Positions 1 through 64,000 of a stretch of 64,000 nt of DNA are shown here, in pieces (within the stretch, counting starts at the first letter, position 1; each line of letters begins with the position of its first letter). The notes under the pieces were generated by a model that was given only the letters and a program-made list of their open reading frames with translations, was not told the origin of the DNA and ran no database searches. A program made the position numbers and the translations under genes. The DNA comes from Rubripirellula sp. (lineage in GTDB: Bacteria > Planctomycetota > Planctomycetia > Pirellulales > Pirellulaceae), in NCBI GenBank assembly GCA_965216875.1, contig OZ244207.1, positions 6,048,001 to 6,112,000 on the forward strand, in the 5' to 3' direction.

Positions 1-1107
1 GTGGTTTTCTCGATCTGCTGGTTCGTGATCAAAGTCCTCGAACCTTATGGACTGCAAGCCGTCGGTCGCATGGTCGCCGTGATCGGTTTCGCAGGCCTCG
101 TTGCTCAACCCTTCATCAAAACTTGGAAATTCTGTCGTACTCCTGGGAGGTTGTCCAAAGTGAAACGCACTCCCCTGTTGATCACGATCAGCGTCGTTGG
201 CGCTGTCATCGCAGGCGTTTGCTACATCCCGTTGCCTCACCACGTTGATTGTGCCTTCGAGATTCGTCCCAATCAGGCAGGCGTGGTGTACGCCGGTTCG
301 CCTGGTCGCATTGAGTGGACGGTTTCGCCAGGCGACAAAGTCGAGGTAAACGACAAGATCGCTGTTCTTCGTAACCCTGATCTTGAAATTCGCCTCGCTG
401 AACTCAAGGGCGAAGAACTGGTTGCAAAAGTCAAGCTCGAGAACATGTCGTTCCGCAGCCGCGAAGATGTCGCCCTGAAAGCTCAAATCGAAACTCAAAC
501 GGAATTGCTGGAATCGATTCAGTCGATGTTGGCAAAAACCGAAGATGAAATCGATCGGCTGACCGTTCGCACCAAGCGAGCCGGTTGGGTCATCCCGCCT
601 CCGTCACGTGCTCCGCAAGACCAGAACGATGGACGCTTGCCAGGTTGGACCGGCACGCCGCTGCACGAAAAGAACCGCGGCGCGACGCTCACTTCCGACG
701 ACGTGATTTGCGAAATCGGCGCATCCAATACTTGTGAAGCGGTTCTGATCATCGAACAAAGCGATGTTCAACTGGTCCGCGAAGGACAAGAAGTCGATAT
801 GAAGCTTGATTCGCGCCGCCTCGAAACCTTTCACGGTTCGATCAGTGAAAAATCAAACGAACCAATCGAATCGATGTCGATGTCGATGGCAAGCCAAACC
901 GGCGGTGCCATGCAAACTGAAATTGATCCGACAACCGGACAGGTAAAACCACGGAACGTCTCGTACCAAGCGCGCGTCCCACTAGAGCCGTTGGAGCTTC
1001 CGCTTCGCCCCGGTTACCGCGGTGCCGCAAAGATTCATGTTGACCCCATGTCACTCGGCCAACGCTTATGGCGACTAATCACCAAGACCTTTGCCTTTGA
1101 GTTTTAG
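1..1107 (+). CDS. HlyD-like membrane-fusion/adaptor protein, probably the C-terminal part of a peptidase M50-HlyD fusion (5' truncated by window edge)
   Basis: TM helices, then a lipoyl-like segment (SPGRIEWTVSPGDKV...IAVLRNPDL), a coiled coil and a beta-barrel ending LRPGYRGAAKI. Confidence 0.7.
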   Translation: MVFSICWFVIKVLEPYGLQAVGRMVAVIGFAGLVAQPFIKTWKFCRTPGRLSKVKRTPLLITISVVGAVIAGVCYIPLPHHVDCAFEIRPNQAGVVYAGSPGRIEWTVSPGDKVEVNDKIAVLRNPDLEIRLAELKGEELVAKVKLENMSFRSREDVALKAQIETQTELLESIQSMLAKTEDEIDRLTVRTKRAGWVIPPPSRAPQDQNDGRLPGWTGTPLHEKNRGATLTSDDVICEIGASNTCEAVLIIEQSDVQLVREGQEVDMKLDSRRLETFHGSISEKSNEPIESMSMSMASQTGGAMQTEIDPTTGQVKPRNVSYQARVPLEPLELPLRPGYRGAAKIHVDPMSLGQRLWRLITKTFAFEF

Positions 1108-1180
1108 CCAACCAGCCTACGCATCTCACGTGGCTTAACTAACTACCCGTATTTTGACACCAAACCATTGCCCAGTCGCG

Positions 1181-1208
1181 TTGCAGCGATACCGCCGTTC
1201 GGTACGAT
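1181..1208 (+). promoter_or_regulatory. possible sigma70 promoter
   Basis: TTGCAG-16nt-TACGAT upstream of 1397. Confidence 0.3.
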
Positions 1209-1396
1209 AAGAAGCGCGTCTTGGCGATTCCAAAAGTGGAGTAACTGTGTGCGAGGTGGGCAGCACCTTCATGACGACTTCAACGCCCGCAACATCGTTT
1301 CCCCTGCTTGCTAACGACGGACACAGACAACCTGTTAAGCGTTAACAGCAAAACGTTTCGAAAACACTTTCAACCCTTTCTTCGGAGATCCCACTC

Positions 1397-1819
1397 ATGG
1401 CAGACACCAACGACGACAAGCCTCAAGCAGCCGCCGCACCCGCAGCAGCCGAGCAAGCTCAAACCCAACAACCTGTTCAAGTACAAGTTGAAGATGATCA
1501 CGCCGTAGCGACCTACGCGAACTTCTGTCGCGTTACCGGTTCGCCCGAAGAGTTGATCGTCGACTTTGGTTTGAACCCACAACCCATCGGTGTTCCTAAG
1601 GATCCAATCCAAGTCAAGCAACGCATCATCGTTAACTTCTACACTGCAAAGCGTTTGCTCGCTGCATTGCAAATGTCGGTTGCACGTCATGAGTCGGTGT
1701 TCGGCGTTTTGGAAACCGACATCAACAAACGCGTTCGTCCAGGTCTTGGCCAACCACAAGGCGCTGCACCACAACGCGCTCCTGCTGCTCCACCAGCGGC
1801 AGAAGCCAGCGAAGGCTAA
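1397..1819 (+). CDS. DUF3467 family protein
   Basis: YANFCRVTGSPEELIVDFG...AKRLLAAL...HESVFG motif; GGAGA RBS; followed by terminator. Confidence 0.85.
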   Translation: MADTNDDKPQAAAAPAAAEQAQTQQPVQVQVEDDHAVATYANFCRVTGSPEELIVDFGLNPQPIGVPKDPIQVKQRIIVNFYTAKRLLAALQMSVARHESVFGVLETDINKRVRPGLGQPQGAAPQRAPAAPPAAEASEG

Positions 1820-1856
1820 TCGCATTCGATCCTCCGGATCGACAAGTTCATGCAAC

Positions 1857-1891
1857 AAGAGGCCGTGTCCACATAGGACGCGGCCTTTTTT
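1857..1891 (+). terminator. rho-independent terminator
   Basis: AGGCCGTGTCC-ACATA-GGACGCGGCCT stem-loop followed by a T run. Confidence 0.85.
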
Positions 1892-1904
1892 CGTCCTCTT
1901 GGCC

Positions 1905-1983
1905 TGAGCCGTACGCGCTAACGTCGGGCCCCTCCAAGAGACGTAGGACGAGTGCAAGGCCCGACGCTAGCGCGTTCGGCTCA
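1905..1983. repeat. inverted pair of REP-like family B (TGAGCCGWACGCGCTAGCGTCGGGCC)
   Basis: 1905-1930 and the reverse complement of 1958-1983 match at 24/26; further copies at 14178, 14386, 34329, 51746. Confidence 0.85.
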
Positions 1984-2067
1984 CAGGCGAATAGCGAGTG
2001 CCTTGGTCCAGCATGGTTAGAATGAACGTGCCCTTTTCGCTTCACTTTTCCACCTGCGAGTAACACC

Positions 2068-3699
2068 GTGCGAACGACTCTCTTGTTGCTGCTTGCGTTT
2101 GCAATCTTGATTGGCGACCGATCGGCAGCGGCAGACCGCGATGACATCGTCGCGGTCCATTGGCCGAAAAGCGCCGAGTGGCTCTCCAAGAAAGTCATGC
2201 TCAATTGCGACACACTCAGTCAGTTTGTGGACGAGATTACTCAACAAACCGGCGCTACGATCATTGTCGACGAGTCCGGTCTTGATGAGATAGGCGTATC
2301 ACTCGACACCCGTTTTCAGATCCGCGTGCCGCGCAATATCACTGTCGACGAAGCCTTTGCGCGACTCCTCAGCCAACTCGATGTGACGTACCAGCTTCAA
2401 GCAACCCAGATACGCATCGCGTCGATCGATGATTTGGAATACGAAGGTCGGCAACAAACCTATCGGGTTCGTCCTCTGCTGAGCGTTCTTGAAACCGATC
2501 GCTTCGATCAGATGGATCGCGACAGTCTGATCATGTTGATCGAGACGACGATCGCTCCCGACACGTGGGAGTCTTTAGGTGGCCCTTCCACGACCATCGC
2601 GCATCAAGACATGATCACCGTCTCGACCAGCGACACTGTGCATGTGGACATCCTGCGACTCCTTCAGACTTTGGCACAAGCTCGAATGCTAACCGCTGCC
2701 GAAGCTCGCCAATCGCCAATGTTGCCAATCGATCAAGTCGACTTTGACCATAGCGTGACGCTGGAGGACTTAGAAGCCAAGATCCAACTGAACTTTCCAG
2801 AGGATCCCGACAAGGTGCCACTCCAACGACTGGTCGAACAACTCAACCAGCAAACGCAGCTGCACTTTGAGATCAACAGCCGTAGCCTTGACGAGAGTGG
2901 GCTGCCGAGTGACCAGCCGGTCAAAGTGATCAAACACGCGACATCGATCAGCGACTTGCTTACCGAAACGCTCCGCGACCTCGATGCTACTTATCGGTGT
3001 TATGGCAGCACCGTCTTCATCGAGACGCTTGACTCAAGCGAAACCAACCAGCAAACGGTTGTGTACCCGATCGCCGACTTGGTCGCCCGTTCCGTGTCCA
3101 AGGAAGCGCCTCATCTGTCGATCACTCCCTTCCTTGGCCGAGCCAATGGAACTTACTCTGGCGGCCATTCGTTTTCGGGAAGCGACCAATGGCGATTCAA
3201 AGTCTTACGGGGCGTCGAGACACCTCATAATACGGTGCATCCAGACGACTTGACCGAACTGATTCAAAGAACGGTCTCATCTGAATCGTGGGAAATGTTG
3301 GGTGGCCCAGCAACGATGGCTTACTTTGCACCAGCATCTTCACTTGTCGTCTCAGCAATTGACGAAAATCACGCCAAGATCCGAAAGCTTCTGCAAGACG
3401 TACGCAAAGGCCGGACGCTCGGCGGACAAGTCGGTGCGCCGATCGACATCGGTTCGGAATTCGCCACCGTCGCCTTCAACCTGAAAGCGAATACAAAAGA
3501 GCTTGCCGACCCAGTGGACCTGATTCGCAAGAACGTCGAGCCAAGGATGTGGGAACAACCTGAGGCATCAATTCAGCTCAACGGGAACTTGCTCATCGTG
3601 CGCAATCGCATCTCGATCATCGGCAAAACACTCGACATGCTCGAGCGACTGCAATTGCTCCAACCGCCAACCCAACAACTGCCCGGCGGTATGTTTTGA
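2068..3699 (+). CDS. exported protein with repeated STN/secretin-N-like and planctomycete 'TIxPxxWxxLGGP' domains
   Basis: signal peptide; duplicated LxQxVxxxxQQT..IxVDxxxLDExG module; three ..W..(GG) repeats. Confidence 0.65.
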   Translation: MRTTLLLLLAFAILIGDRSAAADRDDIVAVHWPKSAEWLSKKVMLNCDTLSQFVDEITQQTGATIIVDESGLDEIGVSLDTRFQIRVPRNITVDEAFARLLSQLDVTYQLQATQIRIASIDDLEYEGRQQTYRVRPLLSVLETDRFDQMDRDSLIMLIETTIAPDTWESLGGPSTTIAHQDMITVSTSDTVHVDILRLLQTLAQARMLTAAEARQSPMLPIDQVDFDHSVTLEDLEAKIQLNFPEDPDKVPLQRLVEQLNQQTQLHFEINSRSLDESGLPSDQPVKVIKHATSISDLLTETLRDLDATYRCYGSTVFIETLDSSETNQQTVVYPIADLVARSVSKEAPHLSITPFLGRANGTYSGGHSFSGSDQWRFKVLRGVETPHNTVHPDDLTELIQRTVSSESWEMLGGPATMAYFAPASSLVVSAIDENHAKIRKLLQDVRKGRTLGGQVGAPIDIGSEFATVAFNLKANTKELADPVDLIRKNVEPRMWEQPEASIQLNGNLLIVRNRISIIGKTLDMLERLQLLQPPTQQLPGGMF

Positions 3700-3722
3700 A
3701 GCTGAATCAACAAAAATCATCC

Positions 3723-3762
3723 GTAGGCCGGATCAAGGAGCGACAGCGACACAGATCCGGCA
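3723..3762 (+). repeat. GTAG-type REP, family A (GTAGGCCGGATCAAGGAGCGACAGCGACRCWGATCCGGCA)
   Basis: 40-bp palindrome with GCCGGATC/GATCCGGC stem; 7 near-complete copies in the window. Confidence 0.9.
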
Positions 3763-3825
3763 ACAAACCTCGCCACCGGAAAGCGTGACTTCCCGCGGAG
3801 CTAATCAAAACGTTCGGCAGGAGCC

Positions 3826-5208
3826 TCACGCTCCCGAAAGCGTTTCTTTCCAACGGTCGATTTGAGCTCGGACTTGTTTGGGTGCGGTCGATCCGTAGCT
3901 GACGAACGCTTCGACCGCATTCTTGCTGCCAAGGCATTCGTAGATCGAGTCGTCAATCTCCTCGGCGTGTTGTTGCATCACATCGAGTGGCAACTCAGAC
4001 AACGGCACATCTCGTTGCATCGCTTCGCCAACAATCGCACCGACCAAGTGATGGGCACGCCGCTGGGGCATTCCCTTTTTGATCATCCATTCCATCAAGG
4101 TGGTCGCATCAAGGTAACCGCGTTCCAAACGACTGGCGATCGAGTCGCGTTGCAACTCGCTTCCCTCGACGATGGGTGCGGCCAATTCCAACATCGCCAG
4201 CACGGTATCAAACGAATCAAACAGCGGCGGCTTGTCTTCTTGTAGATCACGGTTGTAGGCGAGCGGCAAGTTTTTGACCAACAACATCAACGTTTGCAGG
4301 TTGCCCATCACTCGAGCCGACTTGCCGCGTGTGAGTTCGAGCGTATCGGGATTCACCTTTTGCGGCATGATGCTGCTGCCGGTACAGAAAGCATGCGGCA
4401 TTTTGATGAAGTTGAACTCGACCGTACTCCAAAGAATCCACTCCTCTGCCCAGCCGCTCAAGTGCGACGCGATCACGGAAAGGACGAATGCACTTTCCAT
4501 CATGAAGTCGCGATCACTGCTGGTGTCGAGGCTGTTGGCGGTCATACCATCGAACTCAAGCGCCTTTGCCGTTTGCTCGCGATCGATCGGCAGTGTCGTT
4601 CCAGCGACGGCGGCGACGCCGAGACTGCATTGATTGACCCGTCGTCGGCAATCGGCGATACGCTGGCGGTCTCGATCAAATTTCTCGATGTACGCGAGCC
4701 AATAGTGAGGGGCCAGAACGGGCTGGGCGCGTTGCAGGTGCGTGTATGCGGGAAGGATGACATCGAAGTCACCATCGCAGCGACCGAGAAACGCCTTTTG
4801 CAGGTCAAGCAACCGCGCGTCGACTTGATCAAGAGCTTCGCGGACCCACATCCGCACATCCGTACTGACTTGGTCATTGCGGCTTCGCGCGGTGTGCAAT
4901 TTGCGGCCAACGTCACCGATGCGATCGATCAATGCCTGCTCGACGTGCATATGGATGTCTTCGAGTTCCAGACGCAAAGGCAGCTTGTCCTCGTCGAGCT
5001 CTTTTTCGATTTCTCGCAAAGTGTCGCGGATCAATTCGAATTCGTCGGCAGTGATCAAGCCGACGTTAGACAGCATTTCGGCGTGAGCAATCGAACCACG
5101 AATATCCTGGCGATAAAGCCGCCGATCGAAGCTGATGCTCTCGGCAAAGGCTTCCAAACGCTCGTCGGTACTGGCGTGAAACACACCGCTGCGGGAGGGG
5201 CTATTCAC
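3826..5208 (-). CDS. argH: argininosuccinate lyase
   Basis: LHTARSRNDQ, PAYTHLQRAQP, GSSIMPQKVNPD; GTG start at 5208 preferred over 5241. Confidence 0.97.
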   Translation of the reverse strand: MNSPSRSGVFHASTDERLEAFAESISFDRRLYRQDIRGSIAHAEMLSNVGLITADEFELIRDTLREIEKELDEDKLPLRLELEDIHMHVEQALIDRIGDVGRKLHTARSRNDQVSTDVRMWVREALDQVDARLLDLQKAFLGRCDGDFDVILPAYTHLQRAQPVLAPHYWLAYIEKFDRDRQRIADCRRRVNQCSLGVAAVAGTTLPIDREQTAKALEFDGMTANSLDTSSDRDFMMESAFVLSVIASHLSGWAEEWILWSTVEFNFIKMPHAFCTGSSIMPQKVNPDTLELTRGKSARVMGNLQTLMLLVKNLPLAYNRDLQEDKPPLFDSFDTVLAMLELAAPIVEGSELQRDSIASRLERGYLDATTLMEWMIKKGMPQRRAHHLVGAIVGEAMQRDVPLSELPLDVMQQHAEEIDDSIYECLGSKNAVEAFVSYGSTAPKQVRAQIDRWKETLSGA

Positions 5209-5323
5209 TGTTTGACTATCCCAATTGTGACTGGCTCTCAATAATGCGTCCGGCGGCTATTATCCTTGCAAGGGGCGAGATGACGACCCCGGATCCCACT
5301 CGAATTAAGAAGCACTTCCAACG

Positions 5324-8020
5324 ATGCCCATTCGACTGTTGTTGATTGCCCTCATGAGCCTGACGGTGGCGACCGCCGCCTCGGCCGTGGACGTGTTTGT
5401 GACCGCAACCACGGGCCAACCGTACGGGATCGCTTCGATCGAAATCCCGATCGATCGCCCCGTGCTCGGAAAGCAACTCCCGCCGATCGAAGTGACCGAG
5501 GAATCGGGCCGAGTCCTCTACCCCATCTCGGCTGATGTCCGCCAAAAGGTTTCGCGAGTCTCTTCGCGGCCGGTTCCGCAACCAGGTCGCGGACGATTGC
5601 TCGGACGAGTTGGCAACCTGATTCGGGAAATCACCGGCGGCGAAGAGGCGATGGAGCAGACGCTATCGCGACGCGTCTTCTTTTTGGTTCGTGGTAACGC
5701 GCCGGTCCGCGTGCAACTTGGCGATGCTTCCGGACCGATCGGCCAGTACGAAATCCAATTGACCAACGACGCTGCCGCGCGACAGAAGTTGATGAATGAG
5801 TGGTGGTCGTCCTATACCGCCGCGGCGCATCGACAAGCGGAAGCCGCAAAGTACCCGACCGTGGTCGAGTCCTATCTGGTTGCGATGCTTTCTGGACGAA
5901 CCGGCATGCCACTTCCGGATTGGTTCACAAGCACAGACGACGAAGACGACGCGTTGGTCGATACGCTCAAGTTGATCGGTGGTGCGCAAGGCGTCTCGGA
6001 CTCGATGTTTCGTCGCGCTGCTGCTGGGCACATCCATAACGAACAAGCGAACTTGCCGCTGCCTGCGGCGCCCAATTGGGCACCGATGTTTGAGGCAGAC
6101 AACCTGGACGACGTCGCCGTCGAACCGCTTGCCAAAGCCGTTCCGCCTGAGTGCTTTTACATTCGCTATGGCTCGTTTGCGAATTACATGTGGTTCCGCG
6201 ATCTCTCGCAAGACTACGGCGGAGACATATCGCGGATGGTCACGCTCAATGGCATCGCCGACGATTCCGCTGGTCGAATCGAGCGTCAACTCAACCTCAA
6301 AACGACCGAACTTTCGCGCATGCTTGGCGGCACGGTGATCGAAGATCAAGCGTTGATCGGACGCGATCTGTTCATGTCCGATGGCGCTTCGATGGGTGTG
6401 GCGATCCAAGCCAAGAACGTTTTCCTATTGCGAACTTCGCTAACGGCCGACCGCACCAAGCGCGCCGCGAGCGATGAATCGATCACGCTCAAAGACATCA
6501 CCATCGCGGGAAAGCCAGTCAGCTTCCTGAGCAGCCCCGACAATCGTGTTCGTTCCTACATGGCCGAACATGGCTCCGTCATTCTGGTCACCAACAGCAA
6601 AACGATCGTCGAGCGATTCTTTGCCGTCGCCGAAGGCGCGCCGTCGCTGGCCGACACCGCGTCGTTTCGTTTGTCGCGTCAACTCATGCCTCTGGAGCGA
6701 CAAGATTCGATCTTCGTTTACCTTTCACCAGCGATGCTGCGTGGCTTGGTGAGCCCCGAGTACTTGATTGAATTGCGTCGCCGATTGGTTGCCAAATCGG
6801 ACATCACCCTCGTCCATTTGGCGCGGCTCGCCGCTGCCGCGGAAGGGAATCGCGAGACGGGCATCGACCAATTAGCGGGACTCGGATTCCTGCCTGATGG
6901 CTTCGGTCGCCGGGCGGACGGTTCAGGTGTGATTTCCGTCGACGACACCGAAGTGATCGACACCATGCGCGGCGTGCGCGGAACGTTTCTGCCCATTGCG
7001 GATGCGAAAATCACTTCGGTGACTCAAGAAGAATCGAGTTGGTACCAGCGGGTTGCGGCTCACTACAGCAACGAGTTTCGCACGATCGACCCGATCATGA
7101 TTGGCGTGCAACGAGAAGAGATTGAAGGAACCGAGAACGTTGAACGCGTGACGATCCATGCCGAGATCGCACCCTGGGAACCTGAAAAGTACGGGTCGCT
7201 CGCCAAGCAGCTTGGACCGCCAACCAACGTGGCTTTGAAATTTGCTCCCGACGACATCATCGCCGTCCAAGCACACGTCGCCTCGGATCAACTCGGACCT
7301 CCGACACACTTGTTCGCGGCCGTGAAAGACAGCGTGCCACCCCGACCGGAAGACTTTGACGGCATCCTGAATATCTACCGGTCGCTTCAGGAGATACCGG
7401 GTTACCTGGGTGCCTGGCCCCAGCCGGGTGCACTCGACCGGCTTCCCTTGGGACTTGGCCGCGGTACACCGGTGGGCCCAAACATGAACCGCTTGATCGG
7501 CGGACTGTACCGCTACACGGCGGGAGGCTACAGCATCTTGTCGTTCCAACCGGACATCCTGCAGGCAAGTATCCCCCACATTTCGGCGATCAATGTCGAA
7601 GACAAAGCTCAGGTTCGATTGCATGTCGGCAACTTCTACGGCAGCCGCATCGAAGGTTGGGTCAATGGCCAACTCTACAAGCTGACCAGCGAAGGAAGCG
7701 GTGCTGGCGCCAATTACATGGGAATGCTGACTCGACAACTCAAAGTTGCCCCCGAGGACGTTCATGCGGCAGCGACCCGTATTCTGGGCACACCCATCCA
7801 ATGCACGCTCGGGGGGCAATACGAGTACTCTCCCTCAACGCACCAGTGGGTCAGTACGGCGTGGACGGCTTCGGCGTCAAGTCAGGGTGCACAGTTGACC
7901 GAAACGCCTCCGCCCGGGTACGTTTCGCCGGCGTTGAAGTGGTTCCGCGGAACCGACGCCACGTTGACCCAGTTCGATGACCGCCTTGTTGCCGATGCGG
8001 TGATCGACATTCAGCGGTAA
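5324..8020 (+). CDS. large exported hypothetical protein (898 aa)
   Basis: long ORF with Sec signal peptide (LLLIALMSLTVATAASA); no motif recognised. Confidence 0.8.
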   Translation: MPIRLLLIALMSLTVATAASAVDVFVTATTGQPYGIASIEIPIDRPVLGKQLPPIEVTEESGRVLYPISADVRQKVSRVSSRPVPQPGRGRLLGRVGNLIREITGGEEAMEQTLSRRVFFLVRGNAPVRVQLGDASGPIGQYEIQLTNDAAARQKLMNEWWSSYTAAAHRQAEAAKYPTVVESYLVAMLSGRTGMPLPDWFTSTDDEDDALVDTLKLIGGAQGVSDSMFRRAAAGHIHNEQANLPLPAAPNWAPMFEADNLDDVAVEPLAKAVPPECFYIRYGSFANYMWFRDLSQDYGGDISRMVTLNGIADDSAGRIERQLNLKTTELSRMLGGTVIEDQALIGRDLFMSDGASMGVAIQAKNVFLLRTSLTADRTKRAASDESITLKDITIAGKPVSFLSSPDNRVRSYMAEHGSVILVTNSKTIVERFFAVAEGAPSLADTASFRLSRQLMPLERQDSIFVYLSPAMLRGLVSPEYLIELRRRLVAKSDITLVHLARLAAAAEGNRETGIDQLAGLGFLPDGFGRRADGSGVISVDDTEVIDTMRGVRGTFLPIADAKITSVTQEESSWYQRVAAHYSNEFRTIDPIMIGVQREEIEGTENVERVTIHAEIAPWEPEKYGSLAKQLGPPTNVALKFAPDDIIAVQAHVASDQLGPPTHLFAAVKDSVPPRPEDFDGILNIYRSLQEIPGYLGAWPQPGALDRLPLGLGRGTPVGPNMNRLIGGLYRYTAGGYSILSFQPDILQASIPHISAINVEDKAQVRLHVGNFYGSRIEGWVNGQLYKLTSEGSGAGANYMGMLTRQLKVAPEDVHAAATRILGTPIQCTLGGQYEYSPSTHQWVSTAWTASASSQGAQLTETPPPGYVSPALKWFRGTDATLTQFDDRLVADAVIDIQR

Positions 8021-8178
8021 AGCCGAGACTTTTTTACAAGAACATTTTGCGTGCCTTATCGCGACCTTGTTTGGGGTTCGGTTTCTTTAGGCGCGATTAG
8101 AGGCGGTTGATTTCTCACTGTCGCCTCTTTGGGCAAATGCGCCCCCGTACATGGTGGTCCGACGACATCCAGTTCGCG

Positions 8179-8206
8179 TTGACGCACTCTGGGGGCGAAG
8201 TATAGT
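8179..8206 (+). promoter_or_regulatory. sigma70-like promoter of the SulP gene
   Basis: TTGACG-16nt-TATAGT. Confidence 0.55.
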
Positions 8207-8299
8207 CCGAACCTCTACTTGGTCGTTTTCTCTGGCGACCAACGACGGAATCGCGGCCAAAGTTTGGCGGGCATTCCGCTCCCTCCATATCCAACACCC

Positions 8300-9946
8300 A
8301 TGCTTAAGATCATTCAGTCGCGCTCAGCGACCATCAAGCTAGACGTTCTCTCAGGTCTTACCGTCGCCCTTGCGCTCGTTCCCGAAGCGATTGCATTTGC
8401 CTTTGTCGCTGGCGTCTCGCCCATCATCGGCCTTTACTCGGCGTTCATGATTGGCTTGATCACGTCCATCCTCGGTGGTCGCCCTGGGATGATTTCAGGT
8501 GCAACGGGAGCGATGGCGGTCGTGGTTGTTGGTTTGATCACCATCCACGGAATCGAATACTTGTTCCCCGCTGTGATTCTTTGCGGGCTACTTCAGACCC
8601 TCATCGGGGGGCTGCGGCTGGGAAAACTGATTCGATTGGTGCCGCACCCGGTGATGCTGGGATTCGTCAACGGGCTAGCGATCGTGATCTGTATGGCCCA
8701 ATTCAACAGTTTTCGCACCTATGATGCGACAACCAAATCAATGGCGCTGCTGACTGGCACGCCGATGGCTTGGATGGTCGGCCTTGTCGTTTTGACGATG
8801 GCCATCATCTGGCTTTTACCGAAATGGACTAAGGCGGTACCCGCTTCGCTGGTCGCCATTCTTGCTGTCACTGGATTGTCGATCGCAATCAATGCGCAAG
8901 CATCCAGTGCCGGATCCGAAGGAACGCTCGTTGCCACCGTTGGCGATATGCTGCACAGCAATGCAATGGCTGCTGCAGCAAATCAAGGTGACGCCATCGA
9001 CATGGAAAAGATCGCGAGCGAAACGACGATCTCGGGCGGACTGCCGGTCCCCTTCTTTTTCGATCACGCCTTGCCGCCGATGAACATGGAAACGCTGTGG
9101 ATCATCCTGCCGTTTTCATTGACACTCGCGGGCGTGGGTCTGATCGAATCGCTGATGACGATGACGCTGATCGACGAAATCACCGAAACACGTGGTCGTG
9201 GGAACCGCGAATGTATCGGACAAGGCGTCGCCAACATCGTCTGTGGTTTGTTCGGCGGCATGGGTGGTTGCGCGATGATCGGCCAATCATTGATCAATGT
9301 GAACTCGGGCGGACGGACGCGAATCTCAGGAATCACTGCAGCCGTCTGTTTGCTGTTGTTCGTCCTGTTTTTCGCTCCGTTTATTCAACAGATCCCGATG
9401 GCCGCCTTGGTCGGTGTGATGTTCATGGTCGTCATCGGAACGTTCGAATGGGCGTCGCTTCGAATGTTTCGACGTATGCCACTCAGCGACGTTGGTGTGA
9501 TGATTCTTGTTGCTGGCTACACCGTCTTTATGCATGACCTTGCTTCGGCAGTGATCCTTGGCGTGATCGTTTCAGCTCTGGTCTTTGCCTGGAAACACTC
9601 GCAACACCTTGGTGCTCAAGTTCATCTCAATGAACATGGCAGCAAGATCTACCAGCTTCATGGCCCGCTCTTTTTCGGCAGCGTTGCCCACTTCAAAGAG
9701 ATGTTCGAACCAGCCTGTGACCCCGACGACGTCGTCATCGACTTCTATTACACCCGTGTGTATGACCAATCAGGACTCGAAGCGATCAACATGCTTGCCG
9801 AAAAATACGAAGCGTGCGGAAAACGTCTCCACCTGACGCACCTCAGCACCGAGTGCCGCGATCTGCTCGAGCGAGCTGGCGACTTTGTCGAAGTCAACCT
9901 CTCGGAAGACCCTCAGTACCACATCGCCACCGACCGCCTCGGCTAG
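8300..9946 (+). CDS. SulP/SLC26 inorganic anion transporter with C-terminal STAS domain
   Basis: [59 protein letters not shown] at 8300 preferred. Confidence 0.93.
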
Positions 9947-9950
9947 AGTC

Positions 9951-9990
9951 GTAGGCCGGATCAAGGAGCGACAGCGACGCGGATCCGGCA
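9951..9990 (+). repeat. REP family A
   Basis: GTAGGCCGGATCAAGGAGCGACAGCGACGCGGATCCGGCA, 4 nt after the SulP stop. Confidence 0.9.
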
Positions 9991-10111
9991 GTCCTTCAAA
10001 TGTGTCTGGCGAGCGAGGCCACGGCACTGCGCGAGGTTGATCTACAAACAACGGCGGCCGGATGAATCCGACCGCCGCTTCGATGATCAACTTAGAATGG
10101 GTGCTTAACGA

Positions 10112-10507
10112 CTAGGCTTCGTCTTCGCACTTTTCACATTTACACTTGCTGCAAGTGCATTCTTCGCAGTCGACGTCATCGTCGCTGCAGCAGGCGCAAC
10201 CGCTTTCGCAGCCTTCACAGCAGCTATCAGCAGCTTCCGCCTTGGTGCATGTGCCGCCGGCGCAACAGGACTTTTCAGCATCGGCATCAGCAGATGCCAA
10301 GGCCTTGTCGTCACAGCCGGTGCACTTGCATGCGGCGCATTGGCAATCATCGCACGACACCGAGTCGTCGGCACAACAGGTGCAACCAACTTCGCATTGG
10401 CCGCAAGCGCAAGCTTCGGGTGAGGCGGGGGTGCGATCAATGAACGCAGCGCCCGCGACAGCTCCTACGACGACAAGCGCGAGGAGCGAGAAAACAAATC
10501 GTGACAT
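10112..10507 (-). CDS. exported metallothionein-like Cys-rich protein (131 aa, 27 Cys)
   Basis: AAGGAGA RBS, ATG at 10507, hydrophobic N-terminus, two 12-Cys repeats built from CxC/CC/CxxC motifs, acidic. Confidence 0.75.
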   Translation of the reverse strand: MSRFVFSLLALVVVGAVAGAAFIDRTPASPEACACGQCEVGCTCCADDSVSCDDCQCAACKCTGCDDKALASADADAEKSCCAGGTCTKAEAADSCCEGCESGCACCSDDDVDCEECTCSKCKCEKCEDEA

Positions 10508-10625
10508 GGAGAGTCTCCTTCGTGAAATCCCCCAGGTGGATCGATGCAGCATCTGCATGCAAGCAAAGTCTGCATCACAGGGGATCAAAGCAAATTGAAA
10601 TGAAAGTCGATTGATCGGGTTCGAC

Positions 10626-11093
10626 TTATTTCAACCAGCGACAAAGGAGAGAGCAGCGCGCAGAGGCATCATCAACAGGAAGAGATGCCCTCCAATCTGC
10701 AGCCGCGAAATGGGAAGCAGGAGCAGCGACAAGGTGGGGCACGGCCGCCCCGATCCCAGCATCGTCACTATCATCCGATGGGTTTGCTACGGTGCTTGGC
10801 GTTGCTTGGATGACAACGAGCTCACAGCACCGAAGTGCACACGAACAGTCGTCAAGCATCGGATCGGTTTCGGCCGCGACCTTCGCGCCACCGCTTTGGC
10901 AGCAGGCCGATTCGACTTCAGCCGAACAGCAAGCGGACTCGCGTTCGGCCTGATCCGACTGACAACATTCCGCTCCGTCACCACGTTCACAGCAACAATC
11001 GGCTAGCGTGAACGCTGGCCAAAAGCAGAGTGACACCACGGCCAGCCAAGCTGGCAGCAGTCGAATCGCTCGTGGGAGGAAAGTTCGCATCAC
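10626..11093 (-). CDS. Cys-rich membrane/exported hypothetical protein (16 Cys), possible cis-acting leader
   Basis: hydrophobic N-terminus, CCC/CC clusters, C-terminal RCSLLCRWLK. Confidence 0.7.
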   Translation of the reverse strand: MMRTFLPRAIRLLPAWLAVVSLCFWPAFTLADCCCERGDGAECCQSDQAERESACCSAEVESACCQSGGAKVAAETDPMLDDCSCALRCCELVVIQATPSTVANPSDDSDDAGIGAAVPHLVAAPASHFAAADWRASLPVDDASARCSLLCRWLK

Positions 11094-11099
11094 AATTCA

Positions 11100-11129
11100 A
11101 TGGTATGCGGTGCAACCAAAACAGTTCAA
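11100..11129 (-). promoter_or_regulatory. possible sigma70 promoter giving a leaderless mRNA
   Basis: TTGAAC-18nt-TACCAT; the -10 box ends 6 nt before GTG-ATG at 11093/11090; no SD seen. Confidence 0.4.
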
Positions 11130-11260
11130 GACTTTTTCAGATAATGCCCAAAACCCCCAACAATCCGGCAGAAAAAAGGGATCAAGACGCTTTTTGGCGG
11201 GCCAATTAGCTGGAAAAGCAGGCTTGGAGGGCAAAAGAGATCTGCCCCTTTTCCCGCGAC

Positions 11261-12076
11261 TCAAGAGTGTCCTGACACCGTTTTGATGCGGTCAGCGATG
11301 GCCTGGGCCACCAGGGGATCGGGGCCGAGGTAGTCAGACAGCCGAAAGGCGATGTCGGGGAACGACTCAGCCGCTTCGCCAACCTGTCGAGCGATCGCCT
11401 CGAACAGACGCCCCGTAAAGAGTAGGTGCGGGTGGATGATGATTGAATCGTAACGGTCGTCCTCGGCCAGGACAGCAAGCATTTCGACAAGCGATGGGGT
11501 CGCCATCGCATAAAACGCAGTGTGAACTCCAGCAAAACCAAAACGCCTCGCCACCACTTCGCTCAGCACGCGCATGTCTGCCTGAGCACATGCGTCGCGA
11601 TTGCCACGTCCAACCATCAACAATACCGTTCGGTCGGGATCGTGATCAAACGCCGAGGCCGTCTCTTCGAGCCGTTTGACGATCAGATCGATCATCGCAC
11701 GGTGGCGTGAGATCGGGCGACTGTAGCGTACGGTCGGTGGTGACCACGACTTGATCCTCTCGGCCGACTCGCCCTGGCACCGAGCAATGATGCCGGGGAT
11801 ATCCTCCTTTGCATGGCCAGCCGCAAACAGAAGCAATGGCGCGACACAAATCTCGCTGACGCCACCGTCGATCAAGTCATGCCAGACTTCCGAAATCGTC
11901 GGACGCTGAAACTCAAGCAGGCAGGCACCAACCGGCAATGGATCGAGTTGCTCTGAAAGAAGTTCGCCGAGCTCAAAAAACTGGCGCGTCCCTTCTTCGT
12001 CCCGCGTGCCGTGGCCAACAAGAATCACGGCAGACTTGGTCTCGGCTTGAAGTTTGCTCGGATGCAATTCATTCAC
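11261..12076 (-). CDS. sirohydrochlorin chelatase (CbiX/SirB family, two-domain)
   Basis: VILVGHGTRD, PLLLFAAGHAKEDIP, LMVGRG, PHLLFTG. Confidence 0.9.
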   Translation of the reverse strand: MNELHPSKLQAETKSAVILVGHGTRDEEGTRQFFELGELLSEQLDPLPVGACLLEFQRPTISEVWHDLIDGGVSEICVAPLLLFAAGHAKEDIPGIIARCQGESAERIKSWSPPTVRYSRPISRHRAMIDLIVKRLEETASAFDHDPDRTVLLMVGRGNRDACAQADMRVLSEVVARRFGFAGVHTAFYAMATPSLVEMLAVLAEDDRYDSIIIHPHLLFTGRLFEAIARQVGEAAESFPDIAFRLSDYLGPDPLVAQAIADRIKTVSGHS

Positions 12077-12158
12077 TTCGGAAAGATTGTCGATGCGTCA
12101 CGTCCCTTGGTGCTTTGAAATTCCGTTTCACCCAGGGACGGCTACCGAGCATCGATCG

Positions 12159-12542
12159 TTACTCGACCAGGTCCGAGTCCTTGAAGCCCTTGGCATTCAG
12201 ACTGGCTAATGCAGCGTCGAGATCAAAGCCGGCCTCGTAAGCAACGACGACTTGCCGGTTATCGATCGTCCCTTCTTCCTTTTGCTCGTCGAGTTCCACC
12301 GATGTCACGGCTTCAGCCCCTTCAAGCGTCGTCTTCACTTTAGGGTAGCAGGCAAACTCGCAGTGCATTGCCGGCACACTGATCGTGAGTGTGCCAGCTT
12401 CTTCCATCACGCGATGACTTGCTGCAGTCACCTTCGGCTCTGCGGTTGCGGCTGCCTGATCGTTCTCGCCGGGTACGGTGGCGATTGCGATCATGATTCC
12501 AACAGCCGCTAAAACGGCGACGATATACGCCATCGCTTTCAT
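12159..12542 (-). CDS. membrane-anchored heavy-metal-associated (HMA) domain protein
   Basis: N-terminal TM; TISVPAMHCEFACYPKV...L..KGF HMA fold pattern. Confidence 0.8.
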   Translation of the reverse strand: MKAMAYIVAVLAAVGIMIAIATVPGENDQAAATAEPKVTAASHRVMEEAGTLTISVPAMHCEFACYPKVKTTLEGAEAVTSVELDEQKEEGTIDNRQVVVAYEAGFDLDAALASLNAKGFKDSDLVE

Positions 12543-12807
12543 CAAAAAACTCCAGTCATGTCAGGTAGTGAATCGAGCAACGAAGACTCTGTATTTCTTA
12601 TTTGAGCCTCGACCAACACAGGATGCTCAACGCAGAGAAATTCGGCAACCCGGATGATGAGTTTCACGCCGTTTTGGAGCGGCGCAAAACTGTGCAATCT
12701 GCAATGTATTCGTCTTGACGCCCGCGCGAAGAATTGCGGAATGTCCGCTCAGGATTTCGCCACTTTAGGAAATCCGCGGAAAAACTTCGAAAATCACGGA
12801 GCTTGTT

Positions 12808-14112
12808 TTGAAGTCGCGCCTTATCGCCGCACTTGCGATCGCAATGTGCTTTTGCACACACTTCGCATCCGCACAGCAGCCTATTCCGACCATTTGGCAG
12901 GGTGAATATGGGCCTACGATGCTGGTCAACAACACCGTCGCGCTGCCCGATCCCTACGCCACCGTGGGCGTCCCATCCCAAGCACCTTGGACTGGACTTT
13001 CGCTGATCCCTGCGCAAGCGCCGACCCAAGACCGCGTCTGGTACCGCATCGAGTATTTGCGTTGGAAAACCGACGGCATGGATGTCCCCGCACTGGTCAC
13101 GACCAGTCCTGCCGGGACGCCTCAAAACCAAGCAGGCGTGCTTGGCCAGCCCGATACAAGTGTGCTGTTTGGTGCAGGTGAATTGAACGGCAGTGCGGTC
13201 AACGGCATTCGAACCAACAGTGGTTATTGGTTCCGTGGCGGTCGCTGGGCACTGGAAACCGAGTTCTTCAAGCTTGCCAGGCAGAATGACGCCTTCGCGC
13301 GTTCAAGTGACGGGTCGGTCATTCTGGCTCGACCCTACTTCAATGTTCTCACTGGCGCTCAAGATGCATTTCAAATCGCTTACCCCGGATCGACCTCGGG
13401 AGCTTTGCAGGTCTTTTCCGATACCAAATTGCGATCGTTCATGATCAACGGTCGTGTCGCGATGCTGCCTCGCGGGCCCGTCTGCGATCCCTGCGGCCAA
13501 CCCGTGCCTCAAGATCAACTCAGTCTGCTCATCGGTTATCGCTACGCGAAACTCGAAGACCGACTCTCGTTTGCACATAACCGCGACACGCTTCCACCTG
13601 CGGCTGCTCGAAGTGAAGTGGTTTCGGAAGCGTTTGAAACTCGCAATGACTTCGGTGGTTTGCAACTTGGTTTTGTTCACCAAAAGAACTTCCGCCGCGT
13701 TTGGCTTGAATCCATGGTTCGGGTCGCCGTTGGAAACAACCGTCAACGCGCCTACATCCGTGGAACCACGACGATCACTGATGGAGCGGGTACGAGCAAC
13801 AACGTCGGAGGTGTCTTGGCACAACGCACCAACACTGGCGTCTTCAAACGTAATCGCTTCACGATGCTGCCCGAGGTGGGACTGACGCTTGGCATCCGAG
13901 CCACCGACCGACTGCACGCCACGATTGGCTATTCCGTCTTTTACCTACCGAACGTGATTCGGGCTGGCGACTTGGTCGACACCGACGCGAACCCAAACCT
14001 GTTCCCACCAGAAACGGTACCGTTCTCCGGCGCACTGCGTCCAAGATTTCGATTCATCGATTCGGACTACTACGCACACGGCTTGAACGTCGGCGGCGAA
14101 TTCCGCTTCTAG
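12808..14112 (+). CDS. BBP7/DUF1551 family outer-membrane beta-barrel protein
   Basis: EYLRW, PALVTTS, ARPYFNV, TRNDFGGLQLG, C-terminal GLNVGGEFRF. Confidence 0.85.
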   Translation: MKSRLIAALAIAMCFCTHFASAQQPIPTIWQGEYGPTMLVNNTVALPDPYATVGVPSQAPWTGLSLIPAQAPTQDRVWYRIEYLRWKTDGMDVPALVTTSPAGTPQNQAGVLGQPDTSVLFGAGELNGSAVNGIRTNSGYWFRGGRWALETEFFKLARQNDAFARSSDGSVILARPYFNVLTGAQDAFQIAYPGSTSGALQVFSDTKLRSFMINGRVAMLPRGPVCDPCGQPVPQDQLSLLIGYRYAKLEDRLSFAHNRDTLPPAAARSEVVSEAFETRNDFGGLQLGFVHQKNFRRVWLESMVRVAVGNNRQRAYIRGTTTITDGAGTSNNVGGVLAQRTNTGVFKRNRFTMLPEVGLTLGIRATDRLHATIGYSVFYLPNVIRAGDLVDTDANPNLFPPETVPFSGALRPRFRFIDSDYYAHGLNVGGEFRF

Positions 14113-14115
14113 CAA

Positions 14116-14412
14116 GTAGGCCGGATCAAGGAGCAACAGCGACGCAGATCCGGCAAGATCAATACGCGGTCCACGCCTGAGCCGTACGCGCTAGCGTCGC
14201 GGGTTGGAGTCCAACAATCACCCTCCCGCTTGCGGGAGGGTCGGACGCAAAGTCCGGGGAGGGAACGCTCTCTAATCATGCAACCCTCTCCGGGCCTTAG
14301 AGCCCGACTCTCCCAAGGGAGAGTTTCAACATGCGCAGTTTCGAAGCCTGGTGGAAACGCAATTGCAGTCTGTAGCGTTAGCGTAGGGCCCGACGCTCGC
14401 GCGTTCGGCTCA
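14116..14412. repeat. composite REP cluster: family A (14116-14155); inverted family B pair (14178-14203, 14386-14412) enclosing a CCCTC/GAGGG element (14210-14324) and a 34-bp motif (14333-14366)
   Basis: each unit matches copies elsewhere in the window. Confidence 0.85.
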
Positions 14413-15564
14413 GGCGCGCAACACCAATAGCGATAGCTCGGGGCGACAATTGATCCGCATCAGATGCACGGCCCCAAGTCCTCTCGTCACGTGCAGCGTC
14501 GTCGGTGTCCGATAAAAATCACCCGATGCGTACCGACTGCCATGAAAACTTGGGCTGAGCAACGGTCCGGCCAACGGCAGACGCCCCTGGCCTCCGTGAG
14601 TGTGCCCTGCCAACATCAATGTGACGTCGTGCTCGCGAGCCCATGAAAACTGATCGGGGCTATGACTGAGCAGCAACCGCATCTGCTCATCACCGCGATC
14701 CTTATCAAGGGTCGGACGATCAAACCAAGGATGCTCGTTGCCGATCAACATGACGGGCACACCGCCAAGTGAAACATGCTTGGTTCGACCTCCGACATCC
14801 ACCCAACCCGCCTGCTCCATCGCACTGCGTGTGTCGCGTGGATCGGCGATTCGAGTGTCGTGGTTCCCCAATACAAAATAGCAACCGTCCGGCGCCGAAA
14901 CGCCTGCGAAAAGATCATCAATCCACCCGACACACTCTTGGGTGTCGATGATGTCTCCGGTGAGCGCGACCATATGTGGATTCCACTCCATCGCGCGCTG
15001 GACCGTATAGCGCATGTAGTCCGGTTTCACGTCACCAGTCAGATGGATGTCTGACAAATGAGCGATTCGGTAACCATCGAGGGCCGCTGGCAACCCAACA
15101 ACGGGAAGTTCGATCGTTTCGACCGATAGCTCAAAGATTTGATTGAGCGGCAGCGAGGCTTCGTATTTGCACTGCCGGGTTGCCGCGAGCGATATGCCAA
15201 CTTCCCTTTCAACGTTGACTGCCTCGACTTGGCGTTTTGCGTCAACCCATTCGATTCCCCAAAGGGGTCGCCAAAGCAACCAGGGCACACCCAGCACGAT
15301 CCATGCAGCCAGGCAAAGCCAAGAGTAGCCAAGCAACATGATCGGCAAGTCCGATTCGCCAGCAAGCCAACCGCCCCAAGATCGCCAAAAAAGCACGACG
15401 ATGATTGGCAGCACCAGCGCGTTGACGAAGAAGACCTTCACCATCCGCTTGACGCGTTTGCGTGGCCAGCCAAAACCGTTCACGCGGTTGTAGATCGCAA
15501 GGTGCAGCCCGAAATGGCCAATCACGACTGCAATCATCAGCAGGTATCGAATCCATGGGTCCAT
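14410..15564 (-). CDS. membrane-anchored metallophosphoesterase (YkuE/YaeI-like)
   Basis: SDIH, GDIID, GNHD, LLSHSPD, GHTHGGQ motifs; 3 N-terminal TMs. Confidence 0.92.
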   Translation of the reverse strand: MDPWIRYLLMIAVVIGHFGLHLAIYNRVNGFGWPRKRVKRMVKVFFVNALVLPIIVVLFWRSWGGWLAGESDLPIMLLGYSWLCLAAWIVLGVPWLLWRPLWGIEWVDAKRQVEAVNVEREVGISLAATRQCKYEASLPLNQIFELSVETIELPVVGLPAALDGYRIAHLSDIHLTGDVKPDYMRYTVQRAMEWNPHMVALTGDIIDTQECVGWIDDLFAGVSAPDGCYFVLGNHDTRIADPRDTRSAMEQAGWVDVGGRTKHVSLGGVPVMLIGNEHPWFDRPTLDKDRGDEQMRLLLSHSPDQFSWAREHDVTLMLAGHTHGGQGRLPLAGPLLSPSFHGSRYASGDFYRTPTTLHVTRGLGAVHLMRINCRPELSLLVLRA

Positions 15565-15628
15565 CAGCGATACCCACGACGTCGTGGCGATGATTCAAAC
15601 AAACAACTACGGACCATCGTCATTCGCA

Positions 15629-16138
15629 TCACAGCGCTTTTGGACGCATGAAGTGCATCAGTGTTGTCGGTGACGCCCATCGCAGCTCACACCACTGTTC
15701 GATCTCAACTTGAAAGATCGCGATTGCAGCGGTCGGCATGTCCATCGACTCATCAGCTAGTTCCGAGACCAAATAGGCTGTCCCCGGATTATGAGCGACC
15801 AACATCAAACACTCGGATGGGTCCCCGTGAGTCATCGCGACATCGAGCATCGTATCGGGCCGAGATAAGTACAGATCCTCGCGAAACGAAATCTGTGGCG
15901 ATTCATTCCACCGAGGCGTCATCAAGGCGACCGTCTCCTGAGTCCTCAGCGAGGAGGACGACAGGATCCGATCTGGAACGAGCTCCAAACCGGCCAGCCA
16001 ATCAGCCATTCGTGGTGCGGCATCGCGCCCCCGTGCGTTGAGTGGGCGATCGTGATCGCTAAGCGACGGATCGGCCCAATCGCTCTTGGCGTGTCGCATC
16101 AGGATCAGTGTTTTGGTCACTTTGGCGTCTTTTGTCAC
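15629..16138 (-). CDS. sixA: SixA-type histidine phosphatase
   Basis: LILMRHAKSDW, DHDRPLNARG, LVAHNPG, MPTAAI. Confidence 0.85.
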   Translation of the reverse strand: MTKDAKVTKTLILMRHAKSDWADPSLSDHDRPLNARGRDAAPRMADWLAGLELVPDRILSSSSLRTQETVALMTPRWNESPQISFREDLYLSRPDTMLDVAMTHGDPSECLMLVAHNPGTAYLVSELADESMDMPTAAIAIFQVEIEQWCELRWASPTTLMHFMRPKAL

Positions 16139-16342
16139 GGTTTGGCCATTACCCTAAGGTCAACTCTATTTCTAAGTCCAAATCGGCATTGTGAGCGTAA
16201 CATGCAGCCGACGCAAAGTACGCCTTCGGCAACGATTGCTATACTGCTTTGACAAATTTGGACGTCTTTTGCTGAACGCCGGGCTTCAAATCGCCGGTCG
16301 CTCTCAAAGCCTACATGCCTCACTTGTCCTGCTGGAAAATCG

Positions 16343-17671
16343 ATGAACCGTCTGACCTCATGTTTCGCGTTGGCCTGCTGTCTGCTCGTCACCTCCACTG
16401 CTCTTGCCGACAACTGGTCAGGCTGGATGGGCAACCAACGAGACGGAGTTTACCGCGAAACGGGCATTATCGACGAGGTGCCTTCGTCGGGGCTTGACGT
16501 CAAATGGCGAAAAGAGATTCATGGCGGATACGCGGGGCCCGCGGCTGCTGATGGCCGTGTCTTTGTGTTCGACTACGAAAAAGAATCGGGCAAGTCGTTT
16601 AACAATCCTGGTCAACGTGCCAACCTGAAGGGGAAAGAACGACTGACCGCCTTCGATTGGGAATCGGGCGAGCAGCTTTGGCAACACACTTACTCGTGCC
16701 CCTACAGCGTTTCCTACCCAGCTGGTCCACGATGCACGCCAACGGTCGATGGCGATCACGTCTACATCCTTGGTAGTGAAGGTGACCTGACCTGCCTTCG
16801 CGCGAGTGACGGTGATGTGATCTGGCATCGTCAACTCAAGAACGAATTCCAACTCGACGTGCCAATTTGGGGCTTCAGCTCGCATCCGCTAATCGATGGC
16901 GACTTGCTATACACCATGGTCGGTGGCCCAGGCCAAGGCATCGCCGCGTTTGACAAGAAATCGGGTGAAGTGCGTTGGAAAGCGCTCGATTGCAAGACCG
17001 GTTACTGCCCTCCCTCAATCATCAATGCCGGCGGCACACGTCAGTTGATCGTCTTTCATCCCGAAGGGATCGACAGCCTCGATCCATCGAACGGATCCAA
17101 GTATTGGAACATCGACGTCGAGCCTTCATACGAAATGTCGATCACTCGACCGATGGTCGAAGGCAATTTGATGTTCGTCAGTTCGATTCACAAGGAAGCG
17201 GTCCTGATCGAACTCGGCAAAAGCTCACCGACAGCCGAAGTGCGTTGGCGAGGCCAGCCGAAGAATGCCGTTCATTGTGCCAACAGCACCCCTTTGTTCG
17301 TTGGCGGTGTCATCTACGGAACCGACTGCAACGAAGGTTCACTGATCGCCGTCGACAGCAAAGATGGCTCGCGGTTGTGGACCACCTTTGAAGCAACCAA
17401 GCCAGGCGAAAAGCGTTTCATCAAGCATGGCACCGCGTTCCTGACCCGGGTTGGTCAGTCGGACCGATACTTGATCATGAGCGAAACGGGCGATCTGCAA
17501 ATGGCCAAGTTAACCAGTGATGGATTCGACGACCTCGGTCGCTTTCATGTTCTCGAGCCCACCAGCGAATGCTTTGGACGAGACGTCGTCTGGAGCCATC
17601 CGGCCTATGCCAACCAAACCGCATTCGTGCGCAACGACAAAGAAATCGTCGCCGTCAGTTTGGCCAAATAG
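16343..17671 (+). CDS. exported PQQ-like beta-propeller repeat protein
   Basis: signal peptide, WSGWMGNQRDG, GPRCTPTV, repeated G...W motifs, WSHPAYA. Confidence 0.9.
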   Translation: MNRLTSCFALACCLLVTSTALADNWSGWMGNQRDGVYRETGIIDEVPSSGLDVKWRKEIHGGYAGPAAADGRVFVFDYEKESGKSFNNPGQRANLKGKERLTAFDWESGEQLWQHTYSCPYSVSYPAGPRCTPTVDGDHVYILGSEGDLTCLRASDGDVIWHRQLKNEFQLDVPIWGFSSHPLIDGDLLYTMVGGPGQGIAAFDKKSGEVRWKALDCKTGYCPPSIINAGGTRQLIVFHPEGIDSLDPSNGSKYWNIDVEPSYEMSITRPMVEGNLMFVSSIHKEAVLIELGKSSPTAEVRWRGQPKNAVHCANSTPLFVGGVIYGTDCNEGSLIAVDSKDGSRLWTTFEATKPGEKRFIKHGTAFLTRVGQSDRYLIMSETGDLQMAKLTSDGFDDLGRFHVLEPTSECFGRDVVWSHPAYANQTAFVRNDKEIVAVSLAK

Positions 17672-17672
17672 C

Positions 17673-17834
17673 ACTCTCCCTTGGGAGAGTCGGGCTCTAA
17701 GGCCCGGAGAGGGTTTGTATGGACTATTCCCTCCCCGGACTTTGCGTCCGACCCTCCCGCAAGCGGGAGGGTGATTGTTGGAGCGCGCGTTCGCTAAAAC
17801 GCGCAGTTTTGAAGCCGAGTGGAAGCGCAATTGC
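17673..17834. repeat. CCCTC/GAGGG palindromic element (17673-17782) plus 34-bp motif (17801-17834)
   Basis: arms are the exact reverse complement of 14210-14265 and 14282-14324; motif is 30/34 identical to 14333-14366. Confidence 0.9.
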
Positions 17835-19493
17835 CTATCGGGCGGGCGTTGGTGATGATTCAAGCAGTCGGATGATCAGAGGCAGCAACTGCTTCTTGCG
17901 ACTGACGACTTCATCAAGTTGATAGAGTTTGTCTTCGAGCTGCGGGTAGTTGATCTCTTCCCAACCCTCTGGTTCGCCGCTCATCAAGAGTAAGCTTCCG
18001 TTGCTCGCGATATCGGTCACGAGCAGTGCCGAGAACTCCAAGCGATGCTCATCAGCCAAACCGACCAACGCCTGCTCGAGTTCATCTTTACGTTGCCAGA
18101 ACAGATCGAAACCGATCTCTTCAATTTGCGATAACGAAAACCGACGACCGGTCTCGACAAACTCTTTACAGTCCTCGCGGACAACTTCTTCGGGCGTGCA
18201 AGATCGCAGTGCCGAGCCAACCTGGAAAAACTCGTTGGCGTACTCTTTCAAATCGACGTTGCAGTACTGCTGAAGCCACGCCAACAACTCACAATCGGTG
18301 TTGGTCGTCGTGGGCGAACGCAAGAAGAGCGTGTCGCTGATCATGCCCGAAGCCATGCACAAAGCGATCCCGGCGGTTGGCTCGATCTTGGCACGTTGAA
18401 ACATGCTGGCGACCAACGTGCAAGTGGAACCCACCGGTTCCATGTGCAAGCGAATGGGGTGACTTGAAGTGAGCGATCCACCGAGGCGATGGTGATCCAA
18501 AACCTCGACGATGTTCGCATCTTCGGCGCCTTGGACGGCTTGCGAAAGCTCGTTGTGGTCGACCAACACGATTTCACGTTTCGGCGGGTTCACCAAATCG
18601 CTTTTGCTAAGCACTCCGGTGAGTTTGCCACCATCGACGACGGGAAAGATCGTTTGCGGCGAACGAAACACCTGGCCACGGGCCGCTTCCACCGCCATTT
18701 TGGCTGGCAACGTGATGAAGTTTGGATCGATCACCGAGTCGATCAACTGTGCCGCTTTGATTCGCAGCGTTGTCGTTGCGGTATCAAACGGGCTGTTCAA
18801 GACAGCAACACCGCGGGCTTCGGCAAGCTGCATCAACCCGCTGCTGAGCTGATAGCCACCAGTGACCACCAGAGCGCGGACACCCATCTCGAGAGCTGGC
18901 AATTGAATGGTTGGCCGGTCGCCACTGACGACCAACAATCGATCCGCAGGAAACTCTTTAAGCCGCTCTGTAAAACCACCGGCGCTCATCGCACCCACGG
19001 TCACAATCAGATCTTCGTTGCGATCCGGCTCAATGGCATGCTGGAACGAACCATCAATCACCTCAACGATTTTGTCGAGGTTGCTGCGTACCTGCCGTGA
19101 CCGTGTTGGATCAACACCGCCTTGAAGCATCAGTTCAAGCAGATCCAACAGCGAAACGATGCCGACGATCTTGTCGTCGGCGTCAAGGACGGGGATCGAG
19201 CGGACTTCGTGCTCGTTCATCCGTTCATAGACTTCGTAGAAGACGTCCGAGTCGCGGGCGACAACGGGATTAGGATTGCAAACGTCTTCGATCTCGGGAC
19301 GGATGTCCATGATGATCTTGGGCGGTGCCAAGTTCGCACGTCGTAGCGCAAACTCGGTCCGCGCGTTGGGCGGACCACAGCATGCCGCTTCGGCATCGGG
19401 CCGAGTCGTGCGACGCAAAAAGTCGGCGTACGCCAAAGCGCTACAGATTGCGTCGGTGTCGGGGTTGCGGTGCCCAAAGACGGTGACAGTCAT
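17835..19493 (-). CDS. ppaC: Mn-dependent inorganic pyrophosphatase with CBS/DRTGG insert
   Basis: GHRNPDTDAICS, LVDHNE, LDHH, SDTL..RSPTTT, VSRKKQ. Confidence 0.93.
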   Translation of the reverse strand: MTVTVFGHRNPDTDAICSALAYADFLRRTTRPDAEAACCGPPNARTEFALRRANLAPPKIIMDIRPEIEDVCNPNPVVARDSDVFYEVYERMNEHEVRSIPVLDADDKIVGIVSLLDLLELMLQGGVDPTRSRQVRSNLDKIVEVIDGSFQHAIEPDRNEDLIVTVGAMSAGGFTERLKEFPADRLLVVSGDRPTIQLPALEMGVRALVVTGGYQLSSGLMQLAEARGVAVLNSPFDTATTTLRIKAAQLIDSVIDPNFITLPAKMAVEAARGQVFRSPQTIFPVVDGGKLTGVLSKSDLVNPPKREIVLVDHNELSQAVQGAEDANIVEVLDHHRLGGSLTSSHPIRLHMEPVGSTCTLVASMFQRAKIEPTAGIALCMASGMISDTLFLRSPTTTNTDCELLAWLQQYCNVDLKEYANEFFQVGSALRSCTPEEVVREDCKEFVETGRRFSLSQIEEIGFDLFWQRKDELEQALVGLADEHRLEFSALLVTDIASNGSLLLMSGEPEGWEEINYPQLEDKLYQLDEVVSRKKQLLPLIIRLLESSPTPAR

Positions 19494-19612
19494 GATGTCC
19501 GCTGGAAGTTACTCGGATTGGCGAGAAGAGTTTGTTGAAGGTTAGCAGTTTGCTACAGCTGCGCCATGTCGTCTATTCGTCTGCTACCGGCGGCCACTCC
19601 ACCATTTTCCTG

Positions 19613-20155
19613 TCACTTCATGATCTCGGTGGCGGCTGCGACAATTTGGTCCGGGTCACTCATCCGCCCCTCGCCTGCGGCGCGACAACTAAGCCAACCG
19701 CTCTCGGGGCCCACAAAGTGACACCCGTCTTCGCGCAATTGGTCAAGGTTTCGTTGGACCGAAGGCTTGGCCCACATCACGTCGCTCATCGCAGGTGCGA
19801 GCAAAACGGGGCAGCGCACTTGCAGGTACGTTGTGCTTACCAAGTCGTCGGCAACACCCCCAGCAAACTTGGCCATCAGGTTTGCGGTCGCTGGCGCAAC
19901 AAGCATTAGGTCGGCGTCGTCCGCCAGCTCGATATGGGCGCCCAGTGGCAGATGGTTTTCAAAGACTTGGGTTGCGACCGGTTTGCCCGAGAGCGCGGCA
20001 AAGGTGGGAGGCCCCACGAATTCGATGGCGGCCTTGGTCATCGCAACGCGCACGTCAAAGCCGGCTTGGACAAGGCGGCTGCAAACGATTGCTGATTTGT
20101 AGGCGGCAATACCGCCCCCGACGGCGAGCAGAATCGCCCGCCCTTGCTGGCTCAT
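19613..20155 (-). CDS. coaC: phosphopantothenoylcysteine decarboxylase (stand-alone flavoprotein half of CoaBC)
   Basis: GGGIAAYK, HIEL, VAPATAN, APAM, G.LSC...GEGRM. Confidence 0.88.
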   Translation of the reverse strand: MSQQGRAILLAVGGGIAAYKSAIVCSRLVQAGFDVRVAMTKAAIEFVGPPTFAALSGKPVATQVFENHLPLGAHIELADDADLMLVAPATANLMAKFAGGVADDLVSTTYLQVRCPVLLAPAMSDVMWAKPSVQRNLDQLREDGCHFVGPESGWLSCRAAGEGRMSDPDQIVAAATEIMK

Positions 20156-20424
20156 AGATCCGAAGCGTCCAGTTCCGGTCCTTCCGCAGCGGCGATGGTC
20201 GCATCCAAGTCGGCCACCGCTTGAACTTCGTTGTCCATGTTCAACATGATTTTGTCCTGCATGATTTCCTGCAGAACAATCGACATCTTGTCGTGCGTGT
20301 CAACGTTAACCAGGGCGCGGCTACCTTGATTGAGCTGAACCAAGCGCTTTTGAATCAGCGTGCTTAGCTTAAAGCGGCCACCGACCTTGTTAACGATCTC
20401 TTCTTCTTTTAGCTCTTCGAGCAT
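20152..20424 (-). CDS. rpoZ: RNA polymerase omega subunit
   Basis: KVGGRFKLSTLIQKRLVQL; position between gmk and coaC; ATG at 20424. Confidence 0.9.
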   Translation of the reverse strand: MLEELKEEEIVNKVGGRFKLSTLIQKRLVQLNQGSRALVNVDTHDKMSIVLQEIMQDKIMLNMDNEVQAVADLDATIAAAEGPELDASDL

Positions 20425-21011
20425 GAATGTCTTTCCTCTTGGTCTTCCAAAATCTGGCAGATCTCGGCAACCGCCGTTTCTACCGACCCATTGATGATTT
20501 GATACTGATATCGATGCATGTACCGCATCTCGGCACACGCCGTTTCCAGCCGGCGGGTGATCGACTCCTCCGTCTCAGAGCCTCGGGAGCGGAGCCGACG
20601 TTCCAATTCTTCCATCCCGCCCGGATCGATGAAGAGAGTGATGGGGGTGAACTCTTCATTTTCCAGGACATCCATTGCGCCTTGGACGTCGATCTCCAAA
20701 ATAACCCACCGACCCGCAGCTAGACCAGAGGCAACTTGCTCGCGAAGGGTTCCATACCAATGTCCTTGGCTGAAAACTTCCTTGCATTCAAGGAATTCGC
20801 CCGCGTCTTTGCGCTGTGCAAATTCGTCGTGAGTGAGGAAATGGTAGTGTTTTCCGTCGATTTCGCCGTCGCGGGGCGACCGCGTGGTGGCCGACACACT
20901 CAAACAGAGCGGCAGCTCACAATCTTCGAGCAATTTTCGCACCACCGTCGATTTTCCGGCTCCACTGGGGCCCGAAATGATGATCAGATGGCCTGGTTTG
21001 TCAGTGCTCAT
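20409..21011 (-). CDS. gmk: guanylate kinase
   Basis: SGPSGAGKST, SATTRSPRDGEIDGKHYHF, LEIDVQGA. Confidence 0.96.
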   Translation of the reverse strand: MSTDKPGHLIIISGPSGAGKSTVVRKLLEDCELPLCLSVSATTRSPRDGEIDGKHYHFLTHDEFAQRKDAGEFLECKEVFSQGHWYGTLREQVASGLAAGRWVILEIDVQGAMDVLENEEFTPITLFIDPGGMEELERRLRSRGSETEESITRRLETACAEMRYMHRYQYQIINGSVETAVAEICQILEDQEERHSCSKS

Positions 21012-21092
21012 GCCCTCCCCCTCTCTGGTGGATCCGGCGATTGGATGTCTTGTTTTATTTGTTTGAGCACCAAAATCGAGTGATCGCGAAGA

Positions 21093-22019
21093 TCACTCCA
21101 GATTCTGGACAAGTTCTCGCATCCGTTCAATTGCACATTTGATTTCAACCACTTCGGCCGACACATCCGCATCCGCCGCTTTGCTACCAATCGTATTGGT
21201 CTCGCGAAACATCTCTTGAATAACGAAGTCTAGCTTACGACCGGTTGGCTCTCGCTGGTCGCCCTTGTCACCGCTGCCGGCGAGCACCGAGGCAAACATC
21301 TTGAGGTGACTTTCGAGCCGCGTGATCTCTTCGCTGACGTCGGACCGGTCTGCAAAAATCTGGACTTCGCGGAGCAGGTCGACTGCCTGGACTTCGATTT
21401 TGTGTTCTTCAAGGGCGCGACGAATCTTGGTTTCGAGGCGCGTTCGATAGACGTCAACGCACCGCGGAGCCAAGGTGCTAATCGAAGTCAACCGAGTCCG
21501 AATCTGGTCGCAATCGGCCATCAACGACTCGGCCATATGGGCACCTTCGACAGCGCGCATCTCATTCAGATTGCCGATCGCATCGGTGATCACCTTGCTG
21601 ACGAACTGCCAAACCTGATCGCCATCGCGTCGCTCTTCCCGAGCCCCCGCGATCACACCTGGCAATGTCATCATCGCCGCCAGATCGATGGTCGTGGATG
21701 CTTCACCAACGGCCGACTGAACTTGTTTGAGTTGTCGACAGTAACCTTCAAGCAATTCGTGGTCGATGTTGGGCAAGTTGTCGCCGCTCGGGCGACGCCA
21801 ATGCACCGACAGTTGAACCGTCCCACGATGAATCAACGAACGCGCAAGCGTCTCGATTCGATTCTCGAGGAACGCAAGTGAATCGCTAAGCCTGGCGACG
21901 CACTTGAAGCCACGGTTGTTGACCGTCCGCAATTCGACCGACACGCGGCCGAGTTCACCTTCCCCAGTTGCATGACCCTGGCCGGTCATGCTGCGAACAT
22001 TGCTAAAGTCTTGGCCCAT
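21093..22019 (-). CDS. yicC: YicC/YloC family endoribonuclease
   Basis: SMTGQG, DVSEEITRL, GRKLDFVIQEMFRETNTIGSK, RELVQNLE. Confidence 0.93.
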   Translation of the reverse strand: MGQDFSNVRSMTGQGHATGEGELGRVSVELRTVNNRGFKCVARLSDSLAFLENRIETLARSLIHRGTVQLSVHWRRPSGDNLPNIDHELLEGYCRQLKQVQSAVGEASTTIDLAAMMTLPGVIAGAREERRDGDQVWQFVSKVITDAIGNLNEMRAVEGAHMAESLMADCDQIRTRLTSISTLAPRCVDVYRTRLETKIRRALEEHKIEVQAVDLLREVQIFADRSDVSEEITRLESHLKMFASVLAGSGDKGDQREPTGRKLDFVIQEMFRETNTIGSKAADADVSAEVVEIKCAIERMRELVQNLE

Positions 22020-22025
22020 CGGCGA

Positions 22026-22601
22026 CTACTTGTCGTCCGTTTCTTCAGAGGTGTCCGAATCGGCGGCGGCGTTGTCGGCTGCTGCTTCATCGCCACCTGT
22101 TTCATCACCGCCTTCGGCATCGTCGCTACTGCCTTCGGCGTCATCGCTCGAAGCGTCGGCACTTTCACCGGAGTCAGCGTCGTCATCTGAGCCGCCAAGT
22201 TCGGCCGAAGGGGTGTCACCACCAAGGCTCGTGTCGCCGCCCAGCCCTAATCCGCCTGGCGATAGATCAAGTGCATTGGTGTCTTGAGCTTTTTCATCAC
22301 CAGGGCCTGCGGTCATGTTCGGCTTTTTGGAGATCGGGGCTGCGTGCGTGCCTTCTTTCCACATGGCAAATGCACAAGTGAAACCCCACAACGCTGCCAC
22401 CACGATGGTGATGTAGGTGAACGTGTCGCCTGCTTTGGATCCGAACGCGCTCTGACCACCAGGTCCGCCCAAGGCTCCAGTCAATCCGCCACCTTTGCCG
22501 CGCTGAATCAGGATCAGCATGATCAAGAAGACGGAAAGAAAAAGCATCAACAAGCCAAGCATTGCATTGGCGATCGATCCGAGAAAGAAGAGACTCATCA
22601 T
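22026..22601 (-). CDS. secG: preprotein translocase subunit SecG with long acidic tail
   Basis: LILIQRGKGGGLTGALGG.GGQSAFGSK; two TMs; downstream of tpiA. Confidence 0.9.
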   Translation of the reverse strand: MMSLFFLGSIANAMLGLLMLFLSVFLIMLILIQRGKGGGLTGALGGPGGQSAFGSKAGDTFTYITIVVAALWGFTCAFAMWKEGTHAAPISKKPNMTAGPGDEKAQDTNALDLSPGGLGLGGDTSLGGDTPSAELGGSDDDADSGESADASSDDAEGSSDDAEGGDETGGDEAAADNAAADSDTSEETDDK

Positions 22602-22647
22602 CTTTTCCAGTACGTTTCAGTGCTTTCGTTTAATCGGTTCTATTTGC

Positions 22648-23403
22648 TCAGGAAGCCGCGATGATGCCTGCAAAGTCTTCAGCTTTGAGACTTGCGCCGC
22701 CCACCAAGGCTCCATCGATATTCGGCTGGCCCATCAATTCCTTGGCGTTGCCAGGTTTGACGCTACCGCCGTATTGAATGCGAATCTGGGCTGCGACATC
22801 GTCACCGAACAATTCACCCAGCAATTTGCGGATAAACGCGTGAACTTCTTCGGCTTGCTCGGGGCTTGCAGTCTTGCCCGTTCCGATCGCCCAGACCGGT
22901 TCGTACGCGATCACCAAACCGGCTGCGCGAGCTTCGTCGAGGTCGGCGAGCGAACCGCGAATCTGCGTCTCGACCACCTTTTCCGTGTTGCCCGCTTCGC
23001 GGTCCTCGAGCGTTTCTCCCACGCAAACGATGGGAACGAGGTTCCCGGCGAACGCTGCATGTAGCTTTGCGTTCACATCGGCGTCGGTTTCGCCCATCAA
23101 GGCGCGACGTTCGCTGTGTCCAAGGATGACGTAGCGACATCCGACATCGGTCAACATGCCCGCGTTGACTTCACCGGTGAAGGCTCCGTCGTCAGCGGCG
23201 TAAAGGTTCTGTGCTCCCAGCTCGACTGGGGTCCCGGCAACCGCTTCAGCAACGTCTGATAGGTAGACGCTTGGCGGGCAAAGAGCAATGTCGACACTCG
23301 GTTCATCGCCAGCAGCAGCAACAACGCCGCTGGCCAAATCAACAGCGCCACTGCGGCGCGTGTTCATCTTCCAGTTACCAGCAATCAAAAGTCGGCGAGT
23401 CAA
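22648..23403 (-). CDS. tpiA: triosephosphate isomerase
   Basis: [36 protein letters not shown]. Confidence 0.98.
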
Positions 23404-24437
23404 GCTTCGGTCTCCGGACGCGGTGAAATGGTTTTTCCAAGGAGTTTGGCCAACCCATTCATTTGGGCGACCAGTTCATCGTATTGATTTGGTAGCAGTG
23501 CTTGCGGCCCGTCGCTCTTGGCTTCCTCGGGGCAATCGTGCACTTCGATATGGACGCCGTCGGCGCCCGCAGCCAAGCCGGCCATGGCACAGGCAGGAAT
23601 ACAGTCGGGTCGACCGGTCGCGTGGGACGGGTCAACGATGATTGGCAAGTGAGTCAGCGTGCGAACGACTGGCACGGCTGCGACATCAAACAGGTTGCGG
23701 GTCGCTGCATCGAAACTCTTGATGCCCCGTTCGCAAAGGATCACGTTCGCATTGCCTTGCGAAAGCACGTACTCGGCACTCATCAACAAGTCTTTGATCG
23801 TTGCACTCATGCCACGCTTAAGCAGCACGGGCCGATTCGACTTGCCAACTTCCGACAGCAACACAAAGTTTTGCATGTTGCGTGCGCCGACTTGCAACAT
23901 ATCGGCATACTGCGAAACGAGGTCGACGCAGCGAGGATCGGTCACTTCCGTGACGACGGGGACATTGAATGTGTCGCCTACCTCGCGAAGGATCTTCAAA
24001 CCCTCTTCGCCAAGTCCTTGGAACGCATAGGGGCTGGTCCGTGGTTTGAACGCTCCACCGCGAAACAGGTTGGCGCCCGATTTGCAAACCGCTTCGCCAA
24101 TGCGAAGCATGCGATCGCGGTCTTCGACGCTGCACGGTCCGGCAATCATGCCGAGGTTGCCGCCACCGATCTTGACGCCGGAAACGTCGACCACGCTCGG
24201 TTCGGGATGAGCATCGAGTGATGCCAACTTATAGGGAGGCAGCACGGGAACGACTTGCGCAACCCCAGGAATCGCTTTGAGCGGCTCCTCTTGTAGCTTT
24301 TCCTCGTCACCGATGATGCCAACGATGGTTCGGTAGGTGCCACGGCTGAGGTGGTGTTGCAGGCCGAGCGCCTCGACACGCTGGAGGACGTGGTCGATCT
24401 GCTCATCCGTGGCTTGGCTCTTCAGGATCAGGATCAC
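23400..24437 (-). CDS. aroF: DAHP synthase, class I-beta with N-terminal regulatory domain
   Basis: [35 protein letters not shown] at 24437. Confidence 0.93.
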
Positions 24438-24770
24438 GGTGAGCGCACTTACTGGGGGTTGGGAATGCTTTGTATGAGATGGACGGGGCCAGTGAGATCC
24501 AACAGGCCGGGGCAAGACAGGGGGCACAACCTCGGGAGATTTCCGGGTTCAGCCGCAGAGTCTTCGTTATTGCCAAAATTAGGCAAGTCGGGCAATGTAA
24601 CAGCCGATGGCCAAGATCGTCGAGGCCAATGGACAGCTGTCTGGTACATTGGCGACGAATCGGGATGAAGAATTGCCGTTTGGGTCGTGTTCGGGCCGTT
24701 CCGGACCTGCTGGAACGAGTCTTCGGGGTCAGTCGAGCCTTCGGGGTCAGCACCCGGGCGAATCGCACCA

Positions 24771-26117
24771 GTGGAACTGGGCCAGTCACACCAAACGACG
24801 CGAAAAAGGGAGTCTTCGACGTTGCACATCAACCTGCTGAGCGGTCTCCTCGACGGTGGAGCGGCCAACGCAGCCAAACAGCTTCTGCGTGGCCTCAAAA
24901 AGCAGGGCGTCTCCTGTCGTCTCTATTACCCACCCAAACTGAAGGTCTCATCCAGCCCTCCAGAGGACGCCTATCCGGCGAAATGGCGAAATCGCCGCGG
25001 CTGGGGCGGCGTCGGTGACTATGTCCGTTTTCGGATCCACCGAACCGACTTTAAGAAGAAGGTCCGCGGTCGCCCCAAAGGCAACGAGATCTTCACCTCC
25101 CCCCGCGGTGCCCCACAAACACTTTGGCCACCGTCGAACCACTCGCACGCCGCGGATGACATCCTGCACCTCCATTGGGTGGCAAAATTCATCGACTACC
25201 CAACGTTCTTTGGCTCGCTGCCCCCCGAACTTCCGGTGGTTTGGACGTTGCACGATATGAACCCGTTTACCGGTGGATGCCATTTCGCCGACCACTGCGA
25301 ACGTTTTCGCAACGGCTGTGGCGACTGCCCTCAACTGCCGCAGTCGGCACCAAACGATATCTCCAGTCAGATCTTTGAAACCAAACGAAACGCCCTCTCG
25401 GGTGTGAATCTGCACGTGGTTGCCGCCAGTCGATGGATGCTGGAAAAAGCGAAAAGCAGCCCGATCTTCGGTGCTGCAAAGTCGTTTCAGCGAATCCCTT
25501 ACGGCTTGAGACTGGATGACTACACGCCGATTCCCCAGGCCCAAGCTCGCGCCGAACTCGGACTCGACCCAAACGCATTCATCTTTTCGTTCGGTGCGGT
25601 CGATATCGAAAACCGGCGAAAAGGAATGTGTCTCTTGCTGGATGGACTTCAAAAGGTCGCCGACCTCGAGAATGTCCAGGGTTTGGTGATGGGCGGCGGC
25701 GACCTGCCGAACATCGATACACCTCTACCGAAACTCAAATCGATGGGATTTGTTCGCGAAGTCGAAAAGCGAGTGCAAATCTATTCGGCGTGCGACGTCT
25801 TTGTACTTCCCTCGACCGAGGACAACATGCCGCTGACGGGGCTCGAAGCGCTCGCCAGCGGAACGGCGGTGGTCGGATTCGATGCCGGCGGCGTGCCCGA
25901 TTTCGTCCGACCTGACCAAACGGGACTGCTTGCCGAGTGCTTTGACGCTGCTGGACTAGGCGAACAGATCCGAAGACTTCACGACCATCGAGACGAAGCG
26001 GCACGGATGGGCCGGGTCGCAAGACAAGTGATCGAAGACGAATATGCCGACACACGCGAAGCGACTGACTACACCCATCTCTACCAGCGACTACTCTCAG
26101 AGAGCGGAAACCAATAA
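24771..26117 (+). CDS. GT4 family glycosyltransferase (WcaC-like); start uncertain
   Basis: GGAANAA, LHLHW, VWTLHDM.PFTGGCH, RKG, EDNMPLTGLEA. Confidence 0.88.
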   Translation: MELGQSHQTTRKRESSTLHINLLSGLLDGGAANAAKQLLRGLKKQGVSCRLYYPPKLKVSSSPPEDAYPAKWRNRRGWGGVGDYVRFRIHRTDFKKKVRGRPKGNEIFTSPRGAPQTLWPPSNHSHAADDILHLHWVAKFIDYPTFFGSLPPELPVVWTLHDMNPFTGGCHFADHCERFRNGCGDCPQLPQSAPNDISSQIFETKRNALSGVNLHVVAASRWMLEKAKSSPIFGAAKSFQRIPYGLRLDDYTPIPQAQARAELGLDPNAFIFSFGAVDIENRRKGMCLLLDGLQKVADLENVQGLVMGGGDLPNIDTPLPKLKSMGFVREVEKRVQIYSACDVFVLPSTEDNMPLTGLEALASGTAVVGFDAGGVPDFVRPDQTGLLAECFDAAGLGEQIRRLHDHRDEAARMGRVARQVIEDEYADTREATDYTHLYQRLLSESGNQ

Positions 26118-26184
26118 CGCTCACCCAGCCGCTTGAGAACGAGCTGCCTGAGAAATCCCGTCATCTCTTATCCAGTCAGACACG

Positions 26185-26574
26185 ATGAACCAAAAGCCTC
26201 CCTCCGATCCCTCGGGTCCCAAGGTGCCGCCGCAAGTCGCTCGCCCTGTCGACAAGAGTCAGATCCAACAATTCGTGACGACGATCAAGAATGCCGAGCA
26301 ACAGGTTGGCGAACACATCATTAGCGCGCTTCAGCATCCAGGAACGGTCGCAGTGCTCACGACCGCGGTCGTCGGGCCGGACGGCCAACAGCGAGTGATT
26401 TCCGCGGCACTCGATCCGCAAAAGCTCAAGCTGGTCCAAGAAATCTTGACCGACGCCCAAAACGAACGTGTCGAAGAAGAGCCCTGCGTCGGCTTTCACT
26501 GCCTGGTCACCCCCAAAGAGCCCGCCGAAGCGGAAGAGCCAGACTCGAGCGCAGATCCCCCGAGTGGTTCCTAG
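26185..26574 (+). CDS. hypothetical protein
   Basis: 129-aa ORF filling the gap, typical codon usage. Confidence 0.7.
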   Translation: MNQKPPSDPSGPKVPPQVARPVDKSQIQQFVTTIKNAEQQVGEHIISALQHPGTVAVLTTAVVGPDGQQRVISAALDPQKLKLVQEILTDAQNERVEEEPCVGFHCLVTPKEPAEAEEPDSSADPPSGS

Positions 26575-26782
26575 CTGCAGAGTGCGAAAGCCGGTTCGGC
26601 CCGCAATCTGCTTGCAAAGCGAATCGTCGTCGCGCATCACGCTCGCCAGTTCGAGTAGCTAAAATAACAGTCCCCCGGACTTGTTACGCCTGCCGGCCCA
26701 ACCGTCGACAACACATCGACCAGGTCCATCGGCACGCCACCACACCCACCGATAGTCCCTCACACCCACCTAAAGGATTTCG

Positions 26783-28159
<1,377 letters not shown>

Positions 28160-28183
28160 TCCCACCTTCATGACGCATTTTCG

Positions 28184-28217
28184 AAACGCCGGCTTGGACT
28201 CAAGCCGGCGTTTTTTT
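28184..28217 (+). terminator. rho-independent terminator
   Basis: AAACGCCGGCTTG-GACT-CAAGCCGGCG followed by T7. Confidence 0.88.
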
Positions 28218-28595
28218 GCGCCTGCGTGCGAGCATTCTGCTGGACCCGCCGCCGCAATGGAATGAGTGGCCACCCCCTCAAATTAACCCGCGCAACCTGC
28301 ACATCCAACACAGGCCAACGCAACCGCGATGACGCCTACATGTAGTCACCGCATCTTCATCAACCTGCGGGGCCTTCTCAAGCTAAGAGTTTCCTAAGGC
28401 ATCCTGCAGACCTTCATGGGCAGTGAAGGAAAAACAGGCGTTCAATCGCCGCTGGATCGCCGCACAATTTGGGGCAGCATGCATGCTGAGGCTTGCATAC
28501 ACAGCGATCACACTCCTCTTTCCCACGGCAGCTACCAGTGGGATCGCTCGGAGTCTGTCTGCACCTCACCTCCCAACACTTCCTGGGAGGCGTTC

Positions 28596-31500
28596 ATGAG
28601 GGATCTACAGCGCGAGACAGTAAGCGAAGAAGAATGCCAAAGCGTTCTTCGTGACCAGCTTGATCAAATCCACCGCCAGACGGACCGCACATTTGCTTTC
28701 CTTTTGATGGCCCAATGGGCGTTCTGTATCGTTTGCGCGATCATGGTCGCGCCAAACGGCCACACTGCCACGGTGATCCCTCCGAAGGTCGCACTTGCCG
28801 CTGCGATGGGAATCGGTGGTCTGCTCACGGTGATTCCCTGTGCGATTGTGTTCCTTGCTCCCGGGCGAATGTTCACCCGTATGATCCTTGCGGTCGCGCA
28901 GGTGATGTTCTCGTCGCTGATCATTTACTTGACCGGCGGGCGCATCGAATCGCACTTTCACATTTTCGGTTCGCTTGCCTTCCTGGCGTTCTACCGTGAC
29001 CGTTGGGTTTTCCTGCCGCCGGTTCTGTTGGTCGCGCTCGACCACTTGGTTCGCGGACAACTCCTTTCCGGATCGCTGCTTGGAGCGAACTACACTGCGC
29101 CCTGGCAAGCACTGGAACTTGCTGGCTGGGTCATGTTCGAAGTGGCGTTCTTGTTGGTTGGTGTCGCGCAAAGCCGCAAACAACTCGCGGAAACCTCACG
29201 ACTACAATGCTCGCTCACGATGGAACGCGACCTTTTGGAACGCCGTGTTCTCGAACGGACGTGCGAAATCGAATCGTCACGGGACTTTTACCGAGCGATC
29301 AACGACTCACTGAACACTCACATCTGCATCCTGGATGTCGATGGCAAAATCATCGACACCAACGCATCGTGGAAAGAGTACGCCTACGAATGCGGAGCCG
29401 ATCTGGCCACCGCCGGAATCGGGGCAAGCTACCATGCGATGTGCCGAGACACCGCCGGAATCTTGGGCGACCAAGCGGAACCGCTTTCAGGAATCTTGCG
29501 GGACATCATTGCCGGCAAACGGAAGAGCTTTGTTGGTGAGTTCCCCTGTCATGGTAGCGATGAACCGCGCTGGTTCCTGATCCGTGCCTGCAGCATTCCG
29601 CGAGATCGAAACGGTGGTGCGGTTGTCGTGGCACACGTCGACGTGACTTCGCGTGTGCGAGCACTTGAAGAAGTGCAAAAACAGAAAAAGCAGGCCGACG
29701 TCTTAGCCTTGGTTGCTCAAAACACCGACGACTCGGTCGTCGTGACCGACGAAAACGCCTGCGTCGAATGGATCAATGCCGGCTTTACCCAACAAACCGG
29801 TCGAGGGCTCGACGAGGTCAAAGGCACCAAACTGACCGAACTCGGACGCGGGCCATTGACCGACCTGATGACGGTCCGCGAAATCCAACGCGCCATCGAC
29901 CACGAACATGGCTACGACGCCGAAATCGTCAACTACACCAAATCGGGTGAACGCTATTGGGCCAGCATCGAACTGCGGCCCATTCGAAACGCCGAAGGCA
30001 GGCTAACCCGTTTCATCTGTATCGAACGCGACATCACCGAGACCAAGAAGGCATCCAAGTCGCTACGACAAGCAAAGCTACAAGCCGAAGTCGTCGCCGA
30101 AGAACGCGACCGTCAACGATTGTTGCTCGAGAGCATTCTGTTGCAGATTCCGACCGCCGTGTATTGGAAGGACCGCCACGGACTCTACCTCGGTTGCAAC
30201 CAAGCGTTTGCGAGCTACGCAGGGCTCACATGCACTTCCGAAATCGTGGGTCTTTCCGATCAACAACTCCCCTGGACTCCCGATCAAGCGGAAGCACTTA
30301 GCACCGGCGATGCCGGAATCTTCCGCACCGGCCAAGGCCAAAGCAACGTCGAACGAGACATCACCGATGCTGCCGGCGTGACACACACCGTGCTGACGAG
30401 CAAGACGGCATTGATCAATGAAAACAACACGGTGATCGGACTGCTTGGAAGTTTCCATGACATTTCGGAGTTGAAGGCTGCTGAATCGTCAGCCGTGTCG
30501 TTGGGACATGCAATCCGCAAGTCACCCAACGAAGTCTTCATTGCAGATGCCAAGACCTTCGAATTCGTCGAAGTCAATCAAGCGGCTTGTGACGACCTTG
30601 GCTACACCCGTGAAGAGCTGTTCAAGATGTCGCCACTGGACATCATCACCGCATTCACACCGGAAGAATTCCAATCCAAAGTGGGACCGATCGCCGAAGG
30701 CGAGACCGATCGCATGTCCTTTGAAACGATCCATCGCCGCAAAGACGGAACGATCTATCCGGTCCACGCCAATCTCAATCGCGCTGTCTACATGGATCGC
30801 GATGTCGTGGTCGCCTTCGTGACGGACCTGACCGAACAGAAACAGCTCGAAGCGCAACTGGCCCAGGCACAAAAACTCGAATCCATCGGACAACTGGCCG
30901 CCGGAATCGCTCACGAAATCAACACGCCGATGCAGTGTGTCAGTGGCAATGTTGAGTTTCTGATGGAGTGCTACGGGCGTCTCTTTACGGTCGTCGACGC
31001 ACTTTGCGGGCAACTCTTTGGTCCAGACAAAGAGGACTGGAACTCGCGTCGCGAAGAGTTGATTCAGATCACCAAAGACAACCGCTACGAACACATCCGG
31101 CGTCAGGCACCGATCGCGATTGAAGAGGCAGCCCAAGCGACACGCCGCATTACAAGCATCGTTCGTGCGATGAAGACCATGTCGCATCCAGGATCGATGG
31201 ACAAAACCGACACAGACATCAACGAACTGGTGCAGAGTGTCGTGACGATCTCACGAGCCCGATGGAAGTACACCGCCGATCTCGAACTCGACTTGGGGGA
31301 GAACATTCCTATGTTGCCGCTGCTCGCCACCAGCGTCAGCCAGGTGTTCATCAACATGATCGTCAATGCTGCCGATGCGATCGCCGAGAAGCTTGGCGAG
31401 AAACCAAAAGAGCTGGGGCACATTTGCATCAAGACCGAGCATGTCGACAACGGCGTGAACTTCATCATCCACGACGACGGTATCGGAATGGATGAAGAGA

Positions 31501-31796
31501 CGCAGCGACGCATCTTCGACCCGTTCTTCACGACCAAAGAAGTTGGCAAAGGAACGGGACAAGGCATGTCGATTAGTTACGACGCCATCGTGATGAAACA
31601 CGGCGGTCAAATTGATGTGCAATCAACGCCCGGACAAGGCACACGTATGACCGTGTTCCTGCCATCGGAACCAACCACTGGCTACCTCGATTCAAACACT
31701 CACCACGCTTCCAAGTCGGAAGCCAACCACGATCAAGCTGCCATGCCGCTGATCGAACTGGATGCCCCTACAACACAGGCTCCAGCAAGCAACTAA
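28596..31796 (+). CDS. membrane-bound multi-PAS sensor histidine kinase
   Basis: TM sensor, four PAS-like domains, LAAGIAHEINTP H-box, NAADA, DDGIG, FDPFFTTKEVGKGTGQG; GGAGG RBS before ATG at 28596. Confidence 0.93.
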   Translation: MRDLQRETVSEEECQSVLRDQLDQIHRQTDRTFAFLLMAQWAFCIVCAIMVAPNGHTATVIPPKVALAAAMGIGGLLTVIPCAIVFLAPGRMFTRMILAVAQVMFSSLIIYLTGGRIESHFHIFGSLAFLAFYRDRWVFLPPVLLVALDHLVRGQLLSGSLLGANYTAPWQALELAGWVMFEVAFLLVGVAQSRKQLAETSRLQCSLTMERDLLERRVLERTCEIESSRDFYRAINDSLNTHICILDVDGKIIDTNASWKEYAYECGADLATAGIGASYHAMCRDTAGILGDQAEPLSGILRDIIAGKRKSFVGEFPCHGSDEPRWFLIRACSIPRDRNGGAVVVAHVDVTSRVRALEEVQKQKKQADVLALVAQNTDDSVVVTDENACVEWINAGFTQQTGRGLDEVKGTKLTELGRGPLTDLMTVREIQRAIDHEHGYDAEIVNYTKSGERYWASIELRPIRNAEGRLTRFICIERDITETKKASKSLRQAKLQAEVVAEERDRQRLLLESILLQIPTAVYWKDRHGLYLGCNQAFASYAGLTCTSEIVGLSDQQLPWTPDQAEALSTGDAGIFRTGQGQSNVERDITDAAGVTHTVLTSKTALINENNTVIGLLGSFHDISELKAAESSAVSLGHAIRKSPNEVFIADAKTFEFVEVNQAACDDLGYTREELFKMSPLDIITAFTPEEFQSKVGPIAEGETDRMSFETIHRRKDGTIYPVHANLNRAVYMDRDVVVAFVTDLTEQKQLEAQLAQAQKLESIGQLAAGIAHEINTPMQCVSGNVEFLMECYGRLFTVVDALCGQLFGPDKEDWNSRREELIQITKDNRYEHIRRQAPIAIEEAAQATRRITSIVRAMKTMSHPGSMDKTDTDINELVQSVVTISRARWKYTADLELDLGENIPMLPLLATSVSQVFINMIVNAADAIAEKLGEKPKELGHICIKTEHVDNGVNFIIHDDGIGMDEETQRRIFDPFFTTKEVGKGTGQGMSISYDAIVMKHGGQIDVQSTPGQGTRMTVFLPSEPTTGYLDSNTHHASKSEANHDQAAMPLIELDAPTTQAPASN

Positions 31797-31812
31797 ACGG
31801 GGACCCGACACG

Positions 31813-32961
31813 ATGACCGATCGCATTCTTTTCGTCGACGACGATCGAGCGCTACTCAATACGCTTGAACGCAACTTGGGATTCAGCTTCCCGATCACCA
31901 TCGCCGAATCGGGCCCCGAAGCGCTCGAGAAGATTCGAGACGGCGAGGGATTCGCCGTGGTCATGGTCGACATGCGAATGCCAGGCATGGACGGCATCGA
32001 AGTCATCCAGGAAGCACGCAAGATCGCGCCCGATACGGTCTACATGATGTTGACCGGAAATCAGGATCTCGAAAGTGCCACACGCGCTGTCAACGATGGT
32101 CGTATCTATCGGTTTTTGAACAAGCCGTGCGAGATGACCGAACTTAAGGCTGCCATCGATGCCGCGCGCAAACACTATGACCTGGTGATGTCTGAGAAAG
32201 AACTCTTGCACAATACTTTCGTCGGTTCGATCGGAGTGCTCACCGACATCATCGAAATGATGCAGTCCAACATGGCTGATTCGAATGCCATCAGTGCAAC
32301 CGTCTTAAAACTCGCCGATGCTCTCGATTTTGGTCCCAGTTGGGAACGGCAACTTGCCGCCAAGCTTTCCCTTGTTGGCTTGGCCATGCTTCCCGATTCA
32401 AAGACCGACACCCTTCGTTTCGCTCCCGCCCGGTCGCCTGAACACAAGGAAGTGTTTGGAGAAATGGCGGAAGTCGCTGCAAAGATGATCGATCGCATCC
32501 CGCGTCTTGGTGGCGTCGCCGAAATGCTACGCCTGCAAACCAAATGCGACGGCCGCGTTCAAGCGGGCGAAGAAACAACGCAAGCTTGCGCGACACTCTT
32601 GCGCGTCGCGTTCTATTGGGAATTGCTCGGCAAGAATGGTGTCCCCACTGCCAACGCTATCAACGAAATTCAACTCGCGCTTCCTGAACTTCCCAACCGA
32701 ATCACCGAGACCCTGGCTGAGATCAACGGCGGGGGAATCATCGACGAGGGGGTCGTCAGCATTGGCCCCGACGAACTTGACGAAGGCATGGTGCTTGTCG
32801 AAGACGTCATCACAGACAACGGCGCGTTGCTCGTCTCGCGCGGCCGACGGCTATCGCGTCCGATCATCGAAAAGCTACAGCAATACGCTTCGCAGCAGCA
32901 ATCGGATGTCACATTCCCGATCGCCGCACCATCGTGCCGCGTGGAAGCAGCGACCGCCTAG
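31813..32961 (+). CDS. response regulator with degenerate HD(-GYP)-like output domain
   Basis: ILFVDDD, DMRMPGMDG, LTG, FLNKP; LAAKLSLVG where HD-GYP proteins have LHDIG. Confidence 0.85.
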   Translation: MTDRILFVDDDRALLNTLERNLGFSFPITIAESGPEALEKIRDGEGFAVVMVDMRMPGMDGIEVIQEARKIAPDTVYMMLTGNQDLESATRAVNDGRIYRFLNKPCEMTELKAAIDAARKHYDLVMSEKELLHNTFVGSIGVLTDIIEMMQSNMADSNAISATVLKLADALDFGPSWERQLAAKLSLVGLAMLPDSKTDTLRFAPARSPEHKEVFGEMAEVAAKMIDRIPRLGGVAEMLRLQTKCDGRVQAGEETTQACATLLRVAFYWELLGKNGVPTANAINEIQLALPELPNRITETLAEINGGGIIDEGVVSIGPDELDEGMVLVEDVITDNGALLVSRGRRLSRPIIEKLQQYASQQQSDVTFPIAAPSCRVEAATA

Positions 32962-33230
32962 CCGCCGCTCCTACTTCTGATTCACACCTTCCCCCGAAGG
33001 TGATTCACGCAACACCGGGGGCGAAGCTTGCGCAGTGCGGCTGTCCAATTGCGTGAAAACCGGCGTTTTTGCAACCTATCGCGCACTCCGCGTGTTTCCG
33101 ATCTGTTGGCAATAATGCCCCTCTCGGCTCACGGCGTCGCATACAATGGGGCCTGAGTGGGTGGCCTTTCCCGCCTTTCCATCGCCGGCCACCTTTCTTT
33201 GAATCCTCTGAAGCATAGGAACCCTCCCTT

Positions 33231-34238
33231 ATGAACGGTCGATCGATCAACCGTCGCGCCTTCCTCGAAACCACCGCGGCAACGGCTGCAGCAGTCACAG
33301 CCAGTAACATCGTTGGACCGTCGGCCCTGGCCGCGGACGCAAAGTCAGTCACAGCCGAATCGCTTGTCGAACAACTTTACGGAACCCTTTCCGATCAACA
33401 GAAAAAGGGAATCTGTTTCGACTGGAACCACACAGACAAAAAACGCGGCTTGCTAAGAACGTTTGTCGCGAACAATTGGAACATCACCAAACACGAAATC
33501 AACGGCAAGTTCTATACCGACGACCAACGTGATTTGATTCAATCCATCTTCGAAGGCATCATCCATCCTGATTGGCACGACCGCTACTACCAACAACTCG
33601 AAGACGACGCCGGCGGATTTGGCAACGAGCAATCGATCGCGATCTTCGGCCAACCTGGCGATGGCAAGTTTGAATTGGTCATCACCGGACGACACATGAC
33701 GCTGCGGTGCGATGGCAATTCGGCCGACCATGTCGCACTTGGCGGGCCAATCTTTTACGGGCACGCGCCTGAATTTAACGAAGGCCCCAAGCACACCGAC
33801 AACGTCTTTTGGGATCAAGCGATCGCAGCGAACAACTTGTACAAAATGCTCGATGGCAAACAACAGAAGCAGGCCGAGGTCGGCCGCACACCGCGTGAGC
33901 AAGCGGTCGCCTTCAAAGGCAAGAGCGGTAAGATCACCGGGTTGCCCGTTACGGAGATGTCATCGGACCAACGCGGGGAACTGCAAAAGGTTCTCGGCAC
34001 CTTGACCGAAATGTACCGTCAGAGCGATCAAGACGAACTATCGCAGTGCCTCAAGACTCAAGGTGGCCTCGACGCCTGCAAGCTATCGTTCTACACCGAT
34101 CACGACCTCGGCAAAGATCGCGTCTGGGATAACTGGCGACTGGAAGGCCCGTCGTTCGTTTGGCACTACCGCGGTGCACCCCACGTGCACGTTTGGGTCA
34201 ACGTCGCCGACTCAGCCGACGTCAAAACAAACAGCTAG
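33231..34238 (+). CDS. Tat-exported DUF3500 family protein
   Basis: NRRAFLE Tat motif; IAIFGQP, GRH.TL, WRLEGPSFVW, PHVHVW. Confidence 0.8.
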   Translation: MNGRSINRRAFLETTAATAAAVTASNIVGPSALAADAKSVTAESLVEQLYGTLSDQQKKGICFDWNHTDKKRGLLRTFVANNWNITKHEINGKFYTDDQRDLIQSIFEGIIHPDWHDRYYQQLEDDAGGFGNEQSIAIFGQPGDGKFELVITGRHMTLRCDGNSADHVALGGPIFYGHAPEFNEGPKHTDNVFWDQAIAANNLYKMLDGKQQKQAEVGRTPREQAVAFKGKSGKITGLPVTEMSSDQRGELQKVLGTLTEMYRQSDQDELSQCLKTQGGLDACKLSFYTDHDLGKDRVWDNWRLEGPSFVWHYRGAPHVHVWVNVADSADVKTNS

Positions 34239-34241
34239 CCG

Positions 34242-34408
34242 GTAGGCCGGATCCCACCTCGTCCCCACGCTCTGCGTGGGAACGCACTCTTCGGACGCTC
34301 CGCGTCCCGGGCCACATAAACCGTTTGCGCCCGACGCTAGCGCGTTCGGCTCACAGGTGTTGGCCCGGGTAGGCCGGATCAAGGAGCGACAGCGACGCTG
34401 ATCCGGCA
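34242..34408. repeat. nested REP cluster: truncated family A (34242-34253), CCCACGCTCTGCGTGGG/GGACGCTCCGCGTCC element (34259-34307), family B (34329-34353), full family A (34369-34408)
   Basis: direct comparison with other copies; internal palindromes. Confidence 0.85.
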
Positions 34409-34477
34409 ATCCGCAGCCGTCGAAAGAGTGTGATCGCCAATCCTCGGAAGAAAATCTCCGAGATTCTGGACCGCATT

Positions 34478-34507
34478 GCGTGACAAATCGCTCAAGGCTC
34501 TGTCTTT
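34478..34507 (+). promoter_or_regulatory. putative ECF-dependent promoter (GCGTGACA-N17-TCTTT)
   Basis: same motif and spacing at 42043-42072 (-); lies 48 nt upstream of the ECF gene. Confidence 0.55.
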
Positions 34508-34555
34508 AACGATAAGGTCCTTTTGCACATGTCCATGTGATCCATTCTCTCGCCA

Positions 34556-35188
34556 ATGGCTGGGAACACTCCGTCTCAAGCCGATGAATTGATAGGCGCC
34601 GCTCAAGATGGGAACTTGAGCGCGCTGGGGTCATTGTTCGCGCTCTACCAGAACTACATCAAACTCTTAGCTACCACTCAGGTCCGACCCCAGCTGAGAT
34701 TGCGCGCGAGCGCATCGGATGTGGTTCAAGAGACGTTTCTTTACGCGCATCGAGGTTTCAATGAGTTCCGTGGATCGTCTGCCCGTGAATTCGTCGCTTG
34801 GCTGAAGGCCATTCTCTCGCGCCGCATCCAAAACCTGCACCAACAACACCTCGATGCAAAGCGACGCGACGTGCGGCGCGAGGTCTCGTTGGACGCGATC
34901 GGTCATCAACTCAATCGATCAACGATCCGCTTGGAAAATGTGCTCGTTGATCGAGGCCCCAAGCCTGATTCCCAAGCTCAGCATGAAGAACGGACCATCC
35001 ACATCGCAAACGCGCTGGCGGAAATCCCCAAAGACTACCGCGATGTGTTGATGCTTCGTTGCATCGATGGGCTTCCTTTCGCCGAGGTCGCCCAGCACCT
35101 CGATCGATCACCCGGCGCCGCTCGAATGCTCTTCCTGCGCGGTATCAAGGACCTGAGAGATCGGCTAAATGCCAAAGGGCAGCTATGA
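34556..35188 (+). CDS. ECF sigma-70 factor, planctomycete kinase-associated type
   Basis: SASDVVQETF, FVAWLKAI, AKRRDVRREV, YRDVLMLR..GLPFAEVA. Confidence 0.92.
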   Translation: MAGNTPSQADELIGAAQDGNLSALGSLFALYQNYIKLLATTQVRPQLRLRASASDVVQETFLYAHRGFNEFRGSSAREFVAWLKAILSRRIQNLHQQHLDAKRRDVRREVSLDAIGHQLNRSTIRLENVLVDRGPKPDSQAQHEERTIHIANALAEIPKDYRDVLMLRCIDGLPFAEVAQHLDRSPGAARMLFLRGIKDLRDRLNAKGQL

Positions 35189-37731
35189 ATCGTTCATCGG
35201 CCGTTCTGGAGTCCCTTGGCAATTTAGATCGAGCATTGCTGGACGTCCTGGAATCGTATTTGGAACTCCGATCTCAAGGGCCCGTCGATCGCGCATCATT
35301 CTTGAGCCAGCATGAATCACTTGCCGAGGAACTCGAGCCGCTACTTGCGAGCATGGATGCGCTCGAAGCACTCGGCCCTCATCGATCCTCGGGCGAGAGG
35401 GAGACTCGTGACGATTCGATCCAAATCGGTTGGGAAGACCTGACTTGCCAAACGATCGGTGACTATCAGATCGTGCGTGAGGTGGGACGCGGCGGCATGG
35501 GAGTCGTCTACGAGGCGCGGCAGATTTCACTCGATCGTGTTGTTGCCTTGAAGGTACTTCCGCTAAGCATCGTGCTCGATGAGACGCGCATTGCACGTTT
35601 TCTTGTCGAGGCTCAGGCCGCGGCTCAACTTCAACACCCAAACATTGTGCCGATCTATTCGATCGGTTGCGAAGACGGACTGCATTGCTACAGCATGCTA
35701 TTCATCGATGGCGTCTCTCTTGACCGGTACCGAGAAACGTTTGGCGAACTGGATCAGCGGCAGTGTGTTGAATGGATGATTCAAGCCGCGCGCGGGTTGG
35801 ATCATGCCCATCAACGGGGTGTGATTCATCGGGATGTCAAACCATCGAACATGATGATCGATGAGGAAGGCAAGATTTGGGTGACCGATTTTGGATTGGC
35901 CCGATGTCGTGATGACTCGAGCTTGACGAAAAGCGGCGCGATTGTCGGAACGCTCCGGTACATGAGCCCCGAGCAGGCATCCGGAAGACCACATTTGGTC
36001 GACCATCGCAGCGACATCTATTCGCTCGGCCTCACGCTCTACGAGCTGGTCACTGGAAAAGCCGCGTTTCCTGATGATCCGGGACATGCACCTCCGCGGT
36101 ACGGCCTCACCGAACCGATCGCCCCGCGCCGCGTGGATGCGGCCGTGCCAATCGATCTTGAAACGATTCTCCTCAAGTCGATTGCAACCGAAGCGTCTCA
36201 GCGATACGACACCGCTGCGGACTTTGCGGAAGACCTAGCACGGTTTCTCGCCGGTAAACCGATCATGGCAGCGAGACCATCAGCCCTTGATCGTCTGTCG
36301 AAGTGGACGTCCCGACATCGACGCTCGGTAGCCGCCGGACTCGGTATCTTGCTGATCGCATTCATCGCTTCCCTTGCAACGACTGCTCTATTCATCCACA
36401 AGCAAGGTGAATTGCGGGCAGCGATCGCGAGCAAGAACGCGCAAGAAGCAATAGCGCAGGAGAACTTTCGACGAACACGCGAGGTTCTGGATCACTTCGG
36501 TCTCTTGGTCGCGGAAAAGCTGGCGGACGTCCCAGGTGCCGCACCAATCCGCAAACAGATGGTTCGCGATCTCCTCGAATACTACGAACAATTTGTGGTC
36601 TCGGCCAACGACGCCCCGGGCCTCCGCGAAGAGCTCGCGCAAACTCATTTTCGCGCCGGACGCATTGTTGAAACTTTGGGTGGAACAGAACAAGCACTCA
36701 AAGCCTATCACCGCGCCCAATCGCTCTATCAACAACTCGCTTCTGATCCGTCGACCGCGAGTGATGAGATCGACCTTCGACTTGCGCTGTGCCACAACAA
36801 CATCGGGATGCTCGATGCCGAAGCGGGTCATGCTGAAGCTGCCGAGCATGAATACCGGACCGCAATCAAATTGCTCGCCGCAATCGATCAGCCCGCGTCG
36901 CAAGTCCGTCGCGAGTTGGCCGGCGTCTATGGAAACCTCGGTCTACTTTTTTCAGCCAAGGACGAGATTTCGCTCGCTGCAAGAGCGCTGGAAACTTCGT
37001 TTGATCTGCTGATCGACGGCACGCCATCGCAACATAACACTCATTGGCGTCTCGAAGCGGCAATGACGCTTAACAACCTCGGTTACCTCTACCAGGATTC
37101 CGATGTCGATCGCGCGCTTGGGTACAACGATCGGGCAATTGAGACTTTGCGCCAGCTAGCCAGGGAATCCGAAACCGAGACCGTGCTTCACCCGCTTGCG
37201 ACAAGCCTGAACAACCGTGCGTCGCTGTTAGCAAAGCAAGATCGAATGCAGGAATCGCTCAACGCCTACCGCGAGGCGCTCGAGTTCTATCAAGGGATGG
37301 TGGAAGAGTCGCCCTACATGTGGCGGTTCCTCGAAGAGCTTGCGATCACCTACAACAACTTAGGCAGGCTTCTCACGCGAATGCACCATCTTCGGGATGC
37401 AACCGATGCATTCGACCGTTCGGAAAAGTTGCTGACGGAACTCTGCCGCAACGCACCCCAGCGACCTCGCTATTTCGCGAGCCTTGGCGGCGTCCTCAAC
37501 AACCAAGCGCGCGTTTCGATGCAAGGTGGTCGCATCGAATTAGCCATCGCCCAATACCAAGACTCTCTCGCTCGCCAGCAAGAACTTCAAGAGATGACAC
37601 CCGACACCGAGTCCTTCGAAGCGATGTTGATCACCACGTACGAAAACTATGAATCAGCACTTCGGCAATCCGGCCGCAAAGCAGAAGCGGAAAGGATCCG
37701 GACCATCCGACACAAGCAGCAAGCCCAATGA
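35185..37731 (+). CDS. Hanks-type Ser/Thr kinase with TM and C-terminal TPR repeats
   Basis: GRGGMGVVY, VALK, HRDVKPSN, DFGLA, YMSPEQ; NNLG TPR repeats; ATGA overlap with the sigma gene. Confidence 0.93.
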   Translation: MNRSSAVLESLGNLDRALLDVLESYLELRSQGPVDRASFLSQHESLAEELEPLLASMDALEALGPHRSSGERETRDDSIQIGWEDLTCQTIGDYQIVREVGRGGMGVVYEARQISLDRVVALKVLPLSIVLDETRIARFLVEAQAAAQLQHPNIVPIYSIGCEDGLHCYSMLFIDGVSLDRYRETFGELDQRQCVEWMIQAARGLDHAHQRGVIHRDVKPSNMMIDEEGKIWVTDFGLARCRDDSSLTKSGAIVGTLRYMSPEQASGRPHLVDHRSDIYSLGLTLYELVTGKAAFPDDPGHAPPRYGLTEPIAPRRVDAAVPIDLETILLKSIATEASQRYDTAADFAEDLARFLAGKPIMAARPSALDRLSKWTSRHRRSVAAGLGILLIAFIASLATTALFIHKQGELRAAIASKNAQEAIAQENFRRTREVLDHFGLLVAEKLADVPGAAPIRKQMVRDLLEYYEQFVVSANDAPGLREELAQTHFRAGRIVETLGGTEQALKAYHRAQSLYQQLASDPSTASDEIDLRLALCHNNIGMLDAEAGHAEAAEHEYRTAIKLLAAIDQPASQVRRELAGVYGNLGLLFSAKDEISLAARALETSFDLLIDGTPSQHNTHWRLEAAMTLNNLGYLYQDSDVDRALGYNDRAIETLRQLARESETETVLHPLATSLNNRASLLAKQDRMQESLNAYREALEFYQGMVEESPYMWRFLEELAITYNNLGRLLTRMHHLRDATDAFDRSEKLLTELCRNAPQRPRYFASLGGVLNNQARVSMQGGRIELAIAQYQDSLARQQELQEMTPDTESFEAMLITTYENYESALRQSGRKAEAERIRTIRHKQQAQ

Positions 37732-39323
37732 AACCTACAACGCGTTCCCAAGAGCCCGACCTCGCACGGTTTCGGAAGCTTCATTTTGAACGAATGGAAC
37801 CGAGACTCGCTCTCTCGGGGTTGCCCTTAGGCGAGGGTCTGCAGATGTTCGAGAACCCGGTACCCTCGTTGGCCGAAATCGAGCGATTGTTTGCGATTGG
37901 CGAGTCGCCAGAAGTGCTGCTCGAGGCGATCCGGCGGCGGGCCCAAGCAACGCCGCCGGACACGCAACCAACTCCAGTCACCCCCAAACCTGCTGTTTCA
38001 TTCGGTGACGAGATGATTGTTGCCATCACCACCTTGGCGATGAATCAATCAGGTCAGACCGTCACTGAATTCGCACCCGGTAAGCAATACACCTTACGCG
38101 TCTTTGTCCAAGACACACGCTCCCAATTCCCGAGTCCCGACATTGGAGGTGGCGTGTTTCGCGCCAGTGTCGACCTTCGCTTTGGCGAAGGCGTTGTACC
38201 GACCGGGACGATCGCGTTCTCTGATGCGTTTGGCAGTATGAGAACGTTTGGAACAGAACGGATCACAACGGCTGGAAGCATTCTTGAAAACGTGGGGGCC
38301 GTGAAGGCATCGGTGTTTCCGCCACCGCCCGGACAGAATACCGAACCGGAGTGGCTCTTCGACGCTCCATTCTTGGTTGAGTCGGAGGCGACCGCCGCGT
38401 CCATCGTGACCGTCCCCGCACAGAACGAAATCGAGTCGATTCTTTTGTTCGGCGAAAACGATGCGATCAACCCTGCGAACGTTTCGACGGCTCAGCTTCA
38501 AGTCCCGATCACTGGGTCGATCGATTCGCCCTCACCCGCAACACCGCCGCCGACGCGGTCACCAGAAACGGTAACCTCTCCAGTGGCCAACGAAGCAACT
38601 GGTGCGTCACCGCCTTCATCACCACAAGTCTTGATCAACGCGACCATCAGTCCCTTGGGGTTTCGTTTTGAGTCACTCAACCCCATCGATGATCTTTTTC
38701 GCGAAGACGCTCACCAGCGACGTCGATTGGATTGGCTCGAACACCGTCGCGCTGACGACGACGAGAACGATGGTGACGCCGGATTCATCGAGTTGGAGTT
38801 TCCGCAAGCGTTTGAGTCCGAGTTGTTGGTTCCAAATGCAAACAGTGACGCCGGCTCTGACACAACGGACTCCGACAAGTCGCTACATGAATTTGAGCTG
38901 GGCGAACTGTGGGGAATCGCTGACCTTTTGCTTGAAGCGGAAGACCTTGAGCCATTGCTCGGACAGTATCGGATGCAGTTTCGGATCTATTCACCGCAAC
39001 GAAAGCCATCCAAAACCACACCCTGTACTCCCGAGTCACATAGTTCCAACCAAGGCATGATCGACGTCGCTGAATTCCTTCGCCCGAGAGAGGGTCGACC
39101 TATCGACAACGTCGCCTCAAGCGACATGACCACCGACTCGGACGGTGTTGGCGAAGACACGTGGCGCGGATCGCGTGCCACCGCGATGGCTTTCGACCTC
39201 GATGCACTCTTCTCGGTCGATGCCAAAAAACTGCGACTGGATCGCCAGCCGACCGCGCCGGACCCTCCACCACGGCCAGCGCCTGATGACTTGAGCACCA
39301 TCAAAGACCCATCCGAAAACTGA
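37728..39323 (+). CDS. exported protein with planctomycete extracellular signal and a cohesin-like beta-sandwich
   Basis: FRKLHFERMEPRLALS; YTLRVFVQDTR..GGVFRASVDLRF; Pro/Ser/Asp-rich linkers; ATGA overlap with the kinase. Confidence 0.7.
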   Translation: MKPTTRSQEPDLARFRKLHFERMEPRLALSGLPLGEGLQMFENPVPSLAEIERLFAIGESPEVLLEAIRRRAQATPPDTQPTPVTPKPAVSFGDEMIVAITTLAMNQSGQTVTEFAPGKQYTLRVFVQDTRSQFPSPDIGGGVFRASVDLRFGEGVVPTGTIAFSDAFGSMRTFGTERITTAGSILENVGAVKASVFPPPPGQNTEPEWLFDAPFLVESEATAASIVTVPAQNEIESILLFGENDAINPANVSTAQLQVPITGSIDSPSPATPPPTRSPETVTSPVANEATGASPPSSPQVLINATISPLGFRFESLNPIDDLFREDAHQRRRLDWLEHRRADDDENDGDAGFIELEFPQAFESELLVPNANSDAGSDTTDSDKSLHEFELGELWGIADLLLEAEDLEPLLGQYRMQFRIYSPQRKPSKTTPCTPESHSSNQGMIDVAEFLRPREGRPIDNVASSDMTTDSDGVGEDTWRGSRATAMAFDLDALFSVDAKKLRLDRQPTAPDPPPRPAPDDLSTIKDPSEN

Positions 39324-39324
39324 C

Positions 39325-41976
39325 TCATGTCATGCTCAATGTGTCAAAGATGTACGAGAGCGAATCTTCACTCTTGCTTCCAATGCGAAAGTAAATCGGC
39401 TCGCCAATCGTGACGTCGATGATTCCGCCCGGGATTCCTGACGATGCTTTGGTGGGATAGGCGTCAAGCAGCGTTCCTTCTGCGTCCCAAATGGTGATTG
39501 AAAAGTCAGCGTGACTACCATCCCTTGCCGTGAGCCCAAACCCAAGACGGTCGGTCGTCGGTTCGATGACGTAAAGGTCCAGCGTCGTGACAGATTGCAA
39601 ACTGCTCTGCGTCGAAACTCCATCGGTCCCCGGAGTGATCAGGACGGCCGATGAGTATTCTTGCGGAGTAGGCGGTGTCACGTTAACGAAGTCGGCTGGC
39701 GTGCCGTCATCGAGAGGCAGGTTCGGACGGGCGACAAACGAGGGTATCTCTTCGTCGGTCGATAGAAACGGCAATGCGTCTGGCGAGAAGACAGCGTGCG
39801 TGTGCTCACTTTGGTCGACTTCGTCATTTGAAACGACTCCGATTCGATTAATGACGCGGAGTGCATCCGACGCCGAGAGTCGGCTATCACCGTTGGTATC
39901 GAGTTCACGGTCGTAGGACGATTCGCTCGTTTCTTCCGAGTCTTGCCCGAGCCGGTTGATCACTCGCAGTGCATCGGAAGCCGTCACGTTGCCGTCTCGG
40001 TTCGTATCATCTTGGGCAAGGAAAAAGTATTGTTGCTCTGCCGCTCCGAGCACGAGCTGCTGCGTAGTACCGGCCTGGGTAAACGTTGCCGATGCGAGTT
40101 TGATGTTTGCTGACCCGTCTGCAATGCGCCGGAAATTCAACATGACCAGATCGTGTCCTGTGGAGAACCCGTTGAAAGCACTCAGGGTGACACGACCAGG
40201 ACTCTCGTCAGTTCGCTGAAGAAAAGGAAAGCCACGACCGTATTCGGTTCCTACCAATTCGACGCTTGACGGATCATACGAGAACGTGAGTTCAAACTGA
40301 GAAACACGGCCAAGGCCACTCGAAGAGACCGCTACGTCAATCGCCTCGTTCAAATCGGAAGCGGCCACATTGAAAGTGACGTCGGCGACCTCCGTTACGT
40401 CGACCGTGATCGTGCTCTCCAATGGCTCGCCATCCTGACTTTCGCCGACAACCGTCACGGTGTCCGTTCCTACGAAGTCCTCCAAAGAGTGATACTTGAG
40501 TGCGAGGAGCTTTCCTTGTCCGTCCCGCCGCACCGTCACATTGGCTCCCGATTCACTGGTCACACTTTGCAGGGTTGCCAGTTGCCACGCGGCGCGCTGG
40601 GGTGAGGTCAGGTTTCCCGTTGTGGTGAAGACAGAGTGGATGGAAAGGTCCACACTCAATCCGCCGCCCACGATTCGACCGGCGTCCAATGGAACCAACT
40701 CATCCGCGACCACTGTCAACTGGCTGAGCGGTTGCTGCACCGCAACGTCGACTCGAAATCGACCGGCTGCTTCATTCCACAAGACGCTCGAAACGCCAAG
40801 ACCTCGCGATTGGACGGTAATCTTTTCATCGACCATCACGAGATCAACGTTGACGCCTTCAAGTACTTCGTCGGTCAGCAAGATTCCTTCCTCAATCTTT
40901 GCGATCACAGATTCCAGATTCGCCTTGCCTTGTTCCGGCGTACCGATCGATTCGATAGGATCGGCCGATGGGTCTCGACCCAAGATCGTGATATCACCCC
41001 TTTGCCCGTGAACGACTTCGCCGGCCTGGCCAAGAAGGAAATTTCCTGCGATGACGTTGTCGGACCCCAGGTCAAAGGTGGGTGGATTCTCGGCAAACGC
41101 GACACCAACAAAGCCGCCGTTGATCACCCCAAATTCCCCGCGCCCATTCTCCGTGATTGTCGACCCAGCGATCGTCGTGTCCTGTGACGAAAAAACGCCA
41201 AGTCCATTTCGGAACAAGATCGAATCTTCCACATCGAGGCGGCTCGACTCATCCCTTTGTGCGATCGCGCGAGATGACACGAGCCCCACGACAGACGCCC
41301 CAGCAACCGTCGTATCAACCAGACGCGTGGTGGCTTCGCCGGTTTTGACCGCACTTCCACTGCTGTCGATTAACGCGGACCGGCGCACGGTGAGTGTGCC
41401 TGCGTTTTCGATTAATATCGTCGCCAGCGACATGTCAATCCGCTCGGGGTCGACCAAGCCTATGATCGCAACCTGATCCAACTCGGCGACGCCACCAACA
41501 TCGACGATCAACGCGCGAGGCGGAACAAGGGCACCGGGATTCGGCTCCATCGATCCATAGACCGTGATTCGGCTCAAACTCAGTGACGCTTCCGGCCGCA
41601 CCGCAAAGACTGCGGAATCAAGTTGCGGCAAGATCGAGACCTTGCTTGGCGACGTCCCGATGAGATGAATGTCTGACGTGATCTCGAGAACGGCTTGGTC
41701 GGCAGGCGATGCCGCCAACGACGACAAGTCGTAGTTGGCCGGAGCAAGCTCGATCGTGTCCGGCTCGGGCGTCGAGTTCGCTGTGGCAACCGCCTCGGCC
41801 AGCAACGCCGCCGGATCCTCACCCGGTTGCGGCGAAACGGACAGCACTGCCAACAACACCCGCTCATCAAGCCGCTCGAAGCCAACCGGTCGTCGAGTCG
41901 CGGGTGGCAGAACGGCCCGGGCCGCCCCACCACGAATTCGAAGATACTCTTGAAGTCTTTTTCTATTCTCGCGCAT
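39325..41976 (-). CDS. exported beta-helix/Ig-like protein with cohesin-like and dockerin domains
   Basis: RRPVGFERLDERVLLA; ANSTPEPDTIEL; FVGTDT; FELTFSYDP; duplicated DTNRDGNVTASDALRVIN / DTNGDSRLSASDALRVIN. Confidence 0.8.
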   Translation of the reverse strand: MRENRKRLQEYLRIRGGAARAVLPPATRRPVGFERLDERVLLAVLSVSPQPGEDPAALLAEAVATANSTPEPDTIELAPANYDLSSLAASPADQAVLEITSDIHLIGTSPSKVSILPQLDSAVFAVRPEASLSLSRITVYGSMEPNPGALVPPRALIVDVGGVAELDQVAIIGLVDPERIDMSLATILIENAGTLTVRRSALIDSSGSAVKTGEATTRLVDTTVAGASVVGLVSSRAIAQRDESSRLDVEDSILFRNGLGVFSSQDTTIAGSTITENGRGEFGVINGGFVGVAFAENPPTFDLGSDNVIAGNFLLGQAGEVVHGQRGDITILGRDPSADPIESIGTPEQGKANLESVIAKIEEGILLTDEVLEGVNVDLVMVDEKITVQSRGLGVSSVLWNEAAGRFRVDVAVQQPLSQLTVVADELVPLDAGRIVGGGLSVDLSIHSVFTTTGNLTSPQRAAWQLATLQSVTSESGANVTVRRDGQGKLLALKYHSLEDFVGTDTVTVVGESQDGEPLESTITVDVTEVADVTFNVAASDLNEAIDVAVSSSGLGRVSQFELTFSYDPSSVELVGTEYGRGFPFLQRTDESPGRVTLSAFNGFSTGHDLVMLNFRRIADGSANIKLASATFTQAGTTQQLVLGAAEQQYFFLAQDDTNRDGNVTASDALRVINRLGQDSEETSESSYDRELDTNGDSRLSASDALRVINRIGVVSNDEVDQSEHTHAVFSPDALPFLSTDEEIPSFVARPNLPLDDGTPADFVNVTPPTPQEYSSAVLITPGTDGVSTQSSLQSVTTLDLYVIEPTTDRLGFGLTARDGSHADFSITIWDAEGTLLDAYPTKASSGIPGGIIDVTIGEPIYFRIGSKSEDSLSYIFDTLSMT

Positions 41977-42042
41977 CGAGTGGATTCTCCTTGGTGCCTC
42001 TTACCGTCGGAGACCTTCAAGGTTCAGGCCCTCCGTAATAGA

Positions 42043-42072
42043 AAAGAGGGAAGAAACGAACCGATGTCACGC
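42043..42072 (-). promoter_or_regulatory. putative ECF-dependent promoter (GCGTGACA-N17-TCTTT)
   Basis: matches 34478-34507; 66 nt upstream of the dockerin gene. Confidence 0.55.
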
Positions 42073-42231
42073 GAAAAATCACACTTGCTGTCAAACCTCA
42101 TCCAGCGGCAGGTTCGCGGCCAATCGTGTCAAGCAGATTTCGTTCATTTTGCGACGCTGATCATCAAACAAGAACAGCTCGCCAGTGATCTACTGACGAG
42201 CTGCTTCGATATACCCAACAAGTGACGAACG

Positions 42232-42762
42232 CTATTTCTTTTCGACGCCGAGCTCCTCGAGCTTTGCGGCAATGTCTTCGCCGTGATTCCCGGCTTTGAC
42301 TTTCTTGTCGACGTACAGAATCTTGTTGTCCTTGCCGATGTAGTAAGTCCAACGGCTCGCAAACCCGCGAGGACTCAAGCAACCAAATGCCTTTGCGACT
42401 TCCTTGGTGGGATCGCTCAAAATCGGATAGTCGAGGTCAAGGCTTTTGGCAAACTCGGTGTTGCGCTCGACCGGATCAGTACTGGCGGTGAAGTAAGCAA
42501 CGTTGAACTTTTTCAGGATCTTGCCACTCTCACGGAGCGACTTGCATTCCTTCGTTCAGCCTCCGGTGAACGCTTTCGGGTACCAGGCGATCACCACCAC
42601 CTGTTTGTCTGTAAAGTCCTCATTGCTGTACGTTTTGCCGTCGCTGCCGACAAGCGAAAACTTCGGTGCCTCGTCGCCCACGCTTACCTCCGCGTTGACT
42701 GTTGGTGCAGCCAGCAACAACGTGCAAGCCACGACCAAGCTAGTGGAAAACCATCTTTTCAT
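42232..42762 (-). CDS. exported Bcp/AhpC-TSA peroxiredoxin, probable selenoprotein (in-frame TGA at codon 69)
   Basis: signal peptide-VGDEAPKFSL...WYPKAFTGG-TGA-TKECKSLRE...FTASTD...DYPILSDP...RWTYYIG; the frame is continuous across TGA at 42556-42558. Confidence 0.82.
42516..42550 (-). promoter_or_regulatory. putative bacterial SECIS element
   Basis: GUCGCUC-CGUGA-GAGUGGC hairpin (42523-42541); loop starts 22 nt after UGA and contains GU; possible GGA/UCC lower stem. Confidence 0.55.
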
Positions 42763-42903
42763 CACGATCCCTTTATTGAAACAGAAAACAGAACCAACAC
42801 CTATCGGCTGGTTCATCCGCTCACTTCGAGCAAGCCTAATCAGCGGCCAACTCGAAAATCAATCACCAATGTGGTGTTGTGAGGAAGCAAGTCCGATGCC
42901 GAG

Positions 42904-43668
42904 TCAGTCTGCACGATTGGTATGAAGTTTTTCGAGCAACTTGGCCGCTCCCGTTCCGAGCATCAGCGTGTCGACTCCCGCAACCACCAAGTTGTAACCC
43001 CGCTCGATGTAGGGCTGGACCGCTGAGGCCGAGACCCCGAAAAACCCCAGTGGCATGCCGGCGGCTTGGCAAACCGCTGTGACACGTTCGATGGCGTCGG
43101 TCACTTCGGGATCATCGATTTGCCCCATCTTGCCGAGGCTTGCCGACAGGTCATACGGCCCTACAAAAACGGCGTCGATTCCGGGGACCTTTACGATCGA
43201 CTCAATGTTGTTGACCGCATCAATGTGCTCAGCTTGGACCACCACGACGGTTTCGTCATTGGCCGCTTGCATGTACTCGTTGAACCGCAGCCCATAACCG
43301 TGCGCGCGAGCCAAACCGACGCCACGATTGCCCAACGGCGCGTACTTCGCGAACCTAACCACCTGCTCTGCGTGTCTCGTTGTGTTGACCATGGGCGCGA
43401 TCACGCCCGCAGCCCCCAGGTCCATCACCCGTTTGATGTGCGTCTCGGTGGTTTCAGGCACGCGTACAAGGCAAGGGGTCGTTCGCCCAACCGCCTGGAG
43501 GATGCCTTGGACGTCGGAGGTTTCGAGCGCACCATGCTCGGCATCAACAAACAGCCAATCGAAACCACTTTCGGAAAGGATCTCAGCAACCGCGGGCGTC
43601 GCCAGCGTTACCATGGATCCACAAAGTAACTCACCCGCCTTGAGGCGTGATTTGAATTCGCTCGACAT
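42904..43668 (-). CDS. HpcH/HpaI (GarL/RhmA-like) class II aldolase
   Basis: GFDWLFVDAEHG, LVRVP, MDLGAAGVIAPMV, FVGPYDLSASLG. Confidence 0.92.
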   Translation of the reverse strand: MSSEFKSRLKAGELLCGSMVTLATPAVAEILSESGFDWLFVDAEHGALETSDVQGILQAVGRTTPCLVRVPETTETHIKRVMDLGAAGVIAPMVNTTRHAEQVVRFAKYAPLGNRGVGLARAHGYGLRFNEYMQAANDETVVVVQAEHIDAVNNIESIVKVPGIDAVFVGPYDLSASLGKMGQIDDPEVTDAIERVTAVCQAAGMPLGFFGVSASAVQPYIERGYNLVVAGVDTLMLGTGAAKLLEKLHTNRAD

Positions 43669-43706
43669 GATGGCTGTGGTGTTGTGAGTTGTCGTGCAGC
43701 AAGTTC

Positions 43707-43793
43707 GTAGTACCGCCTTTAGGCGGACAACCTAGGACAGTGCGGCTCATGCCGGTACCACGAACATGGTAGTCCGCCTAATGGCGGTACTAC
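43707..43793. repeat. inverted pair of GTAG REP family D (GTAGTACCGCCWTTAGGCGGA)
   Basis: 43707-43727 and the reverse complement of 43773-43793 match at 20/21; related copy at 51924-51946. Confidence 0.85.
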
Positions 43794-43825
43794 AAACATG
43801 TTCCTACAAACATCATTCCGTCAAC

Positions 43826-44323
43826 GTGAACGAAGAACAATCTCTTATCGAAGCGATTCAAGCCGATCCCGATTCCGATGCCGCGCGATTGATCTACGCC
43901 GATTGGCTTGAAGAACAAGGCGACGCGCGCGGCGGGTTCTTGCGCGCCGAACTCTCCTTTGCGGCCGCCAAAACGCTCTATGACGCGACCGACGGAATCG
44001 CCTACTTCAACACCACGCACTATCTCGATCTTGATCAACCATGGCTTGACTCGGTCGCAATGAAATTCGACCTGTCCATTTCAGGGTCCCGAGAAGACAA
44101 GAGTTTCGCTTTACACATCCTGCCTCACCAATACCCCGTCTTACAAGAGAAACTTCAGTCAAGTTGGTCGCGCCGGTCACTCACCTACCCTGAACCAATG
44201 GTACTGACGATGGGCCAAGACCTCATCTCAGTTTTTCAGCATTACTCCAATCTTATGAATGCGTTCCGTGATCGATATGTCAGGCGAAGAGACATCACCA
44301 TTTCAATCGTAAGATCAAAGTGA
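43826..44323 (+). CDS. TIGR02996 domain-containing protein
   Basis: EQSLIEAIQADPDSDAARLIYADWLEEQGD.RG.FLR; GTG at 43826. Confidence 0.88.
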   Translation: MNEEQSLIEAIQADPDSDAARLIYADWLEEQGDARGGFLRAELSFAAAKTLYDATDGIAYFNTTHYLDLDQPWLDSVAMKFDLSISGSREDKSFALHILPHQYPVLQEKLQSSWSRRSLTYPEPMVLTMGQDLISVFQHYSNLMNAFRDRYVRRRDITISIVRSK

Positions 44324-44326
44324 TCA

Positions 44327-44366
44327 TGCCGGATCAGCGTCGCTATCGCTCCTTGATCCGGCCTAC
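44327..44366 (-). repeat. REP family A (reverse orientation)
   Basis: TGCCGGATCAGCGTCGCTATCGCTCCTTGATCCGGCCTAC. Confidence 0.9.
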
Positions 44367-44403
44367 GCAATGACGATAAGCGACACGCGCCGGGCCCCAC
44401 ACG

Positions 44404-45954
44404 CTATTTCGGAATACGATTGAGGGTGTAGTAAGCGTCCGGATGCAGTAGCTTCTCTCCCGTTTCGCTTCGCACACCGTCGGCCAAAAGCTCGTGAACA
44501 AAGTGCCGTCGCCTACCGTCGACGACCAACTTTACCGATCGGCGATCATCGCTCACACTCGCACTGCGCACTTCCAACGACTTGGTTTGAATTTCGTCGC
44601 TGCCGTAAGTCGAGTGATACTGGTACGTGTAGCGACTCATCTTGTATGAGTTCAGATTTGCCGCCGACTCGGCTTCGACCGGCTTGGTGAATCGCAATTC
44701 GAATCCGTCCGAAAGCGCTCGCATCTGCTCAATTTCAAACGGCACTTTCCCGGTCCAAACCAAACGTTGTAGACCATAACTTGCGGTGCCCAAACTGCTC
44801 CAACCGCGGTTGGTCAAACCTGCGAACACACTGCCATCGCCTCCCTGTTGCAATCGCAAGACCGCCGATGCCATCCCGGAGCGAAACGGAAAACAAGCCC
44901 CTTGATATTGACCGTCGACCTTTTCCAAAAAGACACGATTGATTCCCGCTTGCGTGAACTCGCCGACGAATAGTTGCCCGGCAAAGGGACCAAACTTGCC
45001 TTGGCTTTGATCCAACATGATGTCGGTCGCCGATTGCCCCATCTTTTTGTAGGGAAACCAAACGGCCGGTGGACTCAAGTGCGGAAATTGCTTCAACGCT
45101 TCGGGCAGCGGCAAGCCGTTGGGGATGCTTGCCACTTCTTTGATCGGCGACTCTGGTAAACCGGCGGACGCGAGCGATTCGGGATGATGAAAAAACGCAC
45201 CCCGGCGCATATGGTGCAGCGAATTGGTTGCGACCCAATTGCCTTGTTGATCGGTATAGAACATGTCGCCGTCGGCGTTGGCACCAAGCCCTGACGGGGA
45301 ACGCATCCCAGCGCACATTGCGTGTAGCTTCCCTTGCTTGTCGACCATCATGCCCCACCCCCGCCAGCGTCCTTGCCGATAGCCGCCCTGCGCATTCGGG
45401 ACGACATGCTTGAGATGCTCTTTGCGAAGCCCCAATCCAAGATTCAAGGTGACCCAAAGATTCCCTTCACCATCGACTTTTGGACCAAATGCGTATTCGT
45501 GATAGTTGCCGGTTACGCCCCAACCCTTAGCGACCGTCAAGTATTCGTCGGCAACGTCGTCGCCGTCGACATCGCGCAGTTTTGTGAGTTCGGTGCGCTG
45601 GGTCGTCAACAGTGAATCACCAATCGAAATGAGCCCCAGGGGTTCGTGCAACGCCGAGGCAAAACGTTTGTATTGGATGTTCGTTGGTGGTTCGTCATAA
45701 ACGCCATCGAGCAACCAAACTTCGCCCTTTCGAATCGCCACGGCCAAGCGACCATCGCCAAGGAAGGCCATCCCGCTGACTTCGAGTGGCAATCCATCGG
45801 GCGATGGTTTCCAAGTTGCTGCCCGCGAATCGGTTTGGGCCTTGGGCGCAGCGATCGTTACCACGCGATAGTATTCCTCTTCGCCAGCGCGCGCGACTGT
45901 AAAACCGCTTGCCAACAACACACATCCCGCGATTGCGGCTAGTCGGTTCACCAT
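44404..45954 (-). CDS. exported glucose/sorbosone-dehydrogenase-like beta-propeller protein
   Basis: signal peptide; LHEPLGL, YHEYAFG, GMRSPSG, DQQGNWV, GPFAGQLFVG. Confidence 0.8.
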   Translation of the reverse strand: MVNRLAAIAGCVLLASGFTVARAGEEEYYRVVTIAAPKAQTDSRAATWKPSPDGLPLEVSGMAFLGDGRLAVAIRKGEVWLLDGVYDEPPTNIQYKRFASALHEPLGLISIGDSLLTTQRTELTKLRDVDGDDVADEYLTVAKGWGVTGNYHEYAFGPKVDGEGNLWVTLNLGLGLRKEHLKHVVPNAQGGYRQGRWRGWGMMVDKQGKLHAMCAGMRSPSGLGANADGDMFYTDQQGNWVATNSLHHMRRGAFFHHPESLASAGLPESPIKEVASIPNGLPLPEALKQFPHLSPPAVWFPYKKMGQSATDIMLDQSQGKFGPFAGQLFVGEFTQAGINRVFLEKVDGQYQGACFPFRSGMASAVLRLQQGGDGSVFAGLTNRGWSSLGTASYGLQRLVWTGKVPFEIEQMRALSDGFELRFTKPVEAESAANLNSYKMSRYTYQYHSTYGSDEIQTKSLEVRSASVSDDRRSVKLVVDGRRRHFVHELLADGVRSETGEKLLHPDAYYTLNRIPK

Positions 45955-48470
45955 CGGTACTCCAGTTGGATCGTTTTGCGATCTTTGATGTCGAGCGGGA
46001 TCCACCAATGTTGACCACGCTCGGTCGCGACGAGCTCACCGGCATGCCCCACATCCTCGGATACTTTCACCGTAAGTCCCTGGGTATCGACAAACGACCA
46101 GGGGCCGGCACGCGTGATCTTGTCTCCCGTGTGGGCGAGCAAGGTGAGCGGTTTTGCGTCGTCGTTTGTAGCCTTTCGTGTGATCGTCAAAGATCGGTCG
46201 AGCCCCGAATCGGTCGCAACCACGCGATCTGCCACCTGCCAATTGCCAATTTGATACAGCAGCGTTGGCACGCCCGAGCCATCCATTCGAAGACCGCCAA
46301 ACCGATACCCTGCCCTGTTTGCATCATCGGGCCAACTCGCCAGATCGCCTTCCAGCGCCGCCAACGAAAAGCTTGGTGAAAGCTGGACCGATGCATCGAG
46401 CGGGTTCGTTGGTGTTGCGAATCGTTCGAACCAAGTGCTTTGGGCATCGAGAAACCGCCCTTTCCATGCAACGGCCAAACGCATCGATTCAGCATCAAAG
46501 GCATAGTGCACTCCGCTCGGCGATCCCACGGCAATCGCGTGCATCCCGACACCCTCCATGAAGGTGCGCAGAACGATCGGTCGTTCGCTCGGAATCAGCT
46601 CATAGTTTTTTGAACGCGCTTCGGCAATCTTCTCGGGCAGTGGCTGCGTTGGCAGCTCTTTCAAATAAGCCCACACCGAAGCGATCTGTCGGTCAACATC
46701 ACCCTCGAGAAGATCGGGAAGCGTGCTCTTTCCATCAGGAAAGAAGGTCGGCATCCGCGTTCGCTTCTTGACCGATCCTGGATCACGTAAGAACGCGGCG
46801 AACCACGATGGGTGAACTCGCTTGGTGACCTGATCGAGGTCGAGCCCCACGACACCGGGCAAGTTTTCGCCTCGAAAGGGATGACATTGCACACAACCTG
46901 TGTTCACAAGTGCACGTCCCGATTCAGCAAGCCCGGCCATCTCCCCAAACACCGCTTGCTCGCTTTCGGTCTTAGCGTGATCGGCCGAAGGAAGCGAGTT
47001 GACCAAAGGGCCGGTGACCGACTTTGGGTAGCCTGGCATTCGAGCGGTCATGTGTTTTCGGTAAGCGTCGGCGGTTGGTTGTAACGCCGCGTTCAGCGCG
47101 CTGACGGTCAATTTGCGTCCCACCCCAGTTAGCGACGGCGGCAAGCGACCTTCATCACCAAGATCGACTTGTGTCACCGTCTCGAAGAACCGCTTTCGAA
47201 ACCGGCCGACTCCGCCAAACGAGACCGATCGAGTGGTCGGAAGCTCTCGTGCATGGCATCCGTAGCAGTTCAGCTGCAGCATCCGGAAATGGACGTTTTC
47301 CCACGGCTCGGTTGGTGTCAATGCTCGTGCGGCGGGTTCTTTTATCGCAGCGATTTGACCGGCATCCAACGCGTACTTTGGCATTCCCGATTTCGGTTGG
47401 CCAAAACAGCTCGTCGGCTTGTCGAAGTCGAGCGCGGTCATCGGCGTTGCCATCTTCGGTTTGAGGCCGGGAATCGAATGGCAATTGGCGCACTTGAGTT
47501 GAACAAACAACTCCCGTCCGCGTTGCACCCGATCAGAGGGCGCGGTGGACCCGACATTGTCGTCGGAGCGGCGATCGGAATCGGGAATCAAGTAGCTCGC
47601 GATGTCAGCCGCTTCGGTCGGCAAGAGTTTTAGCGACGGCATTCGCCCACTCGGTCGCACCGCGGGTGGATCGAGCAAGAACATCGTCAGCGATCGACGC
47701 GTGTACTTTTTGTCTAACTGGCTATGAGCAACCGATTGGACAGCCCTTGCCTCGCTTGCCAATCCCATATCGGCAAGTTCATCGACATCCAACTGCTCGA
47801 TCAATTGATCAATCGGTGAAGGTTTCGTCTCAACCGTTTCGTAATCTTCATCCGGTTCATGACAGGCAACGCAACCGATGGTGTGATAGAGATGTCGACC
47901 CGAATCGGCATCGCCACGATCCCAAAACAACCGCGGCACGGGACGGCGTCCACTTCCTTTTAGCTTTTGAAACGGCTGCTGTTGCGACATCAAGAAAGCA
48001 ACCAAACTCTCGACCACGTCATCGCGTTCTGACTCGGCAACGCCGGCCAGAATATCGGGCATGGTTGTGGTTGGCTTTTCGTTTTGCGGGTGCATCAAGA
48101 ACGACCGCAACCATTCTTTTCGAAGGCGTACACCGGCGCCGGCGAGGTTCGGAGCACCCACGGGATTCAGACGCGACAACTTGGCTTGATGACAAGCCGT
48201 GCAGTTGAGACTCGAAATCAGCAGCTGTCCCGAAACGCGAGGCGAAAGCTCGTCGTGCTTTCCATAGCGGTCATAACCGCTGACCAGCGGTGGCGACGCG
48301 TTTGCAATCGCAACTGCAAACAGCGTCGTCGCAGTAGCGATCAGAAGTCGACATTGAAGGAGCAACAAAATGAATCCTGGCTTCGCGGCGTCTGATTTGT
48401 TTTTCCGAGAATACACCGAGCTCAGGTGACTGTGTGAATTCGCGAGCAACAAAATCTGATCCAGACGCAA
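45948..48470 (-). CDS. multiheme c-type cytochrome (5 CxxCH); start uncertain
   Basis: CTACH, CVACH, CANCH, CYGCH, CVQCH, with distal MP motifs. Confidence 0.88.
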   Translation of the reverse strand: MRLDQILLLANSHSHLSSVYSRKNKSDAAKPGFILLLLQCRLLIATATTLFAVAIANASPPLVSGYDRYGKHDELSPRVSGQLLISSLNCTACHQAKLSRLNPVGAPNLAGAGVRLRKEWLRSFLMHPQNEKPTTTMPDILAGVAESERDDVVESLVAFLMSQQQPFQKLKGSGRRPVPRLFWDRGDADSGRHLYHTIGCVACHEPDEDYETVETKPSPIDQLIEQLDVDELADMGLASEARAVQSVAHSQLDKKYTRRSLTMFLLDPPAVRPSGRMPSLKLLPTEAADIASYLIPDSDRRSDDNVGSTAPSDRVQRGRELFVQLKCANCHSIPGLKPKMATPMTALDFDKPTSCFGQPKSGMPKYALDAGQIAAIKEPAARALTPTEPWENVHFRMLQLNCYGCHARELPTTRSVSFGGVGRFRKRFFETVTQVDLGDEGRLPPSLTGVGRKLTVSALNAALQPTADAYRKHMTARMPGYPKSVTGPLVNSLPSADHAKTESEQAVFGEMAGLAESGRALVNTGCVQCHPFRGENLPGVVGLDLDQVTKRVHPSWFAAFLRDPGSVKKRTRMPTFFPDGKSTLPDLLEGDVDRQIASVWAYLKELPTQPLPEKIAEARSKNYELIPSERPIVLRTFMEGVGMHAIAVGSPSGVHYAFDAESMRLAVAWKGRFLDAQSTWFERFATPTNPLDASVQLSPSFSLAALEGDLASWPDDANRAGYRFGGLRMDGSGVPTLLYQIGNWQVADRVVATDSGLDRSLTITRKATNDDAKPLTLLAHTGDKITRAGPWSFVDTQGLTVKVSEDVGHAGELVATERGQHWWIPLDIKDRKTIQLEYRW

Positions 48471-48479
48471 CCGGCGGGG

Positions 48480-50126
48480 TTACCGCGTCGTTCGACGACG
48501 ATAGTAGTAATAGCCTGGAATGAAAAAACAGGCGGCTGAGACGAAGCCAAAGATAAGGTGCGCCGCCGACGGCCAAATCGCCATCAAAAGACCCGCGACC
48601 AGCAGCGACGCGGTCTGTATGTAGAAGACACCGTTGAGCATTCCTGCTTTGATCACAAAAACCATCGCGCTGATCACACCCAACATCGGCGAGAGGCTTA
48701 GCACCTTCAGATCGAGCCACCATTCAAGGGGAAACAGCAATCCGATCGCGATCATGCTGGCGCCCCAAATGTGAGCGACTTGACGTTCGACAAAAGTGAC
48801 CGGCCCCATCCGCTGACGCAACTTCCAAAACACGGCCGCCCAGGCTCCCAGTCCCACCGTCCAGACCGCTCCATAAATCCATCGCTGAGTCACTCCGAAC
48901 CACAAGTCGAGCGTCCACGTGAGGATGCCTGCGACAAGCAACACCAACGAGTGCCACATCCAAAGCACTCCCCAATTCTCAAGCACGGCCGCATGATGCG
49001 TTTCGCGAAAAACGCGGGCAACCACTTGGCTGAACCGACCACTCGAGGCGAGCACCTTTTCGTCCGAAAGGTACGCCTGCAGATCCGTCACGAGCGAATC
49101 GGCACTGTCATAACGAAGGTCGATCGGCTTTTGCATGCAGCGAACGACAATCATTTCCAAGTCGCGATCCAAGCGAGGACGCAACGCTCGCGGCGGTGTC
49201 GGGTCTTGCTCGACGACCAACATCACCAACTCCATTGGCGAATCGGCCACAAAGGGTGACCGTCCCGTCAAAGCGAAATAGAGCACGCACCCAAGGCTGT
49301 AGATGTCGCTGGCCGGACCTACCAGCGATCGCCGTCCGCCCGCTTGTTCGGGCGACATGTAGGCCGGAGTACCCAGTAACACTCCGCTGCGAGTCAAATC
49401 GGTGTTGTTGCCCGATTGTTTCGCCAAGCCAAAGTCAGTCACCAAGGCCGTTCCATCGCTGGTGACCATGATGTTGCTCGGCTTGATGTCGCGATGCACC
49501 ATTCCCTGGCTATGCGCAAAATCAATCGCCGATGCGATCGAAGCAACAATCTGGGCCGCCTGTCGTTGCGGCAACGGGCCATCAGCCGCCAATTCCGCCA
49601 GCGTCTTGCCTTCGACCAGCTGCATGCTGAAGTAGGGTCGACCATCAAAATCGCCGACGTCGTAAACGGGAACGATGTTGGGGTGTTCCAAGCGAGCCGT
49701 CGCGAGCGCTTCCGCAACGAATCGTTCCATATCGGCGTCACTCGCCAGACGCCCGCGAAGGATCATCTTCACAGCGACTTCGCGGCCGAGACTCAACTGC
49801 CGGGCTCGAAAAACAACGCCCATCCCGCCGCGACCAATTTCTTCGAGCAGTTCGTAGTCGCCAACGGTGGTCGGCAACTCCATGCGTCGCCATTTCCGCC
49901 CGGACGAGTCCGAGCTCAAGTTCAAGAGTCCCTCGTCGCGCGCCGTGCCTGCCGTGTCGGTCACCAGCACGGCGCCCCAGAGTTTGCGAAGCTCCGCAGC
50001 GAGGTCAGGATGGCTTGCGCAAACGTCGTCAAAATTGACCGGCTCGCCCCGACAAACCGCGTCGGTCAATTCAGCCAATACATCAGCCAGACGTTGATCG
50101 CGATCGGTCGAATCGTCCGCATTCAC
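48480..50126 (-). CDS. Hanks-type Ser/Thr kinase with multi-TM C-terminus
   Basis: GRGGMGVVF, HRDIKPSN, DFGLAK, GTPAYMSPEQ; about 6 C-terminal TMs. Confidence 0.93.
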   Translation of the reverse strand: MNADDSTDRDQRLADVLAELTDAVCRGEPVNFDDVCASHPDLAAELRKLWGAVLVTDTAGTARDEGLLNLSSDSSGRKWRRMELPTTVGDYELLEEIGRGGMGVVFRARQLSLGREVAVKMILRGRLASDADMERFVAEALATARLEHPNIVPVYDVGDFDGRPYFSMQLVEGKTLAELAADGPLPQRQAAQIVASIASAIDFAHSQGMVHRDIKPSNIMVTSDGTALVTDFGLAKQSGNNTDLTRSGVLLGTPAYMSPEQAGGRRSLVGPASDIYSLGCVLYFALTGRSPFVADSPMELVMLVVEQDPTPPRALRPRLDRDLEMIVVRCMQKPIDLRYDSADSLVTDLQAYLSDEKVLASSGRFSQVVARVFRETHHAAVLENWGVLWMWHSLVLLVAGILTWTLDLWFGVTQRWIYGAVWTVGLGAWAAVFWKLRQRMGPVTFVERQVAHIWGASMIAIGLLFPLEWWLDLKVLSLSPMLGVISAMVFVIKAGMLNGVFYIQTASLLVAGLLMAIWPSAAHLIFGFVSAACFFIPGYYYYRRRTTR

Positions 50127-50776
50127 GATTCGGTCTCGCCCACAGTTTCTTCGTCCTCGAACAGCTCTTTCAGCTTCCGCAGCGCACGAAGGTACCGCAT
50201 GCTCGCGGCCGGTGGATTCACACCGAGCACTTCCGCGATCTCCTGGTTCGACAGATGTTCGTAGTGCCGCATCAAGATGATCTCGCGGTCGGTGTCACCA
50301 AGTCGCTCAATCGCATCTTCGACTTTGACCGCTATCTCTCGCTGCGTCGCCGCCGCGGCAGGAGTCAAACCGGGATCGCAAAGTTGAATCGCCAACTCCA
50401 TCGTCGATGAATCGGGATTCCCCGCAACGGCCATCGGCTGTTCGCGATCCATACTGCGTTTTGCACTGACGCGATGTCGCCGATAGGTGTCGATGATTCG
50501 GTCCCAAGCGATCTGTCGCAGCCAGAGATGGAACGCCATCGCAGGATCTTCGAGGTAGCGATCGAGTCGACCGCTCGCTTCAATCATCACATCTTGCACG
50601 ACATCACTGACGTCGACACGTTGCTGCACCTTGCGATCGAGCCGCAATTCCACCAGGCGTCGGATCGGTGCTCGATGTTTTTCCAGCAGCCGATTGACAG
50701 CATCAGAATCGCCATCACGGGCAGCAACGAGCAGGGTTTCGGTTTGATCGTCTTGGGGCCAAATTGATTTTGCCAT
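50123..50776 (-). CDS. ECF sigma-70 factor, planctomycete kinase-associated type
   Basis: DVSDVVQD, FHLWLRQIA, DREIILMRHYEHLSNQEIA; GGAG RBS; GTGA overlap with the kinase. Confidence 0.92.
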   Translation of the reverse strand: MAKSIWPQDDQTETLLVAARDGDSDAVNRLLEKHRAPIRRLVELRLDRKVQQRVDVSDVVQDVMIEASGRLDRYLEDPAMAFHLWLRQIAWDRIIDTYRRHRVSAKRSMDREQPMAVAGNPDSSTMELAIQLCDPGLTPAAAATQREIAVKVEDAIERLGDTDREIILMRHYEHLSNQEIAEVLGVNPPAASMRYLRALRKLKELFEDEETVGETES

Positions 50777-50881
50777 CACAGTCTCCACACTTCATGGTAG
50801 CAGGCTGGAAATGGGAGCCGACTGCGACATCCGACCACACAGCGGGCCAAGCAACGGGAACACAAAACGAGTCGCAAGTGC

Positions 50882-51568
50882 CTACTTGAGCTTGCGAACC
50901 TTGATGTTCTTGAATCGCACGACCATCGCGGGCCCCTGGTGGAGTTGCAAGGCGATGACACCCTTTGACGACGACTTGTCCGTCTGATTGTCGATGACCT
51001 CGGCCGTCATCGCGCCGTTGATGAAGTGTTGCAAGTGGTTACCGTCGGCAACCACTCGAAAGTCATTCCATTTGCCGGCATGGATACCTGAAGCAAGCTG
51101 CTTGGAATCGGCAAACCGTTTCTTACTCGCTTCGCCATCCTCGTCGAACGTCACAGACTCACCTCGGTTGGCCATGATCCCTCGTCCAAGTCGCTCTTCG
51201 TAAAGGATTCCGGCAAACGTGTTTCCGAAATCGATGTCAGCCTGATAGCCACCGACGATGAACTTCTCTTCGTCGATTACCTTGCTTCGGTATTGGATTC
51301 CCGAGTTTCCGCTTTCGATTTTGAATTGTGCGGTCAACTCAAAATTGTCGTACTCGCCGCCTTTCCAAATCAAAAACGTGTTGTGTTTGATTTGCCCTGC
51401 TGTAGTGGTTCGCCCAACGATCGCTCCCTCTTCGACCGACCAAAGGTCCTCGCGCCCTTCCCAACCACTCAAGTCATCACCGCCACCATAAAGGACGACC
51501 ACATCGTCATCTGCTGGCAAGGCACTGGCAAGGCAAAGCAAGAGTGTGAAACAAGCTGCGAATCTCAT
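50882..51568 (-). CDS. DUF1080 (3-keto-disaccharide hydrolase-like) exported protein
   Basis: LSGWEG..WSVEEG, NSGIQYR, GYQADI, WN, GVIALQLH. Confidence 0.9.
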   Translation of the reverse strand: MRFAACFTLLLCLASALPADDDVVVLYGGGDDLSGWEGREDLWSVEEGAIVGRTTTAGQIKHNTFLIWKGGEYDNFELTAQFKIESGNSGIQYRSKVIDEEKFIVGGYQADIDFGNTFAGILYEERLGRGIMANRGESVTFDEDGEASKKRFADSKQLASGIHAGKWNDFRVVADGNHLQHFINGAMTAEVIDNQTDKSSSKGVIALQLHQGPAMVVRFKNIKVRKLK

Positions 51569-51659
51569 CGGTATCAGACTCCGGACAATCGGTGGGGAAT
51601 GTGGTTGGGAGGAGCCATCATCTTAGTTGATGCACTGACCGGCTCCAATCGCGACTCAC

Positions 51660-51950
51660 GCAGGCCGGATCAAGGAGCGACAGCGACGCGGATCCGGCGC
51701 GTACTTGTTGTGTTACTCGGTGCCGCGATCCACGTCCCGAACACATGAGCCCAGCGCGCTAGCGTCGGGCCTTTCGTGAAGACGCTACTTTCGCGGAGCG
51801 AAAGGCGACAATGCACTCGCGCCCCGTAGCTACCTTCGCCAGAAGGTGGTTTCCATCGGTTGACCGCTTGCCACGATCATCACGCTCTGGCGAGCTCACG
51901 AAAAACCACAGGCTATTTGAAGATTCCGGCTAAAGCTCGGTACTACAAAC
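51660..51950. repeat. stacked REP cluster: family A (51660-51699), B (51746-51771), CTACTTTCGCGGAGCGAAAG (51785-51804), family C GTAGCTAC pair (51826-51849, about 51880-51895), family D (51924-51946)
   Basis: comparison with other copies; internal palindromes. Confidence 0.82.
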
Positions 51951-51988
51951 GGGAGGCTCACATCGATGTCGCAAACCCGGCGTCGTTT

Positions 51989-53338
51989 CTAGACACCGAT
52001 CCCATCGGGCGTGTTCCAGTAACCGCCGCGCGAGTGATCGAACTTGAGCTTTGCGCCGCGGAAGGTTTCATCGAACCCGTCGGCCTGACTCCAAACTTGG
52101 TGCCCGCCCACCAGCGTTGCAACGGGCCAACCTTTGAGCGTTTCGCCATGCCACGGACTCCAGCGGTTCTTGGTGTGCTGTTCTTCGTCACGAATCGTCT
52201 TCGATTGATTCAAATCGACGAGCACCAAATCGGCGTCATAGCCGGCTTCGATTCGCCCTTTGCCAATGATGCCCCACACGCGTGCGGGTGCATCGCACAT
52301 CCACGAAGCAACTTGTTCGATGGTGCAGCGTCCTGCGTTCACTTGGTCAAGCATCAATGCCAAACTGTTTTCGACCGCTGGAAGCCCCGAAGGACTTTCT
52401 GGATACGGTTTTGCCTTTTCTTCGAGCGTGTGGGGCGCATGATCGGTCGCAATGACTTGGATCGTGCCATCCAACAACGCTTCGAACAGCAACTTGTTGT
52501 CGTTGGCTGTCTTGATCGACGGGTTCATTTGGATGCGACTGCCGAGTCGATCGTAGTCGTCCACATTGAAGAAGATGTGATGCAAACAAATCTCGGCGGT
52601 CACATAAGGTTTCGCCGGAGGAATGAACTCGAGCTCGGCCGCCGTGGAAACGTGCAACACGTGAAAACGGTGCTTGTGCCGGACCGCGAGTTCGGTCGCT
52701 CGCTTGGTCGCGATGATCGCCGCGTTCTCATCACGAATCCGCGAGTGATCATGAATGTCGGACGTTCCTTCCAGTCGCTTTGCGTTGGCGCGAACGGTCG
52801 TCTCGTCTTCACAGTGGGCACAGATGGGAAGCGTCGTCTCGGCGAAAATGCGTTCAAGAGCCTCTTGTTCGTCGACTAGCAAGTTACCGGTACTGCTTCC
52901 GATGAAGATCTTGATACCAGGGACATCGGTCACGTTTGCCAACTCAGCCGCATTGTCGGGCGTGGCACCGATGTAGAAACCGTAGTTGACGCGAGACTTT
53001 TCGGCGCCGAGTGCTTCCTTGGCGCGTACGCCGTCCCACGTGACCGCTGGCGGTTTCGTGTTGGGCATCTCAAGAAACGAGGTCACGCCGCCGGCCGCAC
53101 AGGCGCGCGACGCCGTCTCGAGGTCCTCTTTGTGGGTCAGGCCAGGTTCGCGAAAGTGGACTTGGTCGTCGATCACCCCCGGCAGTAAATGCAAACCTTC
53201 GGCATCGATCACATGGTCCGCGGTGACTTGATTGCCAGCGTCGACATCGATGATCTTGCCGTCTTCAATGAGGACGGATCCCGCTCGAGTGGAATCGGGA
53301 AGGACGACGTGGGCGTTTTTAATGAGCGTGCGATTCAT
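51989..53338 (-). CDS. pyrC: dihydroorotase
   Basis: [40 protein letters not shown]. Confidence 0.88.
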
Positions 53339-53398
53339 AGGTGCGAGGATACCGCGCACCATTGAATTGTGGGATAGCCGGTAAATGCGGCCACTTGC

Positions 53399-56300
53399 CT
53401 ATCGACCTTGGCGGCTGATCGCCCGGCGGAACTCGTTAAAGGCGTCGCGATGAGCCGCTGGAACGGGTCGACGGTTGCCCGCATCGCGGATTCGCTGCAT
53501 TCGATCAGCCGATTCGCGTTTGTTGAGCGTCGTTTGACGCGGGTCACGCATCCCCAGACTCTTGAGCGCCTCTTCGACGTCACGTTGTTGCTCGGCGTCG
53601 CCCGTCCGTTGCATCTGCCGCACCTTTTGCCAACGGTCATAGAACCGATTCAGGTCTTGCTCGGTCCAATTCATCTTTTCCAGCAAATCGCGGTCGGGCG
53701 CATCACGGGTTTGATCCAAGTAGTCGAGGACCAAGTCGGTCGCCTGCTTGGCGTACTCGGTGTCGATAGGGTCGGGTGGCACGTCGGGATCGCCCTCTTT
53801 GGCTGTACCTTCACCGCCCGATCCGCTGCCGTTGAAGTTTTGGCTGGACGCTTGATTGTCGTCGCTTGGGTTTTGGGCTTCGGAGGGATTCGACTGCGAG
53901 TCACCAGTTGATGTTGAAGGGTCGGCCGCATTGCCTGGGTTGTTTTGCTCGCCCTCGGATTGCTCGCCTTGGGACGGGTCAGCCTGTTCGCCCTCCGTCC
54001 CCTGATTGCGCGAGTTGGATTGGTTGTTGGACTGGCCAGTGTCGCCGATGCCATTTTCGCTGCCCGCGTCATTGCCCGATTCGCGAGAGTCACCTGTGTC
54101 TTGGTTGTCGCCAGGCTGTCGATTCTTTTCGGCATCCGATTGGCCGCCAGTGCCCTGCTCTCCCTTGTTCGGGTCGCTGCTGTTTGGGTCTCTGCTCTTT
54201 GGGTCGTTGCCGGTTGGATCCTTCTTGTTCGAATCATCGCTGCCGGAGCCGTCGGGTTTTTCTGATCGTTCGCTGCTGCCACCTTCATTGCGTTGATCGC
54301 CCTTCGAACCCTCTTTGGAAGGATCGTTTGCCCCTTCCGACCCGCGTTGATCGCCTGTAGCCGAATCCTTTGGATCGTTTTGATCTCCGGTCCCTTGTTG
54401 GCCACGGTCTTCGTTCTGGCCACTCGACGCGTCAGTGTTCTGTTGCGATTGCGTTGAGTTTTGGTCTTGGTTGCCCGATCCCTTTTGGTTTCCTTGTGGG
54501 TCCGTTGAACCACCTTCGCTGCCACGCTCTTCGTTGCCACGCTCCTCGCTGCCGGCGTCGGGTTGTTGAGAATCCGTTCCGCCAGAGGGATCGTTGTTGG
54601 AACCTGGTTCTGGCTTTGAACCCGACTGACTTGAACCACCCTGATCGGTTTGTTCTTGCGAGCCACCTTCGCCAGACGGCTGTTGGTTTTGCGAACTGTC
54701 TTGACCTGTCGATGAATCGGAACCGGACTGTTGTTCTTTCTGCTTTTGCTCCAAGAACTCTTTCAGCCGCTCCATTGCTTGACCATCGTTCTCTGGAGCT
54801 CGGTCTGGATCGCCGCCGGGTTGTTGTCTTGCCGCATCACTTTGCGATTGGCCATCACCGGCACCCGATTCTGGCGCGGCATTGGGATCGCCGGTTGCGT
54901 CACCCGATGGCTGGTTGCCCGTCCCCGATTGGGCGTCGCTGCCTGACTGGGAGTCGTTGCCAGCACCTTCGTTCATTTCCGAGTCAGCACCTTCGGACTC
55001 GCTCGCTCCCTCGTTTTCCGGCGAGTTCGAACCTTCACCTTCGGAGTTGTCGCCAGTGCCGCCGGCGCCACCTGAGTTGCTTGGATCGTTTTGGTCCGAC
55101 GACTCCCCTTCACCGTCATTCGAACCGCCCGAACCTTTTGAGTCGGGCGACTCGTTTTCGCCTTCGGACGGTCCGCTGCCACCGGCATTCCCCTCGCCTT
55201 CACCTTCCGATTCCGAATCACCTGATCCCGAACCGCTACCGCCACCTTGCGTTCCTTCGTTTCCAGACTGTCCGGTTTCGCCGGAATCACCCGAATCCTT
55301 CGAGTCGTTGTTCTTTTCTTCCGACTCGCCTTCCTGGTTAGAGCCTGTTGAGGCTTCGGACTCTTCCGAACCGCCTTCTTGGTTCGCTGGATCTTGTTTC
55401 GAATTCGGATCGTTCGAATCGGGATCGCTGGCTTCGGGCGCGGTGATTCGAAGATCGATCGGATCGGCGGTGGTCACATTCGGTTTGATCCGTGGGTCGG
55501 TTTCGGAAAACCGATTGTCGATGGCAATCGCCGTGACACGAACGCGTTCGCCAACGCGAAGCCCAAGCTTTTTGGGCCGCAAACCATACTCGACCACTTG
55601 ATTCCCGCTGGCACCGACGGGGTCGGACCAAAGCACTGGTTCATCAAGCACTCGACCGCTGCGCATGATCTTCAAGCGAACGCTCTTGAGCCCGTAGTCC
55701 GCATCGAGCGCATGGATCTCGAACGATTGTTGCGCATCAAGCGGAACGTTCTGCGGCGACTTCTGAGGAACGACGACCGAGATCTCAGGGGGCAAGTCGG
55801 CGATCACGCGAATGGGATAGATGATCGGATCGGGATTGCTTTGATCGGCGTCATCCCAAACCTTGATGCGATAACTTTCCAGTCCTGCTTCGGCGGAACG
55901 TCCTTCGGGTGTTCGCAACGTGAAGGTCAACGTCAACTTCGTGCCGCTTGCATCAAGGCTCAAAGCCTGTGCACCGGCGGTCGCTGCGACTGTGTTGCCA
56001 ATCGGTTTCGGATTGAACTCAACCTTTCCCTTTGCGACAGCACGATTGGTGGTGGCGTTGATCGTGACCACCGTACCATCGACCCCGGTGATCGCGCCGC
56101 TGCTGTTGGTGTGTGGTTGTTCGCCGGTATAGGCCGGCGGTTGGTAGTGAATCGAATCAACAGCAACAACCGGAACGTCTTGCACTTGAAGGTGGAACGG
56201 CCCGGCGATCGCGTCGCCCGCTTCGATGTAATAGGGAACGCTTCCCGATACCGAATGAGCGAGAGTCAAACTTCCCTGATGACGCAGTGACGATTCTTCG

Positions 56301-57100
56301 AAATCCAGCGGCGCTTCGTGCTCGGCCGCCCCCGTTTCCCAGCGAATCACTGCCTGTTCGTCATCGGTCATTCCGATGATCGAGGCAGACACCGTGACAT
56401 CACGTCCGGCGATCGCTTCGCTATCTCCCGGATTCACTTCAGCGATCGATACGCGTCGGGGCGGATCGATCGAAGCAAATGGGATCAACAGACGCGCTGC
56501 GGAGACGAAACTGTTCTTGGGTGACAGGACGGCATAGCCAGCCAGCACTGCAAAGGCGACCATCGTGAACAGCCACCAACGCATCGTCCCAGTGGCTTCG
56601 GCTGGCAAATGGTCGTGGGTACGAAGTGTTCCGGCGGCCTGTGAGCCGATCGAATTGACGACGCGGCCTCGCAGGTTCGCTTTGCCGCGATCACCACGAA
56701 GGGTGATGTAGCTTGTCAGAGCTTGCCTGAGAGTCGGAACGTCACGTTCAAGTGACCGCGCGGCATACTCGGGGCGCACCGAACTTTTCAGGACGGGCAT
56801 CACCCGTTTGACCAATGTCCAGCCAACCCATCCGGCCAGTGTCGCCAGTGCCAGTGTGCGAAAGAGTTTTCCGCCCGCGTAGATCCACTGGTCAAGAACG
56901 ATCCAAACCAACAAAGCGACGAACAAACCGATCAGCAACGCCAAACCGGTTCGCGTCAGTTCGGCCCACCACAAAGCGCTACAGGCTTCGTCGATGCGTT
57001 GCTGGATCAGCGAATCGGCCGCGTCTTTCGATGGCTTGGTCCCTTGAGGCGAGTTCGCCTTGGCAGGTGACGCAGCGGCTGGTGCGGGAGCAATCGACAT
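53399..57100 (-). CDS. large membrane protein (DUF4175-like N-terminus, Ig-like domains, long G/S/D/N/Q/E low-complexity region)
   Basis: 3 N-terminal TMs, YQPPAYTG, DLPPEI, ALDADYGL; about 550 aa disordered; helical C-terminus; ATG at 57100. Confidence 0.8.
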   Translation of the reverse strand: MSIAPAPAAASPAKANSPQGTKPSKDAADSLIQQRIDEACSALWWAELTRTGLALLIGLFVALLVWIVLDQWIYAGGKLFRTLALATLAGWVGWTLVKRVMPVLKSSVRPEYAARSLERDVPTLRQALTSYITLRGDRGKANLRGRVVNSIGSQAAGTLRTHDHLPAEATGTMRWWLFTMVAFAVLAGYAVLSPKNSFVSAARLLIPFASIDPPRRVSIAEVNPGDSEAIAGRDVTVSASIIGMTDDEQAVIRWETGAAEHEAPLDFEESSLRHQGSLTLAHSVSGSVPYYIEAGDAIAGPFHLQVQDVPVVAVDSIHYQPPAYTGEQPHTNSSGAITGVDGTVVTINATTNRAVAKGKVEFNPKPIGNTVAATAGAQALSLDASGTKLTLTFTLRTPEGRSAEAGLESYRIKVWDDADQSNPDPIIYPIRVIADLPPEISVVVPQKSPQNVPLDAQQSFEIHALDADYGLKSVRLKIMRSGRVLDEPVLWSDPVGASGNQVVEYGLRPKKLGLRVGERVRVTAIAIDNRFSETDPRIKPNVTTADPIDLRITAPEASDPDSNDPNSKQDPANQEGGSEESEASTGSNQEGESEEKNNDSKDSGDSGETGQSGNEGTQGGGSGSGSGDSESEGEGEGNAGGSGPSEGENESPDSKGSGGSNDGEGESSDQNDPSNSGGAGGTGDNSEGEGSNSPENEGASESEGADSEMNEGAGNDSQSGSDAQSGTGNQPSGDATGDPNAAPESGAGDGQSQSDAARQQPGGDPDRAPENDGQAMERLKEFLEQKQKEQQSGSDSSTGQDSSQNQQPSGEGGSQEQTDQGGSSQSGSKPEPGSNNDPSGGTDSQQPDAGSEERGNEERGSEGGSTDPQGNQKGSGNQDQNSTQSQQNTDASSGQNEDRGQQGTGDQNDPKDSATGDQRGSEGANDPSKEGSKGDQRNEGGSSERSEKPDGSGSDDSNKKDPTGNDPKSRDPNSSDPNKGEQGTGGQSDAEKNRQPGDNQDTGDSRESGNDAGSENGIGDTGQSNNQSNSRNQGTEGEQADPSQGEQSEGEQNNPGNAADPSTSTGDSQSNPSEAQNPSDDNQASSQNFNGSGSGGEGTAKEGDPDVPPDPIDTEYAKQATDLVLDYLDQTRDAPDRDLLEKMNWTEQDLNRFYDRWQKVRQMQRTGDAEQQRDVEEALKSLGMRDPRQTTLNKRESADRMQRIRDAGNRRPVPAAHRDAFNEFRRAISRQGR

Positions 57101-57527
57101 GATGAATGAAGGTTTACCGGCAGCAATGTCGCCAGGTGGTCGAAAGAGGAAGCGGCTGGCAGAGCGGAAAAGACTCCCACATTGTAGCCTGATACTGAAC
57201 AAAACGACCAAACGCCGCCGGTCTTAGGATCGGAAAACAACTTGGTTCTTGAAAAACATTGCCCAAACCGCATAAGGGGAATTGCGTCTGCTGCCGATAC
57301 ACGTTTCACTGCTAGTGTTCTGCTTGATGAACCAATTTCCCCTCCCTTGGTTCCGAGACTGACGAGCCGAGGGAACGGATTGTGAGCTTTTTTGCAATTG
57401 TAGCGCCGATTGCCTCGCGCTAACCCGCAAATGGAGCGTGGACTTCCCAGACTGCAGAGTGGAAGGTTGGGCAGTTGATAGAATCGGGTCGTTCAACAGA
57501 CCTCTCCTCGTTTTTTCTAAGTCACCA

Positions 57528-58673
57528 ATGAGATACGCATTCCGTTTGGCGGAATTACTTGGACACACCCCTGACCGCCGCAAACGGCCAGGAACGATCA
57601 AATCGATCGTTGAGCACACCGGACTGGACCGCCACCAAGTCGCGTCACTTCTGAAAAACGAAGCGAAATACATTCCGCTCGAAGCCCTCTCGCGCTTGTG
57701 CGATTACCTGATCGATCATGGGTACGCATCGGCCGATCAGCTTCCAGGTGCTCTTTTCGCCGTCAACGCGGAAAACTTCTGGGAACTGCTGGCTCGTCGC
57801 GGTGACATCGAAATCGTTCTCGGTGTCCGCCAAAACCCCGACGCAGACCTGCCTGACGCCGCAACCGTTGTCGCCAGCGACGCGGTTCTGTTTGGTGAGT
57901 TGCTCAATGGTGTTTCGACCCTTGGCGGTGCCGCAAAACACCATGGCTCGGCCGATTCCGAAGATGGCAAGACGGGCGAAGTCCCCATGCCTGACCGCCT
58001 GCAACAAACACTCGTTTGGAGCCCCGGTCGAGTCTCGCTCGAAGACGCACGTGCCCGAGCATCGGAAGTCTTCGACAGCTTTGTCTCGGCTCAAGGCGAC
58101 CGCGGCATGGTCTGCATCGGTAGCGTCAAAAGTAACCCTGTCGTCGAACTGATGTTCGCTGACGCGTTTGGCTGCACACCTTTTGTGACCGAAGACGACG
58201 TTGACGACGTCTCCGCTCGCTCATGCCCCTTCTTCCTCCGCTACCGTGACAACGACCCGCAGCCGGGCGGAGCCGCGGCGGGGATGCGTTTGAGCAAGAA
58301 CGAAGACGCTCCTGAACCCGGTTTCTACTACGAGAAAGATGACGGCACTTGGGCCTACGCGGGTGGAAACGACAAAGACACCGCGCTTGTCTTCTACCTG
58401 TTCCGCGAAGCCCTCGGTCGCCTCGACATGGTCCTTTCCGGTTTCTCAGGACGTGCGACGCGTCTGTTAGCTAAAACACTCGCCATTCGCGGCGAAGAGT
58501 TTTGGCCACCTGTCTACGAACAGGATGGCGTTCAAATCGGTGCCTACTTGGTGACCTACGACAACTCGGACACCAAGCCGAGCCGCGACGACCTGCTTTA
58601 CAACCCAGGTGGTGCCGCAGAGATCATGCCGCTGCCACGCGAAGCGATCGCCAAGCGAATGGCACGCCGCTAG
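57528..58673 (+). CDS. Cro/C1-type HTH protein with large C-terminal domain
   Basis: IKSIVEHTGLDRHQVASLLKNEAKYIPLEALSRLCDYL. Confidence 0.8.
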   Translation: MRYAFRLAELLGHTPDRRKRPGTIKSIVEHTGLDRHQVASLLKNEAKYIPLEALSRLCDYLIDHGYASADQLPGALFAVNAENFWELLARRGDIEIVLGVRQNPDADLPDAATVVASDAVLFGELLNGVSTLGGAAKHHGSADSEDGKTGEVPMPDRLQQTLVWSPGRVSLEDARARASEVFDSFVSAQGDRGMVCIGSVKSNPVVELMFADAFGCTPFVTEDDVDDVSARSCPFFLRYRDNDPQPGGAAAGMRLSKNEDAPEPGFYYEKDDGTWAYAGGNDKDTALVFYLFREALGRLDMVLSGFSGRATRLLAKTLAIRGEEFWPPVYEQDGVQIGAYLVTYDNSDTKPSRDDLLYNPGGAAEIMPLPREAIAKRMARR

Positions 58674-58686
58674 AAGGCATTCTTCG

Positions 58687-58825
58687 GTAGGCCGGATCAC
58701 GGAGCGACAGCGACGCAGATCCGGCTTCGCCAGAAGTTGCTCATCTTCGTAGCTACCTTCGCCAGAAGGTTGTCTTGCTGGCGAGCGGTTGGCCATCACA
58801 CCCACGCTCTGGCGAGCGTAGCTAC
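58687..58825. repeat. REP family A (58687-58725) plus inverted family C pair GTAGCTACSYTCGCCAGARSG (58749-58769, 58802-58825)
   Basis: matches to other copies in the window. Confidence 0.87.
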
Positions 58826-58836
58826 GAACACGACGG

Positions 58837-60870
58837 CTACGGCTCTCGGGAGAGCTCCCAGGCTTCATCAAAAAAGCCGTCGGCGACCACGTCGCCGGCG
58901 AAGATCCCGTCTTCTTCCTGGTCGACCTTCATCACGGCCCAATCAGGCAGCATCGCGATCTGGCGCGAGTTGCTGACGTTCGAAAACTCACGAAACGTCA
59001 TCCCACTGTTCACCACCAAGTACTTCTTGGGGTTCTGGGGATTGGGAAAGCACATCGCCACCGCATGGACATCGGGGTCGAATGCCTGCGTCCCCACCTC
59101 GAGCGTTTCGTCAGTCCATTTGATCGGCAACTGCGACGCGATTCCGGCCAGATAAAGATTGCTGCGAAAATCGCCAAAACAAACCAGGTTGCAGTTTTCG
59201 ATCAGCTCGGGTGTCACTTCGCTATCGCGAACAACGTTGACCTTGCCCCGCATCAAACGCGCCCAGCGTGATTTCGCATAGTCGATCTCACGATCAATCC
59301 AGCGTTGCACGACACCGTGTCGCGCTGGCCGACTTGGCACGACAAACACAAACCGGCTCGTGAACGCATCATCGATCGGACCTTGCAACCCAGGTCGCTT
59401 GCGTCGCGAGTTGTCGATCACCTCGACCACTTTCCAATCATCCTCGCGGACCAATTCACACTGGACACCCGGTTCCTTGCTCCAGTCCTCGATCGTCAAG
59501 GTTTGGCCATCGATGGTGAGTGTCGGATTGACCAATCGTTTGGGCCAAGGTGATTTGGCGAAGTCGATCTTCAAGCGTGTCACGCCATCCGTCTTGATCT
59601 CAAAGCTTGTTTCGCCGGTGATCTTCCCTTGCACACGGGAGGCACGAAAATGCTCTTCGAGCCCCAGAACACTTAGCCATCCGGCTCGGTTGTATTTCAA
59701 GGTGTAGGTTGTGAAGTCGATCGACTCACGCGGCGAGGAAACCGGCTTTGCGGCCCATTGATCAATCGTTGCATCAATCTTCTCGACCGAGGGCGGATCG
59801 ATTTTGTGACCCATCCCTTCGCCAATCACATAGGGGAATTCGAAGCCGTTTGACTTTGCGGCTGCAACCAATTGATCGGCTGCCTTGCGTTGTTTATCGA
59901 CTTCGCCACTGTAGGCCACCATGTTTGTGTTGCGCAGGTTATTGACCCAAGGCCGAACGTCGTACCAACCGAGCAACTTCTTTCGACTGTCGGTCAGCTC
60001 GAAGGGCATGCCATTCTTGTCCCATCCCTGGTACTCGATCGTGTCCACAAACCCTGCACCAGGGTTGGCCGCAAACCACATCGTCGGATCATGAACGGCG
60101 AGGTGCCAGACACCGGCGCCTCCCATCGAAAACCCACGAATCGAAATGCGGTCGCGATCAACGTTGATCAACTTGCAAACATGCTCGATCGATTCGTAGA
60201 CGTCGGTCTCACCAGCAAACTTGAACGCATTGCAATGTCGACCAAAGGGATGCAGGACGAACGTGTCTTCGGGCGTGTAGTAACCCTTCTTGGTCATCCG
60301 TTCGACCAGGAAAGGCACTTCTGTCTTTGTGTCTCCGCGGCCGTGCAACCAGACATCCAACCGATACGAGCGATCTTCGTTCGGATCGTAACCGGCTGGC
60401 ACGATCAAACCGAAGGGCTGAACGGAATCGTCAATCGCGGAAACGAAACCGCCGACCAACAACTGCGGCTCGGAACTGCTCGCCTTTCCATGCCCCAGCA
60501 GATCGAGTCCACGTTTACCTTCGCGTGCAAGTTCAATGCGGCGCCGAGCGAGATTGGCAACGGTCTGGAACTGACTGATCGCCTGCTTCTTTTTGCCAAA
60601 GAACAAGTTCTGGTCGATGGCGAGTTTCAGCGAGCGGCGCAGAACCAAGACATCGTTCTGCCAGGCTTTGTCGTTTGCTGCCTTGCTCAGTGCTGTGATC
60701 GACCCATCGATCTGAGCAACGCTTGCAGCAAGCTCTTGTTTTTCCGAAGTGGTAAGCTCAATTCCGTCAGGCGGCAATCGCTTGTAGGTTTGAGCGTTAA
60801 CGGAAAATGGCAAACAAACGAACAAACCAACCAAGACACATTGAAGCCAACGCACGCTAAAGATCTCCAC
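58837..60870 (-). CDS. exported alpha/beta hydrolase (prolyl oligopeptidase/esterase-like)
   Basis: signal peptide; VWLHGRG, GFSMGGAG nucleophile elbow, GEVD, GMGH. Confidence 0.85.
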   Translation of the reverse strand: MEIFSVRWLQCVLVGLFVCLPFSVNAQTYKRLPPDGIELTTSEKQELAASVAQIDGSITALSKAANDKAWQNDVLVLRRSLKLAIDQNLFFGKKKQAISQFQTVANLARRRIELAREGKRGLDLLGHGKASSSEPQLLVGGFVSAIDDSVQPFGLIVPAGYDPNEDRSYRLDVWLHGRGDTKTEVPFLVERMTKKGYYTPEDTFVLHPFGRHCNAFKFAGETDVYESIEHVCKLINVDRDRISIRGFSMGGAGVWHLAVHDPTMWFAANPGAGFVDTIEYQGWDKNGMPFELTDSRKKLLGWYDVRPWVNNLRNTNMVAYSGEVDKQRKAADQLVAAAKSNGFEFPYVIGEGMGHKIDPPSVEKIDATIDQWAAKPVSSPRESIDFTTYTLKYNRAGWLSVLGLEEHFRASRVQGKITGETSFEIKTDGVTRLKIDFAKSPWPKRLVNPTLTIDGQTLTIEDWSKEPGVQCELVREDDWKVVEVIDNSRRKRPGLQGPIDDAFTSRFVFVVPSRPARHGVVQRWIDREIDYAKSRWARLMRGKVNVVRDSEVTPELIENCNLVCFGDFRSNLYLAGIASQLPIKWTDETLEVGTQAFDPDVHAVAMCFPNPQNPKKYLVVNSGMTFREFSNVSNSRQIAMLPDWAVMKVDQEEDGIFAGDVVADGFFDEAWELSREP

Positions 60871-61585
60871 CTATTTCCAGAACGTCTTCCAATTTCATCG
60901 CACCATCATAGATCGCTCGGCCGACGATTGCGGCTGGCATGCCCATTTCGGTCAATTGCTTGACATCGTCCAGGGTAGTGACGCCGCCGCTGGCAACCAG
61001 CGGGATGTCCGTCGCCGCGGCCATGGTGGCAAGTCCATCAAAGTTTGGCCCCTGCATCATGCCGTCACGAGCGATGTCGGTGTAGATGATGGCGGCGATG
61101 TTGCTGGTGCGACCGCGCAGATCTTTCGCCAGATCAACGGCAGGTGTTTCACTCGTTTCCAGCCAACCGTCGGTGGCAACCATGCCATCGCGTGCATCGA
61201 TGCCAGCGGCAAGTTTTCCAGGATAGGCGTCGGCCATCTCAGCAAACCAATCGGGCTTCTTCAAGGCGGCCGACCCAACCACGAGTCGGTGCAAGCCGAT
61301 TTCGATCAGCGCCTTGACCGAGGCTTCATCGCGGACACCGCCGCCCATTTGACACGGCAGTCCGGTCGCTTCAACGATCTTGGCGACCGCGGCGCGGTTG
61401 GCCGTCGAATCATCCCCTTTCGCGGCGTCCAAATCGACCAAGTGCAACCGCTTCGCGCCCGCTTCCTTCCAACGCAATGCGAACTCAACCGGATCGTCTC
61501 CGAAAACTGTTTGGCGATCGTAGTCGCCCTGCCGCAAACGGACTGGTTTCCCGTGACGCAAATCGATAGCGGGCCAGATTTCCAA
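60857..61585 (-). CDS. hisA: phosphoribosylformimino-5-aminoimidazole carboxamide ribotide isomerase
   Basis: PAIDL..GK.VRL.QGDY, LHLVDLDAA, GGGVR, TDIARDGM, ASGG, GRAIY. Confidence 0.96.
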   Translation of the reverse strand: MEIWPAIDLRHGKPVRLRQGDYDRQTVFGDDPVEFALRWKEAGAKRLHLVDLDAAKGDDSTANRAAVAKIVEATGLPCQMGGGVRDEASVKALIEIGLHRLVVGSAALKKPDWFAEMADAYPGKLAAGIDARDGMVATDGWLETSETPAVDLAKDLRGRTSNIAAIIYTDIARDGMMQGPNFDGLATMAAATDIPLVASGGVTTLDDVKQLTEMGMPAAIVGRAIYDGAMKLEDVLEIGGDL

Positions 61586-61732
61586 GTCAATTACTCCGAA
61601 AACACCAAACGAGAATACGGGGATCGTCGCTTCGAATCAGCGACCGTCAATGTCGGGCCAGTGTGATCCGAATCGGTCGACTCGGGAAGCCCCACGGCCA
61701 AGATGTTTCGACGGCCCCAAATGGCCCATGCG

Positions 61733-62980
61733 TTACGATGCAAATCCGGCCAGTTCCGCGGCTCGTTTCACTCGCGTGATGCCGATGATGTAGGCAGCCA
61801 ATCGCAGTGATACGTCTCGCTGCTGAGCCGTCTGCCACACCTTCTCGAATGACTCGTTCATCGTGTGATCAAGCTCCTGACGCACACGGTCGAGTGTCCA
61901 GCGATAGTGTTGGCGATTCTGTACCCACTCAAAATAGCTGACCGTCACGCCGCCAGCATTGGCGAGAATGTCGGGAAGCACCGTCACGCCGCGCTCCGTC
62001 AGTACCGCATCGGCATCCGGATCGATCGGACCGTTTGCCGCCTCAACAATCACACTCGCTTTGATCAGATCGACGTTGTCTGGAGTGATCACTCCGCCAA
62101 GCGCCGCGGGAATCAACACCCGAACGTCATCCAATTCCAACAAAGCGTTCATCGGTAGATGTTCGCAGTGCTGGTAACCCTCAAGCAATCCCTGCGGATG
62201 ATGCAAGGTATGGCGAAGCAGGTCAGGAATATTCAAACCATCTTTGTCGTAGTACGTTCCCGTCACATCACTCACGGCGACAACAGGAAACTGCGATTCG
62301 TGCAAGAACTTGGCTGCGTGAGAACCAACGTTGCCGAACCCTTGAATCGCAACCGAAGAATCTTCGGCTTGCATGCCAAGACGCTTGACCGTTTTGACCG
62401 TTAGCAAACCGACTCCGCGGCCAGTCGCTTCTTCGCGACCCTTCGCCCCATACTCCTCCACCGGCTTGCCGGTGATCACCGCGGGGTTGAATCCATGATA
62501 CTTTTCCCATTGGTTTCGAAACCACGCCATCACACGATGGTCTGTCCCCATGTCGGGCGCAGGGATGTCGGAATCAGGTCCGACGATGTCATGAATTTGA
62601 TCGACAAAAGCTCGCGTGAGACGTTCAAGCTCACGGACCGACAGCGCCGTTGGGTCGACACCAATACCACCTTTTGCACCACCGTACGGCAAGTCAACAA
62701 CAGCGGTCTTCCATGTCATCAAACTCGCCAGAGCGCGTGTTTCGTCAAGATCAACGTCAGGGTGGTAACGAAGACCACCCTTCATCGGACCGCGGTAGTG
62801 ATCATGTTGGACACGAAATCCAACGAAACTCGCGAGGCAACCATCGTCTTTCTCGATCGTGACTTGAACCTGCACTTCGCGGCGAGGCATGAGCAACGCT
62901 TCGCGTTGATCCTGGTCAATCTCCAGATGTTCCGCGGCGGCGTCAAAGTAGTGTTTGGTTGCTTCAAAAGCCCGCATCAT
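61733..62980 (-). CDS. gdhA: Glu/Leu/Phe/Val dehydrogenase (glutamate dehydrogenase)
   Basis: GPMKGGLRY, GGAKGG, DIPAPD, QGFGNVG, EAANGP, NAGGVTVSYFEW. Confidence 0.9.
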   Translation of the reverse strand: MMRAFEATKHYFDAAAEHLEIDQDQREALLMPRREVQVQVTIEKDDGCLASFVGFRVQHDHYRGPMKGGLRYHPDVDLDETRALASLMTWKTAVVDLPYGGAKGGIGVDPTALSVRELERLTRAFVDQIHDIVGPDSDIPAPDMGTDHRVMAWFRNQWEKYHGFNPAVITGKPVEEYGAKGREEATGRGVGLLTVKTVKRLGMQAEDSSVAIQGFGNVGSHAAKFLHESQFPVVAVSDVTGTYYDKDGLNIPDLLRHTLHHPQGLLEGYQHCEHLPMNALLELDDVRVLIPAALGGVITPDNVDLIKASVIVEAANGPIDPDADAVLTERGVTVLPDILANAGGVTVSYFEWVQNRQHYRWTLDRVRQELDHTMNESFEKVWQTAQQRDVSLRLAAYIIGITRVKRAAELAGFAS

Positions 62981-63087
62981 TTTCTCCTGTCATCCAATTC
63001 TTCTAGAGCAGGATACCATGGCACATGACCTTGTGGTCCAGGGCGCATCGCGGTCCAGAGCGTCTCGCGGTCTGGGCTCTCACGAGA

Positions 63088-64000
63088 TCACGCCGAGCGG
63101 CGCAAGCCATTCGCAGCAGGTTGCTTGCGTTCTTGAAACGGCACAGTAGCAGGCGAAGGTTGCTCTTCGCTTTGCGAGTCCTCAATAGTGACGACCGTTT
63201 GCTTCGAATCAAGTGATTGCTGACGACGCTCTGACCAACGCTGTTCGTCGTGGTACACCTTCACGACCCGGTGCGTCACGTCGACTTCCGCAGGCAGGTT
63301 GTCGACCAAGTCACCCGTCCCGCGAAACTCCTCAAGAAGAGCGATCGCGTCCGCACGTTCAAGTCGCGATTCCATCCAGGTTTTCCAGAACTGTAGCGGA
63401 ACGTCAACGGTCGCAAGTGCGGTTGGAAGGGACAGGAACTTTCGTGGCAAACGTTTCTTGCGCGTTGCTTCGGCGTCATACGCAGCTCTTTCAAAGATGC
63501 GTGCCAGTCCGGTGATCGCTAACCCAAACAGCTCCGAGAGTTCTTCGATCGAGTCGTTCGTCAATCCATCGCGCGGATCGTTGACCGCTTTCCCAAGATC
63601 ATAATCGTTGAGTAGAAATCGACGCTTGCGATGAGCGAATCGGGCAGCGTGCAACATTGCCTCGCCAAGCCAACCCTGACCGCCGGAGAGCTGAAAGACC
63701 ACGCGCAATTCGTTGGCGGCCCAATTTTGGTAAATGCGGCGATAGTTCTCTCGCACGCTGCATTCGAACGGACCATGTAAGACTCGCTCGGTCGGTCCGA
63801 TTTCGGTATGCAACGGTTGCAGGACATCCGTGAAGTAGTGACTCAACACACCGGCTGCGTGAGCGGCATCGCCGTAGCGATTTGTCCTGAGGTACTTTTG
63901 CAAACGGTCGTACCAAGCGTGCGCAACGCGCGGTGCGCCACCCCAATAACCCTCGGTGACATGAATCACGTGGTTTTGGAAATCTCGAAAACGCACATCG
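63088..64000 (-). CDS. zinc-dependent phospholipase C/S1-P1-like protein (5' end beyond window)
   Basis: NHV, GVLSHYFTDVLQPLHT, H..FE metal-ligand pattern. Confidence 0.65.
   Translation of the reverse strand, partial: DVRFRDFQNHVIHVTEGYWGGAPRVAHAWYDRLQKYLRTNRYGDAAHAAGVLSHYFTDVLQPLHTEIGPTERVLHGPFECSVRENYRRIYQNWAANELRVVFQLSGGQGWLGEAMLHAARFAHRKRRFLLNDYDLGKAVNDPRDGLTNDSIEELSELFGLAITGLARIFERAAYDAEATRKKRLPRKFLSLPTALATVDVPLQFWKTWMESRLERADAIALLEEFRGTGDLVDNLPAEVDVTHRVVKVYHDEQRWSERRQQSLDSKQTVVTIEDSQSEEQPSPATVPFQERKQPAANGLRRSA

Follow-up and report, generated by a model that had tools for sequence, protein, structure and literature searches.

The window, i.e., the whole stretch of 64,000 nucleotides of Rubripirellula sp. 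DNA that was analyzed, carries on its minus strand a peroxiredoxin gene of 176 codons plus TAG (42232..42762). The gene was identified by sequence, Pfam matches, and predicted fold; it reads in a single frame from an ATG at 42762 to the TAG at 42232-42234 and contains one in-frame TGA (42556-42558, residue 69), which is almost certainly read as selenocysteine (Sec). A preceding sequence-only reading had joined two open reading frame fragments, 42556-42816 and 42232-42420, into one frame interrupted only by this TGA, and both fragments indeed proved to be in frame. The start proposed there, ATG 42762, is likewise borne out by the orthologs and by a public stub of the gene, all of which start at this position. 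The ATG at 42816 given in the open reading frame track was rejected, since orthologs start at the later ATG and the longer stub is absent from the protein collection. A purine-rich stretch resembling a ribosome-binding site lies five bases 5' of the ATG (42768..42774, minus strand; a weak call from the letters). The terminator-like hairpin 3' of the stop codon (42173..42205, minus strand) is weak because three such sites were found against 2.2 expected by chance, and a promoter scan returned no sites. The window neighbors, an HpcH/HpaI aldolase and an exported dockerin-domain protein (42904-43668 and 39325-41976), gave no sign of a functional link.

The TGA lies in the active-site context PKAFTGG-U-TKEC, i.e., at the cysteine position of PxxxTxxC. 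Its coincidence with the peroxidatic residue, which had been claimed before, is supported by the comparison of orthologs and by the aligned residues P62 and T66 of the PxxxTxxU active site (42577-42579 and 42565-42567, both minus strand) and Arg137 (42352..42354, minus strand), the conserved catalytic arginine of peroxiredoxins. All three are invariant in an alignment of 112 proteins, and Arg137 aligns with the corresponding Arg of Bcp1 (3drn). The TGA codon (42556..42558, minus strand) is covered by contigs from three of four sequencing runs without any different letter, the fourth run having no coverage; one covering contig belongs to a metagenome from a different study and, over 801 bases, has six differences at other places, and one of the covering runs may be the source of this same DNA. 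The independent contigs agree, and an assembly error is thereby ruled out.

Read through the TGA, the protein has a Pfam AhpC-TSA match spanning residues 28-150 (E 2e-27), and AhpC-TSA and Redoxin are its only Pfam matches. The predicted fold is that of a peroxiredoxin (mean pLDDT 91, with low values for residues 1-22), and the marks of the superfamily are present, comprising the active-site Pro, Thr, Cys/Sec, and Arg together with the Prx fold. The protein also shares the combination of a PF00578 domain and PxxxTxxU with the Sec 'Peroxiredoxin (Prx)' family. By both sequence and predicted fold, the closest solved structures are BCP/PrxQ proteins, and 35 of the 35 structural neighbors listed are peroxiredoxins or BCP-containing entries. 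No NCBIfam model passed; the best was PRK09437 (bcp) with only 85.5 bits against a cut-off of 140, and we therefore use the label 'BCP-like' instead of bcp equivalog. Compared with the motifs in the accessible part of PMC5302317, PKAFTGG-U fits the PrxQ motif P(K/A/R)(D/A)xTxGC with U for C, and the second PrxQ motif, G(V/I)SxD, is absent, with TASTD at residues 92-96. The AhpE motif PxAF(T/S)xxC from the same partial source also fits; BCP entries outrank AhpE by sequence and structure. The original assignment to Bcp/PrxQ thus holds as far as the nearest class is concerned, but the protein scores below the curated cut-offs and fits the AhpE motif as well. The class assignment lies between BCP/PrxQ and AhpE, the former being the nearest.

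The genome, a single contig of 8.26 Mb with 99% completeness, encodes the entire machinery for Sec insertion. selA (E 3e-123), selB, and selD were found above cut-offs and are clustered, and a tRNA-Sec with UCA anticodon is the sole UCA tRNA among 99 tRNAs. The sequence-only reading had named exactly these components, and for a genome lacking them it had held a non-canonical readthrough route in reserve; with the machinery complete, such a route is unnecessary. TGA is an ordinary stop, ending 785 of 2182 long frames (at least 450 codons), and an altered genetic code was rejected on the basis of this regular use and the single UCA tRNA. The same two observations bear on a reading of the UGA as Cys or Trp by a suppressor tRNA or altered code, which we consider extremely improbable. 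The arguments for it are the abundance of Cys orthologs and a database protein with Trp at the site (P0028); the latter, however, shares 98.6% identity with a TGA gene, and its Trp is best explained by mistaken gene calling under code 4. In addition, a SECIS-type hairpin tracks the TGA across orthologs (see below). In a blind genome scan for TGA flanked by coding-like sequence and followed by a hairpin, the peroxiredoxin site ranked second of 61 candidates.

Regarding the arrangement of the sel cluster (contig 325171-334000), selD is a 749-codon fusion and lies together with selA and selB. The cluster adjoins an apparent formylmethanofuran dehydrogenase subunit B gene with a TGA before HGP (judged by eye), and a similar arrangement has been described for planctomycete P2 (PMC4807772).

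For comparative analysis, 41 related genomes were searched; 30 gave a match, and 24 close orthologs were read. These 24 and the best 80 of 310 loci from a genome collection formed the ortholog set, of which 103 of 104 could be parsed, leaving 99 distinct genes after four duplicates were dropped. Six distant canonical BCP-like loci (L046-L051) and a Cys locus missed by the parser (L041) were excluded, the latter being counted only in the selB tally; at three loci with two motif matches, the first was kept. Among the 24 close orthologs, 14 carry TGA and ten Cys at the active site. In the 99 genes, including the best 80 of 310 loci, the codon for residue 69 is TGA in 72 and Cys in 27, all genes are full length (at least 171 residues), and the record labels assign them to Planctomycetota, Verrucomicrobiota, and Acidobacteriota. 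In a separate phylum sample, 58 of 301 genomes had matches, with a single in-frame TGA at 39 of 64 places listed.

The presence of selB follows the codon closely, with selB in 14/14 TGA genomes versus 2/10 Cys genomes, and selA-family matches separate the groups less (14/14 versus 6/10). Lineages without Sec machinery would be expected to retain the same protein with Cys. Relative to the query, pN/pS was 0.29 before and 0.30 after the TGA for the set including the best 80 of 310 loci, with synonymous sites near saturation. TGA/TGC alternation and purifying selection 3' of the TGA, as anticipated by the sequence-only reading, are thus both present. They also leave next to no probability for a dead gene, in which the TGA would be a nonsense mutation or sequencing error. 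The 68-residue stub recorded for this genome among public proteins would fit such a gene; against it stand the same-codon TGA in all 72 TGA genes across three phyla (best 80 of 310 loci included), the equal selection on both sides of the codon, and the agreement of independent contigs.

Kinship has to be considered in reading these associations. A quick tree required 11 Sec/Cys changes, compared to 24 when shuffled, and well-supported branches force only one; tree-corrected contrasts on this quick tree (hairpin, selB, or Tyr61 versus the codon) left a single supported pair. With one forced change and one supported pair, co-variation is therefore not statistically shown free of kinship. Residue 61 is Tyr in 66 of the 72 Sec forms and Phe in 23 of the 27 Cys forms (best 80 of 310 loci included), an association that may itself reflect kinship. 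Natural Sec/Cys pairs share 65-72% identity.

Several members of the ortholog collection deserve separate mention. In L032 (genome G007), a C-terminal domain resembling a Cys glutathione peroxidase (by eye) follows the Sec peroxiredoxin in one fused protein of 360 residues. L042-L045 form a well-supported clade of four Sec forms with an insertion of about 22-25 residues directly after the SECIS codons, and with the loop-closing hairpin pair swapped, G-C for C-G. L095, L100, L102, L109, and L115, labelled Klebsiella or Akkermansia, are Cys forms near-identical to Pedosphaera-like Verrucomicrobiota genes, and these labels are probably wrong.

The hairpin of the bacterial SECIS type lies within the coding sequence (42523..42541, minus strand) and occupies +15 to +33 after the TGA. 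Its stem comprises seven pairs, two of them G-U, and its loop, CGUGA, is located at +22 to +26, 21 bases from the UGA. According to the accessible part of PMC13188914, bacterial SECIS elements have a loop of 3-9 nt, a stem of 4-16 bp, a distance of 16-37 nt from the UGA, a G in the first two loop positions, and an energy ≤ −7.5 kcal/mol; here, we found a loop of 5, a stem of 7, 21 nt, G then U at loop positions 2-3, and −9.2 to −11.9 kcal/mol. Stability was not significant in wider sequence context, with 12 of 200 shuffles as stable over 53 nt (z −1.6) and 78 of 200 over 60 nt; for the 25-nt hairpin core, one of 200 shuffles folded as well. Support for the hairpin consequently derives from the comparison of orthologs and not from the stability of a single sequence. 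Across the set including the best 80 of 310 loci, a same-register hairpin with GT in the loop was present in 70/72 TGA genes versus 3/27 Cys genes, by a rule that was derived from the query and favors the TGA group. In the genome, a hairpin with GT loop follows 710 of 283,832 TGA trinucleotides. The orthologs, again with the best 80 of 310 loci, use CGT as loop codon in 70/72 TGA genes versus 76 of 342 other Arg codons there, their stem pairs co-vary (e.g., G-C 44, G-U 13, and A-U 13 at +18/+30), and their synonymous divergence, measured against the query, amounts to 0.30 across the codons of the hairpin versus 0.75 and 0.78 elsewhere. The 7-bp hairpin with GU-containing loop, claimed to begin 15 nt 3' of the TGA, therefore stands as a conserved element within the known SECIS limits, and does not stand as a significant fold on its own. 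Three Cys genes (L078, L098, and L114) retain the hairpin and possibly represent recent Sec-to-Cys changes. Taken together, the machinery, the TGA/TGC alternation, the hairpin kept among orthologs, and the purifying selection acting beyond the TGA support the recoding of UGA to Sec that had been put forward.

At its N-terminus, the protein carries a predicted Sec-pathway signal peptide (residues 1-24; 42691..42762, minus strand) with a basic start, a hydrophobic core, and V-N-A before the presumed mature E25. It was recognized by an in-house hydrophobicity rule instead of SignalP, with an inferred cleavage site. The signal peptide that had been noted before is thereby supported, and by the same rule a similar N-terminus of about 24 residues occurs in 96 of the 99 genes (including the best 80 of 310 loci). 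In that same set, we found a twin-arginine motif in 0/99 and a lipobox in 1/99 genes. The sequence makes export likely. A cytoplasmic protein, or one anchored in the membrane by an uncut N-terminus and not released into the periplasm, is improbable, even if the export call comes from the in-house rule and not from a dedicated predictor, and a periplasmic location was once assigned in error to E. coli Tpx (PMC3322552, accessible part). Speaking against this localization are the basic-hydrophobic-small pattern of the extension, kept under free sequence drift in the same 96 genes with the best 80 of 310 loci, and the lack of any such extension in five canonical BCP genes of relatives.

The second conspicuous feature is Cys73 (42544..42546, minus strand), four residues after Sec69, a candidate resolving cysteine by its conservation. 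The UxxxC spacing noted in the sequence-only reading is invariant: Cys at +4 is found in 99/99 orthologous genes (best 80 of 310 loci included) and in 120/120 nearest database proteins, in Sec and Cys forms alike, and it is the sole invariant second Cys, the other cysteines of the protein being variable. Of the best 150 cluster representatives, 128 had a readable motif, with Cys plus a second Cys at +4 in 81, at +5 in 18, and none nearby in 25; this tally is no unbiased census because the profile was built from +4 proteins. In canonical PrxQ, the resolving Cys is located at +5, as in the signature of grape PrxQ (PMC4749874, accessible part), and we found no precedent for a resolving Cys at +4 in the literature searched. 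The export-type start and the invariant +4 Cys are, at the sequence level, the marks of the subfamily.

Sec could also be inserted into a one-centre peroxidase, with Cys73 structural or buried and an outside thiol resolving, a less likely alternative. Canonical PrxQ proteins have Ala at +4 and their resolving Cys at +5, about one third of the PrxQ proteins have no resolving Cys according to partially available sources, and residues 67-78 form one helix in the model, so that a bond from i to i+4 would require unwinding. The complete conservation of Cys73 argues against a one-centre enzyme, as does the origin of resolving cysteines at several positions in the PrxQ class, again according to partially available sources. 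We also considered metal binding by the U/C-x3-C pair. Sco-type copper chaperones combine CxxxC spacing with an exported thioredoxin-like fold, and this resemblance is the argument for a protein that binds metal without reducing peroxide. Such a role is very improbable and was discarded in view of the Pfam content, restricted to AhpC-TSA and Redoxin, and of the structural neighbors; the invariant P62, T66, and R137 also speak against it.

The sequence data favor a selenoprotein peroxidase with resolving Cys73. Very probably, the gene encodes one exported enzyme with Sec inserted by the SelB/SECIS route. SelB would almost certainly bind the hairpin just 3' of the UGA and deliver Sec-tRNA(UCA), giving Sec at residue 69, a mechanism known from other bacteria. 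The signal peptide would, with good probability, route the chain via Sec translocation into the periplasm. There, Sec69, held by P62, T66, and R137, would reduce H2O2 or organic peroxides and form a selenenic acid, for which the family gives high confidence. Cys73, one helical turn off, would then resolve it by forming a Se-S bond once helix 2 has locally unwound, a step toward which we lean. For re-reduction, we cautiously prefer, at little better than even chances, a periplasmic thioredoxin-like protein that would be fed by the single DsbD/ScsB-type carrier of the genome, as for PprX of Caulobacter. The genome encodes a single DsbD-family protein, with DsbD_N, DsbD_TM, and thioredoxin domains, as well as a UxxC redoxin that looks exported and has its own in-frame TGA (contig 1772173). 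No conserved partner gene was found beside the orthologs, the largest neighbor cluster (58 loci) being an antisense frame of the gene itself, and the neighbors within the window are shared with one close relative only; gene context therefore names no partner. Rather unlikely, and offered as speculation, is an undescribed class of envelope peroxidases that resolve through a Sec-x3-Cys bond inside a single helical turn, supplied by a selenium relay from the DsbD/ScsB-type carrier via the exported UxxC selenoredoxin to the Sec peroxiredoxin. If true, this would be the first bacterial periplasmic selenoperoxidase pathway, one occurring widely in Planctomycetota and marine Verrucomicrobiota and masked by annotation.

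Nine further Sec candidates were identified in the genome, with TGA at contig 5002400, 8114242, 1259663, 5006761, 3179718, 1772173, 3658658, 1685310, and 353597. In this order, they are an FG-GAP/DsbD_N protein, a DUF3179 protein, a rhodanese, an HMA lipoprotein, a membrane-anchored protein without family match, the UxxC redoxin, a membrane protein of 1102 residues, an ArsC-like protein, and an AhpD-like protein. Six of the nine have a signal peptide or anchor at the N-terminus (by eye), and the sequences suggest that the selenoproteome of this genome is largely exported. The membrane-anchored candidate (592 residues, contig 3178756-3180531) contains IPGFT-U and has no Pfam or NCBIfam match, and 8/8 of its matches in 41 genomes have one in-frame TGA; it may be related to the HSGNPxU selenoprotein family TsoX, going by the accessible part of PMC13188914. 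The 1102-residue protein (contig 3658044-3661349) contains GGL-U-PGC, and eight of 11 matching genomes have the TGA.

Regarding tRNAs, a canonical-looking tRNA with CUA (amber) anticodon at contig 3282034-3282109 (minus strand) was called tRNA-Pyl by aragorn. No PylS was found over the cut-off in the genome, and the tRNA body had no match above 81% identity in 40 relatives. Among long frames, TAG is the most frequent stop (928/2182), and this tRNA may be a suppressor, or a decayed or mobile tRNA. Furthermore, there are two large tRNA gene arrays (contig 591000-594748 and 628016-632638), and a tRNA with four-base anticodon was called at contig 3442059.

The sequence-only reading had expected annotation pipelines to split the gene, and in a protein collection of about 15 billion entries this genome is indeed represented by the 68-residue stub. 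Among the 120 database proteins closest to the peroxiredoxin, 119 have Cys and one has Trp, none being a Sec form. The full-length protein and two guessed C-terminal fragments gave no identity match in the collection, in a look-up that is blind to U-bearing records, so a corrected record may still exist. Since the gene is cut to a stub and the nearest proteins include no Sec form, antioxidant inventories of planctomycetes and marine Verrucomicrobiota miss it. The points of modest interest are the predicted export, the cysteine at +4, and an envelope relay that may be based on selenium. With natural Sec/Cys pairs, a +4 Cys, and a likely periplasmic location, the subfamily offers a ready test of selenium's benefit to a peroxiredoxin in an oxidizing compartment.

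Both the recoding and the family were known before. The Sec 'Peroxiredoxin (Prx)' family (COG1225/PF00578, TxxU) is listed, in the accessible parts of the respective sources, with 43 genes in the 2005 Sargasso Sea set (PMC1088965), with 12 in genomes in 2006 (PMC1794560), with 253 in the 2008 GOS set (PMC2398784), and in a 2026 inventory (PMC13188914). The BSepDB input list includes many planctomycete genomes (PMC13326102, accessible part), and 'AFTGG' gave no match in the deep-Sep supplements (PMC12013277). In the literature searched, largely outside subscription journals, we did not find the UxxxC spacing, export, or biochemistry of this subfamily, and for CxxxC in BCP peroxiredoxins nothing closer than one review.

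Among characterized proteins, canonical BCP/PrxQ (PRK09437) is structurally close, as shown by Bcp1 (3drn; Foldseek E 7e-16, TM 0.84 by target length). The canonical BCP of a relative shares 34% identity with the peroxiredoxin studied, and the canonical form has its second Cys at +5, whereas we found a signal peptide, the second Cys at +4, and TASxD where canonical proteins have G(V/I)SxD. PrxU of Eubacterium acidaminophilum, a Sec peroxiredoxin shown experimentally (cited in the accessible part of PMC13188914), likewise has Sec at the peroxidatic TxxU position; however, it represents a different, longer class, and the NCBIfam model peroxi_PrxU gave 30 bits against a cut-off of 270. PprX of Caulobacter crescentus is a periplasmic BCP/PrxQ peroxiredoxin reduced by ScsB through TlpA, and resembles our protein by description in its signal sequence, PxxxTxxC, conserved Arg, and BCP-like character (PMC3322552, accessible part). 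Unlike the Sec and +4 Cys described here, PprX, according to the partial text, is a Cys enzyme whose two cysteines are widely separated along the chain. Sec-peroxiredoxin candidates of planctomycete P1, reported in 2016, come from the same phylum, were split into two genes, had a SECIS element, and had a Cys protein as nearest match; the table lacks sequences, and likeness to this subfamily is by description only (PMC4807772, Table S9). The closest counterpart is the Sargasso Sea entry AACY01494158, which reads PKAFTGG-U-TAEC-KSLRESG, shares the +4 Cys, and uses the same codons to form the hairpin (motif level, by eye). 'AFTGG' occurs three times in the accessible 2005 supplement (PMC1088965) and 23 times in the GOS dataset file (PMC2398784), and most family entries there are of the TPG-U type ('TPGU' 26 and 142 times, respectively). 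The AFTGG entries are read fragments without complete N-terminus or organism, and the accessible text mentions neither export nor the +4 Cys. By its sequence, the gene adds a new member to a subfamily that has been on record since 2005.
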